Assembly (NCBI GenBank): GCA_964641615.1
Contig: CAZXNH010000002.1
Span: forward strand, 62,519-126,518
Length of the DNA: 64,000 nt
Direction of reading: 5' to 3'
From: an uncultured Ectothiorhodospiraceae bacterium
GTDB lineage: Bacteria > Pseudomonadota > Gammaproteobacteria > J044
The position numbers were made by a program, and so were the translations under genes. This document shows, piece after piece, positions 1 through 64,000 of the stretch. Numbering within the stretch: position 1 is the stretch's first letter; every line of letters starts with the position of its first letter. Under the pieces are notes generated by a model. That model was given only the letters and a program-made list of their open reading frames with translations, searched no databases and was not told where the DNA came from.

Positions 1-225
1 TGCGCTGTTCCTTACGCAGATCATTAAGCTGGTCACGCTGTTCATCCGTCAGATCGTCGAGGCGATACACGGCCTTCAGGCCCTTTTCATGTTTCATCAT
101 GCCATGCTCACGATCACAGCCCTTACCATAACGCTCGTAGCCAGAGGCGACCGTAGCTCCGGCACCCGCAACCAGGGCGGCACCCATGACAACAGCCAGT
201 AGCGTCTTGTGTAATGTCTTCATTG
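1..225 (-). CDS. cpxP: Periplasmic stress adaptor of the CpxP/Spy (LTXXQ) family; the C-terminus runs off the left edge of the window
   Basis: Reverse translation from the ATG at 225-223 gives MKTLHKTLLAVVMGAALVAGAGA (signal peptide) ...LDDLTDEQRDQLNDLRKEQR, which carries the LTXXQ motif typical of CpxP/Spy. It is divergent from an OmpR-type response regulator and histidine kinase pair, the classic cpxP/cpxRA layout. Confidence 0.55.
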
Positions 226-311
226 GTTTTCTCCTGAATCCTGTTTAATCAATCACTGCCCATTGCAGTTGGGTCTATCGTATGTCCGCGACAGATCAAG
301 TTGGGTCAGGC

Positions 312-340
312 CATGCAAGGGAATGCAAAGAAATGCAAAG
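312..340. promoter_or_regulatory. Three direct repeats (catgcaagg / aatgcaaag / aatgcaaag) phased at 10 bp in the divergent cpxP-cpxR intergenic region; candidate response-regulator (CpxR-type) binding site
   Basis: GCAAA-N5-GCAAA at 325-339 has the same architecture as the CpxR box GTAAA-N5-GTAAA. It lies between the divergent starts at 225 and 392. Confidence 0.3.
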
Positions 341-391
341 CTCAGCCGCTAGCGCTTTATTTATGCCCCCCGCGCGCGCGAGAATGCACCC

Positions 392-1066
392 ATGAATCGC
401 ATACTGATTATTGATGACGACGTAGAACTCAGCAAACTGCTCAGTGAATACCTGCGAGGAGAAGGCTTCGAGGTGGATGCCGTTTTCGATGGAGCCACAG
501 CCGTTGAAACACTCAGATCAGGCCACTGGGATGCCGTAATACTGGACGTCATGCTGCCGGGAATGAACGGGTTCGACATCCTCAAGCAGGTCAGGCCCGG
601 GCTCGAGTCTCCCGTGCTGATGCTCACTGCCCGCGGCGAAGATACCGACACCGTGCTCGGCCTTGAACTCGGTGCGGACGACTACGTGGCAAAGCCAGTC
701 AGCCCGCGGGTGCTGGTCGCCAGACTACGCGCACTGATGCGTCGCCCCGGCCAGGCGGAGAGTCATACCATAGAAGTGGGCGATCTCAGCATCGACAAAG
801 CCAGTCGCAGTGTTCAGGTTTCCGGTAGTCAGGTAGAACTGACCGGGGCTGAATTCAACCTGCTCCAGTGTCTGGTCGAACAGGCCGGTCACGTCGTTTC
901 CCGAGAAACACTGGCAGAGAAAGGGCTCGGTCGCCCCTTACAGGCCTACGATCGACGTATAGAAACCCATATGACCCAGGTCAGGCGCAAGCTTGGTCCC
1001 TTACCAGGTGGTGAACAACGCATACAGACCGTGCGTGGCTCCGGCTACCAGTACGTGGCGCGCTGA
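392..1066 (+). CDS. cpxR: OmpR-family two-component response regulator (CpxR-like)
   Basis: N-terminal receiver domain (DDD...D...K pattern: ILIIDDDVEL...LDVMLPGMNGF) and C-terminal winged-helix trans_reg_C domain. Its stop overlaps the kinase start (TGATG). Confidence 0.8.
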   Translation: MNRILIIDDDVELSKLLSEYLRGEGFEVDAVFDGATAVETLRSGHWDAVILDVMLPGMNGFDILKQVRPGLESPVLMLTARGEDTDTVLGLELGADDYVAKPVSPRVLVARLRALMRRPGQAESHTIEVGDLSIDKASRSVQVSGSQVELTGAEFNLLQCLVEQAGHVVSRETLAEKGLGRPLQAYDRRIETHMTQVRRKLGPLPGGEQRIQTVRGSGYQYVAR

Positions 1067-2388
1067 TGGGCTCCCTGTTTACCAAGATATTCCTTTCCTT
1101 CTGGCTGGCCGCCCTGCTGCTGGTACTGGTCTTTACTGCTATTCAGGGCATCTACGGTGGAGATGTTGTTCATGAAGCCGAGGAACGACTCCGGGAAAAG
1201 GCCGATACCGTAGCCACCCTCTGGGACGAAGATCGCCACATGTTGCTGCGCAGATGGTTACGCCAGCAGCCTCAGGAGCTTCGCCCCTTTCTGGTCGATG
1301 ACGACGGCGACACCATTTTTCGCCAGCCACTTCCACCACATCTAAGGGACTGGATGCCCCATGAACTGGAGGCCGGCCGCTATCGGATTGCGCCAGGACA
1401 TATCGTCATCGTCACACCCGTGCGTATCTACGGCGAAGATGATGACGAACTCTTCCTGCTTTCTGAGATACCCGTCGGGCAGTTTCAGGCCCTGCCAGTC
1501 TGGTCGCGTATTGCCATTGCAGGCCTGATCATCGGTCTTGTCAGCCTGGGGCTTTCGGCACTACTTACCCGTCGCCTGCGCCAGTTACGTGAAGCAGCCC
1601 AGGCCCTCGCTGCTGGCAACCTCGATGTCCGCGTGCATGCCAAAGGCAGTGACGAGGTTGCCGCCCTCGGACAGGATTTCGACCTCATGGCTGATAGGCT
1701 AAATGACATGCTGGAGGCACAGCGCCGCCTGCTCAGCGATGTCTCGCACGAGCTGCGCTCACCACTGGCACGCATGCGCGTGGCCCTGGAAATCGCCGAT
1801 CAGAACCAGGACCGGGAAAAGGCCCTGGCCCGCATCAGTAAGGAGGCTGATGAGCTGGAACAGCTCATTACCCATGTACTGTCGCTGGCTCGGCTCGAGT
1901 CTGGCAATGCACAGATCAACAGGAAACCGGTGCAACTCGATGAGCTGGTGAAACAGATTGCACGTGATGCAGACTTTGAAGCCCAGGCTAGACAGCGTCA
2001 GGTTCATCTTTCTGTCGATGGAGAAAAATTCGATATACAGGCCGACCCTGTCCTGTTGCGTTCTGCCATAGAAAACGTGGTACGCAATGCCCTGCATCAC
2101 ACCCCAGAGAACAGCAGTGTCGATATCGAACTGCAGGAAGAGACATCAGGCTTCCTGATTTCCGTGCGTGATCATGGGACGGGCATCGCCGAGGACAAAC
2201 TGCAGGAAATCTTTAAACCCTTTATGCGCGCCAGCGAGGCAAGGGACCGCGATAGTGGCGGTTATGGACTGGGCCTTGCCATCACGGCCGGCTCAATAAG
2301 GGTTCACGATGGCAGTTGCAGGGCAGACAATCACCCCGATGGAGGCCTCGAGATCACCCTTCACATTCCCATTGATAAATCGCAGTAA
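1066..2388 (+). CDS. cpxA: Sensor histidine kinase (CpxA-like): two TM helices, a periplasmic domain, HAMP, HisKA and HATPase domains
   Basis: H-box SHELRSPL, N/G-box DHGTGI...GGYGLGLAI, and TM helices at about residues 8-30 and 150-170. Translationally coupled to the upstream response regulator. Confidence 0.8.
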   Translation: MGSLFTKIFLSFWLAALLLVLVFTAIQGIYGGDVVHEAEERLREKADTVATLWDEDRHMLLRRWLRQQPQELRPFLVDDDGDTIFRQPLPPHLRDWMPHELEAGRYRIAPGHIVIVTPVRIYGEDDDELFLLSEIPVGQFQALPVWSRIAIAGLIIGLVSLGLSALLTRRLRQLREAAQALAAGNLDVRVHAKGSDEVAALGQDFDLMADRLNDMLEAQRRLLSDVSHELRSPLARMRVALEIADQNQDREKALARISKEADELEQLITHVLSLARLESGNAQINRKPVQLDELVKQIARDADFEAQARQRQVHLSVDGEKFDIQADPVLLRSAIENVVRNALHHTPENSSVDIELQEETSGFLISVRDHGTGIAEDKLQEIFKPFMRASEARDRDSGGYGLGLAITAGSIRVHDGSCRADNHPDGGLEITLHIPIDKSQ

Positions 2389-2471
2389 TTCCCACAAAAA
2401 TTTATCGCTTTCTTACCAGCTTCATTTGTACTGTGCTATTTTTCGCAAAACCTTTTGCGCGGAGAAGACAC

Positions 2472-2909
2472 ATGAAGAACAAGCATCTCACTCTGGCCCT
2501 GAGCCTTGCCCTGATCACTACCCCAATGGCCGCCAGCGCCGAAGAAGGCGGCCTGATTACTGTCATGCAGAACTTCCAGTACTTCATGCATAAGACCGCC
2601 CTTTCTCTTGATGCCCGTAACCAGGAGCTGGTGGACTTCTATGCGCACGAAATCGAGGAAAACATCGAGGCAGTTGAGGAGATCGAGAAGTTTAAGCAGC
2701 ACAATATCGAAAAGATGATCAGGACAACCCTGGTGCCTGCTTTTGAGCGCTTTGAAAAGTCCGTCAAGAAAAATGACCTGGACAAGGCCGATGAACAGTT
2801 TGCCGACATGGTGACTGCCTGCAACCAGTGCCACACCCAGGTTCAGCGACCCTTCATCAAGATCGAGCGCGTCGACACCAACCCCTTCATGCAGTCCTTC
2901 GCAAAGTAA
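2472..2909 (+). CDS. Class II c-type cytochrome (cytochrome c-prime-like), periplasmic
   Basis: Signal peptide MKNKHLTLALSLALITTPMAASA and a single CNQCH haem-binding motif near the C-terminus of a roughly 125-aa mature helical protein. An RBS (ggaga) sits 7 nt upstream of the ATG at 2472. Confidence 0.55.
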   Translation: MKNKHLTLALSLALITTPMAASAEEGGLITVMQNFQYFMHKTALSLDARNQELVDFYAHEIEENIEAVEEIEKFKQHNIEKMIRTTLVPAFERFEKSVKKNDLDKADEQFADMVTACNQCHTQVQRPFIKIERVDTNPFMQSFAK

Positions 2910-2912
2910 GCA

Positions 2913-3728
2913 TTAGTAGGCGACTTCCTTTTCCAGCACGAACTCGACCCGACGATTCCTGGCCCGGTTCTCCGGGTTATCGTTGGGTGCGACTGGCGCA
3001 TAGTCGGCATAGCCACTGGCACTCATGCGCTCCGGGGCAACACCCCGCTCGATAAACCAGCGCAGCACCGAGGCAGCACGTGCCGTTGAAAGCTCCCAGT
3101 TAGAGGGATAACGACGACTGCGGATGGGCAGGTTGTCGGTATGGCCACGAATATTGATGTTGTATTCAGTGTAGCGCTCGAAGACCTTCATGACGTCCTC
3201 AAAGATGGGCTGTGCTGTTACATTCAGGTCTGCTGCACTGGTATTGAACAGGGCCGTGCCTCGAATCTGGATAATGATCTTTTCACCCTGGCGGTAGACA
3301 TCTACGTATTCACTGATGTCCTGGTCCTGGATGATCTGCTCGATCTCCTGAACCACCTTTTCTTCTCTCGGAGCAATACCCGTGGCCTCTTCAATGGTCT
3401 GCGGCGGGGATTCAATCTCAACTTCCTTCACCACCTCACGCACCACGTAGACCACATCCGGGCTGCCCAGAGAAGCCTGGATCGATCGCAGGGCGGCCTC
3501 GAAGCGCTCAACCTTTAATGAAGACATGGAGTAAAGCAGGATAAAGAACACCAGCAGCAACATCATGAGATCGGTAAAGGTCATGAGCCAGGCGCGGCTA
3601 TCCTGATCTTCGATGATTTCATCAACGGCCGTTTTCGGTGGATCTCGATAAACGACCCTGACCTCGGGCTCGACGACCTCATCTTCGGCCTTGTCTTTCA
3701 CAACCCTTTTCAGGTCATCGGTTTCCAC
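2913..3728 (-). CDS. motB: Flagellar motor stator protein MotB (OmpA-like C-terminal peptidoglycan-binding domain)
   Basis: Single N-terminal TM plus an OmpA-like domain (NINIRGHTDN...SNWELSTARAASVLRWF...NRRVEF). Immediately downstream of a MotA-like gene. Confidence 0.75.
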   Translation of the reverse strand: METDDLKRVVKDKAEDEVVEPEVRVVYRDPPKTAVDEIIEDQDSRAWLMTFTDLMMLLLVFFILLYSMSSLKVERFEAALRSIQASLGSPDVVYVVREVVKEVEIESPPQTIEEATGIAPREEKVVQEIEQIIQDQDISEYVDVYRQGEKIIIQIRGTALFNTSAADLNVTAQPIFEDVMKVFERYTEYNINIRGHTDNLPIRSRRYPSNWELSTARAASVLRWFIERGVAPERMSASGYADYAPVAPNDNPENRARNRRVEFVLEKEVAY

Positions 3729-4565
3729 TTACTTAGCGCCTCGTGCTGCGGCCTTTTTGGCAGAAGGCCGCCTGCTTTTACGGGCCTCGGCCTTCTGCGC
3801 ATTCCTGAAGGCATTAAAGCTCTTCCGCTCCGAGGCCGGCACAAAGGATGACAGACGCTCATAAAGGGTCAGCTGGTTATTGTCCTGCAGCAGGGCAATG
3901 GCACCTTCGTAAATGATCTCGAGATGCATCACCTCGGCCAGGGTGCGTGCCTTCAGCTTGCCCGCAATCGGCAGGAAGATCATGGTCGACAACAGGGAGC
4001 CATAGAAGGTCGTCAGCAGGGCCACCGACATGGCCGGGCCGATACTGGCAGGGTCGTTCAGGGTCGATAACATCTGGATCAGACCAATCAGGGTACCCAG
4101 CAGACCAAAGGCCGGGGCATAGGTCCCCATCTTGCGGAATACGTCCTGCACCTCGAAGTGACGTGACTTCAGGGCATCGATTTCGTTGCGCAGGATCTTG
4201 CGGATCAGCTCTTCGTCCGAGGCCTCGGCCACCAGGTTGATGGCGCGCTGCATAAAGGGGGAATCCGAACTGACCTCGGAGATGCGCACAATGCCCTGGT
4301 TGCGACTGATCTTGGCCAGGTCGAGCATCTGGCCAATAATATTTTCAGCCGTCTGCTTTTCCCGGGTAAAGACATACCAGGCACCCCGGAATGCGGATCT
4401 GACCTCTGAGAAGGGAAAGGTCAGCAGGGTGGCCGCTACCGTACCCCCCAGCACAATCATGAGCCCGGGCAGGTTGGCAAAATTGTGCATATCGCCACCG
4501 AGTATGATGGCGAGCAGTATCAGGGTGAGACCGGAGACGATCCCGATCAGCGACGTTTTATCCAT
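3729..4565 (-). CDS. motA: Flagellar motor stator protein MotA (MotA/TolQ/ExbB proton-channel family)
   Basis: Four-TM proton-channel family protein, adjacent to and co-oriented with a MotB-like gene. Confidence 0.75.
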   Translation of the reverse strand: MDKTSLIGIVSGLTLILLAIILGGDMHNFANLPGLMIVLGGTVAATLLTFPFSEVRSAFRGAWYVFTREKQTAENIIGQMLDLAKISRNQGIVRISEVSSDSPFMQRAINLVAEASDEELIRKILRNEIDALKSRHFEVQDVFRKMGTYAPAFGLLGTLIGLIQMLSTLNDPASIGPAMSVALLTTFYGSLLSTMIFLPIAGKLKARTLAEVMHLEIIYEGAIALLQDNNQLTLYERLSSFVPASERKSFNAFRNAQKAEARKSRRPSAKKAAARGAK

Positions 4566-4635
4566 GGAAAAACTCCCTCTATCTTCCCAGCATATCGACC
4601 ACTGTAACCGGGAATTTAGCGGCAGTGGGTCTGGA

Positions 4636-5211
4636 TCAGCCCGAATTCTTCATCAGCAGGGTATTAATGTGATGGTGATCAAGCCGCTTGCGTACCGCAT
4701 TGACCTCATCAAGATTGCCATAGGGCCCCAGCTGAACACGATGCCAGGTTGCCTTGTTGACCTTAACCGTCTGAATGCTGGCCTCGACACCCAAAAGGGC
4801 CAGGCGGGCCTTGAGGCGATCGGCTTCATCCAGGCTCTTGAAGGAACCGGCCTGCAGGCGGTAGCTGCCCGGCTCTTCGACTACCGGCTTGCTGGTCGTT
4901 GATTCTTTTGGCTGGCGGGCCGGCTCAACGACATAATCACCCTCGGGAATCACCACCTCAAGTTCAGGTAAAAGGGTATAGAAATCAAAGCGAGGCTTTT
5001 CTTCTTCAACTTCCTCGACCTGCTGGGTGCGGGTACGGATCTCTTCGCGAGATTGCTCTACCACGCTCGCAGCTCCGGAATCAGGCAGGTCCTTCAGCCA
5101 TATCAGCACACTCACAAACAGGCCGATGGCCAGGCCGGTGAATAACCAGACCCAGCCCGGTAATGGTTTCTTTTTACTGCTGCGCATCGGTTTCTTGTAA
5201 TCCCGCGTCAT
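4636..5211 (-). CDS. SPOR-domain protein (cell-division / septal peptidoglycan-binding)
   Basis: Basic N-terminus, one TM helix, an acidic/proline-rich linker and a C-terminal SPOR domain (YRLQAGSFKSLDEADRLKARLALLGVEASIQTV...WHRVQLGPYGNLDEV). Its ATG overlaps the argS stop by 1 nt, as in Pseudomonas-type synteny. Confidence 0.75.
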   Translation of the reverse strand: MTRDYKKPMRSSKKKPLPGWVWLFTGLAIGLFVSVLIWLKDLPDSGAASVVEQSREEIRTRTQQVEEVEEEKPRFDFYTLLPELEVVIPEGDYVVEPARQPKESTTSKPVVEEPGSYRLQAGSFKSLDEADRLKARLALLGVEASIQTVKVNKATWHRVQLGPYGNLDEVNAVRKRLDHHHINTLLMKNSG

Positions 5212-6971
5212 TACATTTCTTCAGGGGCAGACACACCCAGCAGGCGCAGGCCATTATTGAGCACCTGGCGTGCTGCAAGGCAAAGATTCAGGCGCGCACT
5301 ACGCAACTCTTCTGCTTCAACCAGGAACTGGTGGGCGTTGTAATAGGTATGGAAGGCATTTGCCAGGTCCCTGAGGAAATGGACCAGCTGGTGTGGCTCA
5401 CGATTCAGGGCAGCAGACTCAACCACCTCGGGGAAGCGACCCAGCCTGTTAATCAGGTCTTCTTCATGAGACTCGGTCAGCAGATCCAGATGCTGGGCAC
5501 CGACAGCCACATCATGGCTCATACCCTTTTCGTCCAGCTGACGTAGCACGCTATGGATACGGGCATGGGCATACTGTATGTAATAGACCGGGTTGTCGGA
5601 TGACTGCGACTTGGCAAGGTCCAGATCAAAATCCAGGTGCTGCTCGCACTTGCGCATGACGTAGAAGAAACGCGCCGCATCGGCACCCACTTCCTGGCGC
5701 AGTTCGCGCAGGGTAACAAACTCACCCGAACGGGTAGACATCTGCATCTTCTCACCCTGGCTATAGAGATTGGCGAACTGAACCAGCAGCACCTCGAGCT
5801 TGCTGTCGTCATCACCCAGGGCTCTCAGGGCTGCGCGTACACGCGGTACATAGCCATGGTGGTCGGCACCCCAGACGTCTATGACATGATCAAAGCCGCG
5901 CTCAAGTTTTTCCATGTGGTAGGCGATGTCCGAGGCAAAATAGGTCGTCTGGCCGTTATCACGCTGCACCACACGGTCCTTCTCGTCACCAAAATCAGAG
6001 GACTTAAACCACAGGGCACCATCTTTTTCATAGACATGACCCGAATCGCGCAGGCGCTCGAGCATCTTGTTAACGGCACCACTCTCGGTCAGGCCGCGCT
6101 CAGAATACCACTCTTCGTAGGTCACCCCGAAGGCCTCGAGATCGGAACGAATATTATCGAGGATGGTATTCAGACCCAGTTCAAAGACATAACGGTAACG
6201 GTTGTCACCCAGCAGCTGTTTTGCCTTCGCGATCAGGGCATCAATATGCTCCTCTTTATCGCCGCCTTCAGGTTCATCGGCAGGAACACCCTCGTAAACA
6301 TCGACGATGGAATGACGGTAATCGTCGCCATGTTCGCGGTGCAGGGTCGCACCAATATCCCAGACGTAATCCCCTTTATAACCATTACTGGGGAAGACCA
6401 GTTCCTCACCAGCCAACTCCAGGTAACGCAACCAGACACTGGTGGCCAGGATATCCATCTGGCGGCCGGCATCATTCACGTAGTACTCGCGATGCACCTC
6501 GCAACCAATTGCCTCGAGCAGATCCGCAACCGTCGCGCCATAGGCCGCACCACGCCCGTGACCCACGTGCAGGGGGCCGGTCGGATTGGCAGAAACGAAT
6601 TCGACCTGTACGCGCTGGCCCTTGCCAACCTCACTACGGCCATAGGCCTCGCCGGACTCGAGCACGGTGCCGATAACGGAGCGGCCGGCACTGGGGTCGA
6701 TAAAGAAATTCATAAAACCAGGGCCTGCGATCTCGGTCTTCACCAGTGCTTCCATGGCTGGTAGACGCTCGATCAGGGCCTGGGCGACCTCTCGTGGATT
6801 GCGCCTGGCCAGTGTGGCCAGCTGCATGGCGACGTTACAGGCGAAGTCACCATGGTCCTTGTTCTTGCTATGGGTAATCTGTATCTGCCCCTCGAAAGGT
6901 TCGGACAAAATGCCATCTTCATGTAATCGCTGCAGTGCTTGAGCGACGAGTTTTTCCAGAGCGTGTTTCAA
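5211..6971 (-). CDS. argS: Arginine--tRNA ligase
   Basis: 586 aa class I aminoacyl-tRNA synthetase with the HIGH-type motif [13 protein letters not shown], and the typical ArgS N-terminal and anticodon-binding domains. Confidence 0.95.
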
Positions 6972-7074
6972 GGTGTTATTCCAGAGAGGTCAATCAGGCC
7001 GCTATTGTAAAGAAATGTTGGCCACAACATAAGAACGCCGCGCGTTATTACCCTGATTTATCGAACTCCCCGGC

Positions 7075-7103
7075 TTGAACTGGGGGAAATCAGCGCCACA
7101 TTA
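7075..7103 (+). promoter_or_regulatory. Candidate sigma-32 heat-shock promoter upstream of hslVU
   Basis: ccccggCTTGAAc, then a 15-16 nt spacer, then CCACATTA; compare the sigma-32 consensus CCCTTGAA-N13-15-CCCCATNT. It lies about 45 nt upstream of the hslV start, and hslVU is a classic sigma-32 regulon member. Confidence 0.35.
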
Positions 7104-7149
7104 AGTCATGGTGTACAATCGCCCCGCAATTTCAGTAGCACACAATCCT

Positions 7150-7683
7150 ATGAAACAGTTTGATGGAACTACCATTCTCGCCGTCCAGCGTGACGGCAAG
7201 GTCGCCTTAGCCGGTGACGGCCAGGTCACCTTTGGCGACACCGTTATGAAGGGTAATGCCCGCAAGGTGCGTCGCCTCTATAACGACAAGGTACTGGCTG
7301 GCTTCGCCGGTGGTACTGCTGACGCCTTCACCCTTTTCGAACGCTTTGAGACCAAGCTGCAGAGTAATAATGGCCAGCTCACTCGTGCCGCGGTAGAGAT
7401 GGCCAAGGAATGGCGCACCGACAAGGCCCTGCGCCAGCTCGAGGCCCTGCTCATCGTGGCCGACGAGACTGCGCTGCTGATGATCTCAGGTAATGGTGAT
7501 GTGGTTGAGCCCGAAGACAACCTGCTCGCAATTGGTTCTGGCGGTTCCTATGCGCAGGCCTCTGCCCGCGCCCTGATGGAAAACACTGATCTGTCTGCGC
7601 GAGAAATTGCAGAAAAAAGCCTCATGATTGCCGGCGATATCTGTATCTACACCAACCAGAATCTCACCGTTGAAGAACTTTAA
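7150..7683 (+). CDS. hslV: ATP-dependent protease subunit HslV
   Basis: N-terminal Thr active site right after the Met ([27 protein letters not shown]) and the GSGG motif. The start was moved to the internal ATG at 7150, where the ORF-track ORF started at 7108. Confidence 0.93.
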
Positions 7684-7700
7684 GATCGCCGGAGCAACCC

Positions 7701-9035
7701 ATGTCTGAAATGACACCCAGAGAGATCGCCCAGGAACTGGATAAACATATAATCGGCCAGGCTGAGGCCAAGCGCGCCGTGGCCATCGCCCTGCGTAACC
7801 GCTGGCGTCGCATGCAGCTTTCTGATGAGCTGCGCCCGGAAGTCACGCCCAAGAATATCCTCATGATCGGCCCTACTGGGGTTGGTAAAACCGAGATTGC
7901 CCGTCGACTTGCGAAACTCGCCAACGCACCCTTCATCAAGATTGAAGCGACCAAGTTCACCGAGGTTGGATACGTCGGCAAGGAAGTGGATTCAATTATT
8001 CGCGACCTCGCGGATGCAGCGATGAACATGCTGCGCGAACAGGAAGTCGATCGCGTCCGCCCCCGTGCCGAAGAAGCTGCCGAGGAACGCATCCTTGACA
8101 ACCTGCTGCCACGCGCAAGCGGCACCGGGTTCCTCGGCAATGAAGAAAAACCTGAAGACAATACGACCCGCCAGAAATTCCGCGAGAAGCTGCGCAAGGG
8201 TGATCTGGACGACAAGGAAATCGAGATCGATGTCAGCGCCACGCCCATGGGTGTAGAGATCATGACTCCCCCGGGCATGGAAGACATGGCGGGTCAGCTG
8301 CAGAACATGTTCCAGAACCTGGGCAGCGGCAAGACCCAGAAAAGAAAACTGAAGATCAAAGACGCCTTCAACATCCTCACCGAGGAAGAGGCGCAGAAAA
8401 TGATTAACCAGGAAGACCTGAAGCTGCGCGCCATAGATCTTGCTGAACAGCACGGCATCGTATTTATTGACGAAATTGACAAGATTGCCGGCAGCGAAGG
8501 TCGCTCAGGCGCCGATGTCTCCCGCGAGGGTGTGCAACGTGACCTGCTGCCACTGGTCGAGGGCTGTACCGTGAATACCAAGTACGGCATGGTGCGTACG
8601 GATCACGTACTCTTCATCGCCTCGGGCGCCTTCCATATCGCCAAGCCCTCGGACCTGATTCCCGAGCTGCAGGGCCGCCTGCCGATTCGCGTTGAACTCA
8701 ATGCCCTGACCATTAATGATTTCAGCCGCATCCTGGTCGAACCCAATGCCTCGCTGTCAGAGCAGTACACCGCCCTGATGAATACTGAGGGGCTGACCCT
8801 GGGCTTTACCGAGGAAGGCATCCAGCGCATCGCCGAGGTGGCCTTTGAGGTCAACGAACGGACCGAGAACATTGGCGCCCGCCGCCTGCATACCCTGATG
8901 GAACGCCTACTGGAGAGCCTGTCATTCGAGGCCCCGGATCGTGATGGCGAAACGATTACTATCGACGCGGCCTACGTCAACGAACAACTGGCGGATCTGG
9001 CCCAGAACGAAGACCTGAGCCGCTACATTCTTTAA
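7701..9035 (+). CDS. hslU: ATP-dependent protease ATPase subunit HslU
   Basis: Walker [16 protein letters not shown], the I-domain, and a C-terminus typical of HslU. Directly downstream of hslV. Confidence 0.95.
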
Positions 9036-9068
9036 TACACCAAACGATTAAGAACGGAGAATCAGCCC

Positions 9069-9443
9069 ATGAGCATGAGGCCAACCGAGATCACCCTGCA
9101 CCAGAAGTCGCGCAACCTGGAGCTGACCTACGAAGATGGCAAGGCCTTTAGTCTGCCTGCCGAGTTCCTGCGTGTACTCTCACCTTCGGCCGAGGTACGT
9201 GGCCATACCCCCGGCAGCGGCAAACTGCAGATCGGCAAGGAAAACGTCGCCATCAAGGACATCGAACCCATCGGTAACTATGCAATTCGCATCATCTTTG
9301 ATGACAACCACGACTCCGGAATTTATGATTGGGATTACCTTTATGATCTAGGGGTTAAACAGGACGCCTACTGGGAAGATTACCTGCAGCAGCTCAAGGC
9401 AGCGGGCCACGAACGTAAGGCACCTGACACCGACATCATCTAA
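9069..9443 (+). CDS. DUF971 family protein (gamma-butyrobetaine hydroxylase-like N-terminal domain)
   Basis: 124 aa conserved small protein in the hslU-ubiE interval, as in many gammaproteobacteria. Confidence 0.65.
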   Translation: MSMRPTEITLHQKSRNLELTYEDGKAFSLPAEFLRVLSPSAEVRGHTPGSGKLQIGKENVAIKDIEPIGNYAIRIIFDDNHDSGIYDWDYLYDLGVKQDAYWEDYLQQLKAAGHERKAPDTDII

Positions 9444-9461
9444 TCCTGACCGGAGGTCGTC

Positions 9462-10217
9462 ATGGCCGAAAAAGAAACTACGCATTTCGGATTTGAAACC
9501 GTAGATGCCCGAGACAAGGCGCGCCGCGTAGCCGATGTCTTTCACTCGGTAGCCAATAAATACGACCTCATGAACGACCTGATGTCGATGGGTGTCCATC
9601 GACTCTGGAAGCGTTACACCATCCAGATTGCCGGCGTAAAACCCGGTGATCGGGTACTGGATCTGGCCGGCGGCACCGGTGACCTGGCCCTGAAATTCAG
9701 CCGCATTGTCGGCCCCGAAGGGCTGGTTGTGCTGTCCGATATCAATGCCTCCATGCTCGGTGAAGGTCGTGATCGCCTGACCGATGAAGGCGTGGCCGGG
9801 AATATCGAATATGCCCAAGCCAATGCCGAGGCCCTGCCCTTTCCCGACAATTACTTCGACTGCATTACCATTGCCTTCGGACTGCGTAATGTCACTAACA
9901 AGGAAAAGGCCCTGGAGTCGATGCTGCGTGTGCTCAAGCCTGGTGGAAAACTCCTGGTACTGGAATTTTCCAAGCCCACCAATGAGCCACTGAGCAAGGT
10001 CTACGACCTCTACTCCTTCAAGGCACTACCCTTCATGGGCAAGCTGGTTGCCAACGACCCTGATAGTTACCGATACCTGGCCGAGTCGATCCGTATGCAC
10101 CCTGACCAGCAAACCCTCAAGCAGATGATGGAAGACGCCGGTTTTGACCGCGTTGACTTCTTCAATCTCACAGGTGGAATCGTCGCCCTGCATCGCGGCT
10201 ACAAACTACAGGCCTGA
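9462..10217 (+). CDS. ubiE: Ubiquinone/menaquinone biosynthesis C-methyltransferase UbiE
   Basis: SAM-binding motif [12 protein letters not shown] and the UbiE N-terminal signature (FGFETV...[17 protein letters not shown]). Confidence 0.93.
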
Positions 10218-10218
10218 C

Positions 10219-10818
10219 ATGCTCATCGCCGGCATCATTGAAGCCAGTCTAAAACAGATGCTCCGGCTTAACCCGGAGGCTCAGCAACAGCTTCTCCCCC
10301 TGGCCGGCAAGGTACTTGGTATCCATATCGAGGGCCTGGATCAGGAACTCTATTTCATCGCACACAAGCACGGCGTGGACGTCTTCTCCGCCTATGAAGG
10401 CAAGCCCGACGCCATGATTATCGGTACACCTGCCCAGCTGGCCAACCTCTCACGACCCGATGCCGGTTCCAGGCTGCTGGCTGGCGAAGCACGCATCGAG
10501 GGAGACAACAACACCGCCCAGGCCTTTAGTGCGCTCATCTCGCCCAGGGGAATCGACTGGGAAGAGATGCTGGCTCAGAACATTGGTGACATTCCTGCGC
10601 ACCAGGCCGGGCGCCTGTTACGCGGTAGCCTGAACTGGATCGTGAGCACGCGTGGTAAGCTGCATGAAGATATCGGGGAATATCTCCAGGAAGAGGTTCG
10701 CCTGCTACCCTCGCGCAACGAGATCGAGGCCTTCATGGATGATGTCAGCAAAACCCGTTCCGACGTCGACCGACTCGAGGCACGCATACAGCGCCTGGAA
10801 AAGGAACAGCATCAATGA
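10219..10818 (+). CDS. ubiJ: Ubiquinone biosynthesis accessory protein UbiJ (SCP2 domain)
   Basis: Lies between ubiE and ubiB, has an SCP2-like N-terminal region and an amphipathic C-terminal helix. Start set at the ATG at 10219, just after the ubiE stop. Confidence 0.7.
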
Positions 10819-12482
10819 GAAGACTTTCGCTGCTATGGCGACTGAGCCAGATTAACTTCGTGCTGCTGCGCCATGGCCTGGACGACCTGGTCTTTTCTAT
10901 ACACCTGTTCCGACCCCTGCGCTTTGTTTTCTATCTTTCACCCTGGAACTGGATACCGCGCAAACGCGCAAGTCGAGGTGAACGCATACGCCGCAGCCTG
11001 GAAGACCTGGGACCCATCTTCGTCAAGTTCGGTCAGATGCTCTCAACCCGGCCAGATATCCTGCCCGATGACATCGCCCTGGAACTATCGCGGCTGCAGG
11101 ACCAGGTGCCACCCTTCCCCGGCAAGGTGGCGCGCCAGATTATCGAGGAGGCCTACGGCCACCCTATCGAAGACATCCTCGATGATTTTGATGAAACCCC
11201 CATGGCCTCGGCCTCTATTGCCCAGGTACACAGCGCAAAGCTGAAGGAAGATGGCTCAGAGGTCATCGTCAAGGTGGTACGCCCTAACATCCTGAAGACC
11301 ATAAAACACGACATCTCCCTGCTCTACACGGTTGCCGAGCTGGCCCAGCGTTACTGGCCTGAGGCCCGCCGCCTGCGTCCGGTTGAGGTGGTCAGTGAAT
11401 ATGAAAAAACCATCATCGACGAGCTGGACCTGCTACGTGAGGCTGCAAATGCCACCCAGCTACGCGCCAACTTTGCCGACACGGGTCTGCTGTACATCCC
11501 TGAGGTGCACTGGGATTACTGTCGTAGCAACGTGCTGGTGCTGGAACGCATCTATGGGCTGCCCATCGATGACATCGCTGCCCTGAACCACGCCGGCACG
11601 GATATGCGGCGATTGTCAGAACTCGGTGTCGAGATCTTCTTCACCCAGGTATTCAGACACAACTTCTTCCATGCTGATATGCACCCCGGCAACATCTTTA
11701 TCGATGTCACCAATCCGAGGGATCCACGATATCTTGCCGTAGACTTTGGCATCGTCAGCAGCCTGTCTCCGGATGACCAACGCTACCTGGCCGAGAACTT
11801 CCATGCCTTCTTCAACCGTGACTACCAGCGCGTGGCCGAGCTCCACGTAGAGTCTGGCTGGGTACCCAAGGACACCCGTATCGATGAGTTCGAATCGGCT
11901 ATACGGACTGTCTGCGAACCCATCTTCCAGAAGCCCCTGAAAGAGATCTCCTTCGGGCAGCTCCTGCTGCGCCTGTTCCAGACTGCGCGTCGCTTTAACA
12001 TGGAGATTCAGCCCCAGCTGGTGCTACTGCAGAAGACCCTGCTGAATATCGAGGGCATTGGTCGCTCACTTTATCCTGATCTCGACCTGTGGCAGACCGC
12101 CAAGCCCTTCCTGGAAAAATGGATGATGGACCACCTGGGCGTGCAGGGCATGGCCAGCAGCGCTAAATACCATCTACCGCTGTTCATGGAAAAACTGCCC
12201 GAGATGCCAATGCTGGCCTACGACGTGCTGCGCAAGGCCTCGCGTGATGAACTGCGCATTCAATATGAATCAAAGCAACTTGAAGAACTCCAGAACACCC
12301 TGCGCTCCAGCAATGAGAGAACTATCACCGCCATAGCGGGGGCAAGCTCGATTATTGCCGGGGTCGGCCTGATGCAGGTACCCGGACTGGCCCTGACTAT
12401 GGGTATACCCACCTTCTCGCTGGCCCTGTATGGACTGGGCGCCTTCCTGATTATCGCTGCCTGGCTCAAGAGCACAGACTGA
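10815..12482 (+). CDS. ubiB: Ubiquinone biosynthesis protein UbiB (ABC1/ADCK atypical kinase family)
   Basis: 555 aa ABC1 kinase-like domain ([13 protein letters not shown]..., [13 protein letters not shown]) with C-terminal TM helices. Overlaps the ubiJ stop by 4 nt. Confidence 0.93.
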
Positions 12483-12504
12483 CCAGGCTGACACTGACGG
12501 CCTG

Positions 12505-13353
12505 ATGAAAAAGACCCACTTCCCGGCCAACCTGAGCTGTCCACTGGATGGCGAACCGCTGAGCCTGATGGATGGCCAGTTACGCTGCCCAGGAAACCAC
12601 AGTTTTGATATCGCCCGCCAGGGCCACGTCAACCTGCTGCCTGTTCAGTTCAAACGTTCAAAAGATCCCGGTGACAGCAAGTTCATGATCGAAGCGCGCC
12701 AACGCTTCCTCGATAGCGGCGTCTACATACCCATTGCTGATGCCCTGGTTACGCGGGTCTCAGAAATCCTGCCCGATAGTGATAGCTGCAGCATCCTCGA
12801 TGCCGGCTGCGGGGAAGGCTATTACCTGGACAGACTTTGGCAGTCCCTCGACCAGGAGCGACTTGAGTGCATAGGCCTGGACATCTCCAAACCGGCCATC
12901 CTCACTGCGACACGCCGTAACAAAGAGACGACCTGGATCGTCGGCAGCAACAAACACCTTCCCGTATTGCCTGGCAGCCTGGATATCATCATCTGCCTGT
13001 TCGGCTTTCCCGTCTGGGAAGAATTTGCCCGCGCCCTGAAACCTGGCGGCAGGGTGGTACTCATTGATCCCGGTCCAGATCATCTGATTGAACTACGCCG
13101 CATCATCTATGACCGCGTTAAACAGACACCGGCACCCACGCTGGAACGGGCAGAACAAACCGGCTTCAGCCTGGATAACAGCCAGACACTCCGGTTCACC
13201 CCTGATGAACTTAACCATGCGCAGCTAATGGACCTGCTGACCATGACCCCTCATCTCTACCGCGCTAGCCAGAAAGGCCGCGATGCTGCGCAGCAGCTAC
13301 CTGGCCTTGCCGTCACGGTCGACATTCTGATCCGCACTGTTACCCGAACATAA
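12505..13353 (+). CDS. rlmA: 23S rRNA (guanine745-N1)-methyltransferase RlmA
   Basis: N-terminal zinc finger (CPLDGEPL...CPGNHSFDIARQGHVNLLPVQFKRSKDPGDS) matching the RlmA signature, followed by a SAM-methyltransferase core (ILDAGCGEGYY). Confidence 0.85.
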   Translation: MKKTHFPANLSCPLDGEPLSLMDGQLRCPGNHSFDIARQGHVNLLPVQFKRSKDPGDSKFMIEARQRFLDSGVYIPIADALVTRVSEILPDSDSCSILDAGCGEGYYLDRLWQSLDQERLECIGLDISKPAILTATRRNKETTWIVGSNKHLPVLPGSLDIIICLFGFPVWEEFARALKPGGRVVLIDPGPDHLIELRRIIYDRVKQTPAPTLERAEQTGFSLDNSQTLRFTPDELNHAQLMDLLTMTPHLYRASQKGRDAAQQLPGLAVTVDILIRTVTRT

Positions 13354-13377
13354 GTAGCCAACATTTATCTCTCGGAC

Positions 13378-13435
13378 AGTGCCACATCACGCGTACATCC
13401 CCTGATGCAATTAGATGTACGCGTGATGTGGCACT
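13378..13435. repeat. Perfect 21-bp inverted repeat (agtgccacatcacgcgtacat / atgtacgcgtgatgtggcact) with a 16-nt loop, downstream of rlmA at the edge of the low-GC islet
   Basis: Seen directly in the sequence. It has no flanking T-run, so it is not a canonical intrinsic terminator. Confidence 0.8.
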
Positions 13436-13631
13436 ACTAGCTTATCGGTAAGTTACAGTAGTCGAGGTCACTGGCTTCGTCGCCAGTAAGGCTCACGTGC
13501 CTGCAATTTAACCCTCCTTATCGTGGACTTTTTTATACTCCCGTCTGAAAGTCAGGGGTATACTCTTGCGACCCCCATGAAAAAAATAAGTCCTTATATC
13601 AAACATGGGTATAAACAAAAGGAGTCCATAA

Positions 13632-14063
13632 ATGAAAACCAAAGCACTAAGCCTTGCGGCACTATTCCTGCTCGTTGTAACTTCACTATTAAATGTAGCT
13701 ATTGCCAACGAACCTAAACAGGTTGTTATTCAGGTTAGCAGCAACGATCCCGTTACTCAGAAGATAGCGCTGAACAATGCCGTCAATCTTCAAAAGCTTT
13801 ATGGCATGGATAACGTTGTTGTTGAAATTGTCGCCTATGGCCCAGGCCTGAGCCTGATGACAAAGGCCAGCGATAATGCCAAGCGTGTTGAAAGCCTGGC
13901 CATGCAGAACATCAACTTTAGCGCCTGCATGAACACCATGAAGAACGTTGAAAAGAAGACCGGCAAAAAACCCATGCTATCGGAAGGCGTAAATACCACT
14001 CCTTCGGGTATTGCCCGTATTGTTGAACTTCAGGGTGAAGGTTACGCCTACGTACGCCCTTAA
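13632..14063 (+). CDS. Secreted DsrE/DsrF-like family protein (putative sulfur-relay/peroxiredoxin-like fold)
   Basis: Signal peptide MKTKALSLAALFLLVVTSLLNVAIA, then about 115 aa with a DsrE-like pattern (VVIQVSS..., VAYGPGL, a conserved Cys in SACMNT). Sits in a low-GC region. Confidence 0.4.
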   Translation: MKTKALSLAALFLLVVTSLLNVAIANEPKQVVIQVSSNDPVTQKIALNNAVNLQKLYGMDNVVVEIVAYGPGLSLMTKASDNAKRVESLAMQNINFSACMNTMKNVEKKTGKKPMLSEGVNTTPSGIARIVELQGEGYAYVRP

Positions 14064-14422
14064 GTACTACTTTCTGTTGCATGGCGAGGGATTGCCATAC
14101 AACAGTCATACCCAAACATGTTCTGATCCCCGCAAGAATTGATAACCAGTTAACAATATTTTTAAAACTCTTCTACTCTTGTTTGACGACAAACAATTCT
14201 TGTCCTATTTTTAATAGTGTTAAAGGCAACTCACTCGAAAGGGTGAAGACGCAAAGTCACCGGTCTAAGGGAAAATCCTATGATAGCGGGGCCGCCAGAA
14301 TCTCCGGGCATATGTCCATCTGCGGTTTCCCCTCTTCAACGAATTCAACCCTGATACCGATGCAATAACAATACGCGTCCTGCTTGCCTTTGTACTCAAC
14401 ACAAAACAAAAGGATGTTAAGG

Positions 14423-14722
14423 ATGAAACTGTCAAAGAGTATACGCACATTGCTGGCAGCGACAGGATTGCTGCTAATACAGGGAACTACTTCTGCTTCT
14501 GATTTATATGAAGGAGTTATTGCCTATAACAGTGGTGAATATGAGAAGGCCTTTGCCCTGTGGGAGCCTCTGGCCAAACAGGGTGATCATCGCGCACAGT
14601 ACAACATGGCCATGCTATATAGCAGCGGCAAGGGCGTTCCCCAAAGTGACATCGAGGCAACCAGATGGTACAAAGAAGCTGCGGCACAAGGTAACGAGTA
14701 TGCTGCTCTACACCTGAAATAA
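14423..14722 (+). CDS. Secreted Sel1-repeat (TPR-like) protein
   Basis: Signal peptide MKLSKSIRTLLAATGLLLIQGTTSA. Two Sel1-type repeats (YEKAFALWEPLAKQGDHRAQYNMAMLYSSGKGVPQSDIEATRWYKEAAAQGNEYA). An RBS (aagga) precedes the ATG at 14423. Confidence 0.6.
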   Translation: MKLSKSIRTLLAATGLLLIQGTTSASDLYEGVIAYNSGEYEKAFALWEPLAKQGDHRAQYNMAMLYSSGKGVPQSDIEATRWYKEAAAQGNEYAALHLK

Positions 14723-14778
14723 CAAAAACAACCTTGCCCCGGCTTTAGCCGGGGCCCGGGTATCAAAGGAGCAAAAAC

Positions 14779-15591
14779 ATGAACGTGATTTCAAAAGCCG
14801 TCGTTATTCTGATAATTGGCTTTTTCTCATCTGTGGGCCTGGCAAACAATGAAGAATTCCCAAATCGAAAGCTTTTTCCTGAAACCACACCTATAAGTCT
14901 CGATAAGTTAAAAGCCACAAAAAACGACACCATCATTATAGATGTACGCTCAGCCTATGAATTCGATACGCTTCATATCAAAGATGCGATAAATATTCCG
15001 CTAAATGCTTCCGACTTTACAAGCAGCCTTGAGAAGCTAAGAAAAACCAGCAACAAGCCCATCATCTTTTACTGTAACGGCAAGACCTGTAAGAAATCTT
15101 ATAAGGCAGCTCTAAAGGCTGTTAAGGCCAAGATCCCCTCAGTATTCGTTTTTGATGCTGGTATTTTTGACTGGGCCGAAGCATACCCGGAAGAAAGCAT
15201 TTTGCTTGGCAACCTTCTCAAGGATAAGGATCGACTAATTTCTTCAGCCGATCTTAAAGAACATATGCTTGATCATAAATCTTTTGTCAGGCAGGCAAAG
15301 TCGGACGATGTCATTATTCTCGACATACGTGACCCAGTACAACGAGACGGTCTACAGATTTTCGCCCATAGAGAAAACGTAGTACCTCTGGATAACGCCA
15401 AATTGCAAAAGTATGTAGACCAGGCAAAGGCCGAGAATAAAACCCTGATGATCTATGACGCGGTAGGTAAACAGGTACGCTGGTTACAGTACTACCTGGA
15501 GGATCAGCGCGCTTCTGATTATTACTTCATGAAGGGTGGTGCAGAAGCGCACTTTGAAGACTTTATTGCAAAGTATCGCAAGAAGCTTTAA
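14779..15591 (+). CDS. Secreted tandem rhodanese-domain sulfurtransferase (active first domain, second domain lacks the Cys)
   Basis: Signal peptide. Domain 1 carries the active-site loop YCNGKTCKKS after DVRSAYEFDTLHIKDAINIP. Domain 2 (ILDIRDP...MIYDAVGKQ) has no Cys. Confidence 0.7.
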   Translation: MNVISKAVVILIIGFFSSVGLANNEEFPNRKLFPETTPISLDKLKATKNDTIIIDVRSAYEFDTLHIKDAINIPLNASDFTSSLEKLRKTSNKPIIFYCNGKTCKKSYKAALKAVKAKIPSVFVFDAGIFDWAEAYPEESILLGNLLKDKDRLISSADLKEHMLDHKSFVRQAKSDDVIILDIRDPVQRDGLQIFAHRENVVPLDNAKLQKYVDQAKAENKTLMIYDAVGKQVRWLQYYLEDQRASDYYFMKGGAEAHFEDFIAKYRKKL

Positions 15592-15700
15592 TTAATATTA
15601 TTCATTGGGCTCCTTGAACACAGGGATGTGTTTTATTTTTGTTCTTTTTTAGATACAAGCATTTCGCCCCCTGGCTGTGCAGGACAGAGAGCGAAATGAT

Positions 15701-16036
15701 TTATTCAAATATCACTTTGAATTCAGCCTCTGCTGAAGACTTATCAATCTTCACCAGCATCTCCCCATAACCACTCTCAGTGGTGGGGTCAAAACCACAG
15801 GATCCACCGGCGCTGACTTCATTAAAGAAGACACTGATTTTTGCATGGATGGATTGCTCGTCCTCGGTAACAGTAAGTACGGAAACACTCAGGCTGCTGT
15901 GATCAATACTGCCACCACGCAAGCTACATTGCGCCAGCGGCAGTTGGCCTTCTGGCAACGCAGCTAATTCTTCCTTCAGCACCTGTTTGAAGGTGTCAGC
16001 GCCCCAGCTCTTTAAAGACTTCTCGAGAACAGTCAT
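15701..16036 (-). CDS. Hypothetical protein (111 aa), co-oriented immediately downstream of deaD
   Basis: ORF with moderately low GC and no motif I recognise. Start and stop are tightly packed against deaD. Confidence 0.35.
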   Translation of the reverse strand: MTVLEKSLKSWGADTFKQVLKEELAALPEGQLPLAQCSLRGGSIDHSSLSVSVLTVTEDEQSIHAKISVFFNEVSAGGSCGFDPTTESGYGEMLVKIDKSSAEAEFKVIFE

Positions 16037-16052
16037 CGCTCAACCCGAATGA

Positions 16053-17936
16053 TTATTCCTTAGGTTTACGCTTTTTGGCTTTAGGTTTACCGTGGCCTTT
16101 GGCGTCTTTCCGTTTCTTATCGTGACCTTTGCGTTTCCTGTCTGTTGAATCAAATTTTTTCCTGGCCTTTACACCCTGCCTTCTGTCACCGCCACGTTTC
16201 TCAGGCTGCTTGTCATCACCTTCGCGCCAGTCCTTGATGGGCTTCAGGTTCAGATGGCGTCCGCAGACCCAGGCCTTTTGCAGTACCTTTTCAATCTCCG
16301 GAGGCATGCCTTCTGGCAGATCGATGGTGCTGAAGTCATCGAAGATTTCCACCTGGCCAATATATTCGCTTTCAATTCCGCCTTCATTGGCAACCGCACC
16401 AATAATATTTCCGGGCTTTACATCGTGCTCATAACCTACAGCAACACGGTAACGCACCATTTCCACTTCAGGATGTTTTATAAGAGGCTTTGGCTCAAAA
16501 GAGGGCATGGCCTTTTTGGGACGTTCACCACGATCACCACGATCACGGCCCGTGCCTTTTTCATCGCGCTGACGTTCTGGTCGTTCTGGACGTTCCCTGC
16601 GTCGGCTTTCTTCCATCAGCAGCGGCTCATCACCCTGCACCATTTTCGCCAGTGCAGCAGCAATCTGCACAGGATCAATATCCTGTTCCTGCTGTAGCTC
16701 TGTGACGACCTGGTAACAGACATCCAGGTTAGCGCTGGTAATGGTATCGGCAATACGCTGTTTGAATCGGGCAACTCGCTGGACATTGATATCTGATACC
16801 GAGGGCATCTGCATGGGCTCAATCTTTTGCCGCGTGGTCCTTTCAATCGCCTTGAGCAGGCGTATCTCGCGATTAGAGACAAACAGGATGGCCTCACCAC
16901 TACGACCGGCGCGACCAGTACGGCCGATACGGTGTACATAAGACTCTGGATCGTAAGGGATATCGTAGTTTATGACATGGCTGATGCGTTCAACATCCAG
17001 GCCACGTGCAACCACATCGGTTGCGATCAGGATGTCGAGCTGGCCTTTCTTTAACTTGTCGACGATACGCTCACGCATCTTCTGCTGGATATCACCGTTA
17101 AGCGCCTCGGCGGCATAACCTCGTGCCGATAATTTTTCTGCCAGTTCTTCAGTGGCATTCTTGGTGCGAACAAAAATCAGGATGGCATCGAAGGGCTCTG
17201 ACTCGAGTATGCGCGTCAGGGCATCGAGCTTGTGCAATCCACTTACCTGCCAGTAACGCTGGCGGATGGTCTTGGCCGTTGTGGTCTTGTCCTTGATACG
17301 AACCAGCGCGGGTTCATTCAGATACGTGGTTGCCACCTTCTTGATAACGGGCGGCATAGTTGCGGAGAACAGCGCAATCTGGCGATCATCCGGTGTGTGT
17401 TCCAGGATCCATTCCACATCATCGATGAATCCCATGCGCAGCATTTCATCGGCCTCGTCCAGCACCAGACCCGTGAGGGCATCCAGCTTGAGGGTGCCGC
17501 GACGCATATGATCCATAACGCGACCCGGTGTACCGACTACCACCTGAACACCACGCTTTAACTGGCGCAGCTGAATATCGTAAGACTGACCACCGTAGAT
17601 AGGCAGGACATGAAAGTCTTTCAGATGATGGGCATAACTCTGGAAGGCCTCAGCCACCTGGATGGCCAGCTCACGCGTAGGAGCCAGTACCAGCAGCTGG
17701 GGCTGCTTCAGCCTGAGATCGAGCCTCGCCAGCATGGGCAGCGCAAAGGCTGCGGTCTTACCGGTACCGGTCTGCGCCTGGCCCAGAAGGTCACGCCCTT
17801 CCAGCAGGGTTGGAATAGTCTCGGCCTGGATAGGCGAAGGTGTCTCATAGCCCAGATCTTTCAGGGCAAGAAGTAATGGATCAGGAAGATTGAGATCCTG
17901 AAAAGTAACAGAAACGGGGGATTCTTGGTCGGTCAT
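16053..17936 (-). CDS. deaD: Cold-shock DEAD-box ATP-dependent RNA helicase DeaD/CsdA
   Basis: Q-motif, Walker A AQTGTGKT, DEAD box (VLDEADEML), SAT, HRIGRTGR, a DbpA-type RNA-binding domain, and an Arg/Lys-rich C-terminal tail. Confidence 0.9.
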   Translation of the reverse strand: MTDQESPVSVTFQDLNLPDPLLLALKDLGYETPSPIQAETIPTLLEGRDLLGQAQTGTGKTAAFALPMLARLDLRLKQPQLLVLAPTRELAIQVAEAFQSYAHHLKDFHVLPIYGGQSYDIQLRQLKRGVQVVVGTPGRVMDHMRRGTLKLDALTGLVLDEADEMLRMGFIDDVEWILEHTPDDRQIALFSATMPPVIKKVATTYLNEPALVRIKDKTTTAKTIRQRYWQVSGLHKLDALTRILESEPFDAILIFVRTKNATEELAEKLSARGYAAEALNGDIQQKMRERIVDKLKKGQLDILIATDVVARGLDVERISHVINYDIPYDPESYVHRIGRTGRAGRSGEAILFVSNREIRLLKAIERTTRQKIEPMQMPSVSDINVQRVARFKQRIADTITSANLDVCYQVVTELQQEQDIDPVQIAAALAKMVQGDEPLLMEESRRRERPERPERQRDEKGTGRDRGDRGERPKKAMPSFEPKPLIKHPEVEMVRYRVAVGYEHDVKPGNIIGAVANEGGIESEYIGQVEIFDDFSTIDLPEGMPPEIEKVLQKAWVCGRHLNLKPIKDWREGDDKQPEKRGGDRRQGVKARKKFDSTDRKRKGHDKKRKDAKGHGKPKAKKRKPKE

Positions 17937-18058
17937 GATTTATGCCTAATTAGAATGATGGAGCTAGGCAAAAACCTAACGAAAGTAAAGATTATAAAGG
18001 ACTTTGGCCCACGCTGTACGAAATGTTTTCAGAAATCGGCTCCAGGCCTTTGCACGGG

Positions 18059-19318
18059 CTAGATTTCCAGCAACATGCGCGCGGGGTCTTCCAGCAGCTG
18101 CTTGATGGTCACCAGGCAACTCACCGCATCACGACCATCGACTATACGATGATCGTAAGACAGGGCCAGGTACATCACCGGTCGTACGACAACCTCACCA
18201 TTCTCGGCCACCGGACGCTCCACGATATTGTGCATGCCGAGGATCGCGCTCTGGGGCGGATTGATTATAGGTGTGGACAACATGGAACCAAACACACCGC
18301 CATTAGTAATCGAGAAGGTACCGCCAGTGAGTTCTTCCATCTCCAGCTTGCCTTCTTTCGCGCGGACGGCAAAATCGCGAATCTGTTTCTCGATATCAGC
18401 CAGGCTCATCTGGTCTGCATCACGCAGCACGGGAACCACGAGGCCACGTGGCGTTGATACAGCCACACCGATATCAAAGTACTCGTGATACACGATATCA
18501 CTACCATCCACCGAGGCATTGATGACCGGGAATCGCTTCAGGGCCTCTGCCGCTGCATGGACGAAGAAAGACATGAAACCCAGGCGCACATCATGCGCTT
18601 TTTCAAACTGCTCCTTGTAACGATTACGCAGATCCATGACCGGCTTCATATTGACCTCGTTAAAGGTCGTCAGGATAGCCGCATTCTGCTGTGCTTCTAA
18701 CAGACGCTCAGCAATGCGGGCGCGTAACCGTGTCATTGGTACGCGTTTATCTACACGGTCGCCTGCCGGGGCTGGCGCCTTGTAAAGATTGGGCGTTTCC
18801 GCAGGCACTGTCATGGGCTCAGGTTTGGGTTCGGGTGCGACGCTTTTGACCAGCTCTGGCGCAACAGACGCAGACCTTACTGCTGGCTGAACTGGCTTCT
18901 GCTGCTCAAGGTACTTCAGCACATCCTCCTTAAGCAGGCGTCCATTCTTACCCGTGGCGGGAATGTTTCCTGCCTTAAGGTCATGCTCATGTAACAGCTT
19001 GCGTACAGCCGGACTGATCGAGGGCCCCTTTTCTGCAGGAGCCTGGGCCTGTTTGGGCTCGATAACATGAATCGAGGCCTCGCCATCGGTAATCATGGCG
19101 ATGAGTTGTCCCGCCGTGACCGTGCTACCTTCCGGCTCAACGATAGATTCCAGCACGCCGGCCTGGGGCGCAGGCACTTCAAGGACCACCTTATCGGTTT
19201 CGATATCGACCAGGTTTTCATCCTGCTCTACCGTGTCACCAGGTTTCTTGTGCCAGGCAGACACCAGAGCATCGCTTACCGACTCTGGTAACTGCGGAAT
19301 CTTGACCTCAACGCTCAT
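18059..19318 (-). CDS. sucB: Dihydrolipoyllysine-residue succinyltransferase (E2 of 2-oxoglutarate dehydrogenase)
   Basis: Lipoyl domain ([13 protein letters not shown]), E3-binding domain, and a catalytic domain containing DHRIVDG. Directly downstream of sucA. Confidence 0.92.
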
Positions 19319-19333
19319 AACCCACCCCTTTTC

Positions 19334-22186
19334 TTATGGTCCATGCGGGATACCCAGGGCCCTGGCAACGAGATCACGCTGCTGCTCCTGATGCATGGAG
19401 AAATAACCTACTGCCGGTGATGCTGCATCCGGGCGTGTCACGTGCTGCAGATAATGCCTGTCTTCCATCAGGGCCCGGATTCTGTGCTGAATGTTGTACC
19501 AGGCGCCCTGGTTGAGCGGCTCTTCCTGGCACCAGATAATATGGCTGGCAGCATCATATTTTTCGAGCTGTTCATCGACCTCGTCGCTGGGGAAGGGATA
19601 CATCTGCTCGAGGCGAATAATGGCGACATTATCCAGCTCCTGTTCACGGCGCGTTTCCAGCAGGTCGTAATAAACCTTGCCGCTACACATCACCAGCCGG
19701 TCCACCTTCTGTGGATCGATATCATCAATTTCTGGCAGTACCGGTGCAAACTTGCCATGCACCATGGCATCAATATCGGATACAGCGAGCTTGTGCCGTA
19801 ACAGGCTCTTGGGCGTCATCACGATCAGGGGTTTGCGATATAGCCTGCGCATCTGACGACGCAGCATGTGGAAGGTCTGCGCCGGGGTAGTTGGCGAACA
19901 GACCTGGATATTGTGTTGCGCACATAGTTGCAGGTAACGCTCCAGACGGGCCGAAGAATGCTCCGGACCCTGGCCCTCGAAGCCATGCGGCAGGAACATA
20001 GTCAGGCCGGAAAGGCGCCCCCACTTCTGTTCACCGGAAGAAACGAACTGATCGATCACCACCTGGGCATTATTGGCGAAGTCACCAAACTGGGCCTCCC
20101 AGATCACCAGCGTATCTGGATCACTGGCGGAATAACCATACTCAAAGGCCAGCACGGCCTCTTCAGACAACAGGGAGTCGATTACCAGGAATCGTGGATT
20201 GTCCTTATTCAACTGGCGCAATGGAATAAAGCTGCTTCCATCGGCCTGGTTATGCAGCACTGCATGCCGATGGAAGAAAGTGCCACGGCCACTATCCTGT
20301 CCGGACAGGCGTACCTTATAGCCATCATGCACCAGGGTTGCATAAGCCATGATCTCGGCAAAACCCCAGTCCACCGGCTGATGGCCGGCCACCATTTTTC
20401 TGCGATCTTCGACAATTCGGGCAACCCGGGGATGTAACTCAAAGCCATCGGGCAGCTGATCCAGCTTTCCGGCCAGCACCTCGAGGGTCTCCCGCGACAC
20501 CGCGGTATCGACATGATGATCCCAGTCATGCCCCCAGTAGCGGGACCAGTCGACCCGATAGGGGCTATCAATCTGATGCCGATCGAGCAGATGCGGCACC
20601 ATGTTATTGCCTTCCTCGAGGCTGGTACGTGTCTGTTTTACCATCTGGTCAGGCTCATCGGGTTCCAGAACACCCGCATTAACCAGACGCTGGGCATAGA
20701 TCTCTCGTGTCGTCGGCAGATTACGAATCTTCTGGTACATCTGCGGCTGGGTTACTGCAGGCTCATCGGCCTCGTTATGACCCTGGCGCCGGTAGCAGAT
20801 GAGGTCGATAACAACATCCTTGTGGAAAGTCATGCGGTAATCCAGGGCAACCTGGGTAGCCAGCATGACCGCCTCGGGGTCATCACCATTCACATGGAAG
20901 ATTGGCGTGTTCACCATCTTTGCCACATCGGTACAGTAAAAGGTCGAGCGAGCATCCTGGTGGAAGCTGGTGGTAAAACCGATCTGGTTATTAACGACGA
21001 TATGCACGGTGCCCTTGGTAGAGAAACCGCGGGTCTGGGACATGTTGAGGGTTTCCATCACCACGCCCTGGCCGGCAAATGCCGCATCCCCATGAATAAC
21101 AACAGGCAGCACCTCGATACCTTCACGGTCACTGCGGCTGTCCTGCCGGGCGCGCGTCGAACCCTCGACCACAGGCCCGATGATTTCCAGGTGCGAGGGA
21201 TTAAAGGCCATGGCCAGGTGCACCGGGCCACCCGGCGTACGGATTTCCGATGAAAAGCCCTGATGATATTTCACGTCACCGGTACGACCGGTATCGTCAT
21301 GCTTGCCCTCGAACTCGGAAAACAGCTTGGCCGGGGACTTACCCATCACGTTTATCAGTACGTTAAGGCGACCACGATGGGCCATGCCGAGGATAACTTC
21401 CTGGATGCCCTGGCGACCTGCTCGCTGGATGAGTTCGTCCAGCAGGGGAATCAGGCTCTCCCCTCCTTCCAGTGAAAATCGTTTCTGGCCTACGTAACGG
21501 GTATGCAGATAACGCTCAAGACCTTCTGCCGCAGTCAGGCGCTCGATAATGAAGCGCTGAAACTTAGGTGAATAGGTGGGCGAGGAAACCACGCCTTCTA
21601 AACGACTCTGAATCCATTCCCGCTCCTCGGTGTTGAGCACGTGCATGTACTCGGCACCAATGCTGCGCGTGTAGGTACGCTTGAGCACATCGACAATGTT
21701 GTAGAGGGTTGCGACATCCGGCCCCGCCAGGGTGCGACAATCAAAGAAGGTGTCCAGGTCCTGTTCGGACAGGCTGTGAAAATCCAGTGAGAGTTCGGGA
21801 ATATCCTGCACCGGCTTGTCGAGGGGATTCACCCGGGCCACCAGGTGCCCCTGGTTCCGATAGGCCTGGATCAGGTTGAGCACCCTGACCTGCTTGCGCT
21901 CGTGCTCGAAGTCGCCTGGCTGCGCAGCTTCGACAGGTGCGCCATGGCTGTGGTCAGGACGCAGGGTGTGTTCGCGGACTTCTGCCCGGATACGGGAATG
22001 GCGCACATCATGTTCATGGCCGTCGACCCGGGGCAACTGATCAAAATACTGTCGCCAGTGAGGCTCGACCAGATCAGGATTTTCCAGGTAGGCCTCATAG
22101 ACGGTTTCAAGATAGGCGGCATTACTACCATCAAGCAATGAGTTGCCCCTGAGTAAGTCCATGTCCCTGTGTTGTTTTTCTTGCAT
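19334..22186 (-). CDS. sucA: 2-oxoglutarate dehydrogenase E1 component
   Basis: 950 aa TPP-dependent E1o with a characteristic N-terminus (NAAYLETVYEAYLENPD) and transketolase-like domains. Confidence 0.95.
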   Translation of the reverse strand: MQEKQHRDMDLLRGNSLLDGSNAAYLETVYEAYLENPDLVEPHWRQYFDQLPRVDGHEHDVRHSRIRAEVREHTLRPDHSHGAPVEAAQPGDFEHERKQVRVLNLIQAYRNQGHLVARVNPLDKPVQDIPELSLDFHSLSEQDLDTFFDCRTLAGPDVATLYNIVDVLKRTYTRSIGAEYMHVLNTEEREWIQSRLEGVVSSPTYSPKFQRFIIERLTAAEGLERYLHTRYVGQKRFSLEGGESLIPLLDELIQRAGRQGIQEVILGMAHRGRLNVLINVMGKSPAKLFSEFEGKHDDTGRTGDVKYHQGFSSEIRTPGGPVHLAMAFNPSHLEIIGPVVEGSTRARQDSRSDREGIEVLPVVIHGDAAFAGQGVVMETLNMSQTRGFSTKGTVHIVVNNQIGFTTSFHQDARSTFYCTDVAKMVNTPIFHVNGDDPEAVMLATQVALDYRMTFHKDVVIDLICYRRQGHNEADEPAVTQPQMYQKIRNLPTTREIYAQRLVNAGVLEPDEPDQMVKQTRTSLEEGNNMVPHLLDRHQIDSPYRVDWSRYWGHDWDHHVDTAVSRETLEVLAGKLDQLPDGFELHPRVARIVEDRRKMVAGHQPVDWGFAEIMAYATLVHDGYKVRLSGQDSGRGTFFHRHAVLHNQADGSSFIPLRQLNKDNPRFLVIDSLLSEEAVLAFEYGYSASDPDTLVIWEAQFGDFANNAQVVIDQFVSSGEQKWGRLSGLTMFLPHGFEGQGPEHSSARLERYLQLCAQHNIQVCSPTTPAQTFHMLRRQMRRLYRKPLIVMTPKSLLRHKLAVSDIDAMVHGKFAPVLPEIDDIDPQKVDRLVMCSGKVYYDLLETRREQELDNVAIIRLEQMYPFPSDEVDEQLEKYDAASHIIWCQEEPLNQGAWYNIQHRIRALMEDRHYLQHVTRPDAASPAVGYFSMHQEQQRDLVARALGIPHGP

Positions 22187-22264
22187 TGCCTACTAAATTA
22201 CCCGGGCATCTGGTTTATTACATTTATATGTAAACCATATTTGGTCGTTTGACAGGAAAAACAC

Positions 22265-22720
22265 CTAATTTATTTCGCTTTTTCCCCATTTTCTTTTCCA
22301 CTCGGTCAGTTTCTTCTCCATTCTGTGAACATGCCCCCCATTCCAGTACAGGCGCTGGCATTCCGGGCAACACCTCAGGGGCTCATCGTCCCTGAGTCGG
22401 ATGCTGAGTCCGGCGCGTTGATCCTCGGTGCCCTGCACCAGCTCTACGTTGCACATCATGCACCGTGTAAAGGGGCGATAAAGCCAGTCGATATGAAGGC
22501 GCTCTGCCAGGCAACGGGCCTGATCATCAAGGACCTGATCATCTATCATGAAGACGAATTTATCGGCATCGCGAAAATGCATGAACTGGCGATCACGTGT
22601 CAGGATGATACGCCCTTCCTCTCTGGCCAGAGCCATGATATTCCGATCGGGGGAACCACCAGGTAACAGGGCACAGTCGTAACCCGCTGCTCTCAGCCAT
22701 CGACACAGGCGGGCCAGCAT
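22265..22720 (-). CDS. Mut7-C RNase domain protein (PF01927/DUF82) with a C-terminal zinc ribbon
   Basis: 151 aa with a PIN-like Mut7-C pattern (LARLCRWLRAAGYD...ILTRD) and CxxC...CPECQ. Confidence 0.65.
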   Translation of the reverse strand: MLARLCRWLRAAGYDCALLPGGSPDRNIMALAREEGRIILTRDRQFMHFRDADKFVFMIDDQVLDDQARCLAERLHIDWLYRPFTRCMMCNVELVQGTEDQRAGLSIRLRDDEPLRCCPECQRLYWNGGHVHRMEKKLTEWKRKWGKSEIN

Positions 22721-22869
22721 TTCATCACAGATGAGCTGTATATCCAGGTCCTGCCTGATAGTTTCATCCTCCCGGTTAAATACGTACTTACGTGGGCTTA
22801 GCTAGAAGCATAGTGTATATTCGCAGGCTATTTTCACGCCTATTAAAAGCCCAGCTGAACCCCGAAACC

Positions 22870-24087
22870 ATGCAGCCTACAGATACCGACGCACAGCCTC
22901 AGCGAACTATTACCATCAACAACACCGAAATTACCCTGCTGGGTACTGCCCATGTGTCCCGGGCCAGCGCCGACGCCGTTGAAGAAGAACTCAACTCCGG
23001 ACGCTATAGCGCCGTGGCTATCGAGCTTTGCCCCAGTCGCTACCAGGCCCTTGTTGATCCTGATGCCCTGTCACGCATGGACCTTTTCCAGGTACTAAAA
23101 GAGGGCAAGATACCGATGGTGTCAGCCAGCCTTGCCTTAGGCGCCTTTCAGCAGCGCATGGCTGACCAGTATGGCATTCGACCCGGCGAAGAAATGCAGC
23201 GCGCCATCAGCAAGGGCAAGGAACATGATCTGCCTGTGCTTTTGATCGACCGTGAGGTCGGTATCACGCTCAAACGTGTTTACCGAAACGTGCCCTGGTG
23301 GCAACGCTTCATGGTCTTTAGCGGGCTCATCAGTAGTGTAATTTCCAGGGAAGAAATCCCTGAAGAAGAGATAGAGCGACTCAAGGAAGGTGATGTACTG
23401 GAAAGCGCCTTCACCCAGTTCGCTGAGCGTGAAAAACATCTGTATCTGCCCTTAATCCATGAACGTGACCAGTACATGGCTGCCCGCCTGCTACAGGAAA
23501 TTGCTGCAGATGATCACCAGCATATCCTGGCCGTTGTCGGTGCCGGCCACCTGCAGGGCATCTACGAGCAACTGGAACAGTATGCAGGCCCCATCGATGC
23601 AGAAACCATGGATGACCAGATTAAGGCCCTGGATGAGACGCCAGCAGCAGGCCCCTTCTGGAAGATTTTCCCCTGGCTGATTGTTGCCATCATCATCACC
23701 GGCTTCGTCATTGGCTTTATGCGCAGCCCCGAACTGGGCATGACACTGATCTGGGAATGGGTACTGATCAATGGTAGCCTGTCTGCCCTGGGGGCACTGA
23801 TTGCAGGCGGTCATCCGCTCACCGTGGTCACGGCATTCCTGGCCGCACCACTAACCTCGCTCAATCCTACGATTGGCGCCGGCATGGTCACCGGAGCCGC
23901 AGAACTATTCCTGCGTAAACCCACCGTGGGGGATTTCGATAACCTGCGTCATGACACGACACATCTGGGAGGCTGGTGGAAGAACCGAGTGGCGCGATTA
24001 TTCCTGGTCTTCATCCTGAGTTCACTCGGCTCGGCCATTGGCACCTATGTGGCTGGCTTCAGGATCTTTGATCGCCTGATTGGCTAA
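22870..24087 (+). CDS. TraB/GumN (PrgY-like) family protein with a C-terminal membrane domain
   Basis: Motifs TITINNTEITLLGTAHVS and ILAVVGAGHLQGI of the TraB family, plus four C-terminal TM helices. Start set at the ATG at 22870. Confidence 0.7.
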   Translation: MQPTDTDAQPQRTITINNTEITLLGTAHVSRASADAVEEELNSGRYSAVAIELCPSRYQALVDPDALSRMDLFQVLKEGKIPMVSASLALGAFQQRMADQYGIRPGEEMQRAISKGKEHDLPVLLIDREVGITLKRVYRNVPWWQRFMVFSGLISSVISREEIPEEEIERLKEGDVLESAFTQFAEREKHLYLPLIHERDQYMAARLLQEIAADDHQHILAVVGAGHLQGIYEQLEQYAGPIDAETMDDQIKALDETPAAGPFWKIFPWLIVAIIITGFVIGFMRSPELGMTLIWEWVLINGSLSALGALIAGGHPLTVVTAFLAAPLTSLNPTIGAGMVTGAAELFLRKPTVGDFDNLRHDTTHLGGWWKNRVARLFLVFILSSLGSAIGTYVAGFRIFDRLIG

Positions 24088-25389
24088 TCAGGCGGGGCGC
24101 ACCCTGAAATCAAAGAAGCCCCAGAAAAATCCCAGCACGCCAAACAGGATAGAAAAGAGGTCCCGGCGGTTCAGTGTGTAGCTTGAAGCAGAACTGACCT
24201 CTCTGCCTCGCTCCTGCTTCTGGGGCACCACAAAGCCCTGGACCCAGCCGTTAGAAAGACCATTCAGGCTTATCTGGTACCAGGACCCGCTGCTATTGCG
24301 CAGTTCCTTTTCAAGGACAGCGACATCACCCGACCTGAGCTCACGAACCTGTTCAAAGGTTTCACTCGGCTGGGCATACACCGGGGCATACTCCTGGCGC
24401 ACGGTGACAAACTGTGTCCCCGTCTCAAAGACCTCGGCCTTAAGATGATCGAGGGGGCCAGAAGGCAGAATCATGGTCGGTATCGTAAACAGCAGGAAAC
24501 CCACGACAAAACCAAAACTACCCTTAAGCAGTCGCTGCTTGAAGGTAGAGAAGAGCCTGAAACGTCTAAGGGCAAGTATGGAAAACAGGAAAAGAACAGC
24601 CATTAGCCCCCATTCAACCTGGCCACCCTCACGCAGTACCAGCCCTGGGTTCAACTCCCTGATACCAAGCGGCAACTGATCGGCCAGGATATATCGCAGA
24701 GACAGATAATATGCCGCCACCAGCCCTACAACCACGGCTACCAGGTGCACCAGCTGCTCCCTGCGTTTTTCCGGACTCAGAGGCAACACTCCGCCAGGAG
24801 CCATGCCACTGGTCATATTCTTGCAATAGGTCCAGTCACAACGGTAAACCGTCATTGGTTCCTTCTTGCCCTTGAAGGTAAAGATGCCGGCCTTGTTAAT
24901 GAAATAGCCCTGATCCTTGAGGATCTCGGCCATGGTATCCGAGAGGAATATCTCATCCCCCTCGGCTTCGTTTTCGATACGGGAAGCGACATTGACGACA
25001 TCACCGAAAACGTCATTGGTTTCAACGATGGCCATACCGGTATGCATACCTATGCGTACATGGATATCGAAGTCCTCATCCTGTTCGCGCATGCCTTCCA
25101 GGGTCTGCTGGATACCAATGGCGGCCTTGATAGCATCGGCTGGCCTGTGGAACATAGCCATGACGGAATCGCCTATGGTCTTTACCACCTCACCACGAAA
25201 GTGCTGCACTACGGGCATAACCAGGCGGTTATGCTTGTCGACCATCAGGCGGCCCTTGATATCGCCATTCAGGTCCCAGTGCATGGTGGAAAAAACAATA
25301 TCCGTAAACAGGATCGTCACCTGTTTCTGGGATTGCTTGATCTCCCGGGTAATGCTGCTCGATATCGTTTTCTTGGACCAGTCAGGCAT
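24088..25389 (-). CDS. Class III adenylate/guanylate cyclase domain protein with a multi-TM region and a C-terminal SH3b-like domain
   Basis: CHD-domain motifs (ILFTDIVFST...VKTIGDSVMAMF...HTGM), about five TM helices, and a C-terminal segment (GDVAVLEKELRNSSGSWYQISLNGLSNGWVQGFVV). Confidence 0.7.
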   Translation of the reverse strand: MPDWSKKTISSSITREIKQSQKQVTILFTDIVFSTMHWDLNGDIKGRLMVDKHNRLVMPVVQHFRGEVVKTIGDSVMAMFHRPADAIKAAIGIQQTLEGMREQDEDFDIHVRIGMHTGMAIVETNDVFGDVVNVASRIENEAEGDEIFLSDTMAEILKDQGYFINKAGIFTFKGKKEPMTVYRCDWTYCKNMTSGMAPGGVLPLSPEKRREQLVHLVAVVVGLVAAYYLSLRYILADQLPLGIRELNPGLVLREGGQVEWGLMAVLFLFSILALRRFRLFSTFKQRLLKGSFGFVVGFLLFTIPTMILPSGPLDHLKAEVFETGTQFVTVRQEYAPVYAQPSETFEQVRELRSGDVAVLEKELRNSSGSWYQISLNGLSNGWVQGFVVPQKQERGREVSSASSYTLNRRDLFSILFGVLGFFWGFFDFRVRPA

Positions 25390-25457
25390 AATGAAGGTCT
25401 GAAGATTCCCTTGTTTTGAATCGCATTCTATTGTTTTTTTGTGCAGTGTAGAACGAA

Positions 25458-25856
25458 ATGATCAATGAACCCAACCAGCTCAGCCATTATGACCTCATGG
25501 GTGGTGACGAAGGTGTACGAAAACTGGTAGATCGTTTTTACCAGATCATGGATGAGTCTCCTGAGGCCTGGGAGATTCGCAAGCTTCATCCTGATGACCT
25601 GTCTAGCTCCGTCGACAAGCTCTATATGTTTCTTTCTGGATGGCTGGGCGGGCCTCAGCTCTATGTTGAGAAACATGGTCATCCAATGCTAAGAAGGCGC
25701 CATTTCCCCTTTCCGATCGCTGAACGCGAACGTGATCAGTGGCTGATGTGCATGAACCAGGCGCTGGATGAGATGGAGATTGATTCGATATTCCGTGAAC
25801 AGCTCAAGGCCAGCTTCTTCAAAGTCGCTGACCATATGCGTAACAGGGAAGAATAG
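25458..25856 (+). CDS. Group 2 truncated haemoglobin (trHbO/GlbO)
   Basis: Sequence YDLMGGDEGVRKLVDRFYQIM...HPMLRRRHFPFPI...RDQWLMCM matches the trHbO signature, including the proximal His in RRRH and the F-helix. Confidence 0.8.
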   Translation: MINEPNQLSHYDLMGGDEGVRKLVDRFYQIMDESPEAWEIRKLHPDDLSSSVDKLYMFLSGWLGGPQLYVEKHGHPMLRRRHFPFPIAERERDQWLMCMNQALDEMEIDSIFREQLKASFFKVADHMRNREE

Positions 25857-25859
25857 AAA

Positions 25860-26105
25860 CTAGAGTGGCTCTTCGTTCTCGGGCGGCATTTGCAGGTGAA
25901 AGCCACGATCCTCGAGATTCTGCAGGACCTCGGTCGGATCTTCCTGGGCCAGGGCGCGATCCGGCGTGAGTTCAAATTCGAGGGCAAACTCCGGCTCTCC
26001 AAAGACGCGCATCAGTGCCTCAGGGATATCATCAAACTCATCCTTTTTAGGAAGATAGATATAGGTCTCAGGCTTCCGGCTACTGCGATAGACATAACAC
26101 TGCAT
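25860..26105 (-). CDS. YcgL-domain protein (DUF709)
   Basis: 81 aa MQCYVYRSSRKPETYIYLPKKDEFDDIPEALMRVFGEP..., a close pattern match to the E. coli YcgL family. Confidence 0.8.
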   Translation of the reverse strand: MQCYVYRSSRKPETYIYLPKKDEFDDIPEALMRVFGEPEFALEFELTPDRALAQEDPTEVLQNLEDRGFHLQMPPENEEPL

Positions 26106-26107
26106 GT

Positions 26108-27016
26108 TTATTCCTTAACTGCTTCTGCGGGTTGCTCGGTAACAACGGGGTCCGCGGCCGGCACAACAGGCTCATCTTTTGGCGGTAGCTGGTCCTTGGG
26201 CAGGAAGCGCGGCGTTACTTCAGTCGGCGCAGGCACTTCCTCTTCAGGTGCGGGCACAGTGTCAGCCTCGGCAAAAACCTCGAGCCACTCGATCTTGCTG
26301 AAGGGATACTCATAAGTAATCTCACCGGCAGATACACGCTGTTTCAGGCTAAGAGAGTCACCCGTGGTACTTAATGAATCAAGCACGCCCTCTTCAATTT
26401 CTCCACCAGCCAGATGGACGCGCATGTCATAACCGATGTAATCGGGCAGGCGCTTTCTGGCTACGGGCTGAAGACTCATCTTGACGGTCGTTAGCTGAGC
26501 CTCGGGAGAAGCCACCTGGGGTTCGGGAGAAAGTGGCTCAATGATGACACCCGCTTCTTCATCTTCGGCCTCTTGCACATAAATATCTTTTTCAGTATCA
26601 ATACCCTGGGCTTCGGCTACCGCCTGGTTCGGCACTTCGACATTGCCCGGGCGCTTTTCCAGAATTTCAGCGACCTTTTCGGTCGCTGCTTCAGGCACAG
26701 GGATTTTAGAGACATCTACACCGGCCTTATCCAGTACCTGGTCGACCTTCCCCAGGTGCTTTTCGGCCTGTATCTCTTTTTCACCACCGCCGTAAAAGGC
26801 AACGCCCGTAATCAGCAGACCCACTATGAATACCAGGAAACCATTACGCGCCTCTTCCCAGAATCGTATGGCAAACACAATGCCGGCAAAGGGAATCAGG
26901 AGAACGGCCAGGCCCCACAGGGCGCTTTGCTTGAAGGCCTGAATAAGCAGAATAAGCAGGCCAATCAGAAGGATAATACTACCGACGATCAGGGCTATTC
27001 CGACTGGAATTTCCAT
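26108..27016 (-). CDS. Membrane protein: N-terminal multi-TM region plus an acidic/proline-rich low-complexity C-terminal region
   Basis: Three or four N-terminal TM helices and a long Pro/Glu/Val-rich tail. No motif I recognise. Confidence 0.45.
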   Translation of the reverse strand: MEIPVGIALIVGSIILLIGLLILLIQAFKQSALWGLAVLLIPFAGIVFAIRFWEEARNGFLVFIVGLLITGVAFYGGGEKEIQAEKHLGKVDQVLDKAGVDVSKIPVPEAATEKVAEILEKRPGNVEVPNQAVAEAQGIDTEKDIYVQEAEDEEAGVIIEPLSPEPQVASPEAQLTTVKMSLQPVARKRLPDYIGYDMRVHLAGGEIEEGVLDSLSTTGDSLSLKQRVSAGEITYEYPFSKIEWLEVFAEADTVPAPEEEVPAPTEVTPRFLPKDQLPPKDEPVVPAADPVVTEQPAEAVKE

Positions 27017-27209
27017 GGGGCCAACACCTTATAGCTGAATTGATTTGAAGAAGTTTACTCTGCCTTCCGGTTATTGTCAGTCTTCTCGCAAGCTACAGTG
27101 ACAATAGTAAAGGGATCCTGGAGAGGATGATTGCAGGACTTTTGTAAAGTGTACACTCTGCCTTCCTGTGTTAAATTTACCCGAATCACCACAGATACCG
27201 AGATAAACG

Positions 27210-27665
27210 ATGGACGTAAAATCCCTACTGAATCACAAGGCCACTCGTCTGATCACCGTTACCCCAGAGACCAAGATTACTGATGCAGTGTCACTCATGA
27301 TGCAAAACCGCATCGGATCTTTACCTGTTGTAGAAGATGGCGCCCTGGTCAGCATTATCACCGAGCGTGATGTCATGTTTGCCCTGAATAGCCATGCAGA
27401 AAATATCCAGACAATTTCTGTAAGAGAAATCATGGCAGGCGACCTGGTAACCTGTACTGCCGAATGCCCAATTCAGGATGCCATGACCCTGATGTTCGAC
27501 AACAAACTGGGGCGACGCATACGCCACCTGCCTATCACTGAAGACGGCAAGCTGGTCGGAATTGTTTCAAATGGCGACCTGCTGGATGCCATGCTGGATG
27601 AGACAGAATTTGAAAACCGGATCATGAAAAACTACATCAAGAACTGGCCGGAAGAATCTGCCTGA
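27210..27665 (+). CDS. CBS-domain pair protein
   Basis: Two CBS motifs (LITVTPETKITDAVSLMMQNRIGSLPVVEDGALVSIITERDV and VTCTAECPIQDAMTLMFDNKLGRRIRHLPITEDGKLVGIVSNGDL). Confidence 0.8.
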   Translation: MDVKSLLNHKATRLITVTPETKITDAVSLMMQNRIGSLPVVEDGALVSIITERDVMFALNSHAENIQTISVREIMAGDLVTCTAECPIQDAMTLMFDNKLGRRIRHLPITEDGKLVGIVSNGDLLDAMLDETEFENRIMKNYIKNWPEESA

Positions 27666-27699
27666 ACCCAGACGAAAGATATAGACAATGTAAACCTGC

Positions 27700-28017
27700 C
27701 TAGCCAGGCAGGTTCTCTACCTGCAAAGCATTGCTCATTGCAAAGTCAATCATAAAGTCATAAAGCCGTGCATCAGCCGCGGCCATGCTGTGATCAATCA
27801 GCACCGCATTCACCCCATCTATTGTCGCCATAGTGACATTAGGGTGGTAAATAATACGCCTGTTAGGGCCTACCGATGCGACAGCATTCGTCAGGCGTTG
27901 CGCCCAGTCGCTGGGACGAAATCGCTCGCCCTCTTTAGTTAACCCCTTGATAATGACCTTGTTTATATATTCGCTCATGACGGCAGTGAGTGTGCTCTGA
28001 TTGTTTATGGATTGCAA
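27700..28017 (-). CDS. Conserved hypothetical protein (possibly DUF3579-like)
   Basis: 105 aa soluble protein. The family assignment is from memory only. Confidence 0.35.
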   Translation of the reverse strand: MQSINNQSTLTAVMSEYINKVIIKGLTKEGERFRPSDWAQRLTNAVASVGPNRRIIYHPNVTMATIDGVNAVLIDHSMAAADARLYDFMIDFAMSNALQVENLPG

Positions 28018-28192
28018 CAGAGCGGTCCGCCCGGCCCTGTAACGCCCAAAGTGGCGCGTTTTATAGCCTGTTTGATATTGAGGGTCAAACCTGATTCATC
28101 CCCTGAAAAGTTTTATGAAAAATGGCCAGAAAGCCTGCATTTCGGAGTAATAACGCATATTATTACTGGTATCTGGATAAGATTATAACAAT

Positions 28193-40735: not shown

Positions 40736-40964
40736 AAAGCCCTCCGAAGGCATTTAATTTTATTCTTCCAAATACTTATACCGCATAATCCCCTGATTTT
40801 ACATGGCATTTTGAAGGGCTCCCGGGCCACGATCAGTAAAATGACAAAATGTTGGCAATCCTCCCGCTAGTTTGCTACTGTTTCTGCCCCATCTGGACGT
40901 GCTTTTAATCATTGTCCAAAAGATTTCGATACATTTTTGTTAAGCATAACTGAGGATATCAACC

Positions 40965-41195
40965 ATGGCTGATTTCAACCAAGAACTCGATGCTCGCGGC
41001 CTGAACTGCCCCCTGCCAATCCTGCGCGCCAAGAAAGCGATTGCTGGCCTGGGTGCTGGTGAAACCCTGAAGATCGTTGCTACTGATCCAGGTTCAGTTA
41101 AGGACTTCGAAGCATTCTGCAAGCAGACTGGTAACGATCTCCTGTCTAGCGAAGAAGCTGGTGGCGAGTACACCTTCTTTATCAAGAAAAACTAA
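40965..41195 (+). CDS. tusA: TusA-family sulfur carrier protein
   Basis: 76 aa with the conserved CPxP motif (LDARGLNCPLPILRAKKAI). Confidence 0.8.
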   Translation: MADFNQELDARGLNCPLPILRAKKAIAGLGAGETLKIVATDPGSVKDFEAFCKQTGNDLLSSEEAGGEYTFFIKKN

Positions 41196-41221
41196 TTAAT
41201 CCCTGATTAATTATTCTTGAT

Positions 41222-41251
41222 TAAAAAGGCGCTCTTCTGAGCGCCTTTTTT
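41222..41251 (+). terminator. Rho-independent terminator downstream of tusA
   Basis: Stem GGCGCTC / GAGCGCC, loop ttct, then a 7-T run. A-run on the 5' side. Confidence 0.7.
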
Positions 41252-41308
41252 TATGCCTGCTCCTTCTGCTCTGACTACAGGCGTTCAAAACCCTGATAGA
41301 ATCCTGCC

Positions 41309-42538
41309 ATGGGCAAATTAAGCAACAAACGCATTGTTCTTGGCATTTCAGGTGGCATTGCCGCCTATAAAAGTGCTGAGCTGACCCGCCTGCTGAAAAA
41401 GGCCGGGGCCGAGGTGCGCGTTGTCATGACCCAGAGTGCACAGGAATTTATTACCCCCCTGACCCTACAGGCCCTGTCCGGCAATCAGGTCCATACCCAA
41501 CTATTCGACCTCGAAACAGAAGCCGCCATGGGCCATATAGAACTGGCCCGCTGGGCAGATGCCATCGTTATTGCACCAGGCAGTGCCAATACGATTGCAC
41601 GTCTTGCCATGGGCCGAGGCGATGATCTGCTTTCGACCCTTTGCCTGGCAACCGAAGCACCTGTGCTCATTGCCCCGGCCATGAATCACAAGATGTGGTC
41701 CAACCCCGCAACACAGGACAATCTGGCAACATTAAGTAAACGCAGCATCCACATTATTGGCCCGGCATCTGGGGAGCAGGCCTGCGGTGAAACCGGTGTT
41801 GGCCGCATGGAAGAACCCGAAAAGATTCTCCTGGCCACCGAAAGACTTTTTCAGAACCTTCTACTGGCGGGGCAACATGTAGTTATTACCGCAGGCCCTA
41901 CCCGTGAGCCTATCGACCCGGTGCGTTATATCAGCAACCACAGTTCCGGCAAGATGGGTTATGCCATAGCCCGTGCCGCTCACGAGGCTGGCGCCCGGGT
42001 CACCCTGGTATCCGGCCCGGTAAGTATCGAGTCGCCTGATGGCGTCAACGTAAAATTTGTCGAGACAGCCGAGCAAATGCTTGAGGCCTGTAAGCAGGCT
42101 ACGAGTTCTGCCCAGGTCTTTATCGCCACGGCCGCAGTCGCCGATTATCGCGTCATCGACAGGCTCAGCCAGAAACAGAAAAAAACGTCCGGGACCTGGA
42201 GCCTTGAGCTTACCCGCAACCCCGACATCCTGGCCGAGATGGCTGCAATAGAAACTCTCTTTACCGTTGGCTTCGCTGCAGAAACACAGAACCTGCTGGA
42301 ATATGCCAAAGACAAGTTGAAGAGGAAGGGGCTGGATATGATCGCCGCCAACCTGGTTGGCGAGGGACGGGGCTTCGGCCAGGATGAAAATGCGCTGGAA
42401 GTCCTGACCAGGAATGGAATGCACATTTCTCTGCCGGTTCAGGACAAGCAGAAACTGGCACGCTCTCTTGTAAAACTTATTGCCGAAGCATTACCGAATA
42501 ACGACAACATTATCGATCTGCATCATGCAAAAAATTGA
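41309..42538 (+). CDS. coaBC: Bifunctional phosphopantothenoylcysteine decarboxylase / phosphopantothenate--cysteine ligase
   Basis: N-terminal flavoprotein domain ([15 protein letters not shown]) and C-terminal DFP ligase domain. 409 aa. Confidence 0.93.
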
Positions 42539-42980
42539 AGTCAAAATCCTGGATCCCAGGCTCGGACAGGAGATTCCCCTGCCAGAACACGCCACACCCG
42601 GCTCTGCCGGCATGGACCTGCGCGCCTGCCTTGATGAAGCACTGACCCTGAATCCTGGCGAGACCGCCCTGATCCCTACGGGCATGGCGATTCATATTGG
42701 TGATCCAGGCCTGGCTGCAACGATCCTGCCCCGCTCCGGGCTGGGCCATAAACACGGCATCGTACTGGGCAACCTGGTTGGCCTGATCGACTCTGACTAC
42801 CAGGGGCAGTTGTTCGTTTCGACATGGAACCGTGGCACCGAACCCTTCACCGTTGAAGTCGGCGAACGCATCGCGCAACTGGTATTCCTGCCCGTGGTGC
42901 AGGCGGATTTCGAAATCGTAGAAGAGTTCCAGGACAGCCACCGCGGTGCAGGCGGCTTTGGCCATTCCGGACGTCATTGA
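42525..42980 (+). CDS. dut: dUTP diphosphatase
   Basis: [14 protein letters not shown]...GSAGMDLRA...[25 protein letters not shown]...[11 protein letters not shown]. Start set at the ATG at 42525, 14 nt overlap with coaBC. Confidence 0.93.
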
Positions 42981-43021
42981 TTTAAGCTACTAATACAGGC
43001 CTGAAAATCCCAGGCAAATGA

Positions 43022-43918
<897 letters not shown>

Positions 43919-43929
43919 GAACTGAATTT

Positions 43930-43952
43930 GCAGGGTGGTTTATTCACCCTGC
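43930..43952. terminator. Hairpin (GCAGGGTG-gtttatt-CACCCTGC) between the convergent argB and DUF4124 genes; probable bidirectional terminator
   Basis: Perfect 8-bp stem overlapping the DUF4124 stop codon. Flanking T/A runs are weak. Confidence 0.45.
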
Positions 43953-44575
43953 GCTTTCTGCTTTTGCAGGTATTTAAACCGGTTGATATCGTTCATAAAA
44001 CGTTCATTCAGTTTCTGGTACTGAACTTCACCCATCCGGATCATTTCTATTAACGCCGCCTCTTCTTCCATCACCCTGCGCTCTCGCTTCATCAGACCCT
44101 CGGGTACCGGGCGGTCTTCATCACTGAACTTCTGGGTCTTTGTATTAAGCTTCTTACGCTCGGCTTCCTTCTCCCTTAAACGCTTCTCATGCAACTTGAT
44201 CTGGGCCTCGATAAGCGAAAGACGTTCCTGGCGGGCGAACTCAATCTCTTCAACCTCACCATAAGTCAGTGTCAGAATACGGTCTTTGCGTTCCTGTTCC
44301 TTTTTCGCCCTGAGCGCTTCTCGCTCCTTAGCACGCTTAGCCTCGAGCGCAGCAACTTCTTCATCGGTTAAGGGTGGTGCAACATGCTTAACCACACGGC
44401 CCTGAGGATTAATGATGTCATAGCCCCTTTGCGTGGCCTCGGGGGGAATCTTGTCACTGATATGTACACGACCGGTTTCATCCATCCACCGATAGAGGTT
44501 TCCGGCCAGGGCCGGCAAAGCGATTATGAGCAGGCTAGTAATAACCAGTGACTTCTTAAAAAACTCCAATGCCAC
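43940..44575 (-). CDS. DUF4124-domain protein with a long charged coiled-coil C-terminus
   Basis: Signal peptide, then the DUF4124 motif (LYRWMDETGRVHISDKIP), then a Lys/Glu/Arg-rich coiled-coil region. Confidence 0.65.
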   Translation of the reverse strand: MALEFFKKSLVITSLLIIALPALAGNLYRWMDETGRVHISDKIPPEATQRGYDIINPQGRVVKHVAPPLTDEEVAALEAKRAKEREALRAKKEQERKDRILTLTYGEVEEIEFARQERLSLIEAQIKLHEKRLREKEAERKKLNTKTQKFSDEDRPVPEGLMKRERRVMEEEAALIEMIRMGEVQYQKLNERFMNDINRFKYLQKQKAQGE

Positions 44576-44642
44576 ACCATCCTTCTTATAATAGTTAATT
44601 CATTGTAGTCATTTTTCCCCATATAGAAAGTCTGGACCTATT

Positions 44643-45398
44643 TTGAGCCTGATTGATCAAACTCTGCTTTTTATCATTTCCCTGCTGGCCAACCTGTTCT
44701 CTGCCTTTTCCGGTGGCGGCGCAGGACTGATTCAGTTACCCGCACTGATTTTCCTTGGCCTGCCCTTCGCGATTGCACTAGCCACGCACAAGGTTGCCAG
44801 TGTTGCCCTGGGTGTTGGCGCCACGATCAGGCATATGAAAGAAGGCTCCCTGGACAGGCGTTTTGCCCTGTACATACTCGCCACTGGCCTGCCAGGCGTT
44901 ATCATCGGCGCCAGCATCATCCTGTTCGTTCCCGGGCGCATGGCAGAGATCGCACTGGGTTGCCTGACCATGGGCCTGGGGCTCTACTCGGTCTTCAAAA
45001 CTGATCTGGGCCAGCAAGCTGAAGTCCGCAACCGTCATACTCGGGGCATGACCATAGGCGGTGGCGTGCTGTTCTTTATTGGCATGCTCAATGGCTCACT
45101 CACCTCGGGCACTGGACTCTTTGTCACCCTCTGGCTGATTCGCTGGTTTGGGCTGGATTACAAGCATGCCGTCGCCTACACGCTGGTGCTTGTCGGAATG
45201 TTCTGGAATGGCACCGGCGCCTTAACGCTGGGCATTATTGGTGAGATCCAATGGGAATGGCTGCCGGCACTACTGGCCGGCTCGCTCATCGGGGGCTACC
45301 TGGGTGCCCACCTCGCCATAAAGAAAGGCAACCGCTGGATCAAACGCGGCTTTGAGGTGGTCACCCTGCTGGTCGGCCTGAAACTGATTATCGGTTAA
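44643..45398 (+). CDS. TauE/SafE (DUF81) family sulfite/anion exporter
   Basis: 251 aa, 7-8 TM helices and the Gly-rich N-terminal motif ([23 protein letters not shown]). Confidence 0.8.
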
Positions 45399-46036
45399 AC
45401 ACCATACTCGGCACGGTAGGCCTCGATCGCTTTCAGGGCCTCGTCCTGACCGGACTGTTCACCCAGGTAGGTCACCAGGTCTTCCAGTGCAACGATGCTG
45501 GCCACCTGGATGCCATAGTTCTGTTCAACTTCCTGGATCGCAGATATTTCTCCCTTGCCGCGCTCCTGGCGGTTGAGCGAGATGACCACGCCACATAGCT
45601 CGGCATTATTGGCATTGATGATGTCTACCGATTCACGAATTGCAGTACCGGCAGTAATGACGTCGTCGATGACGAGAATGCGTCCCTCCAGGGCAGCACC
45701 AACGATGTTGCCACCCTCGCCGTGTTCCTTGGCTTCCTTGCGGTTAAAGGCATAGGGCACGTCCATGCCATGGTGATCATAAAGCGCGACGGCTGTTGCT
45801 GCCGCCAGGGGGATGCCCTTGTAGGCCGGGCCAAACAGCACATCGAATTCGATGCCTGAATCGACAATGGCCTGGGCATAGTAACGCCCCAGTCGCGACA
45901 GGGCACCGCCCGTGTTGAACAGGCCGGCATTGAAAAAGTAGGGGCTGACACGGCCAGATTTGAGAGTAAATTCGCCAAAGCGCAGTACGTCCTGATCGAT
46001 GGCAAATTCAAGGAAGGCCTTCTGATAGTCTTTCAT
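45395..46036 (-). CDS. pyrE: Orotate phosphoribosyltransferase
   Basis: [13 protein letters not shown]...PRTase motif [16 protein letters not shown]. Start set at the internal ATG at 46036; the ORF-track ORF carries a 65-aa N-terminal extension. Confidence 0.93.
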
Positions 46037-46061
46037 GGTGATCTCAATTGTTGGAAGTGAA

Positions 46062-46880
46062 TTAATCTTCGATCGGATCGGGCATGGGCGGCCGGTCCGG
46101 TTTCGGTCTGTTGGGCATATCCATGCGTGCAAGCATGCCGCCATCCGCCACATAGGACTGCCCTGTGGTCCAGGCACTTGCGTCCGAGGCCAGGAACAGG
46201 GCCAGCTGGGCAATGTCGTCACCGACACCATAACGCCCCAGTGGCATGTGCGGCATCCACTGATCTTTCGCCGCCTCCAGCGCCTGCTGCGTGCGTTCGA
46301 CAGGCACTACACCCGGTGCAAAACAGTTTACCCGTACATTATACGGTGCCCACTCCAGCGCCTGAACCTTTGCCAGCGATTCCAGTGCGGCCTTTGATGC
46401 GGCATAGGCTGAAAAATGTTGCACACTGTTGGTGGCATGAATACTCGTATTATGCAGTATCACGCCATGCTGCTCAGTCTCGATCATCTTTTCTGCCAGG
46501 CGTCGACTCAGCAGATAGGGGGCACGCAAATTCACATTCATGATGTCATCCCAGTGCGCTGCCTCGGCATCGAGAATCGCGGACTTCATTACCACACCGG
46601 CATTATTAATCAGGATATCGATACCACCCCACTCATCCCAGGCATCGTCTGCCAGCCGATCGAGTGCAGACTCGGAGCGAAGATCGGCATGCATCATGAC
46701 GGCCTCACCCCCTGAGGCAAGTATCTCCGCACAAACCTGTTCGGCCCCTGCCTTACGGGTACGATAATGCACAACCACCTTTGCATGATGGGCACCAAAG
46801 GCACGTGCTATAGCCGCTCCCAGGCCGCCCGAGGCGCCGGTAATCAGTACGCGTTTATACTCTAAATCGGTATAGCGCAT
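46062..46880 (-). CDS. SDR-family oxidoreductase with a Pro-rich C-terminal tail
   Basis: [12 protein letters not shown] (Rossmann), NNAG, and the catalytic YxxxK (YAASKAAL). Confidence 0.8.
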
Positions 46881-46978
46881 GGAGCCAGTCTCCTGGATAA
46901 GGGCGTTATTAAGCTGCTCACTTTACCCAAAGCCAGCTAACAGGGACAATGCCCCATCCCAAAACCGACAAGAATCAC

Positions 46979-47752
46979 ATGCGCATTATCAGTGTTAACA
47001 CCAATGGCATTCGTGCGGCAGCACGCAAGGGCTTCTTCGAATGGATGCCAAAACAGAGCGCCGATGTTATCTGCATCCAGGAAACCAAGGCCCAGGAACA
47101 TCAGCTGGAAGATGAAATCTTCTGGCCCGAGGGCTACAGCTGCTACTACAACGATGCAGTAAAAAAGGGTTATAGCGGCACCGCCATCTATGCCCGCCGC
47201 GAGCCCGATGATGTGATCGTCGGCATGGGCGCAGAAGAGTTCGATAACGAGGGGCGTTATATCGAGGCCCATTTTGGCAAGCTTGCCGTGGTATCGCTTT
47301 ATGCACCTTCCGGCTCTTCCAACGAAGACCGCCAGGCCTCCAAGGACCGTTTCCTCGACTTTTTCATGCCCTACCTCAAGGAGCGGCACGAGTCAGGACG
47401 CGAATATATTATCTGCGGCGACTGGAATATCGCGCACAAAGAGATCGACCTGAAAAACTGGAAGGGCAACAAGAAGAATTCCGGCTTCCTGCCCCATGAA
47501 CGCGCCTGGATGGATGAACTGTTCGGCCCCGCAGGATTCGTCGATGCCTTCAGGCAGATCGAGCAGGAACCCGACCAGTACACCTGGTGGTCCAACCGCG
47601 GACAGGCCTGGGCCAAAAACGTCGGATGGCGTATCGATTACCAGGTTGTCACGCCTGGCATTGGCAGCAAGGTACAGGCAACCAGCATCTACAAGGATGA
47701 GCGCTTCTCAGACCACGCCCCGCTTATCATCGATTACGACTACGAGTTTTAG
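46979..47752 (+). CDS. Exodeoxyribonuclease III (EEP) family protein, Crc/XthA-like, with the catalytic residues retained
   Basis: MRIISVNTNGIRAAARKG...DVICIQETKA...REYIICGDWNIAH...SDHAPLIIDYDY. Overall pattern and pyrE-adjacent position resemble Pseudomonas Crc, but the ExoIII catalytic residues survive: E in QETK, D/N in GDWN, H in SDHAP. Confidence 0.8.
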   Translation: MRIISVNTNGIRAAARKGFFEWMPKQSADVICIQETKAQEHQLEDEIFWPEGYSCYYNDAVKKGYSGTAIYARREPDDVIVGMGAEEFDNEGRYIEAHFGKLAVVSLYAPSGSSNEDRQASKDRFLDFFMPYLKERHESGREYIICGDWNIAHKEIDLKNWKGNKKNSGFLPHERAWMDELFGPAGFVDAFRQIEQEPDQYTWWSNRGQAWAKNVGWRIDYQVVTPGIGSKVQATSIYKDERFSDHAPLIIDYDYEF

Positions 47753-47754
47753 GC

Positions 47755-49122
47755 TTGCAGGACATACGCAACCATCCCTGGCTTCAGGCCCTCCGCGTCT
47801 ATACGAAGCCGCAGATCCTGGCGATGGTCTTTCTCGGTTTCTCGGCTGGCCTGCCTTTCCTGCTGGTCTTCTCCACTCTGACAGCCTGGCTGACCGATGC
47901 CGGTGTCAGCCGCAGCGTGATCGGCTTCTTTGGCTGGGTCGGCATTACCTATTCCATCAAGTTTTTCTGGGCCCCGGTCATTGACCGCCTGCCCCTGCCT
48001 GTCCTGACGTCGCTACTTGGAAGACGTCGTGGCTGGATGCTGCTGGCCCAGCTGGGTATTGCATCTGGCCTGGTCGCCATGTCCCTCATTGATCCGGCGA
48101 CCCAGACCACCACCCTGGCCCTGCTTGCCCTGCTGGTGGCCTTTTCCTCGGCCACCCAGGACATCGTCATCGACGCCTGGCGTATCGAGTCGGTAAAAAG
48201 CACCTACCAGGGCGCCATGGCAACCGCCTATGTGGGCGGATATCGCGTGGCCCTGCTGGTTGCAGGTGCTGGTGCCTTCTACCTGGCCGACTTCTATAAC
48301 TGGCATGTCAGTTACCAGATCATGGCTGTGCTCATGGGTATCGGCATCCTCACGACCCTGCTGATCAGAGACCCTGACAGGGATATTAGCCAGGCGACTC
48401 TGAAAATGGAGGAGAGCCTCGAAGAAAAACTACGCATATCGAATCTACATGGTCAGTCACAGCGTCTGGCCCGCTGGTTCGCCGAGGCAATGGTTGCGCC
48501 ATTTGTCGACTTCTTTGAACGTAATGGCAAACATGCGCTTCTAATACTGCTCCTGATTGGGGTCTACAAGCTCAGTGATATCACCATGGGCGTGATGGCC
48601 AATCCCTTCTACCTGGACCTAGGCTTTAGCAAGTCGGAGATTGCCAGCATCACCAAGGTCTTCGGTTTTGGTATGACCATTGCCGGCGCTGCCCTGGGTG
48701 GTCTACTGGTCATACGTTTCGGCCTGTTCCGGCCGCTGCTGGCCGGCGCCATCCTGGTGGCATCGACCAATCTGTTGTTTGCCTACATGGCCGCCACCGA
48801 ACCCAGCACCCTGATCCTGACGGCCGTCATCAGTGCCGACAACCTCAGTGGTGGGCTGGCCACGGCGGCGTTTATTGCCTGGTTATCCAGCCTGACCAAC
48901 ACCGCCTATACCGCCACCCAGTACGCCCTTTTCAGTTCGCTGATGACCCTGCTGGCAAAATTTATTAGTGGTTTTGCCGGCGTGGTGGTGGATGGCTACG
49001 GCTATTTCCTGTTTTTCCTCTATGCTGGTATCCTCGGTGCCCCAGCGATAGTGCTAACGTACTGGCTGTTAAGAAACCCGACCCAGTCCGCTGAAGAAAA
49101 TACAAATAAAACAGATAATTAG
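47755..49122 (+). CDS. ampG: Muropeptide permease AmpG (MFS transporter)
   Basis: The N-terminus aligns with the AmpG pattern (ILAMVFLGFSAGLPFLLVFSTLTAWLTD...FFWAPVIDRL). It needs the TTG start at 47755, immediately after the upstream TAG stop. 12-14 TM helices. Confidence 0.85.
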   Translation: MQDIRNHPWLQALRVYTKPQILAMVFLGFSAGLPFLLVFSTLTAWLTDAGVSRSVIGFFGWVGITYSIKFFWAPVIDRLPLPVLTSLLGRRRGWMLLAQLGIASGLVAMSLIDPATQTTTLALLALLVAFSSATQDIVIDAWRIESVKSTYQGAMATAYVGGYRVALLVAGAGAFYLADFYNWHVSYQIMAVLMGIGILTTLLIRDPDRDISQATLKMEESLEEKLRISNLHGQSQRLARWFAEAMVAPFVDFFERNGKHALLILLLIGVYKLSDITMGVMANPFYLDLGFSKSEIASITKVFGFGMTIAGAALGGLLVIRFGLFRPLLAGAILVASTNLLFAYMAATEPSTLILTAVISADNLSGGLATAAFIAWLSSLTNTAYTATQYALFSSLMTLLAKFISGFAGVVVDGYGYFLFFLYAGILGAPAIVLTYWLLRNPTQSAEENTNKTDN

Positions 49123-49145
49123 AACCAAAGTCACTGGATACCATC

Positions 49146-49388
49146 ATGCAAAACCAACTCAACCGAGTCCTGCTGAAGTTCACGGATGCCCTCCATGGCG
49201 AACTCGGCATCCACGCCCAGATTCGCCTGATGATCGAAGAACCCATCTATCGTGATGAAGTCCTGAATCGGGCTGAGCTGATGGGCGGAGAATCGCTTCG
49301 CAAACTGGCAGAAACCATTCGCCACCTGACGGCCAGCCATGAAAATACTGATATAACTCAAGGATTTGAAACGCGTAAGATTTCATAA
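49146..49388 (+). CDS. Hypothetical small protein (80 aa) upstream of a PspF-like regulator
   Basis: ORF only. No motif I recognise. Confidence 0.35.
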   Translation: MQNQLNRVLLKFTDALHGELGIHAQIRLMIEEPIYRDEVLNRAELMGGESLRKLAETIRHLTASHENTDITQGFETRKIS

Positions 49389-49423
49389 TCCACCTTCACC
49401 ATCTGAAATCGTGCATTAAGACT

Positions 49424-50359
49424 ATGGCGCTACAAGAAACCAGCTCACCGTTTGCCAGCTTCATTGGCAACTCACCCGAACTACAGACCACCCTGCGCGC
49501 TGCCAGCATTGTTTCCAGTGCTGATGTCACCGTGCTCATTAACGGTGAGACCGGTACCGGCAAAAAATTACTGGCCAGGGCCCTGCACGATGGCAGCCCA
49601 AGATCAGAGCAGCCATTTGTCGCGGTGAACTGTGCCGGCTATACCGAGGAACAGTCCGATAACGAACTGTTTGGCGAAACCACGGGCGAAGGCCTGGTGC
49701 AACGCGCTGAGAGCGGCACTCTTTTCCTCGACCAGATCAGTGATCTACCCCTCCAGGCCCAGGGCAAGCTGCTGCGTCTGCTGGAGCAGGGCGAAGTCAT
49801 GCAGCCTGGCAGTAGTGAGCCGACCACAGTAAACGTTCGAATCATCGTCTCCAGCCATAAAGACCTGTTCGAACTGGTTAAACAGGGCGGCTTCCGTAAA
49901 GACCTGTATTACCGTCTTGCCGTAGTGCCGCTGGAACTTCCCGCACTCAGGGAACGCAATAAAGATATTGTGCAGCTGGCCCAACATTTCATGGACGAGC
50001 TGTCCGCACAACATGGCCTCGAAACACCAGAATTCAGCAAGAAGGCCCTGCAGAGACTCATTCAGTATCGCTGGCCCGGCAATGTGCTGGAACTGCGCAA
50101 CCTTTGTGAGCGTCTGTGCATCCTGTTGCCGGGACAGACCATTCAGCCAACCAATCTGGGCCTTCCTGAAGAAAGGACGGAAACCGATACTGGCTTCAGG
50201 CTCCCATCTAATGGTATTCAGCTCGAGACCCTGGAACGTGACGCGATTAGCCAGGCACTGGATATGACCGGCGGCAACAAGAGTCAGGCCGCCCGCCTGC
50301 TCGGCATTACCCGGGACACCCTGCTCTACCGGCTGAAAAAATACGCCCTGGGCAGCTAG
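49424..50359 (+). CDS. AAA+ enhancer-binding-protein family regulator (PspF-like, no receiver domain) with a degenerate GAFTGA loop and a C-terminal Fis-type HTH
   Basis: Walker A GETGTGKKLLA, Walker B/R-finger region (GTLFLDQISDLPLQAQGKLLRLLE...RIIVSSH...RKDLYYRL), and HTH (QAARLLGITRDTLLYRLKKY). ELFGETTGEG replaces the ELFGHEKGAFTGA consensus. Confidence 0.75.
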   Translation: MALQETSSPFASFIGNSPELQTTLRAASIVSSADVTVLINGETGTGKKLLARALHDGSPRSEQPFVAVNCAGYTEEQSDNELFGETTGEGLVQRAESGTLFLDQISDLPLQAQGKLLRLLEQGEVMQPGSSEPTTVNVRIIVSSHKDLFELVKQGGFRKDLYYRLAVVPLELPALRERNKDIVQLAQHFMDELSAQHGLETPEFSKKALQRLIQYRWPGNVLELRNLCERLCILLPGQTIQPTNLGLPEERTETDTGFRLPSNGIQLETLERDAISQALDMTGGNKSQAARLLGITRDTLLYRLKKYALGS

Positions 50360-50433
50360 ACGCTCATAACGGGTTAAGCCGGTAACATATGAGATATATC
50401 AGTGCTGCCGCCTCAGACAAGGAGTGTTAAGAA

Positions 50434-51420
50434 GTGAACATGCACATTTGCACTTCCAGCCTGGGCGCTCTATGCATTCTGATCGGCATTTACCTGAATG
50501 CGGTATTCGCTGAGCCCCTGCCCCGTTGCCTATTCGTTTCTTCTTATCATCCCGGCTACGCCTGGTCAGATGGTGTAGAAAAGGGCCTGCGTGAAACTCT
50601 GGCCGGTCGTTGTGAGCTGGAACAATTTGATCTGGACACAAAGCGCATCAAGGACCCCGTACAGATCGAGAAAAAAATTACGGCTGTTCGCCGCCTTATT
50701 GAGTATTCAAGACCCGATGTAGTGATTACTGCAGATGACAATGCCGCCAAGTACCTGATTCAGCCCTATTACATCAATTCTGAAACGCCCTTTGTCTTTT
50801 GCGGTATCAACTGGTCAGCAGAAAATTATGGCTTCCCCGCCAGTAATGTGACCGGCATGATCGAGGTTGCCCCTATTAAACCTCTGATGGAATGGGCGCA
50901 ACGACTTGCGCCTCCTGCAAGGACAGCCACCTATATTGGCGCGGACACGCTGACAGAAAGGAAGAACTACGACCGGTACAAAGTTCTTGGGGAAAAAATG
51001 GGCATCGACATTACACCCCGCTTCGCTTCTACCAGTGCCAAATGGAAACAGCATTATATCGATGCTCAGCAATCAGACTTCGTCATAATGGGAAGCAACG
51101 CCGGCATCAATGACTGGCAGAGTGAAGCGCTTATCCAGTCACTGCCCGAACATACACAACGGCTGAGTATTACCGTGCATCAATGGATGATGCCTTACTC
51201 AGTCTTAGGATTTACCAAGCTCCCTGAAGAACAGGGCGTCTGGGCCGGGAAAACAGCCCTTGCTATTATTGAACAGGATATCAAACCCATTGATATCCCC
51301 GTTGTAGCCAATCGGCTATGGGATATCTGGATCAATTCACAACTGATCTCAGCAACCGGGATCGACCTGCCAGAAAGGCTTAAGCAAAAAGCAAAATTTA
51401 TGAGCGGGACTAGCCCATGA
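50434..51420 (+). CDS. Periplasmic substrate-binding-like protein (ABC_sub_bind/PF04392-like) upstream of a sensor GGDEF-EAL gene
   Basis: Signal peptide, about 300 aa with an alpha/beta periplasmic-binding-protein-like pattern. Its stop overlaps the start of the downstream GGDEF-EAL gene. Confidence 0.55.
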   Translation: MNMHICTSSLGALCILIGIYLNAVFAEPLPRCLFVSSYHPGYAWSDGVEKGLRETLAGRCELEQFDLDTKRIKDPVQIEKKITAVRRLIEYSRPDVVITADDNAAKYLIQPYYINSETPFVFCGINWSAENYGFPASNVTGMIEVAPIKPLMEWAQRLAPPARTATYIGADTLTERKNYDRYKVLGEKMGIDITPRFASTSAKWKQHYIDAQQSDFVIMGSNAGINDWQSEALIQSLPEHTQRLSITVHQWMMPYSVLGFTKLPEEQGVWAGKTALAIIEQDIKPIDIPVVANRLWDIWINSQLISATGIDLPERLKQKAKFMSGTSP

Positions 51421-54080
51421 CGCGAACCGAGTGGGGCTTCACGATTCTATTCACCCTGCTTTTTGCAGTTATTAGTGCCATTGTTTCGGGACATCTTACT
51501 CTTCAGGCAAGAACCCAGAGCTTTCAGTCAGATGCCCAGCGCATACAGGCCTCCCTGCTTGAGTCACTGGAATCCGCCCGTGGCCTGAGTGTCGCAATGG
51601 GGACACTCTACCGCACTCATGAACATATCGACTCCTCATCGTTTAGCTTTATTGCCACCGATATTCTTGATGCGAACACGGCACTCAGCACAATCACTTA
51701 TTCACCATGGCTAGAAGCCGGTCGTAAAGAGGCATTTGTTACAGCGCAGCGTGATGAAGGCTTTCCTACGTTCAGCATACAAACCCAGAAAGATTCAGAT
51801 GCCCAGACGTATTTCCTGCCATTACAGTTTATTGAGCCGTTTGATCCATTAAGTGCCCGATTCATGGGAGAAGATCTGTTTGGTAGAAAAGAGATTCAAC
51901 AGGACATCATTCAATCCATAGAGAGCAATGAATCCCGACTAGTACTTTTCAACTCACTGATGGACCATGATAACCAGCTTGCACTGATACACCCTGTTTA
52001 TTCAGGCATGGCATTACCTTCCAGTAAAGATATGCGCCTGCTTCACGCAAGGGGCCTGCTACTCTTTACGTTCAGTATCGACCAATGGGCACAGGGGCAG
52101 AACCTGACCCCGGACACAAAACTCTCACTCAATTACTGTGAAGATGAAGACGCAGAACTAACGCTAACTACCATGGAAAATTCAGGCTCTTCAGAATCCT
52201 CATTATTAAGACTCAATGAGAGCCTCGACGTCCCAACATTTCCCATTCGCATTCATATGGAAAAGGGGCTTGGATTCTCGGAGTTATCTCGTTCACCCGT
52301 CCCATTAGCAGTCATAGTCGCTACAGTCCTCGGGCTGATTTTTTCCCAGCTGATTATTAGCCGCAGGAGAATCAAGCTAAATGAGCAGGCCACAACCCTC
52401 GAGTTACAGAACATGCGGCGCCATGCCGAGACCACGCTTCAGTCTATTGGGGATGGCGTCATTACCGTGGACTCTTACCTGATTATTCGAAGCGTCAACT
52501 CAACAGCAGAAAAACTGCTCTGCAAAACAAGTGAAGAACTGGTCGGCTCCCCGGCAAACAGTGTTATCAAGCTCATCGATGAAAAAAGCGGCAAACCCCT
52601 CGGCCTCTTTAGTTCACGTGAGCACGATATTTCTCGAAACCACATTATTCTCTCTCGTTCAGGCAATACCGAACTTCCCGTCGAAATCGACATTCGTAAC
52701 CTGCATGGTAATCACGAAGAAGACATGGGTCAGGTTATTGTTCTACGGGATGTCAGCACAGAAAGAGAGCTCAGCAGGGAGCTTCGTTATCAGGCTACAC
52801 ATGACCTGCTTACCGGCCTGATGAACCGTTATGCCTTTGACCAGGAATTGCAGGCCGCACTTAAGTCTTCTCATCGCAATGGTTCGCATCATGTCCTGTG
52901 CTATCTCGATCTTGACCAGTTCAAACTAATTAACGATACCTGTGGCCACATGGCTGGAGATGAGGTTCTTAAACAGGTTACTTCCGTGATACACAATCAG
53001 CTCAGATCACAGGACATGTTTGCCAGGCTGGGCGGTGACGAGTTCGGAATCCTTCTGAGTAACTGTCCGCTTGATAAGGCCCAGGAAATCGCCGAACGGA
53101 TCAGATGCTCTATTCATGATTTTCGTTTTCCCTGGGAAGAAAAGGTTTTTGATCTGCGTGTAAGCATCGGCCTGGTACCCATCACCGATAACGCAGAAAG
53201 CATGACTGAACTGTTATCTGCTGCCGATGTTGCCTGTTACACTGCTAAAGATCGCGGCAGAGATCAGATATATACCTATCAGAGTGATGATGAATCTATC
53301 TCTGAAAGGCATGGGCAGATGCAATGGCTACCAATACTCCAGGATGCCCTAAGAGAAAATCATTTCACATTAAACCTGCAACCCATTCTCCCAATCTCCA
53401 GCAACAAGCTGCCCCGGATATATGAATTCCTGATCAGGCTAAATCACCCTGATAACACGCCCAGCCTTCCAGGAAGCTTTTTACCCGCTGCTGAACGCTA
53501 TGACCTGATGCGTGAAATTGATACCTGGGTTATTTATCACTGCTTTGAACTGATTCATTCCTACAGGCTGCCAGATAATGTCTGTTTCTCGATCAACCTG
53601 TCTGGCCAGTCTCTGACCGATCCAATGCTGGTTACCCGAATTCTGCAGGCTAATGAGGCTTACCCGGTTGACCCTTCCCGCATTTATTTTGAAATCACTG
53701 AAACCTCGGCGATAACCAGCCTCGCGGCGACCACTGAATTAATCAACAGGCTACGTGCACTGGACTATCGCTTTGCGCTGGATGACTTCGGTTCCGGCTT
53801 CAGCTCATATTCTTATCTGAGCAAGCTACCAGTAGACCTGTTAAAGATTGACGGACAGTTTGTCCGGGATATTAATGAGAATAAAATTCACCATACCCTT
53901 GTTAAAGGCATCCGCGAAATTGCCGAGGTCCTGAACGTGGCAACCATAGCCGAGTTTGTCGAATCGCAGGAAATTGTTGAATCAATCGATAAGCTGGGTA
54001 TTGAATATATGCAGGGTTACCATTGTGGCCGTCCGGACTCAGCAAAAACTATACTCGAAAATATCTCTGTCACTGAATAA
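51417..54080 (+). CDS. Membrane-anchored sensor GGDEF-EAL protein: periplasmic CHASE-like domain, TM helix, PAS, GGDEF, EAL
   Basis: N-terminal TM helix, a periplasmic domain of about 280 aa, a second TM helix, PAS, GGDEF ([12 protein letters not shown]) and EAL ([37 protein letters not shown]). Confidence 0.9.
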
Positions 54081-54087
54081 CACCATC

Positions 54088-54636
54088 GTGCTGATACGCT
54101 TTAACAAACCTTATGGTGTCCTGACGCAATTCAGTGATAGTGATGGCCGTGAGACCCTGGCCAGCTATATCGATATCCCCAACGTCTACCCTGCCGGCCG
54201 CCTGGATCGTGACAGCGAAGGGCTGTTGTTGCTGACCGATGACGGCAAGCTGCAGCACAAAATCGCCAATCCCAGACATGCCATGAGCAAGACCTACTGG
54301 GTCCAGGTTGAAGGTGCACCTGACGAAGAAGACCTGCAACCCCTGCGTGATGGCATTGAACTCAAAGACGGTATGACACGCCCTGCCCGAGCACGGCTGA
54401 TGGATGAACCGCCGAACCTCTGGCCAAGAAACCCGCCTGTCCGGGAACGCAAAAACGTCCCTGACCGATGGATCGAACTGACCATATCCGAGGGCCGCAA
54501 TCGCCAGGTAAGGCGAATGACAGCAGCCATCGGTTTTCCTACCCTGCGCCTGATTCGTTATCGCATTGGTTCCTGGACCCTGGACGGACTGGCACCCGGT
54601 ACCTGGGACCGCTGCCCTCCTCCTGGGAAGCGTTAA
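54088..54636 (+). CDS. rluE: RluE/RsuA-family rRNA pseudouridine synthase
   Basis: [15 protein letters not shown]...[17 protein letters not shown] (catalytic Asp)...KTYWVQVEG. The 5' end is ambiguous. I chose the GTG at 54088 after the upstream stop. The ORF-track alternative starts at the ATG at 53956 and would overlap the upstream gene by 125 nt. Confidence 0.7.
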
Positions 54637-54645
54637 GAGAATCGT

Positions 54646-55518
54646 ATGAACTGGGACGACATCAATCTAAAGATCAGCCAGGCTAGTGGTCGCCCCTTTA
54701 AGGCGCAGGATATCTCTGCACAGGGTGGTGGCTGCATCAACCAGGCCTACCGAATAAAAGACGGTACGCAGTCCTATTTCGTCAAGCTTAACGAGGCTGG
54801 CCTTATCGATATGTTCGAGGCCGAATATGAAGGCCTGGAGGAACTGCGTAGACCCGAGGCCATAACCGTACCCCGTCCCATATGCACAGGTATCCAGGGA
54901 AGGCAGTCGTATATCGTGCTCGAGGCCCTGGAACTACGCGGAGGCTGTGACGCCGCCCTGCTGGGCGAACAACTGGCTCGACTGCACCTGACACATACCG
55001 ATCGTTTCGGCTGGCACCGCGACAACACTATTGGCAGCACGCCCCAGCACAATGACTGGACACCCGACTGGATTGATTTCTTCCGCCAGCAGCGCCTGGA
55101 GTTTCAGCTCAGGCTGGCAAGAGACCAGGGCATTGGTTCATCGGTTTACGATCAGGGCATGAAACTATCTGCCGTGCTGGATGATTTTTTCACCGATTAC
55201 CGGCCGACTGCTTCACTGCTTCATGGCGATCTTTGGAGCGGCAATGTCTCAGGTGATGCCTCGGGCAACCCGGTGATTTTTGATCCGGCCGTGTATTTTG
55301 GCGACCCTGAAACCGACCTGGCCATGACCGAATTATTCGGTGGCTTTGGTAGCCGCTTCTTTGATGCTTACCACGGCATACGCCCGATAGACTCGGGCTA
55401 TGAAACCCGCAGGACCCTCTACAATCTTTACCACATACTCAACCACTTCAACCTGTTTGGTGGAGGCTATGGCCAGCAGGCTGCCGGCATGATCAACCGG
55501 CTACTGGCAGCACGATAA
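54646..55518 (+). CDS. Fructosamine/ketosamine-3-kinase family protein
   Basis: PF03881 pattern (QGGGCINQAYRIKDGTQSYFVKLNE...LHGDLWSGN...DPAVYFGDPETDLAM). Confidence 0.8.
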   Translation: MNWDDINLKISQASGRPFKAQDISAQGGGCINQAYRIKDGTQSYFVKLNEAGLIDMFEAEYEGLEELRRPEAITVPRPICTGIQGRQSYIVLEALELRGGCDAALLGEQLARLHLTHTDRFGWHRDNTIGSTPQHNDWTPDWIDFFRQQRLEFQLRLARDQGIGSSVYDQGMKLSAVLDDFFTDYRPTASLLHGDLWSGNVSGDASGNPVIFDPAVYFGDPETDLAMTELFGGFGSRFFDAYHGIRPIDSGYETRRTLYNLYHILNHFNLFGGGYGQQAAGMINRLLAAR

Positions 55519-55599
55519 ATCAAAGCCGGTGCAATGGCTTGGCATTACCAACGCATCGGTGCATAGTAAGCGCACAACGATAATGACTCCGGAGGATCC

Positions 55600-56217
55600 A
55601 TGAAGACACGTCTGCTCCTTGCCCTTTTCCTCACCCTGGCAGTCAGCCAGGTTCAGGCAGCCCCTTATTACTACGGCAGTCCAGGCCACTATCCTTCACT
55701 GCCTAATTATCAGCAGGAAACCCCTGCGGACCTGCTCGAAGACGGCATAGCACGCCTGCAGGCCTTTATTGAGCAAAAGGGCATCAACGATCCTGAAATA
55801 CTTACGGCCTTCCTCAACGAACAGATCGCTCCCTTCTTCGATTTTGACCGCATGGCCCAGATGGTAGGTGGTCGTTACTACCAGCAACTGGGTCCTACCG
55901 AACGCGCCCTGTTCAAGAGCCGTCTGCAGACCATGTTCTTCTCGGCACTGGGTCGCAACCTGGGCGCCTATTCCAGTCCCAAACCCCGTGTCGATTTCAT
56001 GCGCCCTCGCCAGCGTGGCTATAACGAGATCGAGGTGGCTGCACGCATCCTGCCCGCTAATGGCTACCCGGTGCGCCTGGTGTTCCGCTTTGCCAACGGC
56101 AAGGAAGGCTGGAAAGTCTATGATGTCTCGTCCAACGGTCAGAGCGCGGTGCTTTACTACCGAAAATACGTCATGGAGCAAATTCGCCGTTATGGCCCAA
56201 GGGCCCTGCTGAACTGA
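55600..56217 (+). CDS. MlaC/Ttg2D-family periplasmic phospholipid-binding protein homolog
   Basis: Signal peptide MKTRLLLALFLTLAVSQVQA and a Ttg2D-like pattern (IAPFFDFDRMAQMVGGRYYQQL...RLQTMFFSALGRNL...VYDVSSNGQSAVLYYRKYV). A GGAGGA RBS precedes it. Confidence 0.7.
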   Translation: MKTRLLLALFLTLAVSQVQAAPYYYGSPGHYPSLPNYQQETPADLLEDGIARLQAFIEQKGINDPEILTAFLNEQIAPFFDFDRMAQMVGGRYYQQLGPTERALFKSRLQTMFFSALGRNLGAYSSPKPRVDFMRPRQRGYNEIEVAARILPANGYPVRLVFRFANGKEGWKVYDVSSNGQSAVLYYRKYVMEQIRRYGPRALLN

Positions 56218-56286
56218 TTACTCAACCCCTGTCCTCGGACAGGGGTTTTTTGTCTGTACATCATCTATTAAACCGGGAGCTGCGGC

Positions 56287-59200
56287 ATGCGCCTCTTGTC
56301 CATTGCCTACTTACTTTTCAGCCTGATCCTGCCTGTCCATGCCACTGAACTCAATATCCCCGACTCACTGGCGCCCTGGCAGGGCTGGGTACTCTTCCCG
56401 CATGAAGATATTCACTGCCTGCATGAACATAATACGAATAAGCCCAGGATCTGTGCCTGGCCCGACCAGCTAATCCTGGACCTGGGCCAGACCGAGGGCC
56501 AGTTCGAACAGAACTGGGAGGTATATACCGAGTCCTGGATAAGGCTGCCAGGCTCAGGTCGGTACTGGCCCCAGGAGGTTATGGTCAATGATCAGCCAGC
56601 TAGCGTTGTCTCGCGCAAAGGGCTGCCTGCACTTCATCTGAGCAAGGGGCAATACCGGATCAGTGGCAAACTGTTCTGGGACCGGATGCCGGAGCAGTTA
56701 GGCATCCCACCGGAAACCGGGCTGATTAGTCTGCAGATCAATGGAAAGTCGATCAGTAACCCAAACATCTCGCAGCGTGGCCAGCTATGGCTGCAAAACC
56801 AGGAGCAACAGGAGCGCGCTGAAGATAGTAACAGCCTGGATGTACAGGTCTTCCGGCTGGTTGAGGATGGTTTGCCACAGAAGGTCACGACCCAGATCGA
56901 TCTCACCATATCCGGCAAGACCCGGGAAATACGTCTTGAAAACATGTTACCTGAGGGCTTTACGGCATTACGCCTGACCTCCCAGCTACCCGCCAAGCTC
57001 AACGATGACGATAGTCTGCAGGTCCAGCTACGCCCCGGCCGCTGGACCATCAGCATCCAGGCGCGTTCGGACCAGGAAATCAATCCGATCGTACTGCAGG
57101 AGCATGCCGAACCCTGGCCCGAGCAGGAAGTCTGGGTATTCCAGGCCAGGCAGGACCTGCGCCAGGTCGAACTGACCGGCCTGACCCGCATAGATCCGCG
57201 CCAGACACGACTACCGCCCCAGTGGCAACAACTGCCCGCCTTTCGTGTACTGCCCGGCGAGGGCATGGGATTCAAGCTCATCCGCCGCGGCGCCGAAAAG
57301 ACCTTCCAGGATCAGCTCTCACTTCAGCGTCAGCTCTGGCTAGACTTCAATGGCATGGGCTACACCCTGCAGGACAATATCAACGGACAGGTGCGCAATA
57401 CCTGGCGCCTGTCGACGCAAAGTGACCTAAAACTTGGCCAGGTCAAGATCAATAATCAGCCCCAGTTTATTACCCGCCTGCCAGGCGACGCACAGGACGG
57501 CATAGAAATACGTCGTGGCAACCTGAACCTGCAGGCCGACAGCCGTTATACACAGGACCTCAAGGACCTGCCCGCCAACGGCTGGAACCTGGACTTCCAG
57601 TCAGTCGAGGCCACCCTGCACCTGCCGCCGGGCTGGCGCCTGTTCTCGGCCACCGGCGTCGATAATGTTCCCCGTACCTGGGTACAGCGCTGGTCCTTGC
57701 TCGATATCTTCCTGGTCCTGATTGCCGCTATCGCCAGCGCCCGCCTGTTTGGCCCGGTCTGGGGAGGCGTGGTCTTACTGACCCTGACCCTGAGCTGGCA
57801 TGAACCCGGCGCCCCCCAGTACAGCTGGCTGAACCTGCTGGCCGCCATTGCCCTGATTCGCCTGTTACCCAGTGGCAAGATTCGCCGCCTGCTGCAGATT
57901 TATCGTGGCTTCGCCCTCATCCTCATTATCCTTATCGGTCTGCCCTTCATCGTGAACGAAGTTCGCACTGGTATTTACCCGCAACTGGAAAACCCCTGGT
58001 CGGTAAGCTATGCCAGCCCGGTACGCAGTCTGCCCAGCTCGGTTGCCCAGGTCGCCGAGGATGTCGCCATGGAGGCTGGCGTGGTTGAAAAGTCCATCTC
58101 CAGGTCCGAACCAAAATCTTATTACCGTAACAAACAGAGCCTGGATGAGATCGATCCCAATGCACTGGTACAGACCGGCCCTGGCCTGCCGGACTGGAAA
58201 TGGAACAGCATTCCGCTGCGCTGGAATGGCCCGGTCGCCCAGGGTCAGGAAATGCACCTGGCGCTGATCCCGCCACTGGCCGTCAGCGCCATCAAGATGA
58301 TCCTGTCATTACTCCTGGTGGTTATGGCCTGGCGTCTTTCCGACACCGGCAAGCTGCGCCTGCCCAGGCTCAATGGCACACATGTCGCCATCCTGCTGGC
58401 ACCGCTGCTGGTAACAGGACTGGTCGACAAGCCTGCGCATGCCGGACAGTGGCCATCACCCGAGATTCTCGAACAGCTTGAACAACGGCTTTTGCGCGCC
58501 GACCGCTGTTTACCGGAGTGCGCCCAGATTGCCAACGCACAGCTCGACCTGGATGAAAACGTACTGACGCTCAAGCTTGAGGTCCACGCCGACACCGACG
58601 TTGCCATTCCGGTACCCGGGCATGCCATGGGCTGGACACCGGCCCTGGTGGAGATGGACGGTCAGCCTGCCGGCCTATTGTATCGCTCTGCCCAGGATGT
58701 GCTCTGGATACCTGCCAGCGCTGGGGTGCACCATCTCGTCCTCGCCGCTCCACTGCCTCCGGGTGACCGGCACCAGGTACACTTCCCCCTCAAACCCAAG
58801 CGCATCGATGTTGCCGCTGAGGGCTGGACCGTGGTGGGCCTGCTCGATGACGGCAGGATGGAGCCCAGCCTGGAGCTGATCCGACAGCAGACCAGCAATG
58901 GTGGTGATGCAAAACCGGATGAGATTCAGCCCACCCCCCTGCCCGGATTCGCACAATTACGCCGCACCCTGCACCTGGGACTGGACTGGCATGTCAGTAC
59001 CACGGTGATACGGGCCACCCCGGCAGACAGTTCCTTTATCCTTGAACTGCCCCTGCTTGATGGAGAGTCAGTAACCACGCCCGGCGTACAGGTTGAAGAT
59101 GGCTATGTGCAGGTCAGCATGCCGCCGGGAGAGAGACAGTTCAGCTGGGAATCCCGACTCGAAAAACAGGAACAGATACGCCTGGCCGCCTCGCCATCTC

Positions 59201-60354
59201 TGCAGCCAGGGCAAACCTCCTGGATCGAGACCTGGCAGCTTGATGTCAGCCCGGTATGGCATGTCCAGTTCACGGGCATTCCCGTGATTCACCAGGCAGA
59301 TGCCTCCGGGCAATGGCTGCCAGAATGGCGCCCCTGGCCCGGTGAAGAAGTGCTGGTTAAGGTGATTCGCCCCGAGGGGGTTGTGGGCCAGACCCTGACC
59401 ATCGATCACAGCAAGCTGACCTCAACACCGGGCAAACGATCCTCGGAACACAGCCTGGAACTGAGCCTGCGTAGCAGCCAGGGCGGCCAGCATGTGCTTG
59501 GTTTACCTGAAGATGCCGTGCTGCAGGAGGCGACTATCGACGGCCGCAGCCACAACCTGAATATCGAGCAGGGCAAGCTAGTCCTGCCCATAGAACCCGG
59601 CAGCCACAAGGTCAGGCTCACCTGGCGACAGGAGGCTGGCCATGCCACCTGGTTTAACACTCCATCTGTCTACCTGGGTACGCCGGCCGTGAACACCAAT
59701 CTCCTGGTCAAACAGGGCACAGATCGCTGGGTGCTATTTACCGGTGGCCCGCGCCTCGGCCCCGCCGTGCTGTTCTGGGGCATAGTCCTGGTGCTTGTCC
59801 TGATCAGCCTGGGCCTTGGCCTGATCAAGCTTACACCGCTGAAGAGCTGGCAGTGGTTCCTGCTGTTGATCGGGCTGTCACAGACACCGGTATGGCTGGG
59901 GCTGGTCGTCGTCGGCTGGCTGCTAATCCTCGGTGCACGTAATCGCCTGGAGACGCCCATCGACCCGGGGATACATAACGCCATGCAACTGGGCATTGCC
60001 CTGTTTACCCTGATTGCCATTACCTCGCTGTTCATTGCCGTCAAACAGGGCCTGCTTGGCCTGCCCGAGATGCAGATCTCAGGCAATGGCTCTAGTGCCA
60101 GCCAGCTAAAGTGGTACCTGGACCGTACTGATGGACAGATGCCCGAGGCCTGGATAATGTCCCTGCCACTACTGGCCTATCGTCTTCTGATGCTGGCCTG
60201 GGCGCTGTGGCTGGCCTTTTCACTACTTAACTGGTTACGCTGGGGCTGGCAGTCAATGAATGTTGGTGGGCTCTGGCACAACATCCCAAAAAAGCCACGC
60301 AAAACCCGGGGCTCTCGGAGGGCAAAAAAAGATGATGCAGAAAACGTGGAATAA
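56287..60354 (+). CDS. Uncharacterised giant (1355 aa) polytopic membrane protein with large periplasmic domains
   Basis: Signal peptide, then about 450 aa periplasmic, a TM cluster (about residues 470-570), about 600 aa periplasmic, a C-terminal cluster of 5-6 TM helices, and a Lys/Arg-rich tail. No motif I recognise. Confidence 0.55.
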   Translation: MRLLSIAYLLFSLILPVHATELNIPDSLAPWQGWVLFPHEDIHCLHEHNTNKPRICAWPDQLILDLGQTEGQFEQNWEVYTESWIRLPGSGRYWPQEVMVNDQPASVVSRKGLPALHLSKGQYRISGKLFWDRMPEQLGIPPETGLISLQINGKSISNPNISQRGQLWLQNQEQQERAEDSNSLDVQVFRLVEDGLPQKVTTQIDLTISGKTREIRLENMLPEGFTALRLTSQLPAKLNDDDSLQVQLRPGRWTISIQARSDQEINPIVLQEHAEPWPEQEVWVFQARQDLRQVELTGLTRIDPRQTRLPPQWQQLPAFRVLPGEGMGFKLIRRGAEKTFQDQLSLQRQLWLDFNGMGYTLQDNINGQVRNTWRLSTQSDLKLGQVKINNQPQFITRLPGDAQDGIEIRRGNLNLQADSRYTQDLKDLPANGWNLDFQSVEATLHLPPGWRLFSATGVDNVPRTWVQRWSLLDIFLVLIAAIASARLFGPVWGGVVLLTLTLSWHEPGAPQYSWLNLLAAIALIRLLPSGKIRRLLQIYRGFALILIILIGLPFIVNEVRTGIYPQLENPWSVSYASPVRSLPSSVAQVAEDVAMEAGVVEKSISRSEPKSYYRNKQSLDEIDPNALVQTGPGLPDWKWNSIPLRWNGPVAQGQEMHLALIPPLAVSAIKMILSLLLVVMAWRLSDTGKLRLPRLNGTHVAILLAPLLVTGLVDKPAHAGQWPSPEILEQLEQRLLRADRCLPECAQIANAQLDLDENVLTLKLEVHADTDVAIPVPGHAMGWTPALVEMDGQPAGLLYRSAQDVLWIPASAGVHHLVLAAPLPPGDRHQVHFPLKPKRIDVAAEGWTVVGLLDDGRMEPSLELIRQQTSNGGDAKPDEIQPTPLPGFAQLRRTLHLGLDWHVSTTVIRATPADSSFILELPLLDGESVTTPGVQVEDGYVQVSMPPGERQFSWESRLEKQEQIRLAASPSLQPGQTSWIETWQLDVSPVWHVQFTGIPVIHQADASGQWLPEWRPWPGEEVLVKVIRPEGVVGQTLTIDHSKLTSTPGKRSSEHSLELSLRSSQGGQHVLGLPEDAVLQEATIDGRSHNLNIEQGKLVLPIEPGSHKVRLTWRQEAGHATWFNTPSVYLGTPAVNTNLLVKQGTDRWVLFTGGPRLGPAVLFWGIVLVLVLISLGLGLIKLTPLKSWQWFLLLIGLSQTPVWLGLVVVGWLLILGARNRLETPIDPGIHNAMQLGIALFTLIAITSLFIAVKQGLLGLPEMQISGNGSSASQLKWYLDRTDGQMPEAWIMSLPLLAYRLLMLAWALWLAFSLLNWLRWGWQSMNVGGLWHNIPKKPRKTRGSRRAKKDDAENVE

Positions 60355-60889
60355 CTATCTGGCAGGGCTGTTCCTGCTATGCCTGCCGCTTTCAGCCTGG
60401 CCCTGGTCTCAGTGCGAGACCTCGCAACAAATCGTACATAACCAGTTGCAGGCTGCAGTACAGACGAAAGGGGTGGCCGGTGGATGCAGTCTCGTAAACA
60501 TCGATGTTGCCATAGGCCCTCGCCATGGTTCGCCGCTACGAATGACCCTGCGTGGCAGCGATCCACTGATGCACATGGAATTTACCGACCTGGACCGCAA
60601 CCGACAGCCCGAGCTGCTGCTGATCACGCGCAACGCGGGTTCCGGTAGTTATGGCGGTGCCACACTCATCATTAATGAAGGCGAAGAACTCAAGCCCATA
60701 GCCCTGCCTGATGTAGATAGCGAGGCACAGCCCGGATACCGGGGGCATGACCGAATCTTCGCTTATCGCGATGTCCTGATCCGCGAATACCCCGTCTTTG
60801 GTGAAAAAGATCCAAACTGCTGTCCCAGAGGAGGATTCAGGGAACTGGTTTATCGCTTCGACGGCAGTCAGTTTGTCCTTGAAAAGTGA
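60332..60889 (+). CDS. Hypothetical secreted protein (about 185 aa), translationally overlapping the giant membrane protein gene
   Basis: Signal peptide MMQKTWNNYLAGLFLLCLPLSAWP, four Cys residues, Gly-rich segment (ITRNAGSGSYGGATLII). The ATG at 60332 overlaps the upstream stop by 23 nt. Confidence 0.5.
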   Translation: MMQKTWNNYLAGLFLLCLPLSAWPWSQCETSQQIVHNQLQAAVQTKGVAGGCSLVNIDVAIGPRHGSPLRMTLRGSDPLMHMEFTDLDRNRQPELLLITRNAGSGSYGGATLIINEGEELKPIALPDVDSEAQPGYRGHDRIFAYRDVLIREYPVFGEKDPNCCPRGGFRELVYRFDGSQFVLEK

Positions 60890-61000
60890 ATCAGGCCTGG
60901 CTTAAGTGCTAGCCATACACAACAAACGGAATACTGAGTTTGCTACTTCATACTATGTTGCGCGGTGAAATTCTAATAACGACAGCATGTCGTTCAATAT

Positions 61001-62860
61001 CTATCCCTGTTTCTGTAGCCAGGCTTCAAGATCATATTTTCCAATCGGCTTACTGATAAAATAACCCTGCAATTTATCCACGCTCATCTGATCCAGCAGG
61101 TCCAGAGTCGACTGGTCTTCCACGCCTTCTGCCACGACCTGGCAATCGAGATTATGACCCAGCTCAATAACCGTCTTAACAACGGCCCGATCGGTCTGAT
61201 CTGTACACATATCGGAAATAAAGCTTCGATCAATCTTCAGTGCATCCACCGGTAGTTTCTTCAGGTAATTCAGGGAAGAAAAGCCGGTTCCAAAATCATC
61301 GATCGCAATCTGTACGCCGAGCTCACTGAGCGCACTCAGTATCTTCCCTGCTCGGACAAGGTCCTGCATCAATGCCGTTTCTGTTATCTCGAGCTGGACC
61401 TTTTCGGCAGCGACACCATGCATCTGTAAAAGTGCCTGTATATCATCAGGCAGAGAAAGATTTTGAATACTGTATACAGAAAGATTCACACTGACACCGA
61501 AGTCATACCCCTGCTTGTTCCAGCGAGCCAGGTCCTTCAAGGACTGATCCAGTATTTGCATGGTCAGAACATTGATAAGCCCCATTTGCTCTGCCATCGA
61601 TATAAATTCATCCGGTGGTATCCCACCAAGCTCGGGGTGATCCCAACGCGCAAGCGCTTCTACATAGGCTAAATCATGTGATGACGTATCCACAACAGGC
61701 TGATAGGCCAGGTGAATATTCTGGTTTTTAACAGTATCACGCAGGTCACTCATCAGGCGCAGACGACGCACAGTATGTTTATTCTGTTCAGGGTCATAGA
61801 GTGCAAAACCGGATTGAGATTGCTTCGCCTGGTACATTGCAATATCAGCATATTTCATAAGATCATCAGCTTCCTGTGCATGTTCCGGAAAGATGCTGAT
61901 ACCGATGCTCGCCTTACTCTCTGTAGTGATGTTGTCAATAACAAACGGCTTACTCATCGCATACAGGATACGGTTAGCACATAATTCTGCACCCTTATAA
62001 TCTGTATGCGGCAATAATACCGCGAACTCATCTCCTCCAAGGCGCGCTATTGAGTCATTGAGTCGCACTGACTCTTTCAGGCGCACACTCACAACCTTTA
62101 ACAACTTGTCTCCAAACTGGTGTCCAAGAGTGTCATTGATTTCCTTGAAGCGATCCAGGTCAATCAGAAACAAGGCAAAACTCTGCTGGTATCTTTTTGC
62201 ATCGAATAGAATCCGCTCTATACGATCATTGAGCAATGTGCGATTTGGTAACCCGGTTAACGTGTCATGCAGGGCAAGATGCTGAAGTTGCAGGTTTTTC
62301 TTATCCAGCTCACGCGAGATCTTGGAGCTCAGGATGAGGCCTATCCAGACTGCAACCCACAGGATTACAAATCCTGAAGTGACCAGGCGAAGCTTGAGTG
62401 TTGATGCAATATCTGAATCGCCAGTACTGGCCGGTTTGAGCATGACGAGCTCATACTGTACATCTGGCAATGGGCTGACTGCCCAGTAATACTGCCTATC
62501 GGATAACTCAATTAAACTGTGATGATCTGCTGAAATCTCTTTCAGCCTTTCCAGAAGCACATCATAGGCAAATTCTGCTTCACCCGAACGATAGAGCAAC
62601 TCACCATCTTTTTGTATCAACAGAATAGAATCTTGCCCAAAGAACCTCTGTTGCAAGCGATCAAGATAAGCCTGGGTATCCCGCTGATTGTCCGCCAGTG
62701 TAATTTGCTGGGAGATGTTCCCTGAAAATCGCGTCAGTACCTCGGTTAACTGCTCATTTCGACTATCTAAAAGCTGACGATACGCAAGCACGCCAAAGAC
62801 AATCTGTGCGAGTATAGTGACCCCTAAGATAGATAGCAGTATCTGCTTATTGAGCGTCAT
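61001..62860 (-). CDS. Membrane sensor GGDEF-EAL protein (periplasmic domain between two TM helices)
   Basis: TM helices at about residues 8-28 and 160-180. GGDEF (RLGGDEFAVLL). EAL motifs (LEITETAL, DDFGTGFSSLNYL, KIDRSFISD, EGVED). Confidence 0.9.
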   Translation of the reverse strand: MTLNKQILLSILGVTILAQIVFGVLAYRQLLDSRNEQLTEVLTRFSGNISQQITLADNQRDTQAYLDRLQQRFFGQDSILLIQKDGELLYRSGEAEFAYDVLLERLKEISADHHSLIELSDRQYYWAVSPLPDVQYELVMLKPASTGDSDIASTLKLRLVTSGFVILWVAVWIGLILSSKISRELDKKNLQLQHLALHDTLTGLPNRTLLNDRIERILFDAKRYQQSFALFLIDLDRFKEINDTLGHQFGDKLLKVVSVRLKESVRLNDSIARLGGDEFAVLLPHTDYKGAELCANRILYAMSKPFVIDNITTESKASIGISIFPEHAQEADDLMKYADIAMYQAKQSQSGFALYDPEQNKHTVRRLRLMSDLRDTVKNQNIHLAYQPVVDTSSHDLAYVEALARWDHPELGGIPPDEFISMAEQMGLINVLTMQILDQSLKDLARWNKQGYDFGVSVNLSVYSIQNLSLPDDIQALLQMHGVAAEKVQLEITETALMQDLVRAGKILSALSELGVQIAIDDFGTGFSSLNYLKKLPVDALKIDRSFISDMCTDQTDRAVVKTVIELGHNLDCQVVAEGVEDQSTLDLLDQMSVDKLQGYFISKPIGKYDLEAWLQKQG

Positions 62861-62936
62861 ACTGAATTACTGCAGAAACACCCATTCCTGGGTGAGATCG
62901 CCAGTACAAAACAACAAGGAACCCAGGATATAAAAA

Positions 62937-63155
62937 TTAGCTTTTATCTTCGGCGCCGGTATTGATTCCAGGAATCATATACAGCGGGCAGAAACGGGTA
63001 ACTGCTGTAACAAGCGCTATCACACCAATACCAATCAGGATATAGGAACTCAGTGCATCGGTAACCAACTGCTTATCTATCAGGCCTATATACAGCGCCA
63101 CTAAGCCAATACCCAGTCGTAATACCATGTCTAATTTGCCGATGTTCTTTACCAT
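62937..63155 (-). CDS. DUF2892 (YgaP-like) small two-TM membrane protein
   Basis: 72 aa (DMVLRLGIGLVALYIGL...FCPLYMIPGINT), the pattern typical of the rhodanese-associated YgaP C-terminal domain. Confidence 0.65.
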   Translation of the reverse strand: MVKNIGKLDMVLRLGIGLVALYIGLIDKQLVTDALSSYILIGIGVIALVTAVTRFCPLYMIPGINTGAEDKS

Positions 63156-63452
63156 CTATTGTTCCCCTTCTATGGATTAACAAAAAACTATGCTCTGGAA
63201 GCCTGATGAGACAAATATATTATTCTTATTGGGCTTCTACTTATACTTGATATCTAACGAAAAATACACGAAATATCCTTACTAAAACTCGTGCTTTCGT
63301 ACTATCTATTACAGCACAGCATAGAAACAACATAACAGGCACACCATCTATTCAGGTAAATGACCCCCTTCTGTTTTCGTTGAATGCAGAAATAATAATT
63401 GAGATCAGCGCGAAATCGACCAGGATCAGAAGCCCTGATGCCTATACGGAAT

Positions 63453-63476
63453 AAAAAAGGGCCGTTTAAACGGCCC
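63453..63476 (-). terminator. Rho-independent terminator of the TusE/DsrC-like gene
   Basis: Perfect palindrome GGGCCGTTTAAACGGCCC (63459-63476), followed on the minus strand by a 6-T run (63453-63458). Confidence 0.6.
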
Positions 63477-63504
63477 CTGGGAAGTCCCGCTTTAAAACGC
63501 GGTG

Positions 63505-63843
63505 TTAATGAACACTACCGAATGAAAGGTCCAGGGAATCTCCCGGTTCTTCAATACCCAATAACTGGCAGCCCTGATGGATCGGACCACCTGGGAAAAG
63601 TTCATACAGATGCTTCTTGCCTCCCTGCTCCTCAAATTGTTCCTGCAATGCCTGTGTCAGCTCTCGTCCGGATGAGTCGTCATCCTCGGCCACGAACTGG
63701 AAGATAATCTTTAACACACCCCAGTGTTCTGCAGTGAGGTCGATACCGGCTGCTTCGGCTCGACTCACAACACCTTGCTTATCGATTTCAGGCTTTGGTT
63801 CCTTGGTGTTATCGACACCCCATTCATTAATATCAGCGTTCAC
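63505..63843 (-). CDS. TusE/DsrC/DsvC-family protein with a noncanonical C-terminus (CysB-position Cys present; terminal GLPKPxGC replaced by an acidic ...DLSFGSVH tail)
   Basis: AEHWGVLKIIFQFV...KKHLYELFPGGPIHQGCQLLGIEEPGDSLDLSFGSVH. Compare TusE ...[27 protein letters not shown]. Confidence 0.65.
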   Translation of the reverse strand: MNADINEWGVDNTKEPKPEIDKQGVVSRAEAAGIDLTAEHWGVLKIIFQFVAEDDDSSGRELTQALQEQFEEQGGKKHLYELFPGGPIHQGCQLLGIEEPGDSLDLSFGSVH

Positions 63844-63910
63844 AATAACTCCTTCAGAAAATTACTCATAGGTAATGATTCTTTGTATGAATCTCGACTA
63901 TTCGTAAAAA

Positions 63911-63937
63911 CGATGTGCCGGTTTTGCCGGCACATCG
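63911..63937 (-). terminator. Rho-independent terminator between the two tandem DsrC-like paralogs
   Basis: 11-bp stem CGATGTGCCGG / CCGGCACATCG, followed on the minus strand by TTTTT (63906-63910). Confidence 0.55.
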
Positions 63938-63953
63938 AATAATGGAAGACAGC

Positions 63954-64000
63954 TTAATGTACGCTACCAAATGAAAGGTCGTCACAATCCGCTGGCTTAG
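63954..64000 (-). CDS. Second TusE/DsrC-like paralog; only the C-terminal 15 codons are in the window
   Basis: Minus-strand reading gives ...KPADCDDLSFGSVH* with the stop at 63954-63956. It shares the DLSFGSVH terminus with the adjacent paralog. Confidence 0.45.
   Translation of the reverse strand, partial: KPADCDDLSFGSVH

Follow-up and report, generated by a model that had tools for sequence, protein, structure and literature searches.

A c-di-GMP-I riboswitch aptamer ahead of a sel1-tandem rhodanese operon in a low-GC islet of an uncultured Ectothiorhodospiraceae bacterium

Analysis of a 64,000-nt stretch of DNA from an uncultured Ectothiorhodospiraceae bacterium (hereafter the window) indicates, with a probability of about 0.7, that the islet between rlmA and the deaD-linked genes comprises two independent units, the second being a riboswitch-led sel1-rhd2 operon whose proteins are predicted to be periplasmic (Table 1). 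Unit 1 would be a single, stand-alone gene whose product is an exported DsrE-fold protein from the uncharacterised MTH1491 family, and unit 2 would possess a promoter of its own and a 5′ leader opening with a c-di-GMP-I aptamer, followed by sel1 and rhd2. As judged from the sequence, the functional unit is aptamer-sel1-rhd2, because the 320-nt gap between the DsrE-like gene and sel1 is the site of a conserved promoter and of a c-di-GMP-I riboswitch aptamer at full length. The preliminary description of this DNA had proposed a three-gene sulfur-trafficking module; the protein families and their likely export stand, but the single module does not, given the separate promoter and riboswitch and a more distant relative (L094) that has the operon without the DsrE-like gene.

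Table 1. Features of the islet and its edges (window coordinates)
Feature	Position	Strand	Remarks
Inverted repeat, perfect, 22-nt arms and 14-nt loop	13378..13435		3′ of rlmA; arms 13378-13399 with 13414-13435
DsrE-fold protein gene, 143 aa, MTH1491/ST0148 branch	13632..14063	+	Pfam, profile and fold matches
Hairpin, 11 pairs and one mismatch	14074..14105	+	11 nt past the DsrE-like stop; read from sequence
Promoter, sigma-70-like: TTGACG, 17 nt, TATTTT	14183..14211	+	transcription start placed at the aptamer 5′ edge
c-di-GMP-I (GEMM-I) riboswitch aptamer	14215..14299	+	Rfam RF01051
Alternative hairpin	14286..14334	+	leader folding; inner stem with compensatory changes between relatives
Candidate switching segment UUGCCUUU	14384..14391	+	folding models
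Shine-Dalgarno AAGGA and sel1 ATG (14423)	14410..14425	+	CAAAAGGAT and ATGAAA conserved in four lineages
sel1, 99 aa, Sel1-like repeats; first operon gene	14423..14722	+	Pfam; gene callers start the 99-aa product at 14423
Intercistronic GC-rich hairpin GCCCCGGC-TTTA-GCCGGGGC	14736..14755	+	between sel1 and rhd2
rhd2, tandem rhodanese, 270 aa	14779..15591	+	Pfam Rhodanese
Terminator-like hairpin, then T-rich tract	15611..15650	+	fully conserved in L092 and L095
Hairpin CATTTCGC...GCGAAATG	15660..15698		between convergent rhd2 and p111; read from sequence

The aptamer and leader of the sel1-rhd2 operon

The aptamer matched RF01051 with 66.7 bits (gathering threshold 35, E 3.7e-12) over model positions 1-87 of 87. 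Aligned to the model it contains CGAAAG, GACGC-AAA-GUC and CUAAGG...CCUAUGA, namely a P1 with a GAAA tetraloop, then an AAA linker, and a P2 with the tetraloop-receptor-like CUAAG/UAUG, so that P1 loop, linker and P2 receptor agree with the published GEMM-I structure, in which a GNRA tetraloop caps P1, an AAA linker comes next, and P2 has a tetraloop receptor if the loop is GAAA (PMC1950547). At the core, the aptamers here carry GGCAAC where the GEMM pattern has GGCAAA. A G stands at model position 11 in all eight aptamers (the G20-equivalent), a base that we take to set the selectivity for c-di-GMP, G rather than A. On the same strand, 123 nt separate the end of the aptamer from the sel1 ATG, which puts the aptamer in the position of a 5′ regulatory element.

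The aptamer is present in the related loci L087, L091, L092 and L093, and in the distant L094 it scored 71.8 bits. It is 99-100% identical in relatives, against a background of 91-97% and a neighbourhood of 74-97%, and the spacer around the promoter is just 74-78% identical in L087, L091 and L092; L087, L091 and L094 all retain the -35 block CTGTTTGAC and the -10 CCTAyTTT. Among the eight aptamers, in an alignment fitted to the RF01051 model and hence biased towards the structure, 94.7% of cells were paired and nine pairs had changed on both sides, a result equalled by none of 500 shuffles, while slid controls gave 31-48% paired. A 95-aa ORF at 14081-14368 was judged spurious, being without a family match and overlain by the aptamer. 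The riboswitch had been overlooked in the preliminary description.

The expression platform is uncertain and is outlined here from folding models. Unconstrained folding of all three leaders gave the alternative hairpin with a P2 pair probability of 0.00; its 5′ arm is the P2 3′ strand (GCGGGGCCGCCAGA), and its 3′ arm, UCUGCGGUUUCCCCUC, is a conserved block in L094. The candidate switching segment, whose TTGCCT is conserved in L094, pairs in the free fold with the aptamer 5′ AAAGGCAA (nt 8-15, probabilities 0.5-0.87), and moves to pairing with the Shine-Dalgarno region when the aptamer is enforced. Upon this constraint the unpaired probability of the Shine-Dalgarno sequence fell from 0.80 to 0.34 in the window, from 0.60 to 0.20 in L091 and from 0.83 to 0.63 in L094, the modelled effect being weak in the last. 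No canonical terminator was found in the leader after the aptamer. The aptamer is predicted to respond to its ligand in that c-di-GMP binding would close P1 and P2, by which the 5′ AAAGGCAA and the P2 3′ strand would be freed from pairing with downstream leader segments, and the altered pairing may change the accessibility of the sel1 ribosome-binding site. From these models we lean, tentatively, towards c-di-GMP lowering translation.

Further along the operon, L087 and L091 retain the intercistronic stem, of which L094 has a shorter form, and the hairpin at 15611-15650 is probably the end of the sel1-rhd2 transcript. The hairpin behind the DsrE-like gene is identical in L087 and L091 and has no T-run after it; at the equivalent place L094 has a classical terminator, behind a different gene. 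This hairpin is probably the 3′ end or a stabiliser of the DsrE-like transcript, and the DsrE-like gene is predicted to be its own transcription unit, separate from sel1-rhd2.

c-di-GMP riboswitches are well known, and the Vibrio cholerae Vc1 (gbpA) and Vc2 (tfoY) belong to the same family, RF01051, as the aptamer here. A place in the 5′ leader of an operon whose products are exported, as predicted here, is also known for GEMM-I (PMC1950547). Compared with known GEMM-I cases, the regulated genes here encode a Sel1-repeat protein and a tandem rhodanese, and the canonical terminator is lacking. Neither Sel1 nor tandem rhodanese appears in the published GEMM gene-family text that was searched, and literature searches found no riboswitch together with a rhodanese or Sel1.

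Proteins encoded by the two units

Three co-oriented ORFs are present (13632-14063, 14423-14722 and 14779-15591). The preliminary description had assigned the three genes to DsrE-like, Sel1-repeat and tandem rhodanese proteins, all with signal peptides, and the present searches bear out the family assignments. All three N-termini are basic with an 11-residue hydrophobic core (Kyte-Doolittle 2.3-3.0, versus 0.4-0.75 in the RlmA and p111 controls) and AxA-like cleavage sites (AIA/N, TSA/S and GLA/N), rule-of-thumb features that the cytoplasmic controls fail; homologues retain variable hydrophobic N-termini. All three proteins are thus likely exported.

The DsrE-like protein is borderline by Pfam (PF02635, 22.9 bits versus a cut-off of 22.7), and its fold is confirmed by a match of its family profile to MTH1491 (PDB chain 1l1s_A, E 3e-18 (3.3e-18)) and by an AF2 model (pLDDT 92.7) that Foldseek aligned to 1l1s with E 1e-10 and TM 0.93. 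The same fold is found in ST0148 (2pd2); MTH1491 and ST0148 form an uncharacterised branch of the DsrE/DsrF superfamily. The protein has in common with MTH1491 the FxACxNT cysteine motif, where Cys99, invariant within FSACxNT, aligns with FCACSNT, and the C-terminal GYAYIRP, and differs from MTH1491 and ST0148 by its predicted signal peptide. In contrast to DsrEFH/TusBCD, whose partners are encoded alongside and whose location is cytoplasmic, its N-terminus is signal-peptide-like and no DsrF/DsrH or TusC/TusB partner genes were found in the islet or beside the sampled homologues; DsrEFH chains matched weakly (E ~4e-3 to 9e-3). There are 3773 homologues, and the two sampled ones are solitary genes in unrelated contexts, so that an MTH1491-type DsrE-fold protein, predicted to be exported, appears to be a widespread solitary gene.

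The Sel1 protein scored 45.6 bits with Pfam Sel1 (PF08238, cut-off 30.7) and showed weak NCBIfam similarity to the periplasmic ExoR, MerG and MotX. These are small exported Sel1-repeat proteins that act by partner binding, and the protein here is of the same build; however, the likeness is at the repeat level only (32 bits versus equivalog cut-offs of 330-450), and its 99 aa are far shorter. It would serve as an adaptor, and might as such contact the rhodanese. In L043, L057, L098, L129 and L094, too, the rhodanese is immediately preceded by a Sel1 gene.

Pfam Rhodanese (PF00581) recognised rhd2 with 79.7 bits (cut-off 22.2) in two stretches. In domain 1 the loop reads C99-N-G-K-T-C104, as the preliminary description had it, and neither cysteine varies among 33 homologues; in domain 2 the catalytic position holds Asp227 instead of Cys, and this substitution is likewise invariant, as are the motifs YCNGxxCxKSY and YDAxGKQ. 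The family counts 1777 homologues, and the AF2 model has a pLDDT of 89.2. Sequence and fold searches of the PDB gave generic rhodanese matches only (by sequence, 6mxv was best with E 4e-11; by fold, the whole-chain TM was <0.4), and the GlpE and PspE equivalog models scored far under their cut-offs. Exported rhodaneses are already recognised as the 'pRho' category of sulfur-metabolism surveys (PMC13047784). Like pRho, Escherichia coli PspE and YnjE, the latter appearing among the fold matches of rhd2, and Wolinella succinogenes Sud, the protein has its catalytic Cys in a six-residue loop and is, by prediction, exported; unlike them, it has two domains with the active one first and an Asp-substituted second, bears a second invariant loop Cys and is linked to c-di-GMP. 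Bovine rhodanese, Azotobacter RhdA and E. coli SseA are also of two domains with one catalytic, and the active domain of such classical tandem rhodaneses is the C-terminal one; in rhd2 the order is reversed, export is predicted and the whole-chain rmsd is 14-16 Å. With the chemistry assumed from the fold, Cys99 of the N-terminal domain is most likely the site of a persulfide, which Cys104 would resolve, or with which Cys104 would form a disulfide, and the C-terminal domain, with Asp replacing Cys, would be non-catalytic.

Origin of the islet and competing readings

The islet had been described as low in GC, and the GC in 1-kb windows is indeed 0.44-0.45 across ~13501-16000 versus 0.54-0.58 on either side. 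GC3 is 0.50 in the DsrE-like gene, 0.47 in sel1 and 0.45 in rhd2, the last being the lowest among the 54 ORFs of the window; with GC of 0.42-0.47 and GC3 of 0.45-0.50 versus medians of 0.55 and 0.615, the composition is that expected of an island. The islet is atypical, not unique, as five further patches of the window have a GC3 of ~0.49. The edges had also been pointed out. The hairpin on the right is present as described, and is kept in L092 and L095 except for one loop base. The repeat on the left, described as a perfect 21-bp inverted repeat, is perfect, with arms of 22 nt, but its role as an islet edge does not hold: L087, L091 and L092 have the loop and right arm in common with it and a different left arm, 9 nt longer, so that the repeat is perfect in this strain only, and as close relatives with the same islet have another left arm, an island border or mobile-element end was rejected. 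The inverted-repeat search gave two matches only, with none expected by chance, and Rfam microRNA matches to the left repeat (27.6 bits versus a threshold of 70, and 26.2 versus 90) are long-palindrome artefacts.

Composition and mosaic divergence point to imported or recombined DNA as a plausible source, so the horizontal acquisition proposed earlier is upheld on these two counts, but mobility signatures do not add to it: no tRNA was found in the whole window, no direct repeats bracket the islet, and no integrase-like ORF was seen in 11.5-18.5 kb. The low GC might instead reflect the amino-acid composition and weak codon bias of lowly expressed exported proteins, not foreign DNA, which we consider unlikely. 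It would fit that in most genomes the rhodanese gene has a slightly lower GC than the sequence around it (median difference -0.036; by >0.03 in 79 of 131 loci), and that the islet is found in every relative recovered, L094 having the operon in a different frame, with mobility genes and tRNAs absent nearby; but in the window and in L094 the difference amounts to -0.10, ~3 times the family norm and visible at third codon positions, and one homologue, of 65% identity, is located amid TraG, ISL3 and MerR genes, a conjugative-element-like context. Imported alleles are further shown by the dS of 1.17 in codons 1-140 of rhd2 (domain 1), versus 0.18-0.23 in the remainder of the gene, and of 0.64 in sel1 of L091, over a background of 0.1-0.24; diversifying selection behind the divergent domain 1 was ruled out by a dN/dS of 0.12 at that dS. 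These differing divergence histories within the islet also speak against a single acquisition, and so against reading the DsrE-like protein, a Sel1 adaptor and the rhodanese as one exported relay, a periplasmic analogue of Tus/Dsr acquired together as an island. Such a relay is attractive, as the three genes are adjacent and co-oriented with signal-peptide-like N-termini, all low in GC3, in an arrangement kept in L087, L091, L092 and L093, and each catalytic candidate has an invariant cysteine. It is nevertheless unsupported and distinctly improbable, since a hairpin follows the DsrE-like gene and sel1-rhd2 are preceded by a separate promoter and riboswitch, L094 has aptamer-sel1-rhd2 but lacks the DsrE-like gene, rlmA and deaD, none of ~160 other rhodanese loci has a DsrE-like neighbour, and the DsrE-like homologues are solitary elsewhere.

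Within the preferred reading of two units, the rhodanese itself may be viewed otherwise, namely as a periplasmic thiol-disulfide/redox protein or a non-catalytic binding module outside sulfur metabolism, its CxxxxC cycling between dithiol and disulfide in a c-di-GMP-controlled remodelling of the envelope. C99 and C104, five residues apart in one loop, are the only cysteines of the protein, domain 1 finds its best curated match in the rhodanese/DsbD-fusion selenoprotein TsoB, genes for glutaredoxin, a thioredoxin-like protein, AhpC and DsbD adjoin those of a sister subfamily in L175, L177, L178 and L180, and no sulfur-oxidation gene is a conserved neighbour of the rhodanese; the TsoB match and redox neighbours fit a thiol-redox role equally well as a sulfurtransferase. 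We regard this alternative as a whole as somewhat unlikely, given that six residues is the loop length typical of sulfurtransferase-type rhodaneses, that members of the family are found chiefly in sulfur-oxidising Gammaproteobacteria and in symbionts, and that the redox neighbours differ from locus to locus.

The c-di-GMP link across the rhodanese family

A search of the rhodanese loci with the covariance model found the same riboswitch class directly upstream of the sister rhodanese subfamily in seven of seven sampled loci with unrelated flanks, a snail endosymbiont among them; in L152 and L170, matches to the GEMM-core pattern were dismissed as false once aligned. In the subfamily to which the rhodanese of the window belongs, most members are without a c-di-GMP riboswitch, and thermodynamic modelling of the sister-subfamily leaders showed no ligand-dependent change. 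In another rhodanese clade, nine loci have a co-oriented PilZ gene 3-221 nt downstream of the rhodanese. The family is thus seen in three wirings, with the riboswitch on the gene (sister subfamily), the riboswitch on the sel1-rhd2 operon (this lineage and L094), or an adjacent PilZ gene. In 17 loci GGDEF genes occur in the vicinity of the rhodanese; these were discounted, as their distance and strand are heterogeneous and such genes are common, with three in the window. The presence of three GGDEF proteins in the window is nonetheless in keeping with c-di-GMP control of its operon.

Three independent genetic arrangements, seen in uncultured sulfur oxidisers and in a snail endosymbiont, therefore connect an uncharacterised rhodanese family, predicted to be exported, with c-di-GMP. 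To our knowledge, what c-di-GMP controls in the physiology of sulfur-oxidising bacteria has been mapped poorly, and the one link found in the literature searched is the adherence of Acidithiobacillus to sulfur surfaces (PMC4331095). We tentatively propose, as a possibility short of even odds, that c-di-GMP directly gates a periplasmic sulfane-sulfur/thiol enzyme in sulfur-oxidising Gammaproteobacteria at large, chemosynthetic symbionts of animals among them, through a tandem-rhodanese family wired in at least three separate ways. If so, sulfur acquisition or periplasmic redox state would be a previously unrecognised output of the motile-to-sessile switch, and a possible use would be to couple attachment to sulfur or sulfide surfaces, or to host tissue, with sulfur mobilisation.

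Two predicted transcription units in an AT-rich islet

Three co-oriented genes lie in the islet between rlmA and p111-deaD, and each matched the Pfam family assigned to it in the preliminary description, the DsrE match lying just above its cut-off. Export, claimed there for all three products, is likely by rules of thumb: each protein begins with basic residues and has a hydrophobic core of 11 residues (2.3–3.0, versus 0.4–0.75 in two cytoplasmic neighbour proteins scored by the same rules) and an AxA-type site; variable hydrophobic N-termini are retained among the homologues.

Feature coordinates, in the window unless a comparison locus (L-number) is named
Feature	Location	Strand	Detail
Left inverted repeat	13378–13435		22-nt arms
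DsrE-like gene	13632–14063	+	Pfam DsrE, 22.9 bits versus cut-off 22.7
Strong hairpin	14074–14105	+	11 nt past DsrE-like stop codon
Sigma-70-like promoter, TTGACG-17-TATTTT	14183–14211	+	just upstream of aptamer
c-di-GMP-I (GEMM-I) aptamer	14215–14299	+	RF01051
Conserved leader arm	14319–14334
Conserved UUGCCUUU	14384–14391
SD AAGGA and sel1 ATG	14423 (ATG)	+	conserved across all lineages
sel1	14423–14722	+	Pfam Sel1, 45.6 bits
GC-rich 8-bp hairpin	14736–14755		within sel1-rhd2 spacer
rhd2	14779–15591	+	Pfam Rhodanese, 79.7 bits
rhd2 codons 1–140	14779–15198		signal peptide and catalytic domain
rhd2 codons 141–270	15199–15591		domain 2
Terminator-like hairpin with T-tract	15611–15650	+	downstream of rhd2
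p111	15701–16036	−
Large GGDEF-motif protein genes	28193–30619; 51417–54080; 61001–62860		the latter two in low-GC patches
DsrC-like gene	63505–63843		beside low-GC GGDEF genes
Multihaem cytochrome gene	L094 252–2648		798 aa
Single-domain rhodanese gene	L094 4393–4935		behind operon
Stretch that includes a rhodanese gene	L088 1–15784		65% identical
Cobalamin riboswitch	L036 4586–4802; L037 4627–4808; L039 2662–2872; L041 457–630	−
Thiol-redox neighbour genes	L177 4900–5286; L178 4939–5175; L180 4828–6801; L175 8033–8428

The three genes fall into two predicted transcription units. A hairpin follows the DsrE-like gene, sel1 has a separate promoter, aptamer and SD, and a terminator-like hairpin follows rhd2, which together define one unit of the DsrE-like gene alone and another of aptamer-sel1-rhd2. 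Both promoter hexamer blocks are conserved as far as the distant relative L094, the spacer around them being merely 74–78% identical in the close relatives L087, L091 and L092. Within the 56-nt sel1-rhd2 spacer, the stem of the GC-rich hairpin is retained in L087 and L091 and a shorter version occurs in L094; this hairpin may determine how much Sel1 protein is made relative to rhodanese.

The exact rhd2 protein was found on 13 metagenome contigs with identical gene order, and the whole islet is kept in L087, L091, L092 and L093 (UbiB 97–99% and DeaD 96% identical), with the aptamer 99–100% identical. In L094 (SucB 77%), a terminator separates a multihaem cytochrome gene from the promoter and the aptamer (71.8 bits); behind these come Sel1 (71%), the tandem rhodanese (67%), an extra single-domain rhodanese that has the low GC as well (0.47), and sucB, and no DsrE-like gene, rlmA, p111 or deaD is present. 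As L094 keeps aptamer-sel1-rhd2 without those genes, these three elements are the conserved unit.

The interpretation of the preliminary description, a single three-gene module for periplasmic sulfur trafficking, therefore stands only in part, its underlying observation being confirmed: the DsrE-like gene is its own transcription unit, is missing beside the conserved unit in L094, and has a counterpart next to the rhodanese at 0 of about 160 other loci. The DsrE-like protein (AlphaFold pLDDT 93) has 3773 tightly conserved homologues, whose length is about 143 aa throughout, whose N-termini are hydrophobic and in which the motif FSACxNT never varies; in both homologue contexts sampled, the gene is solitary and in unrelated surroundings. 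MTH1491 and ST0148 are clear relatives (E 3e-18, TM 0.93). The islet is best explained as a sel1-rhd2 operon under the control of a c-di-GMP riboswitch, next to a gene for an exported DsrE-fold protein that is independent of it, both lying in a recombining stretch of foreign composition.

The c-di-GMP-I aptamer and its leader

The 320 nt that separate the DsrE-like gene from sel1 contain a feature overlooked in the preliminary description, a full-length c-di-GMP-I aptamer (66.7 bits versus a gathering score of 35, E 3.7e-12), which is the sole Rfam match across the 64-kb window. Its P1 capped by GAAA, AAA linker and P2 with a receptor-like CUAAG/UAUG correspond to the family hallmarks, namely the P1 tetraloop cap, AAA linker and P2 receptor (PMC1950547). 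As a c-di-GMP-I riboswitch it is unexceptional, the class being well known. Among eight distinct aptamers, in an alignment fitted to the covariance model and so biased towards the structure, 94.7% of cells were paired and in nine pairs both partners had changed; 0 of 500 shuffles matched the observed pairing and slid controls yielded 31–48%. The sel1-rhd2 leader is headed by an aptamer whose class is known for c-di-GMP binding. A G at the position equivalent to Vc2 G20 marks selectivity for c-di-GMP over cGAMP and is present in all the aptamers, from which we infer that c-di-GMP rather than cGAMP would be the ligand; in the window this G is at 14225, model position 11.

No canonical terminator was found after the aptamer in the sel1 leader. 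When three leaders were folded without constraint, the downstream conserved arm captured the P2 3′ strand and the aptamer 5′ AAAGGCAA paired with the conserved UUGCCUUU; when the aptamer was enforced, UUGCCUUU shifted to the SD region. Concomitantly, the probability of an unpaired SD fell from 0.80 to 0.34 in the window, from 0.60 to 0.20 in L091 and from 0.83 to 0.63 in L094, a modest change computed by equilibrium folding, which leaves out kinetics. The same kind of folding was uninformative for leaders of the sister subfamily, i.e. rhodanese paralogues related to rhd2's own subfamily. These folds suggest that c-di-GMP may act as a translational down-switch: the ligand would close the aptamer, UUGCCUUU would be freed from AAAGGCAA to pair with the SD region, and sel1 translation would be turned down. 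The 'off' direction itself is tentative, and we put it at slightly under even odds.

Base composition and recombination

The AT-richness described for the islet was verified in 1-kb windows, GC dropping from 0.56 at 12501–13500 to 0.44–0.45 over 13501–16000 and returning to 0.51–0.54 by 16001–17500. Codon usage behaved likewise, with a GC3 of 0.50, 0.47 and 0.45 for the DsrE-like gene, sel1 and rhd2, respectively, versus a window median of 0.615 (54 ORFs, rhd2 the lowest); as the deficit is visible at third codon positions, it is not an amino-acid effect alone. A GC3 of about 0.49 was also found in several other patches, including two of the window's three large GGDEF-motif genes and the DsrC-like gene, and the islet composition is atypical but not unique within the window. 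The deaD-linked p111, which encodes 111 aa, has a lowered GC3 as well (0.51), lacks a counterpart at the corresponding site of L094, and matched no family above threshold, the sole match being a weak PLD-like one (20.8 bits versus 27).

The horizontal acquisition proposed earlier gained support from composition, from the gene context of one homologue and from mosaic divergence. The GC of rhd2 is 0.10 below that of its flanks in both the window and L094, the median over 131 rhodanese loci being −0.036. In L088, from the same metagenome sample as the window contig, a 65%-identical rhodanese is embedded amid TraG-like, ISL3 transposase, MerR, cation-efflux and signal-peptidase II genes, with no riboswitch and no Sel1 gene. 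Codons 1–140 of rhd2 have only 79% nucleotide identity to L087, L091 and L092 (dS 1.17, dN/dS 0.12), while codons 141–270 have 95% (dS 0.18–0.23), against a background of 91–97% in close relatives; sel1 is 97.7% identical in L087 and 82% in L091 and L092 (dS 0.64). Positive selection as the source of the rhd2 divergence was ruled out by a dN/dS of 0.12 with a dS of 1.17. The mosaic is allele replacement by recombination and points to break-points inside the sel1-rhd2 operon. Several observations speak against a recent island: the islet has no mobility genes or bracketing repeats, the window has no tRNA, and all relatives found carry the islet.

As for the edges, the right-hand hairpin exists as described, and the left inverted repeat pairs without mismatch, its arms being one nucleotide longer than reported, but it is perfect solely in this strain, which likewise speaks against a recent island. 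The relatives share its loop and right arm, their left arm being unrelated and longer by 9 nt. In this strain, a template-switch-like event appears to have copied the right arm over the left one.

The rhodanese family and its c-di-GMP links

The 1777 homologues of rhd2, where genomic, come almost all from metagenome-assembled genomes of sulfur-oxidising Gammaproteobacteria (Thiohalomonadaceae, Ectothiorhodospiraceae, Acidiferrobacterales, Guyparkeria, Halothiobacillus and a lucinid symbiont). Invariant in the family are a signal-like N-terminus, FPxRxxYP, the domain 1 motif YCNGxxCxKSY and the domain 2 motif YDAxGKQ, domain 2 having an Asp where the catalytic Cys is expected. Side-by-side duplicates of the rhodanese gene, 42–58% identical to the query, occur in L007, L025, L027, L032, L034, L067, L096 and L107.

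When 164 loci were searched with a covariance model derived from the aptamers, the riboswitch turned up solely in the window lineage, L094 and L083; Rfam scans of 39 loci concurred and found no class II c-di-GMP riboswitch. In L083, the aptamer (54.4 bits) is directly 5′ of a divergent paralogue, 32% identical with motifs in common, which defines the sister subfamily. Among its 30 proteins is one from the sulfur-oxidising endosymbiont of Gigantopelta aegis. Six further loci of this subfamily all have a c-di-GMP-I aptamer above threshold (36.7–56.1 bits) 55–106 nt upstream, amid completely different flanking genes at each, so that with L083 the aptamer is upstream in 7/7 loci sampled. Thiol-redox genes (glutaredoxin, thioredoxin-like, AhpC, DsbD) are beside or near the rhodanese in four of the seven.

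In another rhodanese clade, a PilZ-domain gene (Pfam E 2e-10) follows on the same strand within 3–221 nt at nine loci. Four members of this clade have a minus-strand cobalamin riboswitch some 200 nt 5′ of the rhodanese and opposite to it in orientation, which presumably serves a divergent gene; one of them, L037, has a Sel1 neighbour and no PilZ match. A Sel1-repeat gene is directly upstream of the rhodanese on the same strand at four further loci, and nearby on the opposite strand at six. GGDEF neighbours were set aside as c-di-GMP evidence, being too heterogeneous.

As a category, exported rhodaneses are already recognised (PMC13047784). The rhd2 product (AlphaFold pLDDT 89) matches generic rhodaneses alone in the PDB and fold comparison; its whole-chain superposition on classical tandem rhodaneses is poor, and its active domain comes first, the reverse of their order. 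Its only two cysteines are both within one loop, and the chemistry is most likely a Cys99 persulfide resolvable by Cys104. That rhd2 is a thiol-disulfide protein instead of a sulfurtransferase is a serious rival, favoured by its best curated match, a rhodanese/DsbD-fusion selenoprotein, and by the thioredoxin, glutaredoxin, AhpC and DsbD genes near several sister-subfamily genes.

In the literature we found nothing that ties c-di-GMP riboswitches to rhodanese or Sel1 genes, the sole related background being the control that c-di-GMP exerts over motility and sulfur adherence in Acidithiobacillus caldus (PMC4331095). The finding joins a riboswitch of canonical type to regulated genes of a new class, and the family-wide pattern joining c-di-GMP and rhodaneses is a testable hypothesis.

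Follow-up and report, generated by a model that had tools for sequence, protein, structure and literature searches.

A large undescribed family of predicted tandem-duplicated inner-membrane proteins, set between MlaC-like and PliI-fold genes in one gammaproteobacterial clade

RND/MMPL proteins, like the LptFG or MacB-type pairs, have a pseudo-dimeric core that stems from duplication, with a large periplasmic domain in each half. Ost1 (ribophorin I), a non-catalytic subunit of the eukaryotic oligosaccharyltransferase, has a single membrane helix. HpnM shows that paralogues of MlaC can serve transporters other than Mla (PMC12324291). PliI, Tsi1 and X-Tfi inhibit peptidoglycan hydrolases via an equivalent loop, the exposed loop around S104 having this inhibitory role in PliI-Ah (PMC10933484). 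We analysed three co-oriented genes, here called A, B and C, within a 64,000-nucleotide stretch of DNA from an uncultured Ectothiorhodospiraceae bacterium (the window), each of which can be set against one or more of these systems.

55600-56217, + strand: gene A (ORF list), 205 aa, secreted MlaC-family paralogue
56224-56257, + strand: intrinsic-terminator-like hairpin between the A stop and the B start (stem-loop 56224-56247, 10-bp stem, 4-nt loop, followed by a T-run)
56275-56279, + strand: gene B ribosome-binding site GGGAG, 7 nt 5' of the ATG, read directly from the sequence
56287-60354, + strand: gene B (ORF list), 1355 aa, polytopic inner-membrane protein of an undescribed family
60317-60321, + strand: gene C ribosome-binding site GGAGG, within the 3' end of gene B, read directly from the sequence
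60332-60889, + strand: gene C, 185 aa from the ATG at 60332, secreted PliI-fold protein

All three reading frames lie where an earlier note on this DNA had placed them. Its account of their spacing needs one small correction: the 23-nt overlap of B and C stands, and the gap between A and B measures 69 bp rather than 70 bp. The longest frame for gene C opens at 60260; homologues begin MM(Q/K)K, and the GGAGG precedes the ATG used here. With its start inside the end of gene B, gene C is translationally coupled to it.

From its sequence, gene A is predicted to encode a secreted lipid-binding paralogue of the MlaC family, in agreement with the earlier assignment to MlaC/Ttg2D. It scores 85 bits against the Pfam model PF05494 (cut-off 26, E 6.7e-24), in an alignment spanning model positions 19-161 of 166, and matches solved MlaC structures over residues ~40-200 (E 2.5e-10 to 3e-6). 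A signal peptide of approximately residues 1-20 (MKTRLLLALFLTLAVSQVQA, ending ...VQA before AP) was read by eye. Gene A is far under the equivalog cut-offs of both MlaC (NF011697, 36.3 against 195 bits) and HpnM (TIGR03481, 40.4 against 160.1 bits), and is thus a paralogue and neither of the named proteins; its subfamily is tiny, with 19 clusters. Unlike the Mla system, it has no MlaD, MlaE, MlaF, MlaB, MlaA (VacJ) or HpnN-type partner in a Pfam scan of 40 ORFs of the window, as the earlier note had said of MlaFEDB and MlaA.

Gene C encodes a clade-specific periplasmic protein with a PliI fold; the secreted, Cys-containing protein of 185 aa described previously is confirmed. The C-family profile matches PliI-Ah (3od9) with an E value of 2.1e-6. 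Gene C itself reaches 19.7 bits against the PliI model PF16743, below the cut-off of 27, and three more distant homologues bear a precomputed PF16743 match. The family numbers 9 clusters and keeps the SGSY motif of PliI in one invariant loop:

60638-60655, + strand: G103-S-G-S-Y-G108 of gene C, aligned with AGSGSY of PliI-Ah in the 3od9 HMM alignment

We take S104 of PliI-Ah to lie inside this SGSY stretch. Gene C differs from PliI (PDB 3OD9/4PJ2) in its length, with 185 aa and extra N-terminal strands compared with the 122 residues of the crystal chain, in its invariant DPNCCP motif, and in overlapping the 3' end of a gene for a giant membrane protein. The Tsi1 and X-Tfi immunity proteins are more distant relatives. 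Gene C is best placed with the PliI-fold inhibitors of peptidoglycan hydrolases, inhibition itself being predicted, and this type of fold is unrelated to lipid transport.

Genes A and C belong to known families as ordinary members or variants. Novelty at this locus is confined to the family of B, which lacks a described relative and carries no demonstrated new mechanism. Searches of Pfam and NCBIfam (both to E<=1), PADLOC and PDB sequences gave no match for gene B, and 30 family members gave only scattered single matches to Pfam and NCBIfam, all at E>=0.018. These scans did not place B with the models for RND/MMPL, AsmA/TamB, MCE, LptF/G, FtsX/MacB, GT-C or DUF2207 proteins. Literature searches on ribophorin-like bacterial proteins and on DUF2207 brought up nothing that bears on B. 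A role in a defence system was considered and rejected on the lack of a PADLOC match. By sequence clustering the family is large, unannotated and described nowhere in domain databases, with 2487 clusters at 50% identity, at least 1430 homologues and at least 584 species genomes, the last counted with the QTGPGLPxW motif of B as the search pattern. Members are usually full length and ~45% identical. Thousands of sequences come from methanotrophs, sulfur oxidisers, iron oxidisers and some Aeromonadaceae. Because B is strongly conserved from end to end, carries an internal duplication, usually stands alone and is periplasmically exposed, it offers a well-defined target in the search for an envelope function that is missing so far in Gammaproteobacteria of environmental importance.

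The architecture of B was read from hydropathy, family conservation and an AF2 model spanning residues 156-1355 (pLDDT 82, pTM 0.70).

56347-57681, + strand: N-module all-beta region, predicted periplasmic, aa 21-465, with conserved Cys44 and Cys56 (AF2 strands from aa 156 onward, invariant residues)
57682-57975, + strand: N-module helix bundle, aa 466-563 (hydropathy, AF2 helices, conservation)
58147-58269, + strand: N-module conserved periplasmic beta-hairpin, aa 621-661, with the QTGPGLPxW motif
58270-58425, + strand: TM5, basic cytoplasmic loop and connector TM6, aa 662-685 and 697-713 (hydropathy, AF2)
58429-59751, + strand: C-module all-beta region, predicted periplasmic, aa 715-1155, with conserved Cys741 and Cys745 and a resemblance to Ost1/ribophorin I and M1-aminopeptidase N-domains
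59752-60261, + strand: C-module helix bundle, hairpin and TM5', aa 1156-1257, 1258-1294 and 1295-1325 (hydropathy, AF2, conservation)
60262-60351, + strand: basic C-terminal tail, aa 1326-1355, variable, with low pLDDT, probably cytoplasmic by the positive-inside rule

The signal peptide, the TM clusters and the basic tail of the earlier description are all present, but its single periplasmic region of ~600 aa between the clusters is not. That segment comprises a ~100-aa periplasmic loop (564-661), the helices 662-685 and 697-713, and a periplasmic domain of ~440 aa (715-1155); within the loop, residues 564-620 are variable and modelled with low confidence, and precede the conserved hairpin.

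The two beta regions go back to a tandem duplication, within the protein, of a single module. Comparison of residues 20-465 with 715-1155 by hhalign gave a probability of 90.6% and an E value of 1.3e-6 over 359 columns, with a score of 57 against 19 or less for the reversed and ten shuffled controls, and one C-module query finds two or more matching stretches in roughly a third of the full-length relatives. Similarity between the sequences of the two helix bundles was not significant, so duplication of the membrane part is deduced from the matching order of elements. Each module would consist of an export signal, a Cys pair, ~440 aa of beta-sandwiches, a helix bundle, a periplasmic hairpin and a final helix. 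The connector TM6 is poorly conserved (major-residue frequency 0.36), ends like a signal peptide (...PAHA before GQ) and leads the chain back into the periplasm; it would unite the modules so that both are oriented alike. Half-size matches to the C-module (630-750 aa) were considered as an ancestral single-module gene and rejected; from their continuous spread of lengths, with some starts inside conserved motifs, we read them as contig-edge fragments.

Conservation of B peaks at the membrane-periplasm interface, in TM5', the hairpins, the membrane-proximal beta subdomain and the polar-tipped helical hairpins. TM5' is the most conserved segment of all (major-residue frequency 0.85). The N-module bundle holds a short helix-loop-helix with the conserved tip W504-H505-E506-P-G-A-P510. 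In the C-module, Q1199 is invariant in the bundle and the hairpin carries PEMQ..GNGSS..WYxDR.

Structural comparison, made without AlphaFold-database libraries and so liable to miss an annotated structural relative, did not match B to the characteristic folds of RND/MMPL, AsmA/TamB, MCE, LptF/G or GT-C proteins, and no solved structure resembles its membrane core. Neither sequence nor fold thus assigns B to AsmA/TamB, RND/MMPL, MCE or the adhesins, which upholds the earlier view that it belongs to no known family. B may be likened to RND/MMPL and LptFG/MacB-type exporters in that each half of its apparently duplicated, pseudo-dimeric membrane core comes with a large periplasmic domain. In contrast to these exporters, its periplasmic domains are all-beta and precede the helix bundles instead of being inserted between helices, and it adjoins no conserved ATPase or adaptor gene. 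B also shows the pattern of Ost1, with tandem periplasmic beta-sandwiches followed by a membrane helix. Structural alignments with Ost1 gave 10-11% identity and TM-scores around 0.2, values that indicate a shared fold type without demonstrating homology, and the Pfam model Ribophorin_I (PF04597) found no match in B even at E<=1. Unlike Ost1 with its one helix, B is bacterial and internally duplicated and has some eleven helices, and no oligosaccharyltransferase partner is encoded close to it. The fold link could nonetheless bear on the origin of this eukaryotic accessory subunit. With the M1 aminopeptidases (ERAP1/2, LTA4H, APN, tricorn factor F3) B has only the accessory N-terminal beta fold in common. 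It lacks their thermolysin-like catalytic domain and a conserved HEXXH, shows neither HEXXH-(18)-E nor GXMEN, and has no Peptidase_M1 match. Its sole HEXXH, HEDIH at residues 39-43, is absent from the family consensus, and a metalloprotease reading was rejected on this ground. A search for any conserved catalytic motif in the B family found none.

The earlier note had regarded the three genes as a co-evolving trafficking system, and comparison of genomes does not bear this out. Among 80 other species with B, A-like or C-like genes were sought within 8 kb by tblastn and family HMMs, and none was found (0/80); the A and C HMMs run on six-frame ORFs of these loci likewise detected no divergent MlaC- or PliI-like gene at E<=0.01. 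The trio occurs only in close relatives, where the unrelated rluE, fructosamine kinase and DsrC genes are syntenic too. When every ORF lying up to 6 kb from B was clustered across the 80 loci, and the two nearest on each side were compared with Pfam, no partner of B proved conserved other than by synteny within a genus or family. In 10 of 57 loci the gene before B is divergent and the gene after it convergent, which makes B provably monocistronic there. Since the lipid-binding and lysozyme-inhibitor-like neighbours are confined to a narrow group, the evidence does not support a three-gene system dedicated to lipid transport, and the locus is probably a lineage-specific juxtaposition of three envelope genes rather than a conserved three-component system.

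According to this favoured reading, the clade would have brought together a secreted MlaC-family lipid-binding paralogue with a conserved intrinsic-terminator hairpin behind it, a membrane protein of ~1350 aa whose gene stands alone elsewhere, and a periplasmic PliI-fold protein tied to it in translation. Conservation at the interface and the lack of a conserved partner suggest that B is most likely an autonomous pseudo-dimeric machine, whose fixed helix core would pass or present an envelope substrate held by the two beta-sandwich arms. That B is transporter- or channel-like we propose only tentatively, from architecture and conservation.

The hairpin between A and B is stable (-20.5 kcal/mol, z -4.5), with none of 200 shuffled sequences folding equally well, and equivalents of different sequence occur in the relatives L086, L083 and L081. 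A scan and inspection of the 39 nt between the hairpin and the B start gave no convincing -35/-10 pair, and in loci of the clade this distance is ~25-40 nt. The short spacing and the lack of a recognisable promoter indicate that A and B-C probably share one transcript. As gene A moreover invariably adjoins gene B within the clade, the two may be functionally linked there. The conserved terminator would then allow A to be made in excess, with B-C expressed via read-through. Control of B by envelope stress or sigma-54 was rejected, as promoter patterns resembling those of sigma-E and sigma-54 were no commoner than background ahead of B in 70 loci.

A dedicated system for envelope lipids or hydrophobic substrates, in which B would load or unload the shuttle A in place of MlaFEDB with C as an accessory, is a minority possibility and unlikely. 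Gene A is a true MlaC-family member lacking an Mla partner among the 40 ORFs scanned, HpnM offers a precedent, and all A homologues of at least 65% identity lie directly upstream of B. The order of binding protein, hairpin and membrane protein, with probable read-through, may be compared with operons that produce binding protein in excess. Against this stand the disparity in family size between B and its two neighbours, the 80 loci devoid of A and C, the 39%-identity A-like proteins encoded away from B, the shared synteny of unrelated genes, the inhibitor fold of C, and the failure of B to match a known lipid-transporter fold in the comparison made without AlphaFold-database libraries.

It is quite unlikely that B instead serves in the periplasm as a scaffold or substrate holder that neither catalyses nor transports, anchored by its helix bundles and aiding a partner encoded elsewhere as Ost1/ribophorin I does. 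The beta-sandwich arms account for two thirds of B and no catalytic motif is conserved, as such a role would have it, but the helix core and the membrane-adjacent hairpins are the most conserved parts, which is unusual for a mere anchor; no partner gene is conserved near B, and the likeness to Ost1 extends to fold type only. A fuller scenario, improbable as a whole, is that the family is an unrecognised class of autonomous, pseudo-symmetric inner-membrane machine, each half being a ribophorin-I-like periplasmic arm plus a five-helix unit with a polar-tipped helical hairpin, which would shift or display an envelope substrate in the absence of an ATPase partner and which, in this clade, recruited the MlaC-like shuttle and the PliI-like protein for an Mla-independent lipid or hydrophobic route.

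Very improbable is a cell-wall module in which B, from its place in the inner membrane, would act upon or sense peptidoglycan or a different glycan while C guards against or regulates a hydrolase at the same place: the PliI fold and SGSY motif, the inhibitory loop common to PliI, Tsi1 and X-Tfi, the B-C coupling and the position of C just downstream of B or a cut B-like ORF in every locus checked (L081, L083, L088-L091) speak for it, but C is limited to one clade, nothing in B can be recognised as a hydrolase or glycan-binding domain or motif, and PliI-type inhibitors usually work alone against foreign lysozymes. The gene most often found upstream of B encodes a murein peptide ligase (Mur ligase domains), but all 7 loci with this arrangement are from Methylococcaceae and the adjacency may be plain synteny. 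OpuAC, methyltransferase and MCP genes follow with 4 loci each, and in L082, whose B is 48% identical, B adjoins PtsP and aldehyde dehydrogenase.

The earlier note described three genes in the same orientation, and open reading frames were found at each of their positions:

55600–56217 (+): gene A, MlaC-family secreted protein, 205 aa
56224–56257: GC-rich hairpin followed by a T-run, between the stop of A and the start of B (−20.5 kcal/mol, z −4.5)
56287–60354 (+): gene B, membrane protein, 1355 aa
60332 (ATG, +): gene C, PliI-fold secreted protein, 185 aa from that start

B and C overlap by 23 nt as described, while the A–B gap is 69 bp rather than 70. The start of C at 60332 agrees with its homologues, which open with MM(Q/K)K, and a GGAGG lies 10 nt 5′ of the ATG. 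A Pfam scan of 40 other window ORFs, which are ordinary chromosomal genes (e.g. glyQS, priA, xerC, dapF, motAB-like), detected no Mla components, in keeping with the earlier statement that Mla partner genes are missing here. MotA/ExbB-like, MotB/OmpA-like and SPOR-domain genes are consecutive at 2913–5211 (−).

What is new at this locus is the B family itself. Whether B was searched as a single sequence, as a 30-member profile or through 30 members individually, there were no matches in Pfam, NCBIfam, PADLOC or PDB sequences, and B indeed belongs to no recognised family. At least 1430 proteins are homologous to it, most of them full length and around 45% identical; named entries are all “hypothetical protein” except one, which is misnamed. 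Relatives are present in at least 584 species-representative genomes. Carriers include Methylococcales, Chromatiales and Ectothiorhodospiraceae, Thiomargarita/Beggiatoa-type bacteria, Zobellella, Oceanisphaera, Oceanimonas and Mariprofundaceae, and also some Myxococcota and Desulfuromonadales MAGs. The family comprises 2487 clusters (50% identity, E ≤ 1e-3), 1423 of them at E ≤ 1e-30; shorter sequences were rejected as contig-edge fragments. In one relative carrying all three genes (L083, 3961–8057), B is called as two ORFs of 106 and 1240 aa, both covered by tblastn, which is probably a frameshift or assembly error, not a natural split.

The anatomy of B was derived from hydropathy and an AlphaFold2 model of residues 156–1355 built on a 62-sequence alignment (pLDDT 82.3, pTM 0.70):

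aa 1–20: signal peptide
aa 21–465: first all-beta region
aa 466–563: first helix bundle
aa 564–620: variable loop, low confidence
aa 621–661: conserved beta-hairpin with QTGPGLPxW
aa 662–685: helix, then a short basic loop
aa 697–713: poorly conserved helix with a signal-peptide-like end (...PAHA|GQ)
aa 715–1155: second all-beta region
aa 1156–1257: second helix bundle
aa 1258–1294: second conserved hairpin, PEMQ..GNGSS..WYxDR
aa 1295–1325: final helix, then a variable basic tail

Of the two large periplasmic regions proposed earlier, the “600-aa” one thus resolves into a loop, two helices and a domain of ~440 aa. Profile–profile comparison of aa 20–465 with aa 715–1155 gave a probability of 90.6% (E 1.3e-6, 359 columns) and a score of 57, against at most 19 for one reversed and ten column-shuffled controls, and in single-sequence searches the C-terminal half, or C-module, matched at least two stretches in about one third of full-length relatives. 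On these sequence comparisons, B therefore consists of a single module duplicated in tandem. No significant sequence similarity links the helix parts of the two modules; we infer the duplication of these parts from the same order of elements in both modules. In both modules, clusters of basic residues follow helices 1, 3 and 5, and a further cluster lies in the tail; a conserved Cys pair opens each beta region (C44/C56 and C741/C745). These features predict a periplasmic location for the two beta regions and the two hairpins, and a cytoplasmic one for the tail. A short helix-loop-helix occurs in both bundles, its conserved polar tip reading W504-H505-E506-PGAP in the N-terminal bundle and S-Q1199-T-P in the C-terminal one. 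Conservation is highest in the last helix of the C-module (0.85), the hairpins (0.69–0.73), the bundles and the membrane-proximal beta subdomain, and lowest in the signal peptide, connector helix and tail. An HEDIH sequence (aa 39–43, window 56401–56415) fits the HEXXH pattern of zinc proteases but lacks conservation across the aligned family, and is probably fortuitous.

Among the structural matches listed, the beta arms are of a known fold type, no solved relative of the membrane core was found, and RND, MCE, AsmA/TamB, LptFG, MacB and GT-C structures were absent.

Co-conservation of A, B and C did not extend beyond a narrow clade. All three genes are present in L091, L083, L086 and L081, loci of relatives whose B is 96%, 58%, 55% and 54% identical to that of the window, and the B–C pair in L088–L090. 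In 80 B loci from other species, neither tblastn with A and C nor A- and C-family HMMs, run on six-frame ORFs lying up to 8 kb from B, found anything A- or C-like. Where B is 48% identical (L082), it lies between PtsP and aldehyde dehydrogenase genes. Neighbour clustering and a Pfam scan of the two nearest genes per side yielded no conserved partner of B; the commonest neighbours were a Mur ligase (7 loci, all Methylococcaceae) and OpuAC, methyltransferase and MCP genes (4 each). The nearest 5′ gene is divergent from B in 24 of 68 loci and the nearest 3′ gene convergent in 30 of 67; both hold in 10 of 57 loci, where B is therefore monocistronic. In other species, the region upstream of B has no excess of sigma-E-like or sigma-54-like promoters. 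Within the clade, the flanks are syntenic wherever the contig is long enough, with rluE and a fructosamine kinase gene 5′ or DsrC genes 3′, and adjacency of A, B and C is thus indistinguishable from plain local synteny. In general, B is clearly independent of A and C.

The identification of A as an MlaC homologue was borne out: it scores 85 bits against Pfam MlaC (cut-off 26) and matches solved MlaC structures. As it falls far under the equivalog cut-offs of both MlaC and HpnM, it is a paralogue, with a family of 19 clusters among 5.8 billion proteins searched. B was not found near A-like proteins of 39% identity. Such a paralogue stands alone in two relatives (L084 7001–12799; L085 1528–4873), adjoining a DUF2721 gene and a MoxR-DUF58 operon with neither Mla genes nor B adjacent; the operon runs on into a TgpA (transglutaminase) gene in L084, and the L085 contig is cut within the gene at the DUF58 position.

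Hairpins equivalent to that between A and B, with other sequences, occur in L086, L083 and L081 (−17.6 to −23.8 kcal/mol). Only ~25–40 nt, ribosome-binding site included, separate hairpin and B start, with no recognisable promoter between them, so that in this clade A would be made in excess and B–C via read-through. This transcriptional link is a weak argument for common function.

C belongs to a family of 9 clusters in the same 5.8 billion proteins and scores under the Pfam cut-off (19.7 versus 27 bits). It differs from PliI in additional N-terminal strands and an invariant DPNCCP motif; “divergent PliI-fold protein” describes it best. S104 of PliI-Ah presumably falls inside the SGSY stretch that C also carries. 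This residue, on an exposed loop, enters the lysozyme active site, and the topologically equivalent loop of Tsi1 and X-Tfi serves to inhibit other peptidoglycan hydrolases (PMC10933484). C is probably an inhibitor of a peptidoglycan hydrolase.

The locus combines a monocistron-like MlaC paralogue, a member of a large undescribed duplicated inner-membrane family that normally stands alone, and a clade-specific PliI-like add-on. Strong full-length conservation, its peak at the membrane–periplasm interface and the short helical hairpins with polar tips that each half contains point away from B being a passive anchor. Together with the lack of a conserved partner, these features suggest that B may work autonomously as a pseudo-dimeric machine by which an envelope substrate is passed on or presented; that it acts like a transporter or channel is a tentative possibility. 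The lipid-trafficking system of A, B and C envisaged in the earlier note is, within this clade, unlikely but conceivable. In its favour, A always flanks B there, both are probably on one transcript, and MlaC paralogues such as HpnM have been proposed to serve non-Mla transporters (PMC12324291). The interpretation in the earlier note is partly supported: the novelty of B stood, but the three genes are not co-conserved and C is of a known kind unrelated to lipids. That B is purely a scaffold, as its resemblance to Ost1 might imply, is improbable given the features that argue against an anchor. A cell-wall role resting on C, with nothing C-like in the 80 other loci, is very unlikely.

DsrC-family genes, often paired, lie just 3′ of the B–C pair across the clade, which suggests a sulfur-oxidising gammaproteobacterium:

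63505–63843 (−), window: DsrC-family gene
L081 5375–5704; L083 8693–9469; L088 2073–2846; L089 4760–5586: DsrC-family genes in relatives

The window copy ends ...SFGSVH, seemingly without the usual C-terminal Cys. In the closest relative (L091, 3786–3796) a sigma-54 activator gene is followed directly by rluE; at the same spot the window (50434–54080) has two added genes, for an ABC_sub_bind-like periplasmic protein and a CHASE-PAS-GGDEF-EAL protein, with reduced GC (0.48–0.50), apparently a recent indel difference. The window encodes three GGDEF-EAL proteins (28193–30619, +; 51417–54080, +; 61001–62860, −), of which one carries CHASE and PAS domains and another multiple PAS domains. A low-GC stretch (0.446 across 14001–16000) contains a c-di-GMP-I riboswitch (RF01051; 14215–14299, +; 66.7 bits, E 7e-11), and a rhodanese-domain ORF (14779–15591) follows ~480 nt downstream. 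The three proteins and the riboswitch suggest heavy c-di-GMP signalling.

Follow-up and report, generated by a model that had tools for sequence, protein, structure and literature searches.

Two genes of the DsrC/TusE superfamily lie in tandem on the minus strand at the right end of the window, which here denotes the whole stretch of 64,000 nucleotides that was analysed. The downstream gene, paralog B, is complete and encodes a DsrC-fold protein of 112 amino acids at 63505..63843 (-), as recognised from the ORF list, the Pfam DsrC model and a profile of the family. It starts with GTG at 63843 and stops at 63505-63507. A Shine-Dalgarno sequence, GAAGGAG, is located at 63849..63855 (-), 5 nt 5' of the start codon, and is kept in the related loci L087 and L088. 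Pfam DsrC (PF04358) matched residues 29-101 of paralog B with 47.4 bits at a gathering cutoff of 24.9 and thus places it in the superfamily; the family profile matched with E = 2.8e-37. The scores on TIGR03342 (44.9 vs 53.5) and on the TusE equivalog NF008562 (43.2 vs 191) were below the respective cutoffs. Paralog B is a strongly acidic protein with a pI of 4.4 and a net charge of about -14, and it ends in ...HQGCQLLGIEEPGDSLDLSFGSVH. The exact protein is present on many public contigs.

Only the 3' end of the upstream gene, paralog A, is part of the window. Its translation gives KPADCDDLSFGSVH followed by a stop (63954..64000, minus strand, with 14 codons at 63957..63998 and the stop codon at 63954-63956), and the family profile matched this fragment of 14 amino acids with E = 0.011. 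The full second paralog was sought in related contigs and was found directly upstream of B in L087, L088 and L091 as a DsrC-family protein of 120 amino acids. It ends there in ...MFPGGPIRQGSMIAGLPKPADCDDLSFGSVH, with its last 14 residues identical to the window fragment. Over 10.5 kb, L091 shares 95.7% identity with the window, and it runs past the window edge; L087 and L088 are 93% identical over an aligned 0.5 kb and carry the complete tandem. Four codons of the A tail (Leu, Ser, Phe and Gly) differ between the window and L091, and all four differences are synonymous. The same order of A and B was observed in the near-identical contigs L087, L088 and L091-L096 as well as in L001, a remoter relative whose B is ~70% identical and whose A ends in ...QGCRIGGLPEPADCTDLSFGSVH. 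The preliminary description, made from the window alone, had proposed tandem DsrC/TusE-family paralogs, which agrees with the Pfam score, with the profile match to the structure 1YX3 described below and with the full copy of A in the related contigs.

The gene arrangement at the locus

The two genes were also said to be separated by a terminator, and an intrinsic-terminator-like hairpin indeed lies between them at 63911..63937 (-). It consists of an 11-bp stem, in which 8 of the pairs are GC, and a T-run behind it, and folds at -23.6 kcal/mol (z = -5.8 vs shuffles). Its stem is conserved across L087, L088 and L091 and its loop is variable. A second terminator-like hairpin with a 9-bp stem, 6 GC pairs and a T-run is situated downstream of paralog B (63457..63478, minus strand) and is conserved in L088 and L091. 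A consensus scan detected no sigma-70-like promoter before A or B, and Rfam gave no match in or near the A-B locus.

In the lineage of the window (L091-L094), the gene order is a DJC28_CD-like gene, an NAD-binding dehydrogenase, A, B, a YgaP-like transmembrane protein (DUF2892) and a GGDEF-EAL protein. L001 shares both genes upstream of A and has glcDEF-like genes after B instead. No A-B tandem was seen outside the lineage of the window, in which L001, L087, L088 and L091-L096 are included. The remainder of the window is an ordinary gammaproteobacterial-type chromosome with argS, hslU, ubiB, sucAB, glyQS, priA, coaBC and many c-di-GMP proteins. Neither sulfur-oxidation genes nor a further DsrC-family gene were found in the window. 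Bona fide DsrC is accompanied by dsrAB in the genome. Dsr domains were absent from the 29 annotated ORFs of the window and from the L091 flank (64 kb + 10 kb), and tusBCD genes were absent from the window and the flank as well.

The neighbourhoods were compared more widely by clustering the ORFs from 86 loci all against all. The cluster counts leave out the DsrC-like gene and the spurious antisense ORFs that overlap with it, and ORF calling on the loci from GTDB genomes was crude. No conserved operon partner emerged in the 86 loci; the clusters comprised at most 9 loci (12-14 by tblastn) and were lineage-specific, namely ThiF/TcdA-like, NYN, DUF924, ABC-F, XdhC and pirin. A conserved operon partner was therefore rejected for want of any widely shared neighbour. 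Pirin was located 1-5 kb away in 14 loci at variable distance and orientation. In 12 loci of Ectothiorhodospiraceae-like, Chromatiales and other gammaproteobacterial MAGs, ThiF/TcdA-like E1 genes occurred at a distance of a few kb at most. On properly called contigs (Thiohalophilus, Thiodiazotropha and alphaproteobacterial), the gene is monocistronic and its flanks are unrelated and often on the opposite strand. Isolated fusions of a CBS domain or of a Fer2/FAD reductase with a DsrC-like domain were noticed as well, which may be gene-call merges.

Arm anatomy and predicted structure

All PDB sequences were searched with a profile of 16 family members. DsrC of A. vinosum (1YX3) was the best match with E = 3.7e-22, followed by DsrC proteins of A. 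fulgidus and Pyrobaculum and a DsrC-family sulfurtransferase. The alignment with 1YX3 stops at CysA, the catalytic cysteine of the DsrC arm, with 9 profile positions left. In every PDB alignment, the canonical penultimate CysA fell on profile position 111, which is occupied by the Cys of PKPADC in A and by Ser103 in B (63535..63537, minus strand; aligned with the penultimate Cys of 1YX3, 1SAU, 1JI8 and 7SYB). Ser103 is followed by Leu104 (63532-63534) and by the tail motif DLSFGSVH, residues 105-112 (63508..63531, minus strand), which was defined on a family logo of 164 unique tails. This amounts to an extension of nine residues past the CysA position in both paralogs, compared to one residue in canonical DsrC. 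The preceding arm reads GIEEPGDS in B and GLPKPADC in A versus the canonical GLPKPTGC. As CysA falls on position 111 with nine positions beyond it, the DsrC arm (LFPxGP...AGLPxP) is retained and has become 9 residues longer. It has not given way to an acidic extension, as had been assumed initially. The extension is contained in no solved structure among the PDB profile matches.

The arm's catalytic Cys had likewise been described as missing. This is correct for B with its Ser103 and wrong for A, which has a Cys (Cys111) at exactly this position in the tail PKPADC-DDLSFGSVH. The second cysteine, CysB, ten residues upstream, is represented in B by Cys92 (63568..63570, minus strand; profile alignment to 1YX3 and 1SAU), while A has Ser in L087 and L091 and Cys in L001. 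The resulting patterns are Cx10S for B, Sx10C for A of the window's lineage and Cx10C for A of L001, each with the extension behind it.

In bona fide DsrC, the penultimate CysA is strictly conserved and corresponds to Cys111 in A. vinosum (PMC3397948), and the motif AGLPKPTGC[AV] defines the protein (PMC8477390). This motif is absent from both paralogs. B with LGIEEPGDSL... and A with AGLPKPADCD... each deviate from it by more than one mismatch, and neither segment is C-terminal. No Cys is penultimate either, since Ser103 takes the CysA position in B and the Cys of A is followed by DDLSFGSVH. A and B thus lack the defining features of bona fide DsrC, namely penultimate Cys and AGLPKPTGC[AV], and, judged by the curated HMM cutoffs and the penultimate Cys, also those of TusE. 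They do not have the absence of both cysteines that characterises RspA, because each of them retains one. What they share with the clade described below is the ending D-x-[SG]-[FY]-G-[ST]-[VA]-x and a span from LFP to the C-terminus of exactly 31 residues.

AlphaFold2 models were computed in two runs, the first from 16 and the second from 90 aligned sequences. In both runs, the core of paralog B was helical with a pLDDT of 85-91, i.e. it adopted the DsrC fold. Foldseek against the PDB returned A. vinosum DsrC 1YX3 as top match (probability 1.00, TM 0.58, rmsd 2.3 A over 78 columns). The pLDDT of the last two residue blocks of the tail dropped to 56 and 37 with 16 sequences and to 46 and 33 with 90 sequences; the tail is thus predicted to be flexible in the monomer, bearing in mind that low pLDDT is no proof of disorder.

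Concerning known systems, A. vinosum DsrC, the gamma subunit or substrate protein of dissimilatory sulfite reductase, is the closest with respect to fold and is the best match in sequence and structure. It shares the EHW helix, LFPxGP and the AGLPxP arm, and its CysB is kept in B. In contrast to DsrC, A and B have no penultimate Cys (Ser in B, Cys plus 9 residues in A), neither Cys is conserved in their clade, and dsr genes are missing among the annotated window ORFs. TusE of E. coli belongs to the same superfamily; it is a sulfur relay protein for tRNA 2-thiouridine, cooperates with TusBCD and MnmA and carries a persulfide on its penultimate Cys. A resembles TusE in combining Ser at CysB with Cys at CysA. 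In contrast to TusE, the Cys does not stand in the penultimate place, a Cys at the CysA position is lacking in most clade members, and no tusBCD genes are nearby. RspA, which was compared by description only, resembles them as a DsrC fold without the canonical Cys pair, and many clade members fit this loosely defined Cys-less group; A and B differ by keeping one Cys each, and B by its strong acidity. Finally, A. vinosum Alvin_0028, _0345, _0732 and _1508, compared by description only, are also stand-alone extra DsrC-family genes of a sulfur oxidiser. The role of such extra TusE/DsrC/DsvC paralogs in sulfur-oxidising Proteobacteria is yet to be established (PMC3368242), and those of A. vinosum are differentially expressed (PMC11267869).

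Size, spread and conservation of the extended-tail clade

The profile search of 1.84e9 representative proteins yielded 1466 matches at E<=1e-3 and 406 at E<=1e-10. In about 100 of the top 150, the stretch from LFP to the C-terminus measures exactly 31 residues and closes with ...D-x-[SG]-F-G-[ST]-[VA]-x. Among clusters at 90% identity, 566 were matched at E<=1e-10. A scan of GTDB species genomes led to 112 confirmed loci, 80 of which were kept. These 80 originate from MAGs of Ectothiorhodospiraceae, Acidiferrobacterales, Thiobacillus, Sulfuricella, Gallionella, Sideroxydans, Hyphomicrobiaceae, Rhodoblastus, Sedimenticolaceae and others, and the best locus in this species set is only about 50% identical. 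Thiohalophilus sp. and Candidatus Thiodiazotropha are among the named members. The distribution is biased to sulfur and iron oxidisers and hints at a sulfur-linked role, which the adaptor model favoured below leaves unspecified. A phage auxiliary gene was considered and discarded, as IMG/VR contained no match to a relative.

In a rough NJ tree with a canonical sequence as root, 169 extended-tail sequences and not a single canonical one descend from the ancestor shared by A and B. The distance between the two paralogs is 0.63 in this tree, and their duplication is therefore considered old. The distinct subfamily that was suspected from the unusual C-terminus is supported by this exclusion of canonical DsrC/TusE, and it is large with its 566 clusters: A and B belong to a distinct and widespread clade of the DsrC/TusE superfamily. 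The clade is well delimited and probably functionally distinct. No description of a DsrC-like tail extension was found in the searchable literature, a search with Venceslau 2014 and Cort 2008 outside its scope, and the clade has apparently been undescribed until now.

The conservation of the tail was evaluated on 164 distinct sequences. The CysA position is occupied by Ser in 71, Ala in 56, Cys in 11 and Thr in 11 of them, and the CysB position by Cys in 84 and Ser in 54. Hence, about half of the members retain CysB and 7%, paralog A among them, retain a Cys at the CysA position. Both cysteines together (C/C) are present in 9/164 and the combination S/C (CysB/CysA) in 2/164; S/S, S/A and C/A are common, and many members are devoid of both cysteines (S/S, S/A, A/A). 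The tail itself is much more uniform with Asp in 144/164, Ser/Gly in 156/164, Phe in 149/164, Gly in 164/164 (it was also part of the filter defining the set) and Ser/Thr in 137/164, and the last residue is variable (Q, H, A, F, E, M). Across the clade, both cysteines are therefore dispensable and the tail peptide is the conserved element.

Several generic meanings of the tail were rejected. Out of 8,216 stop-to-stop ORFs of at least 60 amino acids in ~1 Mb of fetched DNA, 93 end with the motif and 93/93 are DsrC-like; no other ORF ends with it, which argues against a C-terminal degron or a shared linear motif. The SLDLSF of B prompted a comparison with the beta-clamp-binding motif (QLxLF / QLxLxL), which was dropped because the Leu two before the conserved Asp varies (S/T/V/A/R). 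Similarly, an ACP-like phosphopantetheine site suggested by G-D-S-L-D in B was abandoned, as the Asp before the Ser varies (G/D/Y/N) and the fold is not that of an ACP.

Possible function of the two paralogs

The tail is strongly conserved yet not predicted to fold in the monomer, and in this respect it resembles a partner-docking arm. The arm of DsrC is known to work by partner docking (PMC3397948; PMC8477390). We tentatively favour, at somewhat less than an even chance, that A and B are a cysteine-independent adaptor, modulator or pseudo-substrate docking its long tail into a partner. The long C-terminal arm would insert into a partner protein like the DsrC arm into DsrAB, DsrK and DsrEFH, and docking would proceed without obligatory persulfide chemistry. 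At the locus, two old paralogs stand in tandem, each with its own terminator hairpin after it. Their single cysteines are complementary, at the CysA position only in A and at the CysB position only in B, and the two proteins may have separate partners or function jointly. Against the adaptor reading, thiol chemistry may matter in subsets of the clade, given the proportions of members that keep CysB or a Cys at the CysA position.

A sulfur relay is the next candidate and is possible, albeit rather unlikely. Here, A and B would form a 'split DsrC' in which Cys111 of A carries the persulfide and Cys92 of B resolves or receives it, while the tail would only tune partner specificity. This is consistent with the exact alignment of the A cysteine with CysA and the location of the B cysteine at the CysB position, with the tandem being kept in the lineage (L001, L087, L088, L091-L096), with the YgaP-like transmembrane (DUF2892) gene after B and with the enrichment of the family in sulfur oxidisers. 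However, paralog A of L001 has both cysteines, so that the complementarity is not conserved, and most of the clade is without Cys at the CysA position, as reflected by the rare C/C and S/C pairs next to the common S/S, S/A and C/A ones. Moreover, the reactive Cys is penultimate in established DsrC/TusE (PMC3397948) and here is placed 9 residues from the end, and the scores stay under the NCBIfam TusE and TIGR03342 cutoffs. A different sulfur-transfer mechanism had already been put forward on the basis of the unusual tail; as a family-wide function it is not tenable, given that the clade as a whole conserves neither of the Cys positions.

A more far-reaching proposal, which we consider a long shot, regards the clade as a new functional class. 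The peptide D-x-S-F-G-S-V-x would itself be active and plug or regulate a key lithotrophic enzyme, with A and B as a heteromeric 'split DsrC' redox switch. For example, the peptide could block or gate the channel through which a DsrAB, DsrK/HdrD-like or DsrEFH-like partner binds DsrC.

It is improbable that the proteins are RspA-like transcriptional regulators binding DNA by the helix-turn-helix-like lobe of the DsrC fold. Stand-alone genes would fit such a function, and the family has been described as DsrC/TusE/RspA (PMC8477390). Nevertheless, the acidity of B (pI 4.4, charge about -14) is shared by much of the clade with a median pI of 5.3 and 64/98 members with a pI <6, the strongest conservation is found in the flexible tail and not on a helix surface, and neither A nor B is without both cysteines. 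Venceslau et al. (2014) reportedly proposed the Cys-less RspA group as regulatory. For the regulatory role considered in the preliminary description, with DNA binding by the HTH-like lobe, B is accordingly a poor candidate.

Very improbable is the use of the tail as a processing or modification site, either by cleavage after F-G exposing a C-terminal Gly for adenylation or thiocarboxylation, or by modification of its Ser/Thr. The invariant Gly (itself a filter of the set), the near-invariant Phe and the varying last residue would agree with it, as would the nearby ThiF/TcdA-like E1 genes of the 12 loci mentioned above. Yet neither a protease nor an E1 gene is conserved beside the gene across the clade, and the S/T and V after the Gly are conserved as well, which is unexpected in a discarded propeptide. 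In addition, ThiS/MoaD-type carriers typically end in GG, while the tail has a single Gly.

Last, the chance that the C-terminus is a frameshift or assembly artefact or that the paralogs are decaying is practically negligible, since independent ENA, Logan, JGI and NCBI assemblies agree on the same tails, both alternative frames at the 3' end are interrupted by stops and hold neither GLPKP..C nor another canonical tail, dN/dS (Nei-Gojobori) is 0.03 for B (window vs L087) and 0.02-0.08 for A and denotes strong purifying selection, and hundreds of homologues have a tail of equal length; the tail is thus genuine, as the preliminary description had taken it to be.

Genes of the dsrC family are among the most abundant and highly expressed ones in sulfur-cycling communities and are counted as 'dsrC/tusE' in metagenomes, and the genomes of sulfur oxidisers hold several unexplained DsrC paralogs. 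Hundreds of the proteins described here form a coherent clade, the common feature of which is the 9-residue tail extension and not the catalytic cysteines. Automated database labels for the family are generic (TusE/DsrC) and often read 'tRNA 2-thiouridine synthesizing protein E'. For the Cys-less members, the TusE label is unlikely to be right, and a systematic mis-annotation is flagged thereby. In surveys, true DsrC and TusE can be told apart from the extended-tail clade by a simple sequence rule, namely LFPxGP and 25 further residues that close with D-x-[SG]-F-G-[ST]-x-x. A partner depending on the tail could give a role to one class of orphan DsrC paralogs.

DNA of the tandem paralogs

The final nine sense codons of the two tandem DsrC-like paralogs, A (window 63957..63983) and B (63508..63534), both on the (-) strand, are almost the same in sequence, with GACCTTTCATTTGGTAGCGTACAT in A vs GACCTTTCATTCGGTAGTGTTCAT in B. 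The paralog A tail of L091, the closely related contig, has synonymous codons unlike those in the window. Gene conversion between the A and B tails of the window strain may account for the near-identity.

Upstream of paralog A, TTGGTCTATATAT is common to L091 (about 9444..9457) and the distant relative L001 (about 2434..2447). Between the paralog A genes of these two lineages, synonymous sites are saturated (dS about 2.5). The shared stretch could serve as a -10 promoter region or as an operator; a consensus scan called no sigma-70 promoter at this position.

Genes next to the tandem and elsewhere in the window

The next gene downstream of paralog B (62937..63155, (-)) encodes a YgaP-like transmembrane (DUF2892) protein of 72 aa with a conserved Cys in TRFCPLY. 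It is separated from paralog B by an AT-rich spacer of 349 nt (63156..63504; GC 0.40 vs 0.54 for the window). In L001, by contrast, glcDEF-like genes occupy this place.

A (+)-strand ORF of 1355 aa (56287..60354) with several hydrophobic stretches gave no Pfam match at E<=0.001. It is flanked by an MlaC-like ORF (55600..56217) and a weakly PliI-like ORF (60260..60889), an arrangement kept in L001 (7930..12000). GGDEF/EAL proteins are abundant in the window (28193..30619, 51417..54080 and 61001..62860), and a c-di-GMP-I riboswitch (RF01051; 66.7 bits vs a gathering score of 35) was detected at 14215..14299 (+), approx. 480 nt upstream of an ORF at 14779..15591 (+).

Other tails and domain layouts

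In the Ectothiorhodospiraceae members L007-L010 of the extended-tail clade (match at about 6001..6285), the tail motif itself contains a Cys, S[RK]DCGFGSVQ. This extra thiol is lineage-specific and lies two residues ahead of the invariant F-G. Two to five DsrC-like domains in tandem were found in P0017 (541 aa, five matched stretches), P0019-P0021 and P0028, and several of these multi-domain proteins end in ...PxPxDCID, which is neither the canonical nor the extended tail.

Some genomes carrying extended-tail members also contain additional DsrC-family paralogs with other non-canonical tails. Such paralogs lie in L027 (122..796), L066 (4412..4726), L024 (857..1492, (-)) and L012 (11051..11452, (-)); tails in this set read ...AGMKRPRAWSTG and ...AGMRKPLKLMLDL, and the canonical ...GLPKPTGCV is present too. 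The DsrC-like proteins of sulfur and iron oxidisers thus comprise several distinct tail types.
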